Assembly (NCBI GenBank): GCA_951406725.2 | Contig: OX597821.1 | Span: 116,684,001-116,748,000 of the forward strand | Reading direction: 5' to 3' | DNA length: 64,000 nt | Source: Octopus vulgaris | Taxonomy: Eukaryota | Shown here: positions 1-64,000 of the stretch, piece by piece | How the letters are laid out: every line of letters begins with the position of its first letter | Numbering within the stretch: the stretch's first letter is position 1 | Notes under the pieces: generated by a model | Told to the model about the DNA's origin: nothing | Seen by the model: only the letters and a program-made list of their open reading frames with translations | Databases searched by the model: none | Made by a program: the position numbers and the translations under genes

Positions 1-924
1 ACTTTTCTCTCATCATCATTATCATCATCATCATCGTTTAACGTCCCTTTTCCGTGTTAGCACGGGCTGGACCTCATTTAACTGTTTTCCATGCTGGCAT
101 GGGTTGGACAGTTTGACAGGAACTCACAAGGCGAGGGACCGAACCAAGTTCCATTGTCTGTCTTGGCATGGTTTCTACAGCTGGCTGCCATTCCTAATGC
201 CCACCACTTTACAGTGTGTACTGGGTGGTTGTTTTACAAGGCACCATCAACAGTGCATTTTATGTGGCGCCAGCATCCTGTGAGTATATTTCATCACTCT
301 TCAGTATTTCTTTCAATCAGCTGTTCATTTTATCAATCTCTGTTTGTTAATTCACTAGGTTATGGACACACTCTCACAAATATTATTATCATCATCATTA
401 TCATAATCATTTAACATCTGTCCTCCATACTGGCATGGATTGAATGGTCTGATCATACCCAACAAACCATGTTGGGTTTTGGTATCAGCTTTACAGCATG
501 GTTTCTATGGCTTGAAGCCCTTCCTCATGGCAATCACTTTACAGAGTGGACTGGGTGCTTTTTTTTTCATGGTATCATTATACATAAGGTCACTATGTGA
601 CTCACAAGGTGTCACACCCTCAAGTGAAGGGGGTGTAGTCCAGAAGGAGGTTGCTCTATGCCAGGTGTTGACAGGTTGAAGAATAACAAGGGGATAGGAA
701 CAAGTGTCTTGCTGTAGAGGAGATACATAGCTGTATTCTACTCCAGTTTGAAAGGGGGAAAGAGATGGTTGTGAAGGTTTCTAAGGGTATGTCCTCAAGG
801 TATAAGAAGGTGGGTTATAAGAAAGAATAGAGACAGAGGATAGGGCAGAGTTTGAAAGGAAAGTGACAGAGATGGGGATTAGGGAGAAGACCCAATAAGT
901 ATTTATATTTTTCATCGATATATA

Positions 925-1700
925 CAGGGTGCGATGGGTAAATTGCCCCCATTATATATTTTTAATTTCAGACATGCGCATTGTTTGTTTTTGATTTTCT
1001 CAATTACATAATATAGTAGGGTCAGTTGGGTACCGTCTGTGAGAAAAACAGCATCATGATGTAATTCACTCTGCCAGAAATTTGGAAACGACATGCTGTA
1101 TTGCATGGCATTCATGCCGGATTCTCCAATACGAACATTTCTGAGTGTTGGGTGTTAATCTTAGTCCCCAAAACATGTACTGAGAGTGATAAAAATCAAA
1201 CATCCAGTCAACATCATGGTGTTTGGAGTGATCACTAGTGATGGCGACGTTATGCCTCCATTCATCTTCCGACACGGCCTCAGACTCAACACAGAAGCCT
1301 ACATCAAGTGCCTGGAGGAGGTAGTGCTTCCCTGGATGAAGAGGCTGGCTGCTGGAAGACCCTATTCTGGGAACAAGCAGGAGAACCCAGTCATGGCTGT
1401 CAGAAATTTCTGCGACCTCATCACCCCTAACATCTGGCCACCTAACTCCCTTGATTATTATGTGTGGGGCATAGTTGATCAAGAGACTAATAAACCTCCT
1501 TCTAACACCAAAGATGAACTGAAGGCAAGGATTATGGCAGCATTCACCAACTTAAAAAAGACTGTCCAGAAGAGTCACAGGAGATTCCGAAATTGTCTGG
1601 AGACCGTGGCTGAAGCCAATGGCGATTTTATTGAACAAATTTACTCATAAGTATTTCTATATATTTTAATGTAATTTTGATAAATATATCGGTTAAAATG
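925..1700 (+). mobile_element. Degraded Tc1/mariner-superfamily (maT/DD37D-like) DNA transposon
   Basis: TA|CAGGGTG terminus; ORF 1186-1650 KHPVNIMVFGVITSDGDVMPPFIF...NIWPPNS-LDYYVW...GDFIE; internal deletions; right TIR not found. Confidence 0.85.
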
Positions 1701-2459
1701 AGATGTCATTATTATTATACACAGTATGTATCGATGAAAAATTAAAATATGTATCACAATGAGAAGAATAACCAAACTTTAAATGAATATTCAAGGTGGA
1801 TAACTCTACATATAATGATATCGGAATTAGCTCCCTTGATTGTTTAAGTCTGAAATTACAAGATAAGACAATAGACGAATAATAGAATTTTATGGACATT
1901 TTATGCAAGCACAGAATCAGTTTGAAGTGATTTTGTCAGATACTAATTGATAATTAGAAAACGTGTTCAGCCTCACTCAATACGAATTAAATTATTAATA
2001 CTCTCTAGTGAATGAGAGTTTAACATACGAAATTGTTACCGAAATAAGATCATTAAAGCTAATCTCCCTGACGTAATTTGTCTCATACACTTTCATATAA
2101 CTTATCTTTATTTTCATTCATTTATTTTAGAAAATCTTATTTGGTCACTTTGAACATCAAAACCCATAAATCCAATTTCATTAATAGATATAAAAACGTA
2201 TGCTTAACTCTCTACCCACGAACCAATCTGATTTATCACATAAACAATATATATATATATATATATATTTAGGCTCTCTGCTAACGAGGCACGCCAGATG
2301 TAAATGAATTTAATTTAATTTAATTAATTCATTTGCCAAAGTTTTGCCGAAACTATGCATATTTCTCTTTCTATTTCAGAATTACAACTATTTGGCGGTA
2401 TGAGTTTTGGCTGCTCTTTCTAGTGAGTCGAATGTCCTATATGGCCATTCCTTATATTG

Positions 2460-2494
<35 letters not shown>

Positions 2495-2495
<1 letters not shown>

Positions 2496-2583
2496 TGTTT
2501 CAGCTGATATACCCTCCAGCCTTCATCAGGTGTCTTGGGGGAATTTTGAACCTGGGTTTTCATTCCTAAGGTATTTTTCAATG

Positions 2584-2620
<37 letters not shown>

Positions 2621-2883
2621 GGTCACTGTCTACAGGCATTTGGCGTAGTGGTTAAGAGTATGGGCTACTAACCCCAAGATTTCGAGTTTGATTCCAGGCA
2701 GTGACCTGAATAATAATAGTAATAATAATGATAAACACATTGGAAAATACCTTAGGAATGAGAACCCAGGTTCAAAATTTCCCCAAGACACCTGATGAAG
2801 GCTGGAGGGTATATCAACCAAAACAGTGTGTTAACAACAAACAAGATGAGGACAAATATCTGTCAAATGTAAATAATGTACAA
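2495..2883. mobile_element. Second copy of the palindromic tRNA-head/(AAT)n/hammerhead element
   Basis: Inverted arm 2495-2630, tRNA-like head at about 2641-2707 (TGGCGTAGTGG A box), (AAT)n, forward arm with CTGATGAAGGCTGG and decayed GAAA. Confidence 0.85.
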
Positions 2884-3184
2884 AGATTTTTGCCAGGCAT
2901 AATCACAGCAGCAGCCACTATGCAGGCACTGAATTTGCAAGAAATAGTAGCAAAATAACCTTTAAATTGCACCCTACCACAACAAGAATTGAAGGACACA
3001 CTGAATTACGTGATCCTAGATACACGGTGGATGAATGCCTGCTTGATCATGGCTGACCAAGGGCTAAACTATCATACAGGATATATTTTAGCTCCCAACA
3101 AGAACATGGCAAGCTGCAGCAGTATCTTTTTTCATAAAAATACTTGCTTTTTATTCAACATTCCATTGTCCTTCTCTCTCTCCC

Positions 3185-3227
<43 letters not shown>

Positions 3228-3520
3228 AACACACACACTGTAATCTAACCTATAATAAAGCAAAATATGCTCTTTCAACCCCCACCCCACCCACCCCGTC
3301 CCTCTTGAACTCTGACCTCCGAGGAAGAGATAACATTCAGGTTGTTCTCATTTTTTCTGGGGATCAATACATCTTCACACATCTATTTTACATAGTCCAC
3401 CCTAAACACCACCAGTCACTTCTTTCTCCCCAGCTGCTTTATCTCTCACTTGATCATTCGTCACCCAATGAACCAACAAGAAATATTTAGACCATCAAGT
3501 TTCTCTTCCATTGCTTTTCG

Positions 3521-4179
3521 TCATCATCATCGTCATCATCATCATCACCACCACCACCACCACCACCGCCGCTGCCGCCGCCATCACCACCACTACTACC
3601 ATCACAACCACTATCACCGCTGCCACCACCACCATCACTACCACAGTCTCTACTACCACTACCACCACCATCATCATCATCACCACCACTGCTGCCACTA
3701 CCATCATCATCATCATCACCACCACCACCACCACTACCATCACCATCACTACCACAGTCTCTACTACCACTACCACCATCATTATCATCATCATCATCAT
3801 CACTACCACTGCCACAACTACCTCCACCACCACTATCATCATCATCATCATCATCACCAGTGCCACCACCACCACCACCACCACCACCACTACCATCACC
3901 ATCACTACCACAGTCTCTACTACCACTACCACCATCATTATCATCATCACCACTGCCACTATCATCATCATCATCATCACTACCACTGCCACAACTACCT
4001 CCACCACCACTATCATCATCATCATCATCATCACCAGTGCCATCACCACTACCACCACCACTGCCACCACTATCATCATCATCATCATCATCATCACCAG
4101 TGCCATCACCACTACCACCACCACTGCCACCACTATCATTATCATCCTCATCATCACCATCATCTCCATCATCATCATC
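3521..4179. repeat. Compound (CAC/CAT/TAC)n trinucleotide array with higher-order duplications
   Basis: Unit CACCATCACTACCACAGTCTCTACTACCAC recurs three times; gives His-, Thr- and Pro-rich pseudo-ORFs; similar arrays at 8540-8895, 52215-52470, 58065-58430. Confidence 0.95.
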
Positions 4180-4266
4180 AATTAATGTCTGTTTCTCATG
4201 CTGGCATGGGTTAGAAGGTTTGACAGGAAGCCTGGGAGCTACAGTTGGGAACTGCTGGTTTAGTCA

Positions 4267-4617
<351 letters not shown>

Positions 4618-5113
4618 TCAGTGCACACTGCACTCGTGTTTAGGTAGCATTAATCACTATTTCTCAGTATAAATACTGCTTTGATCACATGCTACACATC
4701 TTCCTTCCAAGCACTGCTGTAAATATCAGAAGTGAGCTAGAACATTAAAACTTGGTGTGCATGCACAACAGACAGACTCCAAGGTCAATCTTTGCTAAGC
4801 AGCTTCACTCTGTATGCTTTAGTTTCATTACTATAGCAACAGTCCAGATACTTATTGTTCATGGTTGAGAAGTAAACCTCTTAAGCTCACACCCACACCT
4901 GTGCTGACAAAGGAAATAATGATTACCACATGATCGTACTTACAAGAACTTCTACCTGTCTCAGAAAATGACAGTGCAAAGATATCATGGAACTTCATTG
5001 TAGAAACAGACTGCCAGATATTTCCATATTAATACAGTTCTATATTTAAGAGATGAGGAATTATTTACATTATTTACATTTGGTGGATATTTGTCCTCAT
5101 CTTGTTTGTTGTT

Positions 5114-5159
5114 AACACAACGTTTCAGCTGATATACTCTCCAGCCTTCATCAGGTGTG
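5114..5159 (-). ncRNA. Minimal type I hammerhead ribozyme motif, opposite arm
   Basis: Reverse complement reads CACAC CTGATGA A GGCTG gagagtatat CAGCT GAAAC GTT GTGTT. Confidence 0.65.
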
Positions 5160-5243
5160 TTGGGGAAATTTCAAACCTGGGTTCTCATTTCTAACATCGA
5201 AAAATACCTTAGGAATGAGAACCCAGGTTCGAAATTTCCCCAA

Positions 5244-5289
5244 GACACCTGAAGAAGGCTGGAGGGTATATCAGCTGAAACGTTGTGTT
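5244..5289 (+). ncRNA. Minimal type I hammerhead ribozyme motif (Penelope-type)
   Basis: GACAC CTGAAGA A GGCTG gagggtatat CAGCT GAAAC GTT GTGTT: stem I GACAC/GTGTT, stem II GGCTG/CAGCT, palindromic AACGTT in place of stem III. Confidence 0.65.
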
Positions 5290-6204
5290 AACAACAAACA
5301 AGATGAGGACAAATATCCATCAAATGTAAATAATGTACATAATTCCTCATCTCTTAAATATAGAACTGTATTAGACAAAATACTGCATTTCATCCAGCAT
5401 GCTAACGATTCTTTTCTACTTTAGGCACAAGGCCCGACATTTTGTGGGAGGGGGCCAGTCAATTAGATCGACCCTCAGTACGCAACTGGTACTTAATTTA
5501 TTGACCCCAAAATGATGAAAGGCAAAGTCGACTTTGGTGGAATTTGAACTCAGAACATAAGACAGATGAAATACCATTAAACATTTCACCCAGCATGCTA
5601 ATATTTCTGCCAGCTTGCCACCTGAGACCTCCAGATATTAAAACAAGCCTTGACATTATTTTCTAGGACAAAAACGACAATATCTTACTATGTATTGACA
5701 CAGTTATACTAAATGATTATAATGCTGCATTGAGGTGAGGTGAAAAGCTATGAAGACTTGGCTGTTGAATAAAATACACTTTGGCAGCTAAGGAATGTGT
5801 CTATCACTTCATTTATAATTGGTACAACTGACATTACAATGGCGTCCGTGACAACAGTGACAGCAGACTACATAAAAAGGCTAACATAGGAACATTCCAG
5901 AAAGTAGAAGTACTAAAATCTACAAAGTGTTGGGGCACCCTAACACAACACATGTTAATCTTGAATGTTGTTTTATGCTTCTTTTTCAATATCTTCCAAA
6001 TTTATATATACATATATGTATGTATATGTATGTATGTATGTATGTATGTATATATATGTACGTATATATATATACATATATGTATGTATATGTATGTATG
6101 TATGTATGTATGCATGCATGCATGTATGTATGTATGTATGTATGTATGTATGTATGTATGCATGTATGCATGCATGCGTGTATGTATGTATGTATGTATG
6201 TATG

Positions 6205-6257
<53 letters not shown>

Positions 6258-6271
6258 ACATACATATATAC

Positions 6272-6302
<31 letters not shown>

Positions 6303-7578
6303 AATTTGGAAGATCTTCATCACTTAACATTCATCTTCTCTGCTAGCATGAGTTGGGGGATTTGACAGGAGCTGCTAAGTCTGGGGACTGTGCTCAGGTT
6401 CACTGTCTGCTTTTGAAATGGTTTTTACAGCTGGATACCTTTTTTTAAGTCATTCAGTTTCCAGGGTGGACGGGGTGCTTTTTAATGTGAAACTAGCACC
6501 AGTGAGGTCTGTTTTGGTATGGCGTTTTACAGCTGGATGCCCTTCCTATGGCCAATCACTTTACAGAGTGAACTGGGTGCTTTTTATGTGGCACCAGCAC
6601 CAGTGAGGTCACCATGTAACTTGCAAGACAAAGATCCCTCAACTAAGATGGAGTGTAGTATTGAGTGAGGTGGCCTTTGTGCCAGATGATGAAGGTGTCT
6701 TGCTGCAGAGGAGATACATGATAACAGCAGTCTGAGAGAGAGAGATGATGGCAATGTCCCAGAGCAAACTCACAAGATATGAAGGTTGGCTTCTGTGCCG
6801 GTGGCACGTAAAAAGCACCCACTACACTCATGGAGTGGTTGGCGTTAGGAAGGGCATCTAGCTGTAGAAACACTGCCAGATCAGACTGGAGCCTGGTGCA
6901 GCCCCCTGGCTTCCCAGACCTTGGTCGTACTGTCCAACCCGTGCTAGCATGGAAAACGGACGTTAAACGATGATGATGATGATGATGATGATATAGAGGA
7001 CTGCACAAGATGGATCACACAGAATTTGTTGAGGCATATTTTCTTTGGCCGGATGCTCTCTGTATCAGCAACCCTCACCTGGTTCCATGTCAGGTAATTT
7101 TTTTCTCATGGCTAGACATGTTTGTGTGGGAGATTGGAAATGAAGGACACTGCTTGTATGACGGTGACACTTGTTTACAACAATCATGCAGAGTCAAGAC
7201 AAAGAGACATAAACACACACACACATAAATATATATGACAGGCTTCTTTCAGTTTCCACCCACCAAATCCACTCTTAAGTATTTGGTTGGCCTGGGGCAA
7301 AAGTAGATGACATTGCTGGAAGTAACAGGCAAATAAGCTAACAAAAAATTTTTTTTTCTTTTATGTGAATAATTTTAATCTTTTAATTCTTTCAGTCACT
7401 TGACTGCCGCCATGCTGGAGCACTGCCTTTAGTCGAGAAATCAGCCCCAGGACTTATTCTTTGTATGCCTAGTACTTATTCTATCAGTCTCTTTTGCCAA
7501 ACTGCTAAGTTACAGGGATATAACTTGATGGTGGAGTGACAAACACAGACACCAAGACACACACACAAATATACATAC

Positions 7579-7610
<32 letters not shown>

Positions 7611-7744
7611 GTGTGTATGTGTATATATATATATATTGGCCTGCTCGCTTAGCCAGCGGGGTGGTGTCATTTGAAGGCTGAAACAATGCGAAGCGCATTG
7701 TGACCAGCAATGTGTAGTAACATCTGACAGCCTGGTCGGTCACG

Positions 7745-7794
<50 letters not shown>

Positions 7795-7957
7795 CATATA
7801 TATACATCATCATCATCATCATCGTTTAACGTCCATTTTCCACGCTAGCACGGGTTGGACGGTTCGACCGGGGTCTGGGAAGCCAGGGGCTGCACCAGGC
7901 TCCAGTCTGATCTGGCAGTATTTCTACAGCTGGATGCCCTTCCTAATGCCAACCACG

Positions 7958-7991
<34 letters not shown>

Positions 7992-8850
7992 TACACACGA
8001 ATGGCTTCTTTCAGTCTCCATTTATCAAATCCACTCACAAGGCTTTGGTTGGCCCGAGGCCATAGTCAAAGACACTTGCCCAAGGACTTGCCCAAGGTGC
8101 CATACAGTGGGACTGAACTCAGAACCATGTGGTTGGGAAGCAAGCTTTTTACCACACAGCCAATCCTGCACCTTCTTTGATATAATCAATTAATCTCTTG
8201 GTTGGGTACACTGACCCCATCATCCATTCTGGGTCATGGCAAAACAAGGAGTATTGGCTTTATCTTAGTCTGGTGACTCAAGTGAGTATACCCTACAGTG
8301 ATATCATGTCTTGCTCAGGCTCATCGGTGGATTTGAAACCAGCACGTCAAATTAGTAAATTAATACAATGTCCTTTATGCCACAGCTACTTAGAGGAAAG
8401 AACTGTAAAAGCTACATGATCTGAGGTAGCGAAAGTTAAAAGCCCTAACTAAATACGTGTCAAATAAATATACCCCTCTCTCTACCCACTTCCTTTTGCA
8501 GGAACTGGCTGGATAACCTTTAGATTTATCGGGATTTCATCATCATCATCATCACCATCTGCATCACCACCACCACCACCACCACCATCTTCATCATCAT
8601 CATCATCATCGTCGTCGTCATCGTTTTAAACTTCATTTTTCCCATGCTTGCATGGGGCATGAGGCAGATTTTCTACAACTTGATGCCCTTTCTGTTGCCA
8701 TCCTTAGTGATTTCCTTGTAAAGGAGAGGTAAAATGGCAGCAATATGATGATGATGATGATGATGATGATGGCAGTGGTGGTAATGATGATGATGATGAA
8801 AATGTTGATTTTGAGAATGATGGTGATGATGGTGATGGCAGCAATGATGA

Positions 8851-8884
<34 letters not shown>

Positions 8885-9395
8885 GGTGATGGTGTCAAGG
8901 ATGATTAATGGTGATGTCAAAGCTGCCGATAACTTATATAGCATTAGAGAAGTTAACGATTGTTAATTTCAAACAAAGGATACGAACAAAGGAAGGTTAT
9001 AAGTTATCAATTGATTGATCACATGACTAGTGATAACGAGGTTTTTTTTTTCCTGAATGAGATAATCTTTGACAGACTTCACTTTTTATTATCCAGAAAT
9101 AATGCTTTGAGCCGTATCCCCTTCAACCATAAACCACAGTTTAGCACAGATAACATGTACTTTAAGATAAGGCCTGATAAAATATGTAACATTCTACACA
9201 AAGACCTCAATGCCAACAAAATAATGACCATTAGTAACCCTATGTGCACAGATGTAGTGGTTAAGAAACTCGCTTTCTAACCATGTGATCTCAGGTTCAA
9301 TACCACTGTGTGACACCTTTAGCAAGAGTGTCTTCTACCATACCCTCGGGCTGACCAAAGGTTTGATAGATGGAAACTGGAAGAAGCCTATTCTG

Positions 9396-9433
<38 letters not shown>

Positions 9434-9531
9434 TTAAAACGAGGGTGAGAAATTGGATATTAATAAATTTAATTAACATCAATTTAACACCAGTGGTCTA
9501 GTATATTAAAATCTGAAGGTTCAGTAAATTG

Positions 9532-9602
<71 letters not shown>

Positions 9603-10008
9603 TATACACACACATACATACATACATACATATATCTACATGTATATATATACATGAAGGTGCATGGCTCAGTGGTTAGAGCGTCAAACTTACAAACATG
9701 AATCATACCTTACCATTGAGGGGCAAACAATAACAATGAGTAAAGGACCAAATCAAGCAGCTGAAAACAACAGATTTACATCAATGGTATCTATGGGACC
9801 TGTCTCCAAAGGATCTGTGAAGGTTTCATACATAGGCCCTTTTCTCCCAACTATCCATCCATCCATCCATTCACCCATTTTCACTGTCCAACAGGTGAAT
9901 TGGTAGCATGTTGGACAAAACACATGGTAGCAAATTTTTTTTTGACTCTCTATGTTCCGAGTTCAAATCTTGCCAAGCTCAACGTTGCCTTTTATGCCTT
10001 TTATTTAA

Positions 10009-10193
10009 TCCTTTCGATACCAACCTGACTGAAACCACCTCTGGCTCTGTAGTACAAATGTCAGGTTTTCATAAGTTCTGAATTAAAATCTTCCACTAAA
10101 CCTGTCACAATTTATTTTACTAAATTCTTTGTTATATATAAAATAAAAGAAAGAAACACAGAGCATCTCAACAGAAATACAGTAATGAAAGGG
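10009..10193. mobile_element. piggyBac-like MITE
   Basis: TTAA|TCCTTTCGATAC ... GTAATGAAAGGG|TTAA: TTAA target duplication and short imperfect TIRs. Confidence 0.65.
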
Positions 10194-10896
10194 TTAAAAT
10201 ATATAACACTTAGAGGACATTTTATGTTTGTGCTGTGAAGATTTTTATTTTCAATTTATGTTTTAAATATTGGTACTTTGGAGGAATGGTTGAGGAAAGA
10301 TGTGTGTGTGTGTGTGTGAGTGCATGAGGGTATATGTGTGTGAATGTGTCTGTGTATATATATGTGAGTGTGTGTAAATGTATGTGTGTGTGCATGTATG
10401 TGTGTGTGTGAATGTGCGTGTGTATGTGGGCATATGTGTGAATGTTTGTGTATATACATATGTATATATATGTGTGTGTGTGTGTGAGTGTGTGTGTTTC
10501 AGTTCAGGGGTATGTACAGTCTATGTGTGTGTGCGTGTGTGTGTGTATGCATGCATGTTTGAGTGTGTATGTGCGTGTGTGTGAGTGTATGTGTGTGAAT
10601 GTGTCTGTGAGTACATGGGTGTGTGCATTTGAGTACATGGGTATGTACTGTGTGTATGTGTGTGTGAATGTCTGAGTGTGTGTATGTGTGTGTTTGAGTA
10701 TGTGAATGTGTGGGTGGGTGTGTATATACTTGTCTATGTGCATGTGTGTGTGAGTATGTGTATGTGCGTGCATGTGTGTGTGTGTGTGCATGAGGGCAGA
10801 TGAAGTTAATGTCCCAACCAGTTACATAAATGCAGCAGGTTTATCCAGGTGAACTTCAGAAAAACCAATTGCTAGAAACCCGAAGTCCAGTCTTAC

Positions 10897-11012
10897 CTGT
10901 TACTGTTCTCTCCTCCAATTGCTGGTGCATATGTAGACAGGTAATAAATCCATACGGACGACAGAGCAAACAGGATAGGTACACACAACCAACGCTGTTC
11001 ATACAACATCAT
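10897..11012 (-). CDS. Probable first coding exon of an unidentified secreted or membrane protein, divergent from MALSU1
   Basis: Exon 11033-10897 bounded by TTTCTAG| and CAG|GTAAGA; ATG at 11012 gives MMLYEQRWLCVPILFALSSVWIYYLSTYAPAIGGENSN, with a hydrophobic signal-peptide-like core; unique sequence among repeats. Confidence 0.45.
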
Positions 11013-11783
11013 GATGATTCTCTTCAATGATGGCTAGAAACGATCATCATCATCATCACCATCAGCATCATTCAGTGTCTGTATTTGAAGTCTTACAATG
11101 AGTTAACACAACAGCATTATGTAAGCATCTGCAGTAAGTGAGTATCTGTTACATTGGTTTACACCTGAGGATTCCTGACGAAGGTATTGAAGAATCTGTT
11201 GCAGTCATGGGAGAGAATCGGTTTCCGAAAAAATAAGTCCAAGGCAGCTTCTGTTGATAGTTAAGTCAGTGTTACTCGGGCTAAACGAAGAAAACAAAAC
11301 ATCCAGTCATCATTGGTTTCATTGTTATAAACAAAAATCTGCTAAATAAATGTTTTACTATATCTTGGGAGGGTCATTATACTGAGAAACACTAGCACTG
11401 ATTCTATTTCACTTCTTTATCATTATTATTAGTGGTGGTGGTGGTAGTAGTAGTAAGGTAGTGAGCTGGAAGAGTCGTTAGCATGCCGGGCGAAATATCA
11501 AATGGCATTTCATCCGTCTTTATGTTCTGGGTTTAAATTCCACCAAGGTGGAATTTGCCTTTCATCCTTTTGGGGGTCAATAAATAAAGTACCAGTCAAA
11601 CACTGGGGATCAATACAATTGACTATCCTCACTCCCCCAAAATTTCAGGCCTTGTGCCTTTAGTAGAAAAGATTATTATTATTATTATTATTATCATTCA
11701 GGAATCGAACTTGGAATCTTGGGGTCAGTAGCCTGCGCTCTTAACCACCACTCCATATTAATGATTCTTCCAGCTCACCACCT

Positions 11784-11861
<78 letters not shown>

Positions 11862-11925
11862 TAGTAATAATAATATTATAGGCATATGGCATAGTAGTTA
11901 AGAGCGCAGGCTAGCTAGATAGATG

Positions 11926-11966
<41 letters not shown>

Positions 11967-12910
11967 AAGAAATAACAAAAAACCGAAAAAAAGTGAAATA
12001 TTTTAATGACATGTGACTGAGAGAAAAAGCAAAATACCAAATAAACAAACAAAATACAAACAAACAAAATACCAAATAAACAAAGAACTGCCAAGAATTT
12101 GTTGTTTTAGCGAAAAGTAAAAACATTGGTTTGAGAGAGTGGCAAAAATGGTTAAAGTGAATGGCCCTAGTCTAAGTAAGCACCTGTAGATTGGAGGAGA
12201 GCAGGAGAGGGGCTCATACCTTTGGAGGTCAGGATAATCTTGGATTTGTGGGGTTCCATGATTGGCCCTTAATGGAGTTTCTCCTGTATCAGAAGGACTG
12301 CATCATTCCTGTTATCACATACTTTGTATTCGATGTATACTGTGGAGATGAGGTGAAAGGGAATTTGCTGTAGGTTCTAGCGATAGGTCAGACGGGAAGG
12401 GCAGATTTGGATTTAACCCAGTTAAACAGTAGATACTGTGAAGTAGGTGAATTGGACTTTATTCTTCATCTTACATTTACTTTTATCTCATTTTATTTTC
12501 CTTTTCTTTCTCCTCATCCTTTATATAAATCTCCATACAAACTTGTCTGTCCTTGTGATGTCCCCCACATCTATGCTCCTGTGGCTAATAAAAGAAATTA
12601 TTATAATTGTTATAATTATAATTATTATTAATATTATTATTGTTATTATGAAGGCGGCAAGCAGGCAGAATCATTAGCACACCAAGTGAAATGCTTAGTG
12701 TTATTTCGTCTGTCTTTATGTTATGAGTTCAAATTCCGAAGTCAACTTTGCCTTTCTTCCTTTCGGGGTCGATAAATTAAGTACCAGTGAAACACTGGGG
12801 TTGATATAATCGACTAGTCCCCACCCAACAAATTTGAGCTTTTGTTTGCCAAGAGTTGAAATTATTATCATCATCATCATTATTATTATTATTATAATTA
12901 TTATTATGGT

Positions 12911-13228
12911 GAAGGTACATGGCTCAGTGGTTAGAGCATTGAGCTTATGATCGTGAGGTTGTGAGTTTGAATCCTGGAGCAGGCTGCATGTCTTCTTGAG
13001 CAAGACACTTTATTTCACTCAGCTGTAGAAATGAGTTGCGACGCCCCAGTTGCTAAGCTGTATCGGCCTTTTTGCCTTTCTCTTGGATAACATTGGTGGT
13101 GTGGAGAGGGGAAGCTGGTATGCATGGGTGACTACTGGTCTTCCATAAACAACCTTGCCCGGACTTGTGCCTGGGAGGATAACTTTTTAGGTGCAATCCC
13201 ATGGTCAGTCATGACTGAAGGGGGTCTC
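12911..13228 (+). mobile_element. tRNA-derived CORE-like SINE (second copy at about 35038-35358)
   Basis: TGGCTCAGTGGTTAGAGC A box, B-box-like GTTTGAATCC, CTTGAGCAAGACACTTTATTTCAC core. Confidence 0.75.
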
Positions 13229-15308
13229 AGCATTATTATTATGAAGACGGCAAGCTGGCAGAATTATTAGCATGTCAGGCGAAATGCTTAGAGGTATTTT
13301 ATCTGTCTTTACGTTCTGAGTTCAAATTCTGCCAAGGTCATCTTTGATTTTCATTGTGTTAGGATTGATAAAATAAATGCCAGTTAAATAGGCGCAGGCG
13401 TGGCTGTGTGGTAAGAAGCTTGCTTCCCAACCACATGGTTCTGGATTCAATCCCATTGCATGTCAAGTGTTTTCTATTATAGCCTCAGACCGACCAAAGC
13501 CTTGTGAGTGAATTTGGTAGACAGAAATTGAAAGAAGCTCATCAAGTGTGTGTGTTTGTCTGTGTTTGTCCCCCACCACTGCTTGGCAACTGGTACTGCT
13601 TTGTTTATGTCCCTGTAACTTAGTGGTTCAGCACAAGAGACCAATAGAGTATTAGGCTTTAAAGAATAAGTACTGGGATCAATACATTATTTGACTAAAA
13701 TTTCAAGGTTGTGCTCCAGCATGGCCACAGTCAAGATGACTGAAACAAGTAAAAGATAAAAAAAAACACACCAGGGTTGAGGTAATTGATTTATTCCACT
13801 CCTAAAATAACTGCCGGCCTTGTGTCAGAATCCGAAACCATTACAAAATCTTACAGGAATGGTTCAAGTGCTAAAAGTACAATGAGAGAGGAAATGCTGA
13901 GAGGCTTGGAACAGAATAAAAAATGGTTCCATTGGTGACCGTTTTTACTTTGACTTTAGTAATCTAGTCTCTGCAGTTGGGACTGAAACGGCCAATTCTT
14001 TGGACAGCTGCCAAGCAGCACTGACTGACCCTCTGTTATTCTTTAAACTGATTGAAATTGATCAGAAATGCACCAAAGCCAGATTTAGAACCAACCTCTT
14101 CTACTATGAACCCTTTTTTTTTTTTTTTTTTTTTTTTTTACATTTTTGCCCCCTCTCCAATTCCATGCCCTTTTCTTCAAGAATATTTACTGGTATTTTT
14201 TTCCTGTGCAATATTAATAGCTACTTACAAAACAGTGAGCTGGCAGAAATGTTAGCGGTATTTCGTCTACCATTACGTTCTGAATATAAATTCCGCCAAG
14301 GTCAACTTTGCCTTTCATCCTTTCGGGCTCGATTAAATAAGTACCAGTTACACACTGGGGTCGATATAATCGACTTAATCCGTTTGTCTGTCCTTGTTTG
14401 TCCCTTTTGTCCCTTCTGTGTGTAGCCCCTTGTGGGTGGTAAAGAAATAAATATTTCGTCTGTCTTTATGTTCTGAGTTCAAATTCTGCCAAGGCTGACT
14501 TTGCCTTTCATCCTTTCAAGGTCGATAAATTAAATACCAGTTGTGTACTAGGGTCGATCGAATCGACTGCCCCCACCCCTTTCCCCAAAATTTCAGGCCT
14601 TGCGCCTAGAGTAGAAAAGAATATTAATAGCTACTTCAAGGTGGCATTCTGGAAGAAATGTCAACTTGCTGGACGAAATGCTTAGCAGCATTCCATCTGT
14701 CTTATGTTCTGAGTTCAAATACCGCTGAGGACAACTTTGCTTTTCATCCTTTCAGGGTCGATAAAATAAGTACCAGTTGATGTAATCAACTTACCAGCTT
14801 CCTCAAAATTGCTGGCCTTGTGCCAAAATTTAAAACCAATATTGGCAGCTATTCCAAAAGTCCACTGATCAACCATTGCACCCACCCTACAAGTGCAATG
14901 GTATATTTAGCTATTCTTTAGTGAATAAAAAGTCAGCAGCTGATAACAGGAAAGTATTCAGATTTCTGCAATATGTTTCTTTGGGCATATTGTTGTATGC
15001 AGCCTCAGCCTGAGATTAAGTGTTTGACAACTGGAATGAAGCCAGGTACAAACTGCCCTCTACAAACTGGACAATTTTTTTGGCAGAAAATCAATTGACA
15101 TATAGTTCTATAATTAAGAGATGAGGAATTATGTACATAGGCACAGGAGTGGCTGTGTGGTAAGTAGCTTGCTTACCAACCACATGGTTCTGGGTTCAGT
15201 CCCACTGCGTGACATCTTGGGCAAGTGTCTTCTATTATAGCTTTGGGCCGACCAAAGCCTTGAGACTGGATTTTGGTAGACAGAAACTGAAAGCCCGTTG
15301 TATATATG

Positions 15309-15350
<42 letters not shown>

Positions 15351-16222
15351 CGTGTGTGCCCCCGTTTGTGCCCCCAACATTGCTTGACAACCGATGGTGG
15401 TGTGTTTACGTCCCCGTATCTTAGCAGTTCGGCAAAAGACACCGATAGAATAAGTACTAGGCTTAGAAAGAATAAGTCCTGGGGTTGATTTGCTCAACTA
15501 AAAGGCAATGCTCCAGCATGGCCACATTCAAATGACTGAAACAAGTAAAAGAGAGTAAAAGTCTATTATTTATATTTGACAAGATGAGGACAAATATCCG
15601 TCAAATGTAAATAATGTAAATAATGTATCAATGGACATATTCTGGAGAGAGTTAGTAGCTGGATATGAGTGACCAATGGTCTGGAAATGATAATGGGCGT
15701 TGATGAAGGTTTTAGTAGTTTCTTCTTGGGGTTAATATTATCTATTGTACCCCATATATCTCACTCCCCTAATTTCTGGCCTTGAGCCTATATTAGGAAT
15801 TACCATTATTTAAGGCGGAGAGCTGGCAGAACCATTAGCATTCCGGGCGAAATGTTTAGCAGTATTTCCTCTGTAGCTACATACTGGGTTCAAATTCCGC
15901 CGAGGTCAACTTTGCCTTTCATCCTTTCAGGGTCGATAAAATGAGTACCAGTTGAACACTGGGGTCGATGTAATCGACTATCCCCCTGCCCCAAAACTTC
16001 AGGCCTTATGCCTATAGTAGAAAGGATTATTATTATTATTATTATTATTATTATCATCATCATTGCCATTGCACAGCTTCTAACACTGGAGATGTACTAC
16101 ACTGCCAGTGAACTAAGGTAACAACCCTTATTTTTCGAGCACCTTCCAGAGTATTCAAGCAGTGCTGTTTTCTGCAAGTGCTCCACCCTTATTGCAGCCC
16201 CTATTTGTTCCATGTACTTCTC

Positions 16223-16258
<36 letters not shown>

Positions 16259-17503
16259 ATTAAGGCAGCAAGCTCGCAGAATTGTCAGCACACTGAAGAA
16301 AACGCCTAGTAGCATTTCTTCCAGCTTTACGTCCCGAGTTCAAATTCCGCTGTGCTCGACTTCGCCTTTCATCCTTTTGGGGTCAGTGAAATAACTACCA
16401 GTCAAGTACTGGAGTTGATGAAATTGACTGGCCGCCTCCCGACAAATTTCTGGCTTTCTACTTCTTATATTAGAAAGGTTTGTTATCAGTATTAAGTCAA
16501 TGTGGTAACTATCACTAAAACGACACCAATTACTTCCAGGTGGCAGACATAAGCTGTAAGAGTTGCAAGTCAAATTGTGGGAATGCTCTTAGGAGCCAGA
16601 GAAAATAGATCGTCAAAATACGTTGCCCGAGCTTCGATTAATAATGAAATTAAAAGTAAAAGCGAAATAAATTACGCGTAATTTTGACGGCGGGTTTTAA
16701 TTTAGATAACTTTAATTCGGAGAATTTGAATCAATGAAGAAGGGGCGGTTTCATGCAGATTTGGTATCAAAAGAATGCCGCTTCCACTACAAAAATTTAG
16801 CCTTGAGTATAGCAAGCAAACACTGGATTTATTTATGTGTAAGTCGCATAGTTTTATACTTGATTTCAACTGATAAAACAGGGGTGCGGCTTATATAAGG
16901 AGCAAAGCTAAAACTTAGAAGGGAAAAAAAATTTCACCAAGATTTAATATTAAATTAGGGGTCCGATTTATATACCTGTAAATACAATATATATTATATT
17001 TATCATAAGTTAAGGGATCTGGCGAGTAAGCAATCCTTTCATTGAGAATTTTTGTAAAAGACAAAAATAACACAACAAAATATATTCACGAAGTAACAAC
17101 CATGAAATGTCATCTAATTTGCAATTTTCAAGCTGTCAATTAATTACCTGTGATTATGGTAATGATGATGATCAAAGGATTAAAGATTATAGGGGTGCCG
17201 TTGTTTTTCGTTAATTCATTTCACGTTGTTTGTGGTTTTATGAATTAATTTATTTTTGTTTTATCTCGATGTTATTTAAATAATAAACAAATGCGTCGAC
17301 ATGTATTCTTTTTTCTCGTTTCGGGCTACAGGTTGAGGTTCTAAGACTTAGAATAATTATTTTTATTTACGGAGATGAAAAATAAAACGGTATTTTAAAT
17401 TTTTCTTCATCGCTTCTTCTAGATTTTCCACAAAATGAAAAAAAAAACCCCACAAAAAACTAACAGGAAGAAAACTCCCAATTCTGGAATATATATGTAC
17501 ACA

Positions 17504-17589
<86 letters not shown>

Positions 17590-17891
17590 ACCCAAGATAT
17601 ATATATATATATATATAGTGTGTGTGATTACTTATATTAACTTCTATTTTCCATACACCTTGCACAATAGGACATAATTTCGTCATTTATCAACCTGAGA
17701 TCGCAATCGGAGCACCTTCCCAATGCATTCTTTCTTCGAACGGTGCCAAACGTCATAAAAAAGCTATGAGATGTTTACTAAGGAAAGTCAATTAAAATAT
17801 ATTCGTTTTCGAGAGCAACGAGGAAATAAACTTCTTGGATCAACAATGAAATAAACATTGGTTTGCAGAAGAACATATATAAATATAATAT

Positions 17892-17942
<51 letters not shown>

Positions 17943-19387
17943 TATACCTACCTGATGTTTGTTGTCATACGCTGCAATGAATTAAACGTTGGTGTTGTCT
18001 AACAAAAATCATACAGGTAGATCTAATCTATGCATTAAGGTAATCTAACGCACAGGTTGTGTAATGATTACATGCAATTAATACGACGTCTTCTCATCAT
18101 GTTGAAAGGAGTTAAAGGGAAACAATTGTAATAAACAAATAACTAACCAAGGGAAATAAACGGGGATAAACAAGTGTTGACGTAATGTTGATGTTTAACC
18201 CCAGGACAGGTCCTGGTCGAGCAGACCTCTAATTCAAATCATGATCATCCCTGTTTTTTTTTTGTTTTTTTTGTTTCTTTTTTTGTTTTTGATAACGTTA
18301 GCATTCCTCGGACCAAATCCCATCTGTTCTTTTTCGTTTGTTTTTGAAGACAGCAGAGTGTAGTTTGTGAGAGATTTGACTGCTATTTCTAGCCGGCCGA
18401 TCGACCCACGTGGAAGTCCACGTGTTGTATTTCTTATGTAACATGATATTTTCTGGGGTAAAGGGTTTAATTAATGAACAGTTAACATCTTATAATATCC
18501 GTTTAAAATAGCAGCAAGCCAAAGAGCAGAGAATTCCTATAATTGAGTCATCGTTTACCAGGAACCATAACGTCATTTTCAAACTTGATTGTCAAAATTC
18601 TCATCCTTGTATTCTTCCCAAAGCAACTCAAATTCTCTGAAATTATAACATAATCGTGTTGGCCGAACCAAGAAGAGAACGTCTACTCGGGTGTTCGTCT
18701 GGCTAGAAATAACAGCCAAATCTCTTTCTCTCTTAACTTACATTTTGCTTCATTCAAATAAAGAAGGATTATTGGACAATGTAGTTAGTCTCTGAAAAAT
18801 GCAGGATGGTCACTGCTAGTATTCAAACCAGTTTTGATCAAAACTTGGAACTAAATAACAGTAACAACAACAACAACGACGATGACGGCGATGAATGTCC
18901 TTTAAAATGTATCAATTTTTATCTCGTAGATAGCAGGAAACTCTGAAGAGAGTAACCCGCAGAAGATCTTCAAAGGAGAAGCCTCATTTATGCCTATATT
19001 TCAGCTTTTAACTCCTGACCCTCTTAGAGGGGCCAGGCCAGATCCAAGTCATGATCCCTGGATAGCCCTCTGCTGTTGGCACATTCTAACTCTTGGATGG
19101 TTAAGGTACTCCAGACTTAAGGATCCTTGGGTGTTGTTACCAGTTCAGTCAACTGCAGCATACATTATGCCTTTTAAAATTCACTTCCATTCCTCTTTTA
19201 CCAGATTCAGTTGGAAATTTTCTCTGTTGAACTTCTGAAGATGTACCATATTTTAAAATAAAGTGGCTGTGTGGTAAGTAGCTTGCATTCCAACAACATG
19301 GTTCCAGGTTCAGTCCCACTGCTTGGCACCTTGGGCAAGTGTCTTCTACTATAGCCATGGAAACTGAAAGAAGTACATCATATATAG

Positions 19388-19418
<31 letters not shown>

Positions 19419-19689
19419 TATATGTATGTATGCATGCATGCATGTATGTATATGTGTATGTGTGTATTTGTCCCCCCAACATCGCTTGACAACAAATGCT
19501 GGTGTGTTTACATCCCCGTTACTTAGTGGTTCAGTAAAAGAGAGTGATAGAATAAGTACTATGCTTACAAGGAATAAGTCCTGAGATCAATTTCTTTGAC
19601 TAAAACCCTTTAAGATGGTGCTCCAGCATACCACAGTCAAATGACTGAAACATAGTGAAAGAGTAAAGTATATAACCTCTTGCAGATCG

Positions 19690-20100
19690 AACCCGAACGA
19701 AATTAAGGATAACGCTATGGATTTCTGCCGAAAATTACGCCTCACAGAAGCACTTCACAACTACACCAGTGAAGATGACTCAATAGTAAAAATCAAAAGG
19801 GAATACTGTCCTACAAAAGGCAGAAATAAAGCACTTGATGCTTTTTGTGAACACATTAGCAGTTTTCCTTTTAATACCCTACAAAAACAACGAATTAAAT
19901 CCAACCTTAATGTAAATGGATGGAAAGACCTAATCGAGTTAAAAAATGATATAAACCTCACCATTAAAGAAGCCGACAAAGGAAGTGCAGTAGTGGTGAT
20001 GGTCACAGAGCACTACAAAAATTGAATACTCTCCATGTTGGAAAATAATACTTACTATGAGAAGATAAAACAATACAACCCACAGAAAACACTTAAACAG
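19690..20100 (+). mobile_element. Penelope-like retroelement fragment (N-terminal part of RT), pseudogenised
   Basis: DFCRKLRL...KSNLN...LKNDINLTIKEADKGSAVVVM..EHY matches the PLE F-x-R-K-L-R and I-K-x-A-D-K-G-x-x-V-V motifs; premature stop. Confidence 0.85.
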
Positions 20101-20625
20101 CATTATAGGGCTTGAGCAAAGCTATGTACAGGGGGCCCCTACATACATAGTCTCAGCATTTAACCCACGAGTCAGTGTGACCATTTAGATGGGCCCTATG
20201 TTGAAGCACTTCCTAATCACTTCATAATCAATGATTGATCAGTCCCACTGTGCAACACCTTGAGCAAGAATCTTCAACTATAGCTCTGGGCTGACCCGAG
20301 CTTTGTCAGTAGATTTGGTGGATGGAAACTGAAAACCCATCATATATATAGATGTGTGTGTGTGTGTCATCATTACCATCATCATCATCATCATCATCAT
20401 TTACCATGCTAGCATGGGTTGGACAGTTTGACAAGAGCTGGTCAGCTGAAGAGCTGCCCTGGCTCAATGTCCATTTTAGAATGGCTTCTGCAGTTGGATG
20501 CCCTTCCCAATGCCAACCACTTTACAGAGTGTACCAGGTGCCTTTATGCAACACTGGTACTAGTGCTTTTTACATGACACCAGCACCCATGAGCCTACAA
20601 GATCAGGAATGCTGTAGGAAATAAA

Positions 20626-20976
20626 GATGCTGAATGCACTTTTGCCAAAGGACAAGAAGCCAAAGCCAAGAAGCTGAAGCCAAGAAGCCAAATGGACAAA
20701 ATACCAAATGGACATAAAGCTGAATGTAGAAGATGCTGAAACGACATATGGAAATTAAAATATATGATAATCATGTTATTCCTACAATATCACCATTTGA
20801 CAGACTGAATTGGCCATTGAACTATGTAGGTTGGTAAGTGTTTTTTTATTATTGTGTCCATTTGGCATTACGTCCATTTGGCATTATGTCCGTTCAGTTT
20901 TATCTCCTTTCAACATTGTGTCCATTCAGCTTCTGGCTACGGCTTCTTGTCCTTCAGCAAAACTACATTTGGCATC
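20626..20976. mobile_element. Foldback-type element with tandem subrepeats in long imperfect inverted arms
   Basis: Left arm (GGACAAGAAGCC, CCAAATGGACA units) mirrors right arm (TGTCCATTTGG, GGCTTCTTGTCC units). Confidence 0.6.
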
Positions 20977-21154
20977 CTGTCCACGCATGCTATTTGCACA
21001 TCTGCCACATATATACATATCATCATCATCATCATTGTTTAACATCTATTTTTTAATGTTGGAATGGGTTGGATGGTTTGAGGTCTGGAGAGCCAGCAGC
21101 TGCACCAGGCTCCAATCTGATCTAGCAATGTTTCTACAGCTGGATGCACTTCCA

Positions 21155-22515
21155 ATGTCTTCCTGGGTCTACCTCTTCCACAGGTTCCTCCCACAATTAG
21201 GGAGTGGCATTTCCTCTCACAGCTGTCCTCATCCATACGCAACACATGACCAAACCAGTGCAGTCATCTCTCTTGCACACCACATTTAATGCTTCTTATT
21301 CCAAACTTTTCTCTCAAGGTGCTTACACCCTGTTGTGTACGCACACTGACATTACACATCCAGCAGATCATACTAGTTTCATTTCTCTCAAACCTACACA
21401 TGTCCTCAACAGTCATGGCTCACATTTCACTGCCTTGTAGCATGGTAGTTCACATACATGCATCATACAGTCTACCTTTCATCCTGTGCAAGAATCCCTT
21501 AGTTGCCAGCAGAAGTAGGAGCTCCCTGAACTTTGCCCAGGCTATTCTTATTCTAGCCGTTACACTCTCAGCGCACCCTCCCCAACTACAGACTTGGACA
21601 CCTAGGTAGCAGAAGCTATTAACTACTTCTAGTTGTTTGCCCTGGTATGTGATGGAATCTGTTTTCTGTATATTTTCAGTGTTTATTGTCCTTGTGCATC
21701 TCCACACACAAAAACCATCTTCCTGGTCAACATTCCTTTGATATTGCTGCATATTTTATGTGTCCATAGCTTACACTGGGTACATCATATGGAGTTTCTA
21801 CCCATGCCTTTTCTGCTGATTGAGCAGGGACATCTACCTGAAAGGGTTTGTGAATTGACAGCTTTCCTACTTACTAAGACTTTGGTTTTTGCCAGGTTAA
21901 CTCTAAGGCCCTGTGTTTCTAGACCTTGCTTCCACACCCTAAACTTCATCTCTAGTTCTCACAGTGACTTGGCTATCAGAGCAAGGTCATCAGCATAGAG
22001 GAGCTCCCATGGGCAGCCTGTCTTGAATTCCTCTGTTATTGCCAGGAGGACGATAATGAGCATCCCTGTACAGTTCTTACCAACCACTCGTCTATCCCCA
22101 GTTTCCACATTGACCACCAAATAAGGGATCAAGGGACCCTGTCAAAGGCATTCTCCATGTCAACTAAAGCCAAGTACAAATGTTTATCTTTGGCTAGGTA
22201 TTTTGCCTGCAGTTGCCTCACCAGAAATACAGCATCAGTGGTGCTTCTGCCTGGCACAAACCAAACTGCATCTCATCTAGGCTAACTCTCTCCCTAATTA
22301 GTTGGGTTATGACTCTCTCCATGACTTTCATTACCTGATCCAGCAGTTTGATACCCCCGTAGTTATTTCTATCTAAAGCATCACCTTTACCCTTATAGCA
22401 GTTGACTATGTTGCTGCTACCCAGTTATTGGGTATGACTCCTTCATGGACTACTTGATTTATGATGTGGCTGACAAGACCATAACCCACATTGCCTGATA
22501 TTTTAAGCATCTCAT
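21155..22515 (-). mobile_element. RTE-clade LINE reverse transcriptase fragment, degraded
   Basis: Minus strand reads LDEMQFGFVPGRSTTDAVF...VDMENAFDRVP, LLYADDL, and SFCYLG...SVTARIRIAWAKFRELL...KGRLYDAC; stops and frameshifts. Confidence 0.9.
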
Positions 22516-22585
22516 GTCTGCTTTCCATGCTGGCATTGGTTGGACAGGAACTGGCAAACTAGAGAACTGCTTATAGAGGTTTACA

Positions 22586-22709
22586 TACATTATTTACATT
22601 TGACAGATATTTGTCCTCATCTTGTTTGTTGTTAACACAACCCTCCAGCCTTCATCAGGTGTGTTGGGAAAATTCCGAACCTGGGTTCTCATTCCTTAGG
22701 TATTTTCGA

Positions 22710-22756
<47 letters not shown>

Positions 22757-23050
22757 GCTCACGACATATGGCGTAGTGGTTAAGAGCGTGGGTTACTAAC
22801 CCCAAGATTCCGAGTTCGATTCCAGGTAGTGACCTAAAAAAAAAAAATAATAATAACAACAACAACAACAACATCGGAAAATACCTTTGGAATGAGAACC
22901 CAGGTTCGAAATTTCCTCAAGACACCTGATGAAGGCTGGAGGATATATCAGCCAAAACATTGTGTTAACAACAAACAAGATGAGGACAAATATCTGTCAA
23001 ATGTAAATAATGTAAATAATGTACATAATTCCTCGTCTCTTAAATACAGA
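22586..23050. mobile_element. Third copy of the palindromic tRNA-head/(AAT)n/hammerhead element, about 330 bp upstream of the MALSU1 ATG
   Basis: Inverted arm plus (TTA)n, head 22769-22835 with A box TGGCGTAGTGG and B box GTTCGATTCC, forward arm ending CCTCGTCTCTTAAATACAGAA. Confidence 0.85.
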
Positions 23051-23380
23051 ATAGAATTTTACATAATTTGATATTTGATTGAATCTTGGAGAAACAGCTT
23101 AAAAGACGTAATGCCAAGGGAGACAAATGATATTTTGATAGTTGTCTCCCTTGTTTAGTGCTAATTGTCGTGTTAATTATAATTTTATTTTAAGAAACGC
23201 ATTTAACGTATTTGTGACTTCGTATCCTCTTTAAAAAGCAGGATCAAATGGTCAGGAATATCAGAAATACTTAAAAACAAACAAACAAACTGATGTACAA
23301 TCTGAAGTGTTTCACGACAGTCTGAAAACGTTCGTCCTTTCGCATGCGGTTCTCGTGTTTGTTTTGCAGATTTAATTACT

Positions 23381-23999
23381 ATGTCGATGATGAACCTTAT
23401 TAAACTATCGCGGCTGTTCAACCAGACAAGACATTTTGTGAATATTACACCTCTTAGCTGTAATATCTTGTCTTTTCTTCGGATATCCCGACTCCAGTCA
23501 ACGTATAAAACTTTTCCGTTTGCAAATTATAATCGTTTATTTAGTCGAAGTCATGTCAAGGTTTCTCCTTTCCTCTTTTGTGAATCCTTTATTCCGATTC
23601 CTCAAAGGACTTTATTAAATCGATGTCAAAGCTGTTACTATTCTTCGTCTTCTTCTTCGACAAATGACGGTTCTGATGATTACAACGATTCCTTTAAGGA
23701 ATTCGACGATGATCCAGAAATACAATCGCTTTTGCAAAACATCAAAGGCGATTTCAAAGTTTTCACCAACGAAGAATTAGACGAGAATAATGTTAGAGTT
23801 TCAGAAAATGTCAGTTCCGAGGCCAAAAGACTTTCTGATTCCAATGTGATCAGATTTGAATCGGAATCAGATTCGGAGAGTTCGGAAGAATCCGAAGATT
23901 CCGACATTGAAGACTTTCTGGATTCTGGATTTATGGCTGATGATACAGAAATCGAAGAATTCGAAATCCCGCAATATGTGCCACCGATTGAATTGAAAA
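23381..23999 (+). CDS. MALSU1: MALSU1 (RsfS/Iojap family mitochondrial large-subunit assembly factor), exon 1: presequence-like N-terminus plus acidic linker
   Basis: ATG at 23381; R/S/L-rich, acid-poor N-terminus typical of a mitochondrial presequence, then a D/E/S-rich region; donor AAAA|GTAATG at 24000; phase 1 joins exon 2 as ...ELK-R-GKTGVFD. Confidence 0.8.
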
Positions 24000-24693
24000 G
24001 TAATGTTTTGCTTTCTTTAATTACTCTTTAATTAAAGTTTCAGCTTCTTAATTAATTATTAGCCATAATTCTACATTTCATCTTGTTTAAACCATCTTTT
24101 GTTTGAAGATAGTTCTTGTCTTTCTTAGACTCAATGATAAATGTTGCGTAAATTGTAAGAAACCCTTCCCTCCCAAAACAAAAATAAAACACAAAACAAA
24201 CAAAAACATCGAAAGCGTTCCTGACATGAACATCCCGTATTATGAGATACTAAAATTTTGTCTTTCCGTTTTTACGTTATTCAAAGGACGTTTTGCTTCT
24301 GTTTCTAATATCTTTTATCTTTTACTTATTTCAGTCATCGGGCTGTGGCCATGCTGCAGCAACAGTTTTGAAGGGTTTTAATTGAACAAAGCAACCCCAG
24401 TACTTATCTTTTAAGTCTAATACCTATTCTCTCAGTCAAATTGGTTTTTTTAATTAACCATTCATTATTTCACAGCTTTGAGATTTCAATGATGTGATTG
24501 CTTATTTTTAGAATGACATGGTAGGGTATGTGTGAGAAGCTGGATCTAGCCCGTTGAACATAAAACAGATAAAATAGTTGGGCCTGATTACAGTATCATG
24601 GTATCAACCTGGCTGTCAGATGTTGTTATACATCACTGGTCACAATGTGCTTTGAATTGTTTTAGCTTTTGGATGACACCACTGCTTCAAGTA

Positions 24694-25797
24694 CTGCTTG
24701 AAGAATTGAATGTTACTGAAGGTTTCAAGAACCTAGGTGGTTGGGTGAGCAGTTTGGAAGCAGACATCAAGATCAGGAAAGCTTCAGCATGGACAGCCTA
24801 TCATCATTATCGTTTAACATCCGCTTTCCATGCTAGCATGGGTAGGACGATTTGACTGAGGACTGGTGAAACAGATGGCTGCGCCAGGCTCCAATCTGAT
24901 CTGGCAGAGTTTCTACAGCTGGATGCCCTTCCTAACGCCAACCACTCCAAGAGTGTAGTGGGTGCTTTTAAAGTGCCACTGGCATGCAGGCCAGTTTGGT
25001 GGTACTGGCAATGCCCACGCTCGAAAATGGTGTTTTTTACGTGCCACCTGCACAGGAGTCAGTCCAGCTGCACTGGCAACGCCCTCGCTCAAATGTTTTG
25101 TTCACGTGCCACCGGCACAAATGCTAGTGAGGTGATGCTGACAACGATCACGCTCAAATGGTACTCTTTACGTGCCAGACAGCTGCTCTGGCAGTGATCC
25201 TACTTGGATGGAGCTGTTAGCACTCCAGTGGCATGGGTGCCAATCATCGAATTTGTTCAATTTCAATTTCACTTGCCCCAACAGGTCTTCGCAAGCAGAG
25301 TTTAGTGTCCAGTGAAGGGAGGTTAGCATGGGTGCCAGTCGCCGAATTTGGTTCAATTTCGATTTCACCTGCCTCAACAGGTCTTTGCAAGCAGAGTTTT
25401 CACAAACTAAAACGGGTCTGAAACTCCAAACTGCCCAATCAGGATCATGCTCTTCATTGCAACTGTAGAAACTGCTTTGGTTGGCAGCGAAACATGAACA
25501 CCAACAAAGAAATGGTCAAACAGGCTAAATGGATGCTACACCAGGATTTTATGAATGGCTGTAACATACGACAACTGAATTGCCTTTATGGAGACCTGCT
25601 GAGATTTAGCCAGAAGGTCAAGCAAAGACGGCTGCAAATGTCTGGTCACTGCCTGTACCACCCTGAACTGGAAGCATCCAAATTAGTCTTGATGGCAGAC
25701 ATTGGCCTGGAATGTATCCTGGACCTTGAGGCAGTGAGGATTGACCAAGAAGTGTTGTGGGTGGAATTTGTTGCAGCAGCCTGGGTTGGAACCTGAC
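24694..25797 (+). mobile_element. Old RTE/RTE-X-like LINE C-terminal fragment split by a younger insertion (24801-25397)
   Basis: EELNVTEGFKNLGGWVSSLEADIKIRKASAWTA resumes after the insert as FHKLKRV...FIATVET..GSET, and later RRLQMSGHCLYHPE. Confidence 0.7.
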
Positions 25798-25809
25798 CAT
25801 AATAATAAT

Positions 25810-26042
25810 AGCAGGAGTGGATACTTTGAGAGCATAGCTACTAGAATAAGAATAGCCTGGATAAAGTTCAGAGAGCTCCTACCTCTGCTGGTAACAAAGG
25901 GCCTCTCACTCAGGGTGAAAGGTAGACTGTATGACGCATGTGTGCAAACAGCCATGCTACACGGCAGTGAAACATAGGCTGTGATTGTTGAGGACATGCG
26001 TAAGCTTGCAAGAAATGAAGCCAGTATGCTCTGTTGGATGTG
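25810..26042 (+). mobile_element. RTE-clade LINE 3' fragment, same family as 21155-22515
   Basis: SIATRIRIAWIKFRELLPLLVTKGLSLRVKGRLYDACVQTAMLHGSET*. Confidence 0.85.
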
Positions 26043-27029
26043 CCAGTACCATATGACTGGCTCCTGTGCCAGTGGCATGTAAAAAGCACCATTCGAGCAT
26101 GGTCAGTGCCAGTACCACCTGACTGGCCCTTGTGCCAATGGCATGTAAAAAAGCACCCACTACACTCTCGGAGTGGTTGGCATTAGGAAGGGCATCCAGC
26201 TGTAGTAACCTTGCCTGATCAGACTGGAGCCTGGTGCAGCCTTCCAGCTTGCCAGTCCTCATCAAACCGTCCAACCCATGCCAGCATGGAAAGCAGACAT
26301 ACGATGATGATACATATATATATATATGTATATACCAGTAACTGGTTCTACATACAAAGCACCCATGCTGGTGCCATGTAAAAAACACTCAGTACACTTT
26401 GTGGAGTGGTTGGCATTAGGAAGAGCATCTAACGATAGAAACCATGCCCAAACAGACAAATGGAACCTGAGAGCCTGTTGTAGCTGTCTGGGTTGCCACC
26501 TTCTCTTAGACTGTCCAACCCATGCCAGCATCAGAAACAGACATTAAATGATGATGATAACGAGTCAGAATAAAACAAATAAAAATTGCATTTCTCTCTG
26601 CCTCACCATCTCATCTCTTTCCTCCTCATCTCATCTCATCATCTTCATCGTTTAATATCCTCTTCCCATGCTGGCATAGTTTGGACAGTTTGACAGAGAC
26701 TGGCTAGTCAGAGAACTGTGCCAAGCTCTGCTGTCTACTTTGGCAGCATGCCCTCTCTGATGCCAGTCATGGACATAAAGGTCATGCTTTTATGGCCTCC
26801 ATTTTACTTAGCTAGATGAGTCTTCTCAAGCACAGCAAATCCTTTCATTCTTTTGTCATCTCTTCTGTCAGCTTCTTCAGATCATTTTTCACCACTTAAA
26901 TCCATGTCTTCCTTGCTCTTCCTCTTCCACAGGTTCCCTCCACATTTAGAGATTGGCACTTCATTCATACACATTACATGACCATACCAATGCTGTCTTC
27001 TCTCTTGTGCACTACATCTGGTCTATATA

Positions 27030-28391
27030 CAGGGTGTGTAAGGTATTTGAGGACATACCGTTTTGGGGGTCATTACTGCATTTTTTGCTAACTCTGTATA
27101 ATCTTTGTTTCAGAAAATAATAATGGCAGACCCTCAGCTTACTCAAGAAATGAAAAGGCATGCTATTATTGCGGTTATAAAGGCTGAGCATAGCAATTTA
27201 GAAATATCTTGATTTTTAAAAGTTGCCAGATCTTTTGTTTACAAAGTTCGTAAGGAGTTAGAGATGGAAACATATCACCAGTATCAAAGCATAAAAAGGA
27301 TTCTAATCATTCTGAAATCATCAGAACACCTGAATTTATCCAACAAGTTCAACAGACCATTGATTACAATCCCAGAAAGTCCATGAGGCCAGTTGCAAAA
27401 GATCTCCATGTTTCAGAAGGAACAGTCAGAAATGTTGTTCACGAAGACATCTGATATAAGTCTTATGTGATGAGGAAAGGTCAGTTTGTTAGAAAAAGCA
27501 AAAGAAAATCACTCCATCAGATCTAAAAGGTTCTTAAACAAACTGACAAATCCAGCAGAAGAAGATTTGATTTGGTTTTTCTCAAATGAGAAAAACTTCA
27601 ACCAAAATCAAGAAGTAGATGGTTATGTGCAGACCCTTCTGCAGTTCCAAGTGGTTTGCATACCAAATTTCCTGTAACTGCCATGGTTTTAGGGGTTGTC
27701 AGCAATAAAGGACATGTGATGCCTCCTTACTTCTTTCCACAAGGCCTTTGAGTTAACTCTGCCACCTACATTGAGGTCCTGGAAATAATTGTTAAGCCCT
27801 GGATATGCAATGTGTATGCAATGGAAGGCCATAGTTGTTTCAGTAACACACTGCGCTATCACACATGGCTCTAGTAACACAGGAATGGATGGCTGAAAAT
27901 TTCCATCTTCAGTCTCTAACTCCTTACAAACTTTGTAAACGAAAGATCTGGCAACTTTTAAAAATCAAGATATTTCTAAATCGCTATGCTCAGCCTTTAT
28001 AACTGCAATACTGGCATGCCTTTTCACATAACCCCTACCATTTGACCTCCTAATTCCCCAGATCTCAATCCATTGGACTATTACATGTGGAGCATTGTTG
28101 AGAGAGAGGTCAATGAACATACCCGTAACACCAAAGATTCTTTGAAAACTGCCATAGTCACAGTAATGTCAAAAATGAATCAGGCCCACTTGAATTGAGT
28201 ATGTAGATGATTTAGATCTCATATAGAAGCAGTTGTTGAAGCTGAAGGTGGTTTTATTGAATAACATTATAGAAAAGACGGTTTATTTTTTATCCTCATA
28301 GCATTTTTTGATAAATAAAGTTATTATCTGTTATTATATATCTGTTTTTTTTATAAACCTAAATCTGTCCTCAATTATCTTATGCACCCTC
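27030..28391 (+). mobile_element. Near full-length, inactivated maT-like Tc1/mariner transposon
   Basis: TIRs CAGGGTGTGTAAGGTATTTGAGGACA / TGTCCTCAATTATCTTATGCACCCTC with TA flanks; relic transposase MADPQLTQEMKRHA...WFFSNEKNF...PPNSPDLNPLDYYMW with stops. Confidence 0.92.
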
Positions 28392-28669
28392 TATGTAATA
28401 TATCTGTATTCTTTATTTTTTTACTCTTTTACTTCTTTCAGTCATTTGACTGTAGCCATGCTGGAGCACTGCCTTGAAGGGTTTTAGTCAAGCAAATCGA
28501 CCCCAGAACTTATTTCTTAAGTCACGTACTTATTCTATTAGTCTTTTTTGCTGAACTGTTATATTACAGGGATGTAAACACACCAACACCAGTTGTCAAG
28601 TGGTGGTAGGGAACAAAGACGGCCACAAAGACACACAAACATAGATATATATGCAGTCAGTCTAAACCA

Positions 28670-29108
28670 CTGGGTCTCAACTAGGGTTCACATGACTTAT
28701 AGGGGTCCATATCAGATTTCGTTGTTAAAATTTATGTGCAACAAATTGGTTATATTTGTAGAATACACAAAGTATTTTAACAATTATGTTTATAAAATTC
28801 CGGGGCTGGTGCCACGTAAAAAGCACCCTTGCCAATGCCACGTAAGAGCTCTGGTGCTGATGCCCTGTATAAAGCACCCAGCACACTCTGTGAAGTGGTT
28901 GGTGTTAGGAGGGGCATCCAGCCATAGAAACCATGCCAAAACAGGCAGGGAGCCTGGCCAGCTCCTGCCAAACCGTCCAACCCATGCCAGCAGGGAAAGT
29001 GGACGTTAAATGATGATGATCGAATGTCTGCGGGGGTCGATCTGTGTAAAATAGAAATCAAAGGCGTCCACAAGTGAAAAAACAAAAAAATGGTTGAGAA
29101 CCACCGAT
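28670..29108. mobile_element. hAT-like MITE interrupted by an RTE-tailed SINE
   Basis: Termini CACTGGGTCTCAAC ... GTTGAGAACCACCG with GGGGTCC subterminal motifs; a similar interrupted element lies at about 57131-57790. Confidence 0.5.
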
Positions 29109-30374
29109 CTGAATAAAAGATTGCCGAGACACTTTGCCTCGTTTGTTCAATGGGAAGCGATTTAAGAAGCTACGTAGTCGTAACGGAATTGTCTCCCTTG
29201 TATCATATGTCATTGCTATTTAAAAAAAAAACATCATCCCAGTATTTCTTTCGATCAGGCAAAAATGAACGGCCAGTGTAATTAATCTTAGCAGTATTTG
29301 AACCCGGAATGTAGAAGGACAGAGTAAATACTGTGAAGTATTTTAGTCATACATTCTGTCGCTTCTGCTAGCTTTTTGATGGGGTCTCTACGGCGTTTTC
29401 CTGACTTGCAAGATAGAGGAGCTAAATCTCCCTCAAATTCTGCACTATCATCTAAATAAAGGTAATGTGATCCTAGATAGTGTCTGTCTGAATGAAAGGT
29501 GAAACGGTTATACATTGATGGGACGTCTATGAACGCCGGTCTTTCTCGCTATCACTGTTTATCTGGAGTTAAACAACTCACAAATCGTGGATGAAACGTT
29601 TATGAGAAGTGTGCAGCAAAGTTGCGTCCCCTCAATATATATATATATATATCATCATCATCATCATCATCGTTTAACGTCCGCTTTCCATGCTAGCATG
29701 GGTTGGACGGTTCAACTGGGGTCTGGCAAGCCCGAAGGCTGCACCAGGCCAGTCAGATCTGGCAGTGTTTCTACAGCTGGATGCCCTTCCTAACGCCAAC
29801 CACTCCGAGAGTGTAGTGGGTGATTTTATGTGCCACCAACACAGGTGCCAGACGAGGCTGGCAGACGGCCACGCTCGGATGGTGTTTTTTATGTGCCACC
29901 GACACAGGTGCCAGACGAGGCTGGCAGACGGCCACGCTCGGATGGTGTTTTCTTATGTGCCACCGACACAGGTGCCAGACGAGGCTGGCGAACAGCCACG
30001 CTCGGATGGTGTTTGTTACGTGCCCTCAGCACGGAGGCCAGTCGATGCGGTACTGGCTACGGTCACGTTCGGATGGTTTTCTTATGTGCCACCGACACTG
30101 GTACCACAAGGATACAAATTCCATTGATGTTCATCTATTTTGATTTGGTTTGATTTGATTTGATTTGATTTTCACTTGCCTCAACAGGTCTTGTGTGTAT
30201 TTTATATTTAATTATATGTAAATATGTCCTTTTGAGCAGGGGTCGGTACTGCTTAAATACAGAGGTCCCTTAACGGTACTACTTAAATACAAAGGTCCCT
30301 ACGCATCTACGTAACCCGAACCCTAAAAACTTGCACGACAACTTTGTCAGTCAGTAGGATCTGACTGAAGTGGA

Positions 30375-30740
30375 TCTGCTCTATCCTTTCTGGTCTCTTA
30401 ATTCCACTGGTTGTAATCCCATGTGTTCCCATGTGGTGGGCATGGCTGAGAAAGGCATCAACTGCTCTACCTGTCATACCAAAGCCAAGCTGGTGGCCAA
30501 GATCAAGTATGTGTTCCAAGATCTTCCCAGGGACACATGGACAAATGTATTTGCCAGGTTCCAGAGCCATCTTGAGTCCATGGCAGAAGCTGACCATGGC
30601 TACTTGGAGTAAACTGCTATCTCCCAACCATAATCTGGTTGATATTTTTTAATCTTTTAAAATACAATTATTTTTGGATGGAATATTGTTTTTTCTTTCC
30701 CTTTTTTTGCAGACTGTGATTTTTTAGCCCGAACACCCTG
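30375..30740 (+). mobile_element. 3' fragment of another maT-like transposon
   Basis: FWSLNSTGCNPM (degenerate WPPxSPDxNP) ...RFQSHLESMAEADHGYLE*, ends CACCCTG|TA. Confidence 0.65.
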
Positions 30741-30970
30741 TATACATGTGTGTGTGTCCCCGTGTGGTGTCCCTGTCCATCCATCCGTCCATGACCACCA
30801 CCATACTTGACAACGAGTGTCCATGTTTCTGTAATTTAGCAGTTCAGCAAAAGAGATTGATAGCATAAGTACTGGGGTTGATCTGTTTTACCAGATACTT
30901 AAAAGCAGTGCCCCAGCATGGCCACATTCATCTAGTCATTTATCTAATATTTCTTTTATTTAATTGACAG

Positions 30971-31149
30971 GAGGGAAAACTGGTGTCTTTGACCTTGATG
31001 AACTTGCCACAGTTTTGAAAGAAGAGAATGCCAGGGACTTGTGCGTAATCAGTGTTCCTGCTGATATCAACTATGTGGACTATCTTGTATTAGTCAGTGG
31101 AATATCTCCAAGACATATTAAGGCCATGGCTGAGCTCATGAAATGGCTG
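30971..31149 (+). CDS. MALSU1: MALSU1 exon 2 (first half of RsfS/Iojap domain)
   Basis: Pyrimidine-rich acceptor ...TTGACAG|; encodes GKTGVFDLDELATVLKEENARDLCVISVPADINYVDYLVLVSGISPRHIKAMAELMKWL (D-x-x-V-I, YVDY-x-V-x-x-SG, S-x-RH motifs of RsfS); donor CTG|GTAAGT, phase 0. Confidence 0.93.
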
Positions 31150-31930
31150 GTAAGTCCTTTACTTTTCTCACTTTGTTTCACTTGTTTGACCGTGGTCTTG
31201 CTGAGGCTTAACCCTTTAACATTCTCTTTCGGTGACGCCGCGTCGCCTGTGGTGGACTGGGAAGCAACGACTAGCCTGCCCTCCAGGTCCACGGCTGTGA
31301 AAAGAAAATGAAGACGAGGCTGAGGGTCGACAGCGAGGAAGGCATGAGAAAGTGGAAAGGAAAAGAAAAAATCCCACGTTGGCGCAGGCGGAAACCGAAC
31401 GTTCAATTGAAAAAAGACAAACGAACAGATCAGTGGCGGATACCTGCAGACGAGCGAGCGAAGCTGCTGAAGCACATGACGACAGCGATGGCGAGGGCAC
31501 TCGTCTAAAGGCAGGTCGGCAGCGACAGAAAGTTGGGGACACGCCGGCCGTGTAGAGTCTATTGTAGGTGTATTTCAACCAGAAAAATGTTCACTTAAAG
31601 AGAATAACAAGCTACATAATGCAAAATTTTCACTTTTCAAAAATTCTAATTCTAAAGGGTCGGAACTAACCTGAGCAACGCCAAGCGATACTGGTAGTAA
31701 AAGATAAACGGGCGAAGAAAGGCCAATGACTTTTACCATTTTTTTCCTCGGCAGTAACTATTTGATGGCTTTGGAACCCCAACACATCATAGATTTGGCC
31801 TCTTTTCATCATCAGAATCTTCGCAAAGGACAACATGAAATAAATATAATTACATATTAGATCTGGAGGTTTACTGTCCTCTCTCTCTGGCTGTAAGCAA
31901 TGGATAATATGCATGATGAGTGCGTCTGTC

Positions 31931-31962
<32 letters not shown>

Positions 31963-32510
31963 AAGGATTTGTTATCCAAGCTTCCTTCAGTTGACAAGCG
32001 TCTGGCACTGGTTAAATGCCAGACTGATAACCTCTGACCTTTTCTAATTTAACACAATTGGTGAAGTGTGACTTCCAACAGATGGCAGTGTGGCAGCATC
32101 TCAGTTTGGTTGGTTAGGAGTGAAATGTTACCGGTTGATTGCTTTTACCCTGTTACTGGGATACATTATATATGTGTGTGTGTGTGTGTATACATATACA
32201 TCCAGATATATATACATAATGTATATACTATATATATATATATATATGTATATGTAGATAAATACATACATACATACACACACACACACATACATATTAA
32301 ATAATAAATAATATATTGTATATACACACACACGCACGCACACACACATATATATATATATATACATGCATATATGGGTACAGGATGTCACCAATGATTC
32401 AAACAACATGAAATACATAAACAAATGAGTTAAATACGTAAACAACAAGAAAAAAAAATGGAAAACACCTCCTACAGGCATTTTTTTCTCTCCTTGTTTT
32501 TTTCTGTGTA

Positions 32511-32548
32511 TCTTTCTGTTGAAGAGCGTAGGCTCGAAACGTAAAAGA
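32511..32548 (+). ncRNA. Hammerhead-like motif with variant core CUGUUGA (related copies 50243-50280 on -, 62573-62610 on +)
   Basis: TCTTT CTGTTGA A GAGC gtag GCTC GAAAC GTA AAAGA; perfect stems I and II; lies in a repeat ending in a (TA)n tract. Confidence 0.5.
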
Positions 32549-32643
32549 CTTTTTCTATTTATATTCCTGAGCGCCATACTAATACATTTGTTTGTTTGTA
32601 CTCCACCTGCCTTCATCTTTTGTTTATTTTCGTAAACTTTCCC

Positions 32644-32690
<47 letters not shown>

Positions 32691-32704
32691 TGTATGTATG
32701 TATG

Positions 32705-32753
<49 letters not shown>

Positions 32754-33543
32754 ATGGAGTTGCAATGGCTCAGTAGTTAGGGCAGTGGACTTGTGGTCAT
32801 AGGATCGCGGTTTCGATTCCCAGACCAGGTGTTGTGAGCGTTTACTGAACGAAAGCACCTAAACCTACACAAGGCTCCGGCAGGGGTGTGGTGGTGGACC
32901 CTGCTGTATTCTTTCACCACAATTTTCTCTCACTCTTTCTTCCTGTTTCTGTTGTACCTGTATTTCAAAGGACCAGCCTTGTCACACTCTGTATCACACT
33001 GAATCTCTGTTATGGCATGATTTCTACAAATGGATGCCCTTCTTAATGCCAGCCACTTTACAGTGTGTACTGGGTGCTTTTTTTTTTATGGCACCAGCAT
33101 TAATGAGGTTGTCACGTAATTGGCAGGGCAAAGAAAAGACTGTTTACTGAGTAGGGTTGTATTAAAGAGGAAAGTGGCTTTATGCCAGGGGTTGAAAAAC
33201 TAAAGTATGACAGAAGGACAGGAACAGGTGTCTTGCTGTAGAGGTCATATATGGTTACCCTGTATTATGTAAGTGTGGGTGGGGATGGCTGGAAAGAAGA
33301 CAATGGTGGTAGTGAGTAAGTGTCACAGTGTCCCCTCAAGATACAAGGTGAGAGATACCTGAGAGAATACAGACAAATGATCCGGAAGGGTAGGGAGGTA
33401 ATTTCATCATTGTGTGAAAGGAGGGAGCTTTTAGATGGTTAGAGATGGATGTAAAGGTGAATGTAGGGAGTCGAAGAAGGGTGGAAATATTTTTCTTTTC
33501 TAATGTTTCTGATTGTTTTTTGTTCTTTTTTTTTCCATTTCAG

Positions 33544-33625
33544 TATAAAAGAAAAAGGTCTCGTTATGATCCACCTTTACGTATTGAAGGCCTTCAAACA
33601 AATAACTGGATAGCAATGGATTTAG
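33544..33625 (+). CDS. MALSU1: MALSU1 exon 3
   Basis: Long poly-pyrimidine tract ending TTTCAG|; YKRKRSRYDPPLRIEGLQTNNWIAMDL (EG...W-x-x-x-D motif); donor TAG|GTATGT, phase 1. Confidence 0.93.
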
Positions 33626-35398
33626 GTATGTTGCTTGTTTAACCCTTTTAAATATCAGCCCATCTGAAACTTAAGGTCTTTTATGAGCCCTAGGATTCAA
33701 AAGGCCAGATTTTAACCCAGTTTCCATGGGGTACATCATCATCATCATCAACATCACTTAACTTCTGTTGTCCATGCTGGCATGGGTTGGATGGTTTGAC
33801 ATGAAACTGGTTAGCAGGGAGCTGTCTAGACCCCAACTGTCTGTTGTGACATGGTTTCTATAGCTGGATGCCCTTCCTAATGCCAGCCCCTTAACAGAGT
33901 GTGCTTGGTGCTTTTTACATGCCCCTGGGTACATATGACTGAAATCACAATACCCCCTTCCATTGACATCACACTGGTCCACCACAGGGTTAGCTTCTCA
34001 GTTATTACTTTAGCTCATTTTACAGCTGAGTGGACTGGGGCAACATAGAATGAAGTGTTTTGCTCAAGAGCACAACATACCAGCTTGTCCAGGAATTGAA
34101 ACTACAATCCTATAATTGAATGCAACACCCAAACCATTAGGGCAGGCACCTTTGCATATATATAGAAACATCATCACAATTAATTAAATGTTTTCAGGCT
34201 TACCAAACTCATGCCTTTGGAAACAGCAGAAGGTTGGTGACAGGGAAGGCACCCGGGGAAAGAAAATCTGCTGCAATAAATTCTGTCTGATCCATGCAAG
34301 CATGAAAAATTGGATATTCAGCTAGTGATAGGAATATAAATTGTGACTCAGGTTTGGTGGAAGATTGTAATTCAAAACTTTTGAAAACCAGACATTTGTA
34401 CTAGAACCCATGCTAGCATGGAAAGCGGACGTTAAATGATGATGATGATGATGAGAGCCAGAGGTGGCTTCAGCCAGGTTGGTAACAAAAGGTTTAATAC
34501 CCCAAAACAAAACATATAATGTAGTGAACTGTATAAAAATATTTTATGGTTATTTGGTATGTTATGGTCTTCATTGCTGTTCATTTGAAACTGGTTCAGT
34601 CTTCAATGTTCGTTTGGTGTTTAATTATCAGCTGCATTTGTTATGCCGTAACTTCATGTGACTGCATTTTAGGTTTCTGTTGTCATTTTTGTGTCCTTTC
34701 AATTCATTCCATTCATCTTTTGATCTTTATTTATATTCATGAACATTACCTGTATGAATATATATATGTATACACACACACACACATGCAGACGAGCATA
34801 CACACACAAAACATGTACACACACACGTGTGTACACAGATACATGCGTGCGCACATGGTTTTGCAGTTAAGTAGCTCTCTTTGCAAACATGTAGATTTAG
34901 GTTCAGTCCCACTGTGTGGCACCATGAGCAAGTGTCATCTACTATAGCCACCCCCCCCCCAGGCCAACCAAAAGTCTTCTGAGTAGATTTGGTAGATGGA
35001 AACTGAAAGAAGCCCATCTTACAAATATGTGTGTGTGTGTGCATGGCTCAGTGGTTAGAGCATCAGACTCACAGTCACGAGGTAGTGAGTTCAGTTCCTG
35101 AACTGGGCTGTGTGTTGTGCTCTTGAGCAAGACACTTTATTTCATGTTGCTCCAGTTCACTCAGCTGTAGAAATGAGTTGCGATGTCACTGGTGCCAAGC
35201 TGTATCAGCCTTTGCCTTTCCCTTGGACAGCATTGGTGGTGTGGGGGCAGAGAGGCTGGTCTTCCATAAACAACCTTACCTGGGTTTGTGCCTTGGAGGG
35301 TAACTTTCTAAGAACAATCCCATGGTCATGCACGACTGAAGCAGGGTGGTGGGGTGTCTTTATACACACACACATATTTCCATATAGAAACACATACT

Positions 35399-35440
<42 letters not shown>

Positions 35441-36896
35441 CCCATATTTTTGACTTTTACTTTTAAACTGGCCAAGACCTTTGGGGACATGCTGTGCTTG
35501 AGAAGATCCATCAAGCCAAGTGAAATTGTAGTCATGGCCAATGCTGGTTTCATGTAACTATCTATCATGCTGGTGGCACTTAAAGGGCACCTTTTGAGCG
35601 TTGGGCCACATGGAGGCAAAGAGGCTGAGTTCCTTTCAAGCATTGGACCTCACAGAGGCAATGACCGTGACCTTTGGCATCATCTCATGCTTGAGAAGAA
35701 GACCCATCAAGCCAAGCAAAATTGCAGTCGTGGAAGATGCTGGTGTCATGGAAATGGTACCCATGCTGGTGGTATGTAAAAACAGCCATTACACTTTCAG
35801 AGTGGTTGGTGTTAGGAAGGGCATCTAGCCATAGAAAACCATGCCAAATCAGACTGGAGTCTGGTGCAGGCTTCCAACTTACCAGCCATGATCAAACCAT
35901 CCAGCCCATGCCAGCATGGACAACAGATGTTAAATGATGAGGATGATGATAATGATGATGATACAGGGTCACAGATGACTTGATCCCTGTACTTATTCTT
36001 TTTTAAGCTTGGTACTTGTTCTATCACTCTCTTTTGCTGAACTGCTAAGTAATGGGGATGTAAACACACCAATTCCGGTTGTTCAGCAGTGTTGGGAGAC
36101 AAGACAACACACACTCACATGTATGATGGGCTTCTTTCAGTTTCCGTCTACCAAATCCACTCACAAGGCTTTAGTCAGCCCAAGCCTCTAGCAGAAGACA
36201 TTTGCCCAAGGTGCCATGCAGTGGGACTGAACCCAAAACCAATGTGATTGGGAGGCAAGCTTCTTACCACACCTATATACACATTATATATAATATATAT
36301 TCTTTATGTATATATGTGTGGGTGTGTGTTTGTGTGCAAAGATATATATCTATATATATGATAATATATTCACCCTTCTATGAAAAAAGAATTTGTGATG
36401 AACATGAGGAATTCATCATTGAAAGCTTTGTGGAGGACGAGGACTGTGTTGTGGTTGTTTTTGTGTAAAACTAAACTGGGATACATTCCAGTTGCCTTTA
36501 TGTTTTTTGTTACTATTTTTGTGTAATAATGTATTAGTGCTATATTGTTCTAAAGTTGTAACAAGGGAAAAAGAGAAAGAGAAACATGACAAAAAAAAAA
36601 TGCCAGTCCCATCTACAAAAGCCATAAAACATCACATTTTCTTTTTCAGACATTACTATTCATTTTTCTGATTTTTGCTCTGTTTATTTATTTTTGTGTT
36701 ATGTAACAAGCGTAGGTGTGGCTGTGTGGTTAGAAGCCTGTTTCCCAACCCCAAGTGTTTGGGTGTCTGGGTTCAGTTACACTACGTGGCACCTTGGGCT
36801 AGTGTCTTCTGCTATAGCCTCGGGCTGACCAAAGCCTTGTGAGTGGATTTTGTAGATGGGAACTGAAAGAAACCCATCATATATATATATATATAT

Positions 36897-37189
36897 GTAA
36901 ATATATGGCACAACGAAGTACCGATATTTACTGGAAATAGCGAACGTAATAATACGACGCTAATGTATAGCTTCACCGCGTTTGTACTAGCAAAAATGCA
37001 TGAGTGCAACAAACTTGAAAAATATTTCATCTTTCAGATGTTCTCCCTGGAGGTAAGACAATTTTTTTCAAGTTTGTTGCACTCATGCATTTTTGCTAGT
37101 ACAAACGCGGTGAAGCTATACATTAGCGTCGTATTATTACGTTCGCTATTTCCAGTAAATATCGGTACTTCGTTGTGCCATATATTTAC
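36897..37189. repeat. Perfect 126-bp inverted repeat with 41-nt loop
   Basis: Arm 36897-37022 is the exact reverse complement of 37064-37189 (the same peptide SSLLHSCIFASTNAVK... appears on both strands in the ORF track). Confidence 0.97.
37038..37052 (+). other. Candidate 15-nt cassette microexon in MALSU1 intron 3
   Basis: TATTTCATCTTTCAG|ATGTTCTCCCTGGAG|GTAAGA; length divisible by 3, same strand as MALSU1. Confidence 0.4.
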
Positions 37190-37256
37190 TTCTGTGTATA
37201 ATTTTCCCTCACGGGCTATTCTTTACTGGAAAGGCAATACTCTCGTATTGCATTAC

Positions 37257-37298
<42 letters not shown>

Positions 37299-37451
37299 CA
37301 CTGACTTGTTACACTAGATAATAATAGAGCTAATGATATCTTTGCAAATATTTTCTCCTGAATTATTTGCTCTGTATTGAAATTATATATAGATGTATAT
37401 ATATATATATATATCTGTAAATATAATATGTGACAATTATTTGGTAGCCAA

Positions 37452-37512
37452 GATAAAACTCTGAGTTTCGGATGCCGAGGTGGAAATCCACACCACCATC
37501 TCTTCAGTTATC
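37452..37512 (-). ncRNA. Hammerhead-like motif with long stem II
   Basis: Reverse complement: GATAA CTGAAGA GATG...GTGGA TT TCCAC...CATC C GAAAC TCAGA GTT TTATC; stem I GATAA/TTATC. Confidence 0.55.
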
Positions 37513-38191
37513 CGGCCATCGGAAAAACGCTATGAAAAAGGACCATTATACAAAGGGAAATTACTGTGTTATAGACCGCTATTTATACAAAAGCCCTAAT
37601 TCAAATGACCGCTAATTAAGATAAGGTTAAAAGTTCATATTATATTATATTTATTTACAGATAAATTCCTCTATTTACATAATACTGAGCTCTCTTTCTT
37701 TTGTTTTCTTACCGTTTTTACCAATATATGTATATATATATATATATATATACACATGCATATATAGATAGATGTGTATGTGAGTCATTGTGTATGTGTT
37801 TGTTCCCCACTACTGCTTGACAACTGGTGTTGGTGTGTTTATGTCCCTGTAACTCAGTCGTTTGGCAAAAGAGAATGATAGAGTAAGAACCAGGTTTTCA
37901 AAAACAAAAAAAAAAGGTATTTGGGTTGATTCATTTGACTAAAAACCTGTCAAGGCAGTGCCCCAGCATGGCCAGTGACTGAAACAGGTAAAAGTCAGAA
38001 TGTAAAAGACATATGAAATAATTTCTTAGTTGTTGACGGTGTTGGTGGTTGTGGTGGTGGTGGTGGTGGTGGTTGGGTGTGGTGGTTGCTGTTGTTGTTT
38101 CATCAGTCCTGGCTGAATGGACCTGTGTTCAACCCATGCCAGCCCATGGAAATTGGACATTAAATGATGATGATGACGATGATATGTGTGC

Positions 38192-38224
<33 letters not shown>

Positions 38225-39649
38225 TATATATATATAGGCACAGGAGTGGCTGTGTGGTACGTAGCTTGCTTACCATCCACGTAGTCCCGTGTTCAGTCCC
38301 ACTGCATGGCACTTTGGGCAAGTGCCTTCTACTATATCCTCAGGTTGACCAAAGCTTTGTGAATGGATTTGGTAGACGGAAAGTGAAAGAAGCCTGTCAT
38401 CATCATCATTATCACATCATCATCATATATATATATATATATGTATGTATGTGTGTGTGTATGTGTATTTATATGTATGTATGTGTGTATCTATCTATCT
38501 GTATATATATACATATTTATATGTATGTGTACACCTATATATGCCTGTATATGTGTGTGTGTGATGTTATATATTTGAATGACTTGGATATAGAAACAAT
38601 TGATAAATTGATGTTTATCTGTTAAAACTCTCCATTTTCTTCTTGTCATATATATATATATATATATGATGATGATGATGATGATATATATATATATGTG
38701 TGTGTGTGTATGTATATATATGCACACACACCATTGCTTCTTTATGTCCAATTTTTCATGCTTGCATGGATCAGGCAGAATTTATTGCCCTTCCCTGTCA
38801 CCAACCTTCTGCTGTTTCCAAGCAAAAGTAATATTTCCCCCATGTGGTCCAACATGTTTCTTTTATGGAAGACTGGAAGGATCTCTTCTAGCGTCCCAGA
38901 GCAATTTTGCTTACATCCATATCTCCTTTGCTGTCATACATTGGATGTGTTTGTCGTATCTGATGCTTACCTAAAATGCTGCAGCCTGTTTTTTAAAGTC
39001 ATTCAGTGATCCTTGAACTATAAATCATATATCTGGAGCAACGACCTCTCTGAATTCCTTTTATATTAATTTTCATAATAACCCACTCCTTGCCAACCAG
39101 TAATTGATGAAATGAGAACTAAATATCTAACTGGGTTGCAGACTAGTTTTTTTTTTTAATGAATGTAATTTCTTTCTCCTGTCATGAATTGAAAAAAAAA
39201 ATAAATAAATAAACCACAGAGTTTCATGTAGTAGTTACATAGAATGCATTGTCATCATCATGATCATCAGATGTAGCAGCCAATCAAGAATTTGGACCTG
39301 GAGATCCCCATTTCCAGCGTTTCGAGGGCCACCTCCCAGTGGTGTTGGGCGTCAACGAAGAGCCCTTAACTACAACAAGACGACCAAAGTTTTTTTTTTC
39401 CAAGGTCTGGGGTCTCCTGCCCCTAAGCCCTAGACCATCACCTAATCATTCTTACCCGTCTTGTTGCTTAACAACAACAACAACAACAACAGCAGCAGCA
39501 GCATTGCTTTATTGTCCACTTTTCCGTGCCGGCATGAGTCAGATGGATCTCATTGAGGTAGATTTTCTCCGGCTTGATGCCCTTCCTCTCCCAGTCCAAG
39601 CAAGGTCTGATTATTGCTCCATGGCTGGATATGTTTCCCAGTGTGTGGC

Positions 39650-39870
39650 TGTCATATATCTTGGACATTCAATGTGCCTAGACCATCCTGACTGAATATG
39701 TTGAGGGGAAGAGAGCAAGAGGTCATCAAGGATGTTTGTGGACTGATAGTGTCAAAAAGATGAACTGGACAAGCAAGAGCCTGGCTGATTGTATGCATAA
39801 GTACAACACAGAAGGGACTGGGGAGTCATGGCCAGCTGACCTCTGGACATAGGGATGGCAAATGGTAGAT
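39650..39870 (+). mobile_element. RTE-like LINE extreme 3' fragment
   Basis: YLGH...VEGKRARG...W-x-D-x-VK pattern typical of RTE C-termini. Confidence 0.5.
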
Positions 39871-39960
39871 GGATGCTAAAATATTATTTAAGGTAACCTG
39901 GTGCAGCCTCCTGGCTTGCTGTCCAACCCACGCCAGCGTGGACAGCAAACTTTACATGGT

Positions 39961-40384
39961 ACTCTTTTACTCTTTATTCTTTTACTTGATGCAGTCATTT
40001 TGACTGTGGCCATGCTGGAGCACCACCTTTAGTCGAGCAAATCGACCCCAGGACGTTTTTGTAAGCCTAGTACTTATTCTATTGGTCTCTTTTGCCGAAC
40101 CGCTAAGTTACGGGGGACGTAAACACACCAGCATCAGTTATCAAGCGATGTTGGTGGGGGACAAACACAGACACACACACATATACACACACATACATAT
40201 ATACATATATATACACATATACGACAGGCTTCTTTCAGTTTCCATCTACCAAATCCACTCACAAGGCTTTGGTCGACCCGAGGCTATAGTAGAAGACACT
40301 TGCCCAAGGTGCCGTGCAGTGCGACTGAACCCGATACTATGTGGTTGGTAAGCAAGCTACTTACCACACAGCCACTCCTACGCT
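39961..40384 (-). mobile_element. tRNA-derived SINE family 1, inverted copy
   Basis: Reverse complement of 40536-40950 over its whole length. Confidence 0.9.
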
Positions 40385-40535
40385 ACAATGATGATTATTG
40401 TTAAGTTAGCGTTAATGTCTTTAAGACATGGATTATCAATGTAAGTTAGCATTACTGTAGTTAATGCAGGGATTATTAGTTAGTTAAGTAGAATTAACAT
40501 GTTTAATCCAGAGATTGTTTCTATACAATCCTATA

Positions 40536-40950
40536 GGCGTAGGAGTGGGTGTGTGGTAAGTAGTTTGCTTATGAACCACATGGTTCCAGGTTCAGTCTCA
40601 CTGCGTGGCACCTTGGGCAAGTGTCTTCTACTATAGCCTCAGGCCAACCAAAGCCTTGTGAGTGAATTTGGTAGACGGAAACTGAAAGAAGCCTGTCGTA
40701 TATATGTATATATATATATATGTACGTGTGTGTATATGTTTGTGTGTCTGTGTTTGTCCCCCACCAACATCGCTTGACAACTGATGCTGGTGTGTTTATG
40801 TCCCCATAACTTAGCAGTTCGGCAAAAGAGACCGATAGAATAAGTACTAGGTTTACAAAGAATAAGTCCTGGGGTCGATTTGCTCGACTAAAGGCGGTGC
40901 TCCAGCATGGCCACAGTCAAATGGCTGAAACCAGTAAAAGAGTAAAGAGT
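40536..40950 (+). mobile_element. tRNA-derived SINE family 1 (most abundant; central microsatellite, GTAAAAGA tail)
   Basis: GGCGTAGGAGTGG..TGTGG/GGTTCAGTC head; other copies at about 13391-13760(+), 15140-15562(+), 19262-19668(+), 39961-40384(-), 45823-46243(-), 51530-51900(+), 55233-55636(-), 57234-57670(+). Confidence 0.9.
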
Positions 40951-41730
40951 ATACATTAGCATATTTAATGTATTAATTAATCATTATTAAAAGAAAATTA
41001 AATTAAAAATAAAAAATACAATACAATGAGAGAGAAGAAAAGCTGGAGAAAATATTTTATAAATTTCTAATATTTTTTTTTCTTTTCTTAGCAAGTAGCG
41101 AAGAAAGATCACATTGCTAAAATTAATTTGATAGCAACTGTGTGTTACTGCTACTACTAGCTGGTGTACCGAAGATGAATTGGTGTAATCTTAACTAATT
41201 TAATGCCTGGTGGCAGGTCTAACCCACACCTGGCTCACACACACACGCACATGTGTACTCTATCTGTTCTCCTTCACCCAAGTTAGTCCTTGAAAAGTAT
41301 TAAGGGGTGAGGTGTGTGTATATGTGTGTGTGTGGGGAGATCCCTGTGCAAAGTTTACAAGCCTACCAAATGCCAGTCGCTAGTAGTATTGGTATTAAAG
41401 ACCAATTTTTGTGTGATGGGAGAATAAGTTTTCTTTTTTTCACTTATCTGTTTTATTCCTTGAGTTGTATATGAAATTGTATATAGATTATACACACACA
41501 CACACACACACACATTCATACACACATACATGCATACACTCACACAGTGGCCTGGCAATGGAATTGGCTTAGGGGTTGCAAAATCAAGTCGAAAGTTTTT
41601 TACAAACAAGGCCGATTTTTTTTTTTCCAATCTTGATATCAAATCAAACACAGGCACAATAATATGTTTTCTTATTAAACATGGCAAAGTAATTCTTCAG
41701 ATCACTCCAAAAATTTTCCTATATTCGCAC

Positions 41731-42305
41731 ATGGCCTATGCTAGGGGTGTAACCAGTCCACTTATGCATGCCTTTTCTTCATTGGACACTAAACTCTGCT
41801 TGCGAAGACCGGTTGAGACAAGTGAAATCGAAATCGAAGTCGGAATCAAACTCGGTGACTGGCATCTATTGCTAGTGGAGCGCTAAGAGTACTGTACGAG
41901 TGAGATCATTGCCAGAGCAACAAACTGGCCTTCGTGCCGATGGCACGTTAAACACACCATTCGAGCGTGATCGTTACCGCGTTGCCTTACTAGCACTTGC
42001 GTTGGTGGCATGTGAAATATTTGAGTGAGGTCGTCACCAGTGCTGCTGGACTGGCTCCTGTGCAAGTGGCGCATAAAAAGTACCATTTGGGCGTGGCTGT
42101 TGCCAGTTCCACCAAACTGGCCCTCGTGCTGTTGGCACGTAAAAGCACCCACTACACTCGTGGAGTGGTTGGCATTAGGAAGGGCATCCAACTGTAGAAA
42201 CTCTGCCAGATCAGATTGGAGTTTGGTTCACCAGACCTCAGTCAAACCGTCCAACCCATGCTAGCATGGAAAGCAGATGTTAAATGATGATGATGATGAT
42301 GATGA
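41731..42305 (+). mobile_element. Non-autonomous RTE-tailed short element with internal minisatellite, (GAT)n tail
   Basis: Ends GGCATTAGGAAGGGCATCCA...CCAACCCATGCTAGCATGGAAAGCAGATGTTAAATGATGATGAT; many 5'-truncated copies (e.g. 6795-6990, 24801-25397(-), 26045-26310, 29652-30192(-), 59440-59790). Confidence 0.8.
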
Positions 42306-42556
42306 TTTTGGTGATGAAGTTAGTTTTCCAAGAGGATGTCTAAAGTTTTTTCATTGCATAAGATTTTCTGTACGTGCATTACAGCACAGTGTATCAGACG
42401 ATGTTGCTGCATAGTTTGGAGCCGAGCTCAGTGTTTTGGCAATGAAAAACATCCAGAATAACATTGGTTGGTGTCTCCAAAGTGTAGTCAGGAGAAATTC
42501 TTTGTGGACATCCTGGTTTTCAGAAACATAACAACAATAACTGATTTGGTGATAGT

Positions 42557-42906
42557 ATGTTGTCAACTTAATGTGACAGTCCCATAAAAGGGAAGAATGC
42601 TACTGTTATTTAGCCCTAGGAAACACTGTATCCTGTTGTACTTGACTCATTTCCTGTTTCCTTATGTCTTCAAAGTGAAGACAAGCACCTCCACCCAACA
42701 AAACCAGCATCCAGAGACTAGTTTCAGAATCATTGCTCATCATCAGTCTGGAGTAGCTTGGCTTGCCAACTGTCGATGCCTGTCTGCCTTTGAAAACATA
42801 AGGACAGAGGAAATGTGTCAAGTCCAACAGGAAACAGTGTTTCCAAGGGCTAAATAACAGTAGCATTCTTCCCTTTCATGAGACTCTCACATTAAGTTGA
42901 CAACAT
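42557..42906. mobile_element. Inverted-repeat element (119-bp arms, about 10 mismatches) enclosing a hammerhead motif
   Basis: 42557-42675 is the reverse complement of 42788-42906 with no indels; mirrored ORFs MLLLFSP(R/W)KHC on both strands. Confidence 0.9.
42710..42752 (-). ncRNA. Minimal type I hammerhead ribozyme motif
   Basis: Reverse complement: TCCAGA CTGATGA TGAGCAATGATTCT GAAAC TA GTC TCTGGA; 6-bp stem I, intact core, palindromic ACTAGT, GUC cleavage triplet; stem II weak. Confidence 0.7.
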
Positions 42907-43828
42907 GTTATCTTTTTATTGTGCATACATACATACAAACCGGTATTACATTCACAATATTGTGTATAAACACACACACACACATACATATGCCCGTGGG
43001 GGTGGGGCTGGCAGTGAATTTCGTTTCATTTTTGTTCACTTAGTTCATCTCCCCCTCCCTTTTTCTTCTCCCTCTCTCTCTCTTTCTCTTTTTCTGTCTC
43101 TTTATCCCTCTCTGCTTCTCTCTCTTTTATACTCCCTCTATCTCTCTCTCTCTCTCTCTCCCTCCCCCTCCTTCCCTCTCTTACACTTTATAATATTTCT
43201 ATCTCCTGCTTAACATTTCCCTCTCTAATTAGCCAAAAATGGCTTCCAGAGTTGAAAAAAAAAATTTTTGAAAAACCCTAACCCTAACATGTCACCCCCA
43301 ACTCTTCCCCCAGCCCTGCCTCCAACCCTACCTCCAGCTCTACCCCTAGCCCTTTTTTTCTCTACCTTTTCACTTCATGAAGTGGATGGGTTTTCTAGAT
43401 AAACCTAATGACCTATCAGAGGTGGTGGTGGTGGCGATGGCAGCAGTGCCGATAGTTGAGATGGTGGTGGTAGTTTTTTGGTATTAACAGGGGTAATATT
43501 TTGGGTTGAGATCATGTGATGATGTTTACCTTAGCCTAGAACCCTACTCCCACCCCTGTGCTCCATTTTTTTTTTTTTTGGCCCACAGCAGCATCCAAAT
43601 ATTTATCCAAAGATATGTATACAGAAAAATATTAAAAAAAGAAAAGAAAAAAAGATCACCTCAATGTTGTAATCAGTCTAAAATTCCTTCAAATAGAAGA
43701 AATAGGAGCTCAGGCATGGCAGCATGGTTAAGTAGCTCACTTATGAACCACATAGATTTCGGTCCAGTCCCACCGTGCAGCACCTGGAGCATGTGTCTTC
43801 TGCTATAGCCCCGAGCCAACCAATACTG

Positions 43829-43882
<54 letters not shown>

Positions 43883-44498
43883 ACATCATTATCATTTAAT
43901 GTCTATCTTACATGCTGGCATGGGTTGGACAGTTTGGCAAGAACTGGCAAGCCAGAGAGCTGCCCCAGCTGCAGCTGTTCTTTCCTGGCAGGATCTCTAC
44001 AGGTGCTGCACAGTGGGACTGAACCCAAAGCCTCATGGTTGCAAAGTGAGCTTCTCACCCCCACCCCCACCCCTACCTTCTACACCACACACCCAATGCC
44101 AAAAGCTCCAATTCCATCGCTTCTGTTTCTGTTCAAAGCCTACAAATTACAAAATGGTTTGGTTGCACTTTTGATGAGGAACTAGGCACTCCCTCCATTT
44201 CTTTCTTTCTTACTTTCTCTTTTATTCTCTCTTTCTCATTCCCCTTCCCCTTGCTCTTTTTCTCACCCTCCCGCTCTCTCTCTCATTCTTCCTCTCTTTC
44301 TCTTTCTCTCTTGTACTCTTTTTCTCTCTTTTCTCTTTCTCTCTCATTCCCACTCTTCTCTTTTTCTCTTTCTCACACTCCCACTCTCTCTTCTTCTCTC
44401 TCATTCCTCTCCTCTCTTTCTCTCTCTTTCTCACTGTCTCAGTTTCTGTCTCCCTGTCTCTACCCGTGGCTTTCTGTTTCTTTCTCTCTCTCTACCTG

Positions 44499-44544
<46 letters not shown>

Positions 44545-44694
44545 CTTCTTCCCCCTCCAATCTCCAAAATCTCCAGTCAAGACGTCCACATCATTTCCAG
44601 TCGATAATCAATCATCTTTAAGCTTTAATCTCCTTACATCACTCAACTTAATACCAACTCACAGCTATTGTCTTGGAATTAGGAAACAGCACAA

Positions 44695-44749
<55 letters not shown>

Positions 44750-44925
44750 ATACTTTGATGGAGGATTCCTTTCAATTAATCGTTTAATATTTCCCAGGAT
44801 TAAATCTGTTTGGAAATCCTACAGCATAACTATACAATCTCTTGAGCTGTTTCAGGAATTTAAATAACAAGAAGCCAGAATAAGAGAAATAAATGATAAT
44901 TTAACATTGGAATAGCATGTGCTTG

Positions 44926-44989
<64 letters not shown>

Positions 44990-45092
44990 CACACAAAGAA
45001 TACACACACTTAAATGGTACCATACACATACACACACAGACATACATGCACTTTTCAGAGGGTACTGCATGCATTTTTATTATAGCACCAGC

Positions 45093-45126
<34 letters not shown>

Positions 45127-45381
45127 ATGTATATATATATGTGTGTGTGTTTGTGTGTGTGTGTGTGTATGTGTGTGTGTTCACAAAGACTACACACACT
45201 TATATGGCACCATACACACAAACACACACACACACACACACACACACATATGTATGTATGTATGTATGTATGTGTGTGTATGTGTGTGTTCATACAAAGA
45301 ATGCACACTTATGGTACCACACACACACACACACACAGATTATTTAGAGGCTGCTATGTGCATTTTTATTATGGCACCACC

Positions 45382-45413
<32 letters not shown>

Positions 45414-45553
45414 GTAGTGTTCTCACAGAGAACACATTCACATGTATGTCATCATACACATATATTTATATGCACACATGTGCAAAGAAATACACACACA
45501 CACACATGCACTTTTCAGAGGGTGACCAGTGCATTATTATTACGGCATCAACA

Positions 45554-45587
<34 letters not shown>

Positions 45588-45822
45588 TGTGTGTGTGTGT
45601 TAGTAAACTACTGCCATCATTTGAAAGCAAATTATAATTTTGCAGACAGGCGCCCATAGTCTTGCTAATTGTTTCTGGTGCTTTTTCAGTCACGAGCAGA
45701 CATTGACAGAGTCTTGGTCCTGTCACCCTTGACGCAGCTGAACGTCCAGTTGTCACGTCTTTGTTTGAATACACATACATACATACATACATACATACAT
45801 GCACACACACACATATATGTAT

Positions 45823-46243
45823 ACTCTTTTACTCTTTTACTTGTTTCAGTCATTTGACTGCGGCCATGCTGGAGCACCGCCTTTAGTCGAGCAAATCGAC
45901 CCTGGGACTTATTCTTTGTAAGCCCAGTACTTATTCTATCGGTCTCTTTTGCCGAACCGCTAGTGACGGGGACGTAAACACACCAGCATCGGTTGTCAAG
46001 CAATGCTAGGGGGACAAACACAGACACACAAACACATACACACATACATATACATATATATATATATATATACATATATACGACAGGCTTCTTTCAGTTT
46101 CCGTCTACCAAATCCACTGACAAGGCATTGGTCGGCCCGGGGCTATAGCAGAAGACACTTGCCCAAGATGCCACGCAGTGGGACTGAACCCGGAACCATG
46201 TGGCTGGTTAGCAAGCTACTTACCACACAGCCACTCCTGTGCC
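45823..46243 (-). mobile_element. tRNA-derived SINE family 1, young copy
   Basis: CpGs retained; complete head and tail. Confidence 0.9.
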
Positions 46244-46265
46244 TATATATATATATACTCCTGCG

Positions 46266-46297
<32 letters not shown>

Positions 46298-48118
46298 AGC
46301 ACACACATACACACATGTATATGATGATGATTATATATAGATATAAATATATATAGACATATGTATATGCACACACACATACACATACACATGCACACTG
46401 CGAATCATGTGGTCTTGGGTTCATTTCCACTGCGTGGCACTTTGGGCAGTTGTCTTCTAAAATATCTTTTAGCTAACCAAATTCTTGTGAATAGATTTGG
46501 TAGCTGGAAACTGAAAGAAGCCCATTCTCTGGTATGTATGTGTGTTTGTGTGTGTGTGTATTTACTTATGTATGTATGGCACCTGTGCTTGTGACATGTA
46601 AAATGCACCATTTGAGTGTGACTAATGCCAGTGCCACCTGACTGGCACCCTTGCCAGTGACATGTAAAATGCACCATTTGAGTGTGGCTAACTTTGAAAT
46701 GGTAATGGATTTAGGAACCACTGCAGGCACAGGCATGGCTGTAGGGTTAAGAAGTTCGCTTCTCAATCATAGAGCTTTAGGTTCAGTTCCATTGTGCAGC
46801 ACCTTGGTCAAGTATCTTCTCCTATAGCTCTGGGCTGACCAAAGCTTTGAGAGGGAATTTGGGAGAAAGAAACTGAAAGAAGCCCATTATGTGTGTGTGT
46901 GTGTGTGTGTGTATGGCTATTTATGAATTATGTTGAGCTATGCCTAGAAACGGTGAGGTTTGTTGACACTTTCTGTCAAAATTGTCCAATAGCTCTGCAT
47001 CTTCAAATTCCTCTTTGGGTTGTGCTTTTGTGGTTTCTTTTCTTCTCACGATCCCAGAAGTCCTTCCATTGATTTGCTGTCAACCTCCCCCTTTACTCTT
47101 ATGGTGCTTATTGATATTAATTTGGTACTAATGTTGATGCTGCTGGCATTCCTGTCGTTACAGATATTCTTTTCTACTCTAGGCACAAGGCCCGAAATTT
47201 TTTGGGGAGGTGCGGGGGGCAGTCGATTAGATTGACCCCAGTTCGCAACTGGTACTTAAATTATCAACCCTGAAAGGATGAAAGCAAACAACCTCAGCGG
47301 AATTTGAACTCAGAACATAGCAACAGAGGAAATATTGCTAATCATTCTGCCCAGCGTGCTAACATTTCTGCCAGCTTGCTGCCTTCTGTTATTACAGCTA
47401 TTGTTGATGTTGTTGAAAGCATATCTCAGCAATTAGGGTATTTGACTCATGATCATAAGGTCGTGGGTTCAATTCCTGGTGGCACATTGTGCCTTTCAGC
47501 AAGCCACTGTATTTCGTATTCTTCCAGTTCACTCAGCTGGCAAAAATTGTCATACCTGTAATTCAAAAGGCCAGCCTTTTCACATTCTGTATCACACTGA
47601 ATCTTTCTGAGAATTATGTTAAGGGTAGGTGTGTCTTCAGGTACAACTCATTTTTGCCAGCTGAGTGAACTGGAGTAATGAGAAATAAAGTGTCTTGCTG
47701 AAAGGTGGCGAGTTGGCAGAAATGTTAGCACGCCGGGCGAAATGCTTAGCGGTATTTCATCTGCTGCGACGTTCTGAGTTCAAATTCCGCCAAGGTCGAC
47801 TTTGCCTTTCATCCTTTCGGGGTCGATTAAATAAGTACCAGTTAATCACTGGGGTCGATGTAATCAACTCAATCCATTTGTCTGTCCTTGTTTGTCCTCT
47901 CTGTTTTTAGCCCCTTGTGGGTAGTAAAGAAATAGGTATGTGTGTCTGTGGAGTATTCAGCCACTTGCATGCTAATTCCATGAGCCGATTGTTCCATTGA
48001 TCGGATCAATTGGAACTCTTGTCGTCATAACTGACAGAAATGCCAGTTTTTTTTTTTTCCGTTGCTGTTGTTATTGATGTTGCCATGATGTTGATTCATA
48101 AAATTTTTCTATTTTTAG

Positions 48119-48318
48119 GTAATATTGCCCTCCACATATTTCTTCCACACATCCGTGAATTGTATGACCTCGAGACCTTATGGGCTGTCGGAGCTGAACA
48201 CGATGACCTCTGCAAAGAGGCTGAAGAGAAATACATCATATCAAACCCAAGCTTGCTTTCTCAGAGAGGTTCAAACACCGAAGAGAAGCAAACGTCTGCC
48301 CAAACCACTCCGTCATAA
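48119..48318 (+). CDS. MALSU1: MALSU1 exon 4 (terminal coding exon)
   Basis: Acceptor TTTTTAG|; completes DL-G-NIALHIFLPHIRELYDLETLWAVG (canonical RsfS G-x-x-x-x-H-x-F...R-x-x-Y-x-LE-x-LW); stop TAA 48316-48318. Confidence 0.93.
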
Positions 48319-48485
48319 TAACTGAGGGAAGCACGCAGACACACACATGCATACGGGCACACCTATGTATACACATATATAAACACAAACTCTCAAAAAT
48401 ATTATTGGTTTTCCTAAACTTTGTAGAACCCCAACAATGAAGGTGTCCATTGTTTCTTTGTATTTATTATTTCTTCTGTAAGGAA

Positions 48486-48491
48486 AATAAA
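48486..48491 (+). terminator. Candidate polyadenylation signal of MALSU1
   Basis: AATAAA about 170 nt after the stop, followed by T/GT-rich sequence. Confidence 0.45.
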
Positions 48492-48545
48492 TTTATTTTA
48501 CTTATTTACTGATTGTTTTGCTTGTTATTTGTAGGATTGTGATCA

Positions 48546-48606
<61 letters not shown>

Positions 48607-48923
48607 AAGTTTGCTTTCTAACCGCATGGTTTTGGTTCAATTCTGCTGTGTGCCATTTTGGGCGAGTGACTTCTTTTATAGCTTTCAGACAGCCAAAGCC
48701 TTGTGAATAGATTTTGTAGAACAAAGCTGAAAGAGACCCAGTGTGTGTGAGTGAGTGCATGCATGTATGTATGTATGTATGTATGTATGTATGCATGCAT
48801 GCAGTTTATTTCAAGATTTCTTGCCAATAGAGAATGAGCTGGTTTCTAACCTAGATCCAAGGCTCCTTCATTGGAATTTCAACATCAACAACAAGGTATT
48901 TTTTGTATGCTTGTATGTATGTG

Positions 48924-49180
48924 TGGAGGCACATGGCCTGGTGGTTAGAGCAGCAGACTCGCGGTCGAGGGATTGCGGGTTTGAGTCTCAGACCGCGACT
49001 TCGGCAAGAAGGTGATGGCGAACTTCTGCTGACTCTTTCGCCACAATTTTCTCTCACTTTTTCCTCCTGCGTCTTGCAGCTCACCTGTGACGGACCGGCG
49101 TCCCGTCCAGGTGGGGAACCTATACGCCAAGGAAACCGGCCCTTATGAGCCAGGCATGGCTTGAGAAGGAATGAACAAAA
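48924..49180 (+). mobile_element. tRNA-derived SINE with V-domain-like core
   Basis: TGGCCTGGTGGTTAGAGC head; CCTGTGACGGACCGGCGTCCCGTCCAGG resembles the V-SINE motif. Confidence 0.6.
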
Positions 49181-52100
49181 CAATGTGTGTTTGTGTGTAT
49201 GTGTATGCATGCGTGTGCACATTTGTAAGTTTTGCTTTATGTATGTATTCTCATGCATACTGTTAGATATCTAGACACCTCTGTGTGTTTCTGTCTCCTT
49301 GCCTTGGCATTGGGTGATAGTTGTGAGTGTCACCATCATACAAGCAGTGTCCTTCATTTGCAATCTTCTGAGGGAACATGCTTGGCCTTGGAGAAGTGTT
49401 AGTGAGAAACTAGTGAGGGTTATTGACAGGAAAGGCATCTGGCTATAGAAAGTCCACCTCAACAAATTCTGTCTGATCTATACTAGAAGAGAAAAGATGG
49501 CATTAAATGATGATAAGAATCTTTATGTGTGTGTGTGTGTGTATTCATTTGTTATATGTGAATATCTTGTGGGTGTAATTTGGTCTCAGCGGACTGTGGA
49601 AGCTTGTTCTATATACTCTATTAACTCGTGTTTAAGTTATGCTTTTTGCACAATATTGTAAGAGAAAAATTAAACAGGAATGCAGCTTATATATGAGGCT
49701 AATGAACCTTGTGCAAGGAATTTGATCGTTATCGCAACCAGCTGTTATTATAAATGCTCAACTGTGCGAGGGAGGGAATTGCTCAGATGGAGTCAGTGAT
49801 TGTGAATAAATTACTATCATTTTTAATGTAAGAAAACTAAACCAGGAAAAGTTATTTTTTCTGAGCTAAGTGTTGGGGGAAGAAACAATGGAACAGTGTC
49901 AGTGAGAGAGAGAGAGAGAGAGAGAGTTGCAATGGAGCTGTGTTAGACCCAGGTCATTGTACACAACATCAAAGGAAGAGAGAAAGCAGGAAAGAAGAGA
50001 GAAAACATGAAACAGCCATATATCCCAGTCAAGTAACCAATCATGAGCAGCCAATAAGAATGACTGATCTATAGAGAAAAAATGCAAACGGTCCTTGAAC
50101 ATCTCTCTGTCTGTCTTTCTATGTATGTATGTGTGTGTATATATATATATATAGGGAGAGTTTATGAAAAAAGCAAAAGGCGAAGACAGGTGGGGTACAA
50201 AACAAACAGATGTATTAGTATAATGCTCAGGAATAGAAAAAGTCTTTTACATTTCAAGCCAATGTTCTTCCACAGAAAGGGACACGCATATAGACCACCA
50301 ACCTCACAAATTAGGCGCAGTGAGATCATGTCAGTGACCAGGTTGCAGTTCATGCAGCGAAAATTTTAGTACCAAATGATGAATATTTAAATTAACAGAT
50401 TTTGTGGGTCATTGAGTGGCATATGTGTGTCTTCCATGCTGCAAATGTTGAATAAAATGACCGAGCTGGAATCTTAATACTTCTGACGACAATTTCATTT
50501 AAGGGTTCGTAACCCCAAATTAGTTTAGAGAAAATTATGACAGTTATTTGTGTTTTATCATCAGTTTCTGTTGGAATCATGAGCATAGATAGTCTGCAGT
50601 ATGCTACTTTTTACTCTGTGCACTTGGCCTTACTGGCACTTGTGCCGATGGCACATGAAAAGACATTTGAGCGAGGTCGTTGCCAGTGCCGCTGGACTGG
50701 CTCCTGTGCAAGTGGCACATAAAAAGCACCATTTGAGCGTAGCCGTTGCCAGTACCCACTACACTCTCGGAGTGGTTGGCGTTAGGAAGGGCATCCAGCT
50801 GTAGAAATTCTGCCAGATCAAGATGAACAGTATGCACATGTAAAAAACTATCTTTTTTAAAAATCTTAAGAACTTCCAGATCTATATATATACCAAGAGC
50901 GAGATATTTTCATCATGTCCACACTTTATAAAAAACATTTTAGCAGGAATTAAAGATAAACCACTAGACTGATCATAACCTCATTCCAGTGTTGGTTATT
51001 GAAAGTTTTGACACATGTAAAACACTGCCTATTTGCTGGGCAGTTATTGGTTGTCTCTCCGTGTGTGTGTGTGTGTGTGTGTTTGTATATCCTTGTCTTG
51101 ACATCACATGATTGTTGTAAAAGAGAGTCACTGTTATACAAGCAGTGTTCAATTCATTTCCAGTATTCTGGAAACAGTTATGGCTTGGTGACAGGAAGGA
51201 CATCCAGCCATAGAAAATCTACTTCAGTAAACATCTGCCCCATTGCTGCATGGAAAAGTAGACGTTAAAAGGATGACGAGGAGGAGGGTGTCCATATCAG
51301 TACAACTCAGTTCCCCTGCAAACATTGGTTAATGCCTTCATTGCCCCAGACATGTTCTTGTTTCACTTCAGCTCTGTCCATGACCCAAGTTAATTATTGT
51401 ATCCGATGGCTGTTAAGATGCCATCAGATACAGTAATTATCTCAAAAAATCAACCTGGGTCCTTTATGTGAAGTTGGGGCTTCCATAAGCTAATTTTGTC
51501 CTTAATCGCTCGCTATTTTCTGAATGTAGCACAGGTGTGGCTGTGTGGTAAGAAGCTTGCTTTGCGACCACATGGTTCTGGGTTCAGTTCCATGACATGG
51601 CACTTTGGGCAAGTGTCTTCTACTATAGCTTCAAGCCAACCAAAACCTTATGAGTGGATTTGGTAGACGGAAACTGAAAGAAGCCTATCATATGTATGTG
51701 TGTGTGTCTGTGCTTGTCTCTTGCCACTATTCCACTGTAACTTAGCAGTTCAGCAAAAGAGATCAGTAAAAGAGAATAAGTACCAGATTTTAAAAAAAAT
51801 ATAAGTACTGTGGTCAGTTCATTTGACCAAAAATTCTTCAAGGTGGTGCCCCAGCATGGTCACAGTCTAATGCCTGAAACAAGTAAAAGCTAAAAGCTAA
51901 AAAATGCGCTGCTGAAATTATTGTGCCTCCAATATGCTCGTGTGCCTCTTATGCCATCATATACCCCCAGCCGTCACTCTTGTTTCACACCTGAGTCTCA
52001 TTGTCATGTAGTGTCATCATACTTTTTATTATACAAAGAGAGAGAGGGAGGGGGTGGAGCGGTAGGGGGTGGACATAAAGACACCTTGTGGCTGGCAGGT

Positions 52101-52240
52101 GTGTCAGCTTTCTTAATGTCTCACCTAGTTTTTCTGCTGCTGTTGCAACTATTTTCTCACTACAATCATCTCTGTTAGCAATTACGGTCCCACCTAGGTT
52201 ACTGTTACTATCTGCCTACCACTACTACTACTACTACAAT

Positions 52241-52276
<36 letters not shown>

Positions 52277-52279
52277 CAT

Positions 52280-52315
<36 letters not shown>

Positions 52316-52318
52316 CAT

Positions 52319-52367
<49 letters not shown>

Positions 52368-52696
52368 GCTACCACCACCACCGCCACCACTTCTGCTGCT
52401 GCTGCTGCTGCCGCCGCTGTCACCACCACCACCACCACCACTACTACTGGTGCTGCTGCCGCCACCAACACTAGTGATCAAGCAGACAAAAACACAAACA
52501 CACACACAGATGATGGGCTTCTTTCAGTTTCCTTCTACCAAATCCACTCGCAAGACTTTAGGCTATATATAGTAGAAGACATCTTCCCAAGGTGTCACGC
52601 AATGGGACTGAACCCAGAACTATGTGGTTCTGAAGCGAATGTCTTACCATACAGCCACACCTTCACCTATAGACAGCCTACATACATATACATATG

Positions 52697-52732
<36 letters not shown>

Positions 52733-53699
52733 CACACACACATACAGATCTACATAAAAGTGTAGATATCTACACATTGTCACACACGCATCAGAACGAA
52801 GGCATTTCTTTTAGTGGAATGATTGAAAATCCAGCTGATGGATGCTGGGACCTTGAAAGTTCTTGATTAATATCACAAAAAATAACCTTAGGAAAACCAT
52901 GAACCTTCCAAATTCTCATTTCCTTCCTCTTACAACATTTTCTTTTCCTATTTATTTTTTCATTATTTTTTATACATCCATTTCTTTCCATGCTTTCAAT
53001 TGTTTTTACAGTCAGAGAAATTGTTTTCACAGCTGGATAACCTCCCTTGACACAAACCACTCGGCTGTGAAGTACATCTCTATCTTGGTTTTCTGTCTGT
53101 TTGTCTAAAGCAGTCAGAGACATATGTGTTGCTCAGAGGCAAAGAAAACAAAGTAATCACCATTTTGAATAGTGAAGTTTGAAACTACGACCATAGGGCA
53201 CAGGCATGGCTGCGTGGTAAGAACCTTGCTTCCCAAATGCATGGATCTGGGTTCAATACCATTGCATGGCGCCTTTGGCAAATGTCTTCTGCTATAGCCT
53301 TAGACTGACCAAATCCCTGTGAGTGGATATATATCCATATATATATATATATATACTCTTTTACTTTTTTCAGTCATTTGACTGCGGCAACTATGTACCA
53401 TGTTTGCATGTATGGATGGATGTGCATCTCTATATGTGTGGGCCCGTGTCCCCATATATCTCCTTGTGTGGAGTAAAGTGTGCGTGTGTATATATGGTCA
53501 TGTGTTTCAGTCTCCATTTGCGTATGTGTGCTTGCCTTTTCATATAACCTATATACCTATCCGTCTGTATGTTGATCTGTTTATTTTCATATCCATATGC
53601 TTACATATATGTGCATATACACATATATACATACACCCACACATACATACATCTATCTACACACACACACATACACACACTTACACACACATATATATA

Positions 53700-54167
53700 C
53701 AGGGTGCATAAGATAATTGAGGACAGATTTATGTTTATAAAAAAAAACAGATATATAATAACAGATAATAACTTTATTTATCAAAAAATGCTTTGAGGAT
53801 AAAAAATAAACCTTCTTTTCTATATTGTTATTCAATAAAGCCACCTTCAGATTCAACAACTGCTTCTATATGAGATCGAAATCATATACATGCTCAAATC
53901 AAGTTGTCCTGGTTCATTTTGAACATTACTCTGACTATGGTAGCATTCAAAGAATCTTTGGTATTATGGGTATGTTCATTGACCTCTCTCTCAACAATGC
54001 TCCACATGTAATAGTCCAATGGATTGAGATCTGGGGAATTAAGAGGCCAAATGTTAGCATGCCTTTTCATTTCCTGAGTAAGCTGAGGGTCTGCCATTTA
54101 CTGATTTCTGAATCAAAGATTATACAGACTTAGCAACATATGTCCTCAAATTACCTTATGCACCCTG
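53700..54167 (-). mobile_element. Internally deleted (MITE-like) derivative of the 27-kb maT element
   Basis: Both TIRs CAGGGTGCATAAG(A/G)TAAT intact with TA flanks; fused ORF MADPQLTQEMKRHA|NIWPLNSPDLNPLDYYMW. Confidence 0.92.
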
Positions 54168-57100
54168 TATATACACATACAATGGGCTTCTTTCAGTTTC
54201 CACCTAACAAATCCATTCACAAGGCTTTGGTTGGCCCAAGGCCATATTAGAAGAGACTTACTCAAGGTGCCATGCAGTGGGACTAAACCCAGAACCATGT
54301 GGTTCGGAAGCAAGCTTCTTACCATATGCATATAATGGGCTTATGGCCCTGCCTATGCCTATAATTTAATAAGTAGATTATAAACACCCAAACTATGTTT
54401 TTTATTCTCACTGCTCATTTATTTCAAGTTATTTGTTTAATGCCATTTAATGCATTAAATATGTTAAAACTAATTTACCCATCTTTATAAATAAACAAAA
54501 ATTTTGATTTATGATAATGCAGCTTTGTTCTGTGACTCATTCCTTATTGTCTAATTTGGTTCGGTGCCAGTTGTTTTAAATTCACTTTCAAGATGAAGAA
54601 TGAAGGTAAGCACCAAAGAAGCTTATTCCTGTGAAAATTCCTTCTAGTCCTATAAACCCAGTCACAACCTCGCCCAAACCGGTTCCACACACCCATTCCA
54701 ACTGCTAATTTGTGTCAGATGTTTCATTTAATGCTAGATATAATTATGGTAATTCTAAGGCAGTGAGCTGGCAGAACCATTAGCATAGTGGACAAAATGT
54801 TTAACAGCATTCCATCTGTCTTTGCATTCTGAGTTCAAATTCTGCCAAGGTCGACTTTGCCATTCATCCTTTCAAGGTTGATAAATAGAAATCGGTTGAG
54901 CACTAGGGTTGATGGAATCAACTCCTGCACTCACAAATTACTGGTCTTGTGCCAAAATTTAAAACCATTATTATTATTAAAGCAGTGAGCTAGCAGATTC
55001 GTTAGTGTGCTGGGTGAAATGCTTAGTGGTATTTCGCCTGTCTTCACATTCTGGGTTCAAATTCCACCCCAGTCCACTTTGCCCTTCATCCTTTCAGGAC
55101 CAATAAAATAAGTGCCAGTTGATTTACTGGGGTTGATATGTTCAAGGTGGTGCCCCAGCATGGCCACAGTCCACTGACTGAAACAAGTAAAAGATATAAG
55201 ATAAAAACAGACGAGACTGAAACGACAATATCTTACTCTTTTACTTGTTGCAGTCATTTGATTGTGGCCATGCTGGAGCACCACCTTTAGTTGAGCAAAT
55301 CGACCTCAGGACTTATTCTTTGTAAGCCTAGTACTTATTCTATCAGACTCTTTTGCCAAACCGCTAAGTTACGGGGACGTAAACACACCAGCATCGGTTG
55401 TCAAGTGATGTTGGGGGACAAACACAGACACGCAAACATATACACACATGTACATACATATATATATATACACATATATACAACAGGCTTCTTTCAATTT
55501 CCGTCTACCAAATCCACTCACAAGGCTTTGGTCAGCCCGAGGCTATAGTAGAAGACACTTGCCCAGGGTGCCATGCAATGGAACTGAACCTGAAACCATG
55601 CGGTTTGTAAGCAAGCTACTACCACACAGCCAGTCCTATGTAAAAACAGCCACTCTTATGTAGAAACATAAAAATATTTACAATGGATGAGATCTGCTTT
55701 TGCTATATCCCTTTTCATACAGAATTCTTTGGGTTCACTCAGTGATCCTATTGGAGGGGGTGGTACTAGAGAGCACCTCTGCTCCACATTGTGATGCCAG
55801 CGGCTTGATCCAACTCTGACGCAGGGGAAACACCTGTAAAAACAACTTGGTGATATTAGACCAGTCCCTAGTCATATGTTTTGCTCATCTGGTCCTTCAT
55901 GCTACATGGTGCATTTTCTCCTCATAAACGACAGATGAGGGTTCCATGACTTCATCATCATCATCATCATCATCATCGTTTAACCTCCATTTTCCATGCT
56001 AGCATGGGTTAGACAGTTCGACCAGGGTCTGGGAAGCCTGGAGGCTGCACCAGGCTCCAGTCTGATCTGGCAGTGTTTCTACAGCTGGATGCCCTTCCTT
56101 AATGCCAACCACTCCGTGAGTGTAGTGGGTACTTTTTACGTGCCACCGGCACAGGTGCCAGTCAAGGCGGGACTGGCATCGGGTCACGTTCAGCTTTCTT
56201 GCTGAAAAAAACTTGCAAAGATTTAAAAGTGATTAAAAGTGATTAAATGCTTGTGCTGTACATAGCTCACTCTCTCAATCAAGTTGACAGGTACAGGTGA
56301 ACAGGGTGCCTCAAGTCAAATGTTGAAGTGAGCATAGGGCAACAGAAATGAAGTGTTTTGCTCAAGAATACAACGTACTGCCAATTCCAGGAATTGAAGC
56401 CATAGTCTTAGAATTGTCAGTGCCTTCACTATCACTACATCATAAAGTTCCTTCCCAAGTCATATAGACTAATAAGGGCCAGTTTCCCAATTTCCATGGC
56501 ATGTACCTGGATGGGATGCTAGCCCATCGTAGGATTACTCACTTTTGCCAGCTGAGTGGACTGGAGCAATGTGAAATAAAGTATGGCAGCAAGCTCGAAG
56601 AAGTGTTAGCATGCCAAGTGAAATGCTTAGCGGTATTTCGTTTGCCGCTATGTTCTGAGTTCAAATTCCGCCGAGGTCGACTTTGCCTTTCATCCTTTCG
56701 GGGTTGATAAATTAATTACCAGTTACGCACAGGGGTTGATGTAATCGACTTAATCCGTTTGTCTGTCCTTGTTTGTCCCCTCTGTGTTTAGCCCCATGTA
56801 GGTAGTAAAGAAATTGGTATTTTGTCTGTCTTTATGTTCTGAGTTCAAATTCCGCCGAGGCTGACTTTGCCATTCATTCTTTTGGGGTTGATAAATTAAG
56901 TACCAGTTGCATACTGGGGTCGATCTTATTGACTGCCACCTCCACCTCTTCAAAAATTTCAGGCCTTGTGCCTAGAGTAGAAAAGAATGAGAAATGAAGT
57001 GTTGTGCTCAAGAATGCAATGTATCAACCAGTGCATGATTTGAAACTGCAATCTTACAATCAGGTTCTCAATACCCTAACCACTAAGCCACATATCTCCA

Positions 57101-57398
57101 CTACATGATAGATCTTTAGAAAGTTATGTAAAGTGGTTCCCAACCTTTTCACTACCAAGAACCCCTTTTATTTAAATGAGTTTTTCCCCTCTTTTAATAT
57201 GCTTATCCTTATGTGTATATATATATATATATAGGCACAGGAGTGACTGTGTGGTAAGTAGCTTGCTTACCAACCACATGGTTCCAGGTTCAGTCCCACT
57301 GCATGGCACTTTGGGCAAGTGTCTTCTACTATAGCCTCAGGCCAACCAAAGCATTGTGAGTGGATTTGGTAGACAGAAAAACTGAAAGAGGCCCGTCG

Positions 57399-57430
<32 letters not shown>

Positions 57431-57432
57431 TA

Positions 57433-57472
<40 letters not shown>

Positions 57473-58061
57473 TGTGTGTCTGTGTTTGTCCCCCCAACAT
57501 TGCTTGACAATCGATGTTGGTGTGCCTACATCCTTGTAACTTAGCAGTTCGGCAAAAGAGACTGATAAAATAAGTACTAGGCGTACAAAGAATAAGTCTT
57601 GGGGTCGATTTGTTCAATTAAAAGCAGTGCTCCAGTATGGCTACAGTCAAATGACTGAAACAAATAAAAGAATATATATATGAAATTTAGAATTTTATTC
57701 ACGGACCCCCAGTAGTACCGTTGTGGACTACCAGGGGTCTGCAGACTACCATGGTTCTGTGGTCCCCAGGTTGGGTCTGCAGACCCCACTGTTATATAAG
57801 CACCACAATATCTTCTTTGAGGTTTGTGTCCTTAGTGAAAGAGTATAGTTGTTGTTGTTGTAGTTGTCAATGGTGGTAGTGGTGGTGGTGGTGGTGGTGG
57901 TGTTAGCGTTAAATATCTCCCTTATGTTGCCAGGTTGACATTTATAAATAATGAGGTCGTTAAAGTTGTCTGCTGCACATTTTTGGTACACATGGCAGCA
58001 TAAAAGCAAAATAAAAAAATTCCCAAAAAATACAGAAGAGAGAGAAATATAGATGTTAAAT

Positions 58062-58097
<36 letters not shown>

Positions 58098-58295
58098 AGG
58101 GGTGGTGGAAGTGGCAATAGTGATGGTGGTGAAAGTGGTAGTGGCAGTGGAGATTGTGGTGGTAGTGATGGTGGTGGTAGTGATGCTGGTGGTGGTGGTG
58201 GTGGTGGGTGTGGTCGTGTTGGTGGTGGTGGATATGGTGGTAGTGGTGGTAATGGTGGTGGGGGTAGTGGTAGTGTTAGTAGTAGTAGTAGTAGC

Positions 58296-58336
<41 letters not shown>

Positions 58337-59717
58337 CAGCAGTAGTAGTAGTAGTAGTAGTAGCGGTAACAGTGGCGGTGGTGGTGGTGGTGGTGGTGGT
58401 GATGGCAGTAGTAGCGATGGTAGTTGTGGCCATGTTGTTTATGAAGATAACGAGAAAATATGCGGCTTTAACCTTTCATCTTATTCCTAAAAGACCCTCT
58501 TTCTCCTGGGAAACGACTTTTCGCTGGTTTCTGTCAGTCACTGTCAATCGTTCAGCATGAAGTTGTGAGCAATTAATTTGAATTTACCACATCTTCAATC
58601 GTGTGTTAGAGATCTATTGAATAATTAGGGTTGACTATTGAAGCAACCAGATGGTCTCTGGGCAGGTATGTGACCTGCCAAAAATAGCAGCAAAATCCCT
58701 CTCTTGAATCATTTTTTGGTGGCTTAAAAATGAAAGAAATATTGTGAAGTGGAATTCTGGTCCACCTTAAAAGACAGGATGGTCACAGGTGTGTTGCCTT
58801 TGATCATGAGTCATCTTGATCAGAACTGGCATAGAAGTAAACAACAGCAACAGTGGAGGTGCAGTGGCCCAATGGATAGGCCAGCAGACTCACAGTCATA
58901 AGAACGTGGTTTCGATTCCCAGACCGGGCATTGTGAGTGTTTAGTTAGCAAAAACACCTAAGCTCCACGAACTCTGGCGGGAGGTGGTGGTGAACCCCAC
59001 TGTACTCTTTCACCTCAACTTTCTCTCACTCTTTCTTCCTACTTCTGCCACAAAGCAGAGGAACTATGGTGTAACCCACTATGGTATGGTAAACTTTCAG
59101 ACCCTAGTCTAGATTGCGAATCTCCTGTACACTAGGATGGTTCAGCTCTCCACCCGTTAAAAGCCACTGTTTACGGAATGAGGATAACAACGTAGCTTTC
59201 GTGCCCGTGGAACTGCCAGGTTGTTACCAGTGCTGCCTGACCAGCTCCTGGTGCCGGTGGCACATAGAAAGCACCATTTGAGCGTGGTCGATGCCAGTGC
59301 TGCCTGATTGGCTCCTGTGATGATGATGATGATGATGATGATAGTGGTTGTGGAAGTGGCGATAGTGATGGTGGTGAAGGTGGCAGTGGTCGTGGAGATT
59401 GTGGTGGTAGTGGTGGTTGGTGTGGTCAATGCCAGTGCCAGCTGACTGGCTCCTGTGCCGGTGGCACGGCACGTAAAAAGCACCATTCAAGCGTGATTGA
59501 TGCCAGTACCGCCTGACTGGCTCTCATGCCAGTGGCACATAAAAAGCACCCACTACACTCTTGGAGTGGTTGGCATTAGGAGGGGCGTCCAGCTGTAGAA
59601 ATCTTGCCAGACCAGATTGGAGTCTGGTGCAGCCTTTTGGCTCGCCAGCCCTCAGTCAAACCGTCCAACCCATGCCAGCATGGAAAACAGATGTTAAAAG
59701 ACGACGACGACGACGAC

Positions 59718-59758
<41 letters not shown>

Positions 59759-60540
59759 GGATGATGATGATGATGAGGATGACGACGACAGCTTATTACA
59801 ATCAATGCTTATTCCCTGGATCATTGGTTGAATAACTGAAGATTTCTCGGAAGGTGGAAACAGACATTTAATCCTGCCAATTCTACTAATTTTAGATTCA
59901 TTGAGGTGTGGAGGAGTGTTTGTTAAGAAGTGGAATGAGACAATTTGGCATTGCTGTTTGGGCGCTGATGATCTGGCATGGCTGATTGGATATTGAACAT
60001 GTTCGGAGGAAAGAACGTTTTGGCGCAGGGCGCATACATACACAGACATGCATGCACGCACACACACACGGACATATACATAGATACATACATACATAGA
60101 TACATACATACATACATACACATGCACATACATGCATAGGAGTATGCAGAGTTAGAGAAAGAGAGAAAGAGAAGGAGAGAAGGAGAGAAGGAGAGGGAGG
60201 GAGAGGGGGAGATAAATGAGTGGAGAGGGTGGGAAAGAAAGAGAGGAAAAGACAGAGAGAGAGAGAGGAGGGAGAGGGAGAGAGAGATGTTATGTTTTAT
60301 TAATTGAATGTGACAGACTTCAACATTTTCCTTCTCATACAGTTAGAGAAATATACTCATAAATGTAAACACACACACACATTTTGAGAGAGAGAGAGAG
60401 AGGGAGAGAGAGAGGGAGAGAGAGAGAGAAGAGCGGAAAGAGGGAGAGAAATGAGTGTAGAGGAAGGAAAAGAAAGGGAGAAAGGGAAAGAGAGAGAGTG
60501 TGTGTGAATAATTTTTAGTCAGTATAATTGACATAATAGT

Positions 60541-60936
60541 CTTTTCTACTCTAGGCACAAGGCCCGAAATTTTGGTGAGGGGGACCAGTTGATTAGATCG
60601 ACCCAGTACGCAACAGGTACTTAATTTATCGACCCCGAAAGGATTAAAGGCAAAGTCGACCTCGGCGGAATTTGAACTCAGAACGTAGCGGCAGAGGAAA
60701 TACCTATTTCTTTACTAACCACAAGGGGCTAAACACAGAGGGGACAAACAAAGACAGACAAACGGATTAAGTCGATTACATCGACCCCAGTGCGTAACTG
60801 GTACTTAATCTATCGACCCCGAAAGGATGAAAGGCAAAGTCGACCTCGGCGGAATTTGAACTCAGAACATAGCGGCAGACGAAATACGACTACGCATTTC
60901 GCCCGGAGTGGTGACGTTTCTGCCAGCTCGCCGCCT
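60541..60936 (-). mobile_element. tRNA-derived SINE family 2 (core GCCTTTCATCCTTTCGGGGTCGATAAA..AAGTACCAG, resembling the MetaSINE domain), with internal duplication
   Basis: Head AGGCGGCGAGCTGGCAGAAA..GAGTTCAAATTCC; other copies at about 5410-5623(-), 11455-11672, 14233-14620, 15812-16030, 47702-47938, 56583-56988. Confidence 0.85.
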
Positions 60937-61051
60937 AATGTGTACGAATATTGACATATGTATGAGGGTGTATGAAGGTATCCTACATGTGTGTATGTGT
61001 GTATGTGAGTGGGTGTGGGTGTTTATGTGTGTGCGTATACGTACGCGTGTC

Positions 61052-61111
<60 letters not shown>

Positions 61112-62705
61112 GTACTTTCTTTAGGCAGTTTTGTAAATGGTTTATTATAAAACATCAACAAACAGGCAAAACAAATTAGAATGACACAAAAAAGGGAAAG
61201 ATAGTATCGAACCCATTCCCCCCAGCTTTACAGATTCTCTCTCAGGTAATTCGGTCACCAGTTTCACACCAACAGGAAAAACTGGTCTGTAACAGCATTC
61301 TTTAACTAAATAAGAGAAGGAACTTTACATTGTTAAATATGGTTAACCTTTACTCTTCTCGTCAAAGACTTAAAAAACACACACAAATGTCACCTCTCGC
61401 TTTCACACTCCTACAAATATATATTCTATTATATTATTATCGGTTTTAGTCAGAGGCTATGGCCATGCTGGGCCACCGCTATTAGCATTTATACTTGATT
61501 ATTTTAGACTCATTTCCCACCCATTCTCTGGAATGGACCCTGGTGAAGCTGTGAGCAGGACAAAGCAGAATTTTGAGTTTCTTATTGTGACGTGGCTTCA
61601 TCTGGTTTATCATATTCATAATTTTGTGCTTTTTTGGTAAACTTGTACTGGTTCTAGTCATTGGAAAGCAGCCATCACGAAGAACCATCCTGAAAGTGTA
61701 ATAGTCGATTATATCCATCTCACTCTTATTCGATCTATATTTCAGTAGCAGCAGCAAGTATCCATTGGCAAGTTCATGGTAAGACAAAATCTATCACTAC
61801 TTATGTGATAACTGAGTGACTGAAAAAAAGCATTGATGTTGCAATTAGCTAGCAGGCTGAATAAAGATTCATTATATGCAAAGGAAGCAGTATTAATTTA
61901 AAATAGCAATCTGTGTATCATACAAAGAGATACATTGTTAAAAATCGAATGAACTACTGGTGTTCGTTGTGAGATTGCATCTCTTATGGATGTTTAGGGT
62001 TAAAATACATAGAAATATATCAATAGCAGACGAAAGTTATCCAGCAGTGGTGGTGTCATTGCCAAATACGTATTTCTTCCTCTTTGGGCTTCGTTAGTAG
62101 CAAGTATGCTTTAAGTATGATATGCAGACTGCTACTTTGAACTAATACAACTTTTGTTGCTCATAACGGATTTTTATTCAAAATGCCGGCTTTTCCAATC
62201 ACTGTTTTACTATATCAGTAACAGCTGACGTGCCTGTGTGCTACGAAGCCTACTTCCCAACCACATGGGTTTGGGTTCAGCACCACTGCGTGGTGGCACC
62301 TTTGACAGATGTCTTCTACTATAGCCTCAGGCCAAGCAAAGCCTTACGAGTGGATTTAGTAGACAGAAACTGAAAGAAACCCATCGTGTATAAATATATA
62401 TACACGCACACACTTACATGCTCTGTTATACACACGCACGCGCACCTTCGTTTTGGGATCACCACTACTTTATTATCTCCCTTCTTCCTAGCTCTGCTGT
62501 GTGACCTTTCTGTCCGCCATTCGCCACGATAGATCGCTAGCTACTACACATTCTTTATTTTCACTCCTTGTTCCTTTCTGTAGAAGAGCACAGGCCCGAA
62601 ACGCTAAAGACTTTTTCACTTCCCGGGCGTTAAACTAATACATCTGTTTGTTTACACACACGTCTTCATCTTTTGTTTTATCTTTGTGAATTCTCTACCT
62701 ATATA

Positions 62706-62741
<36 letters not shown>

Positions 62742-62757
62742 TGTATGTATGTATGTA

Positions 62758-62805
<48 letters not shown>

Positions 62806-63469
62806 CATTCACATATCTGTATTTATGTATACAGTTATATGTGTGTATTTCGAATTTGATACATGATAATTAACATAATGTCTCCGTTTGTAAACGGATA
62901 TATTATGCATGACCTACAATCGTATCTGTTCCAATCATACATCTTAGATATTAACATCTCTCCCCACTGACACGCATACCAGAGAAATGATGCATGTTAC
63001 TGCAATCGATGTAGATTCAGCGAATGATAGGTTTTGTACAAGGAGAGAGAAGGAGGTGAGAAGGGGGAGAGTGACAGACAGAGTATGTGTGTATGTATGG
63101 GAAGAGAGCGAAGTCTTTTATATCCAATATCTTTAGAATGTGATCGATTTTCGACCGTCCTGTTAATCCTGTGATCTTTCAGTTCCGTGACAATATTCTA
63201 CGACTGGCTTCTAAACGAAAGTCTTCGCCATAAAAGTGGGAGGATTGTGAGCAAATCCGACTTTGATCTCATGATACGGCTCTCAGTTTCTGGAAGAAAG
63301 AGACCCAGTGCTCTGAAGGCAATGGCAGAAACGGCTGAGGAAAGTTCCAAGTAGATTTGTCCAAAGAGGAATGGAAATGCATTTCAGAAGGCATTGATTT
63401 ACCCAACAGTCAACTGGCATCTTAGACTGAACTGATGAAACTGGTGGTCCGTCAGTTACGAGGATAAAG

Positions 63470-63750
63470 GTTCCAAGTTGATCCGATTAGCGGAACAACC
63501 TCTTCGTGAAATTAAGGTGCAAGTAGCTGAGTACTCCGCAGACACGCGTGCCCATGACGTAGTTTTCAGAGCGATTCAGCGTGACACAGAATATGACAAG
63601 GTCGGCGCTTTGGATTGCAGGTACAACTCATTTTTGCCAGCTGAGTGAACTGGAACATCGTGAAACAAAGGGACTTGGCCAAGGACACAGCACGCCGTTG
63701 GGAATCGAACTCTTGATTTTATGATCGTAAGCCGAATATCCTACACAGGC
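63470..63750 (-). mobile_element. tRNA-derived SINE with CORE-like plus Deu/Nin-like body (related interrupted copy at about 47420-48040 on +)
   Basis: Shares CCAGTTCACTCAGCTGGCAAAAATGAGTTGTACCTG...CTTGTCA...CAGC(T/C)ACTTGCA with the 47.4-kb copy. Confidence 0.55.
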
Positions 63751-64000
63751 AATCTGTTGGTGATCTTAGATTGATCTTCCTTCCTTCTTTTTTTTTTTGT
63801 CGATTCATTGAGCTGGCAACGCTGACATACAATCGGACGATACAGCAACCAGACGACAACTTCCAGCTTAAGTTCAAGTAAACCAGTTTGGAATGAGTCC
63901 AAGAAATGGAATTCCATAAGAACAAATAGGAAATTGGATGAAATATTTCGTAATTTTTGTCTGATATTATCTTCAAAGATTTATGAGATTAGAAAGCGTT

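Follow-up and report, generated by a model that had tools for sequence, protein, structure and literature searches.

A hammerhead-bearing inverted repeat of Octopus vulgaris is the pseudo-LTR of a Penelope/Poseidon element and carries a putative Pol III promoter

The inverted repeat at 22586-23051 of the window (the whole 64,000-nt stretch of Octopus vulgaris DNA analysed here) is a head-to-head insertion of a Penelope/Poseidon pseudo-LTR, the worn end-piece of an abundant protein-coding element. The repeated unit is ~295 nt long and comprises a tRNA-like head, an (AAT)n tract, a minimal hammerhead, and a tail; in the autonomous element it is made up of the 29 nt after the stop codon, then head and spacer, and finally the ORF's first ~54 codons. 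Judging from sequence features, we propose, with a probability of about 60%, that the tRNA-derived segment of this pseudo-LTR is a Pol III promoter yielding both short SINE-like RNAs and the full-length template, which are inserted head to head. Of these products, the short RNAs are likely, and the full-length template probably, made by Pol III.

A Poseidon-type relic present in two family loci led to the right autonomous family. The end of its ORF is kept in 21 of 30 loci, and at every one of the 21 the head comes next within 75 nt; at L277 the hammerhead and tail run straight into the ORF, and at L266, a partial tandem, the repeat likewise continues into the ORF. Reading along the long element, the ORF stop is followed by 29 nt, the tRNA-like head, (AAT)n, the start codon, the hammerhead, the tail, and the remaining ORF. 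The majority sequence of the copies is a single 838-aa frame (2,514 nt) of RT/GIY-YIG type that starts inside the unit, with the hammerhead and tail falling within its first ~54 codons. This frame carries DKG at 299, YVDD at 539, and, at ~735, the endonuclease motif VY..Y.GET, and has no CxxC, whereas the CX2-5CxxC linker that marks Neptune and Nematis is present in the Neptune-type control. The Pfam RVT_1 match (E 2.7e-6) lies just under the cut-off, Pfam gave no GIY-YIG match on the decayed copies, and some homologs of the ORF carry PF01541. Identity of the majority ORF is 72% over 790 aa with P0156 and 57% over 830 aa with P0007; the N-terminus of the latter carries the matching peptide encoded over the hammerhead. 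A protein search with a 52-aa frame gave three matches among longer proteins, none of them an autonomous ORF, and the same frame returned only short copies from the genome. Two octopus gene models (P0002 and P0004) begin with repeat-derived peptides and represent exonised copies or annotation artefacts.

A preliminary description of this DNA had read the feature as a separate parasite joining a tRNA head to a Penelope tail, and had suggested a search for an autonomous PLE with the same tail. That search succeeded (L277, L266, and the 21 ORF-end loci), and the suspected Penelope link is borne out in that the unit is the terminal repeat of an autonomous Penelope/Poseidon element; the separate parasite falls away, since that element's own repeat includes the head and its ORF begins with the hammerhead half. 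These loci identify the unit as a pseudo-LTR rather than a separate SINE. The predominance of short copies, many of which start at the head, would suit an independent tRNA-headed SINE or retrozyme that borrowed only a Penelope tail, but this is highly improbable given the head's place in the autonomous element at 21/21 ORF-end loci, the few bases of the long element's pre-head sequence that short copies retain, and the fact that only four non-CpG sites vary by >8%, no separate short-copy lineage being apparent from the variable sites. Measured against the SINEBase definition (PMC3531059), the unit resembles a SINE in its length (~295 nt), in a head colinear with tRNA genes, and in its internal A and B boxes, but is not a separate partner-dependent family with a simple-repeat 3' tail, its 3' end being a defined Penelope tail. 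Penelope/Poseidon hallmarks are present in the form of a pseudo-LTR overlapping the ORF start, partial tandems, an inverted 5'-truncated copy, a one-sided tail, and a TSD; where D. virilis Penelope has a Pol II-type internal promoter and a 5' intron, this family has the tRNA-derived segment. A retrozyme-like reading is not supported either, as the promoterless head-to-tail tandems typical of non-LTR retrozymes were not found in 70 loci, where copies are head-to-head pairs or solo with at most a partial tandem.

At the focal site, the back-to-back inverted arms were found as described earlier (Table 1), and the right arm has its A and B boxes intact and no T4 run before 23057. In the minus arm, the head and the last ~40 nt are missing, and a 16-nt deletion takes out the 3' strand of stem II together with GAAA; the right-arm hammerhead shows the decay of GAAA to AAAA that had been noted. 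Neither core is intact, contrary to the claim of a hammerhead in each arm, and the hammerhead of this copy is predicted to be dead. Its TSD match of 8 nt alone is below the 9-nt cut-off of the family TSD count. The reconstructed two-headed layout is not present at 22586, 2495, or 5035 but does occur elsewhere (e.g., L002, L009, L071).

Table 1. Coordinates of the focal copy and related features in the window
Feature	Position	Strand	Remarks
Left TSD copy	22580..22587	+	8 nt exact, or 12 nt with two mismatches
Inverted, tail-less, 5'-truncated arm (unit positions ~76-253)	22586..22746	-	(TTA)n and hammerhead region
Junction: short fold-back of head start and quasi-palindromic leader before tRNA +1	22750..22762	+	From sequence; also in other copies
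Plus arm of focal copy	22756-23051	+	Head, A/(AAT)n tract, hammerhead, defined 3' end
tRNA-derived head, no cloverleaf	22763..22835	+	Colinear with genomic tRNA genes
A box	22769-22779	+	Intact, focal head
B box	22814-22822	+	Intact, focal head
A/(AAT)n/(AAC)n spacer	22836..22873	+	From sequence
ORF of autonomous element, initial ~53 codons	22892..23051	+	From sequence; frame still open in focal copy
Minimal type I hammerhead: stem I, CUGAUGA, bulged A, stem II, decayed GAAA, palindromic stem III	22921..22966	+	Predicted inactive
Penelope "tail", ~26-45 nt extension on one arm only	23010..23051	+	From arm comparison
Earliest T4 run downstream, possible Pol III stop	23057..23065	+	Overlaps right TSD copy (23058-23065)
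Second insertion, 2494-2631(-)/2632-2880(+)	2494..2880	.	Truncated minus arm and headed tail-less plus arm
Third insertion, 5033-5194(-)/5192-5370(+)	5033..5370	.	Two head-less arms, each with tail and intact hammerhead core
Divergent head remnants, 11672-11758(-) and 11881-11913(+)	11672..11913	.	Simple repeats and piece of another repeat between
Outer ends, 15101-15138(-)/15579-15627(+)	15101..15627	.	14-nt TSD with one mismatch; middle is another short repeat
RT-upstream relic, older Neptune-type Penelope-like family	19681-20100		Copies 80-89% identical to each other

Elsewhere in the window, the inverted arms placed at 2495-2883 and 5035-5368 by the preliminary description lie very nearly there, and the paired head remnants (given as 11690-11912) and both ends of the copy at 15101-15630, around another repeat, were also recovered. 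TSDs were looked for at the second and third insertions and none was found. Among the paired arms compared at 22586, 2495, and 5035, two intact cores occur only in the 5035 copy, which is head-less; this insertion departs from the family's one-tail rule in that both its arms are tailed, and its two intact cores differ at N7. The RT relic placed at 19690-20100 is Penelope-like, as supposed, but does not hold as a partner of the unit, belonging to a Neptune-type family with non-matching ends: 40 loci of its relatives and 30 GIY-YIG loci were without the unit, with two exceptions that are each a separate insertion of it. A young family related to this relic has many open frames of 800-870 aa in the genome. 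At least two further abundant tRNA-headed short repeats occur in the window, some as inverted pairs (e.g., 15139-15560, 40157-40945, 47701-47939; families D12-D18).

The Penelope/Poseidon family is real, abundant, and now decaying. A 35-mer from the hammerhead has 1,965 exact matches in the 2.8-Gb genome versus none for its reversed control, and five insertions in 20 evenly chosen 10-kb stretches give an estimate of ~70,000 insertions (95% range 23,000-163,000). Median non-CpG divergence is 3.9% over 229 arms in a sample biased to best matches, and CpG sites in family copies are strongly decayed. Pieces along the repeat and the ORF are present in contigs of three further sequencing runs (organisms B, D, and E); no relatives were found among viral contigs. 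The long element is found repeatedly, as decayed copies that are nearly identical, on one small contig (C31: L180, L182, L183, and a dozen more) and on C7, apparently through segmental duplication.

The insertion footprint was read from 70 of the first 100 listed 35-mer matches (30 + 40) on one chromosome, a sample that favours copies with an intact hammerhead 35-mer. Head-to-head pairs make up 46 of the 70 insertions, and the remaining 24 have no detected partner arm, so that the palindrome is not a fixed structure of the element, as had been assumed, but the ordinary Penelope footprint. Exactly one tail is present in 43 of the 46 pairs, the other three being tail-less. In the 43 one-tail pairs, the tailed arm ends at unit position 284-295 and the other arm mostly at 249-269, and the tail-less arm is longer than the tailed one in 21, shorter in 14, and of similar length in 8. 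TSD scores of at least 9 were obtained for 26/38 scorable pairs versus 0-4/38 in six mismatched controls, with TSD lengths of 10-16 nt and one mismatch allowed. A palindrome with a one-sided tail and a 10-16 bp TSD amounts to the known Penelope insertion footprint, as described for endonuclease-bearing Penelope elements (PMC8557442, PMC3846280). An anole element is reported to nick both strands and to extend them from two internal start sites, one on either side of the tail (PMC11167929), and the observation that either arm may be long or tailed fits two-site priming of that kind by analogy. Between the arms of a pair, the variable hammerhead position agrees in all 34 pairs of the anchored set and in 29 of 35 unselected pairs (~21 expected), and private non-CpG changes are common to both arms in 33/361 cases versus 3% between loci. 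The two arms thus usually come from the same source, and the six discordant pairs among the 35 indicate that the process is not strictly one of folding back. At nine loci (L201, L224, L229, L089, L197, L205, L216, L096, and L202), other repeats with an (AAT)n end are located within or beside the element's (AAT)n tract; at two of these (L201 and L224) head and body lie ~600 nt apart on account of the inserted repeat. Insertions would seem to favour this tract as a landing site.

The tRNA-derived head with A and B boxes claimed at the outset is supported by alignment. Positions 1 to ~70 of the head align colinearly with genomic tRNA genes, with a best score of 64 versus a shuffle maximum of 43, and tRNA-Arg scored best among the six isotypes in 30 sampled loci. 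In the majority head, the A and B boxes match the consensus, the acceptor stem is lost, and no cloverleaf folds. The Rfam tRNA match is sub-threshold (17.6 bits, cut-off 29) and ARAGORN found no tRNA in the 64-kb window; as ARAGORN is blind to the head in the window, its blank on 29 relative loci is uninformative. An A/B-box pattern recovers only 5 of the family's own 30 loci, and relatives were therefore judged by alignment scores. None of 16 relatives with a downstream hammerhead has a tRNA-like stretch between ORF and hammerhead (scores 22-41), whereas 16 of the 30 own loci score 52-69 in the same test, so the head is particular to this Penelope/Poseidon family among the elements sampled.

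The 5' ends of copies are concentrated at this head. Eight of the 70 insertions, which end in (AAT)n beside other repeats, were dropped from the count and five were corrected by hand; 36 of the 49 long arms reaching +17 then end between -18 and +17, and the other 13 run into the ORF. The rate of 5' ends is 0.032 per nt at the head start versus 0.0018 upstream and ~0.0017 downstream (~18-19x). At base level the ends lie mostly at -8 to +5, and counting by eye, 37 of 50 heads end at about -8 to +12, 12 are ORF-linked, and 1 is ambiguous. Pol III would be expected to initiate close to -6. The majority of headed copies start at the tRNA 5' end and are likely products of short RNAs that Pol III transcribed from the repeat, and the SINE-like idea of the preliminary description likely survives in this changed form, as short RNAs from the element's own repeat. 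The 13 arms running into the ORF indicate that longer RNA or tandem read-through also exists.

Penelope elements with Pol II-type motifs are known to have palindromes at inverted junctions and at the 5' ends of their pseudo-LTRs (PMC3846280), and as palindromic junctions are common in Penelope generally, the pile-up of ends alone does not name the polymerase. The tRNA segment could instead be a dead passenger, an old SINE head, with the short copies representing 5'-truncated Pol II products and the palindrome favouring self-priming or annealing at that point. Such a history would sit well with the short fold-backs at the head start (at least 15 nt at the pre-+1 palindrome in four heads) and with the inability of the head to fold as a tRNA. 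We nevertheless regard it as decidedly unlikely: the peak includes solo copies, and long arms also stop there where the partner is short or lacking altogether (e.g., L074, L080, L082, L099, L192, L195, L210, L219), the majority A and B boxes are at consensus though the acceptor stem has been lost, and the coding strand is free of T4 runs.

That strand has no T4 run in the majority sequence, either within the 2,514-nt ORF or over the whole 2,971 nt, and the earlier observation that no T4 run separates head and hammerhead is upheld. Three nulls predict means of 2.9-4.7 runs (P 0.005-0.03), and under the strictest, synonymous permutation, P is 0.02-0.03, with 2 of 48 control ORFs also reaching P<=0.03. 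Individual copies contain 10 T4 runs in 26.8 kb (0.37 per kb), all singletons at different places. By comparison, young Neptune-type ORFs of this genome contain 11 and 7 runs, and an older Neptune-type family given the same treatment has 10 in its majority sequence and 4.5 per kb in its copies. None of 48 related ORFs of other organisms (those with a usable open frame at 80 loci) is T4-free; these controls are distant (30-45% identity), and the T4 result is one test on a majority sequence. For 20 control ORFs of similar T content, the density is 3.0 T4 per kb, which puts the chance of zero in 2.5 kb at ~0.0005. A T run of at least four lies within 25 nt downstream in 23 of the 30 sampled tRNA loci. 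The T4-free strand, the head, and the end peak are the unusual part of this family and together point to Pol III transcription.

The location of the end peak at the head would equally be expected if Pol III fired the short RNA only, the captured tRNA segment giving SINE-like copies from 3' and solo repeats, the autonomous element being read by Pol II from its own or a host promoter, and the lack of T runs being due to chance or composition. A characterised Penelope promoter resembles TATA-less LINE promoters (PMC2377424), the autonomous partners of elements with Pol III promoters have been argued to need Pol II (PMC10886601), and the P value under the strictest null is just 0.02-0.03. We hold this division of labour to be possible but unlikely, as neither the 48 related ORFs nor the two Neptune-type families include a T4-free example, and no other promoter is evident in the ~160 nt from stop to start, which are mostly head and (AAT)n.

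Under the preferred reading, in which Pol III makes both RNAs, any pseudo-LTR would initiate transcription, ~6 nt ahead of its tRNA-like +1. A 3' or solo repeat would yield a ~300-nt RNA that stops at the earliest T run in the flank, and a 5' repeat a transcript through the terminator-free ORF. The RT/GIY-YIG protein would then bind a region in the first codons and nick both target strands ~11-13 bp apart, cDNA would begin at two internal sites bracketing the tail, as it does in vitro for the anole element, and two cDNAs, usually from the same source, would be joined head to head, often via the short palindrome at the RNA 5' end. The expected insertion would have inverted arms of unequal length, a single tail, and a TSD. 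RNA made by Pol III is uncapped and serves poorly as a message, and the protein may consequently need another transcript. We lean, with somewhat less assurance, towards the broader view that an autonomous coding retrotransposon has switched to Pol III by capturing a tRNA promoter and purging terminators from 3 kb of its coding strand, its end repeats acting as self-transcribing SINEs that outnumber the parent.

RNA reads show copies inside RNA and say nothing about the polymerase. In three RNA runs, 6,366-9,405 reads each fell on one long copy, equally in both directions (unstranded libraries), with a depth that follows the 3' bias of the genomic copies (~2-18 over the N-terminal ORF versus >1,000 on the repeat) and with palindromic junctions included. 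The equal directions and the included junctions are as expected of copies embedded in host transcripts. No read starts or ends were seen at the head or the predicted cleavage site in these libraries, which being unstranded cannot decide cleavage.

The octopus element resembles the endonuclease-bearing (EN+) PLEs of the Penelope/Poseidon group (D. virilis Penelope, Anolis PAc, Adineta Pen2/Pen2a; PMC11167929, PMC3846280, PMC8557442, PMC4209133), as these are described, in its single ~840-aa ORF with RT and, at the C-terminus, a GIY-YIG-type motif; in a pseudo-LTR over the ORF start, partial tandems, an inverted 5'-truncated copy, a TSD, and an optional 30-40 nt tail; and in a minimal type I hammerhead whose positions 9 and 10.1 have a base between them and whose stem III is palindromic. 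It differs from them, their internal promoters being described as TATA/Inr-like or TATA-less, in a repeat with a tRNA-derived A/B-box segment, a coding strand without T4, and tens of thousands of copies that start at the tRNA 5' end. The palindrome and the hammerhead are ordinary for the Penelope class; the promoter region, the start peak, and the T4-free strand are not. Pol III promoters in terminal repeats are also reported for TRIMp3 (Cassandra, Helenus, Ajax; PMC10886601), which are however non-autonomous LTR elements whose LTR is not common to the autonomous partner, whereas the octopus repeat belongs to a coding Penelope element. In the Schistosoma repeats Sm-alpha and Sj-alpha, a tRNA-related Pol III promoter is followed by a hammerhead at high copy number (PMC2770079, PMC6765202), and the combination of tRNA head and hammerhead is therefore not itself new; those repeats are described as non-coding and tandem-dependent with canonical hammerheads, and the passages concerned do not present them as terminal repeats of autonomous elements, or as having an inverted arm and tail. 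Non-LTR retrozymes and other non-autonomous PLE derivatives (PMC7761336; bioRxiv 10.64898/2026.07.22.740005; MRC1 in PMC8557442) are short hammerhead-bearing pseudo-LTR derivatives thought to be moved by PLE enzymes; retrozymes are characterised as head-to-tail tandem repeats without a promoter, whereas the octopus unit occurs dispersed and in head-to-head arrangement, and its head resembles a promoter.

The short unit may already be named among octopus SINEs or in repeat collections. Octopus SINEs were reportedly described by Ohshima and Okada in 1994, and the names OK and OR1 are said to be among them. OR2, OK, and OR1 are likewise tRNA-derived retroposons, OR2 being a CORE SINE (PMC4758252), and the repeat library of PMC13282606, the consulted text of which does not mention a hammerhead, could include the family. 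In the open-access literature, we found no description of a Penelope element with a tRNA-derived repeat, nor of an autonomous retrotransposon transcribed by Pol III. According to the standard division, autonomous retroelements use Pol II and only non-coding parasites Pol III (PMC3531059, PMC10886601). If our reading is true, a Penelope family built for Pol III would break this division, and would offer a direct route to SINE origin in which a promoter is captured inside the partner's own repeat and the SINE is born inside its partner. It would also be a natural case of a long Pol III template, perhaps a message, and would raise the question of how an uncapped RNA with a hammerhead in its first codons is translated. 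In host transcripts, the ~70,000 mostly palindromic insertions are in addition a source of double-stranded RNA, and they also give rise to mis-annotated exons and tRNA pseudogenes.

The majority hammerhead combines a 5-bp stem I with CUGAUGA, a single additional base, stem II, GAAA, and a stem III made of the palindrome ACGU, all of them features given for Penelope minimal hammerheads (PMC4209133). Its core is intact in 49/107 arms, and the free position N7 is the only non-CpG variable core site among sources. Stems I and II covary across 11 related families of other organisms, with sequence changing and pairing kept, whereas covariation within the family is uninformative as copies decay from few sources; the earlier assignment to minimal type I hammerheads with a palindromic stem III is upheld. 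The suggested Rfam/Infernal scan fared less well: no hammerhead family was matched at E<=1 in the window or at E<=10 in two sub-regions, the matches being microsatellite-driven miRNA models, and single-strand folding z-scores of two intact hammerheads are weak (-1.2 and -0.4). Minimal hammerheads of the Penelope type are reported to cut weakly, as dimers (PMC4209133), and the anole hammerhead to need protein and to be dispensable for insertion in vitro (PMC11167929). The octopus hammerhead is inherited from the Penelope repeat, and its cleavage is probably dimer- or protein-dependent. The role of the Penelope hammerhead is described as open (PMC8557442, PMC11167929), and the octopus family may give it a context for testing.

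A second short hammerhead family (~230 nt, T-rich, with the same palindromic stem III; L311-L340, e.g., L052:1525-1700) gave 1,173 first-look candidates, and neither a tRNA head nor a linked ORF was found in 30 of its loci, so that it did not serve as a control. More hammerhead-like motifs with other stems occur at L053, L066, L069, L106, L114, and L063, which suggests several more Penelope-like families in this genome.
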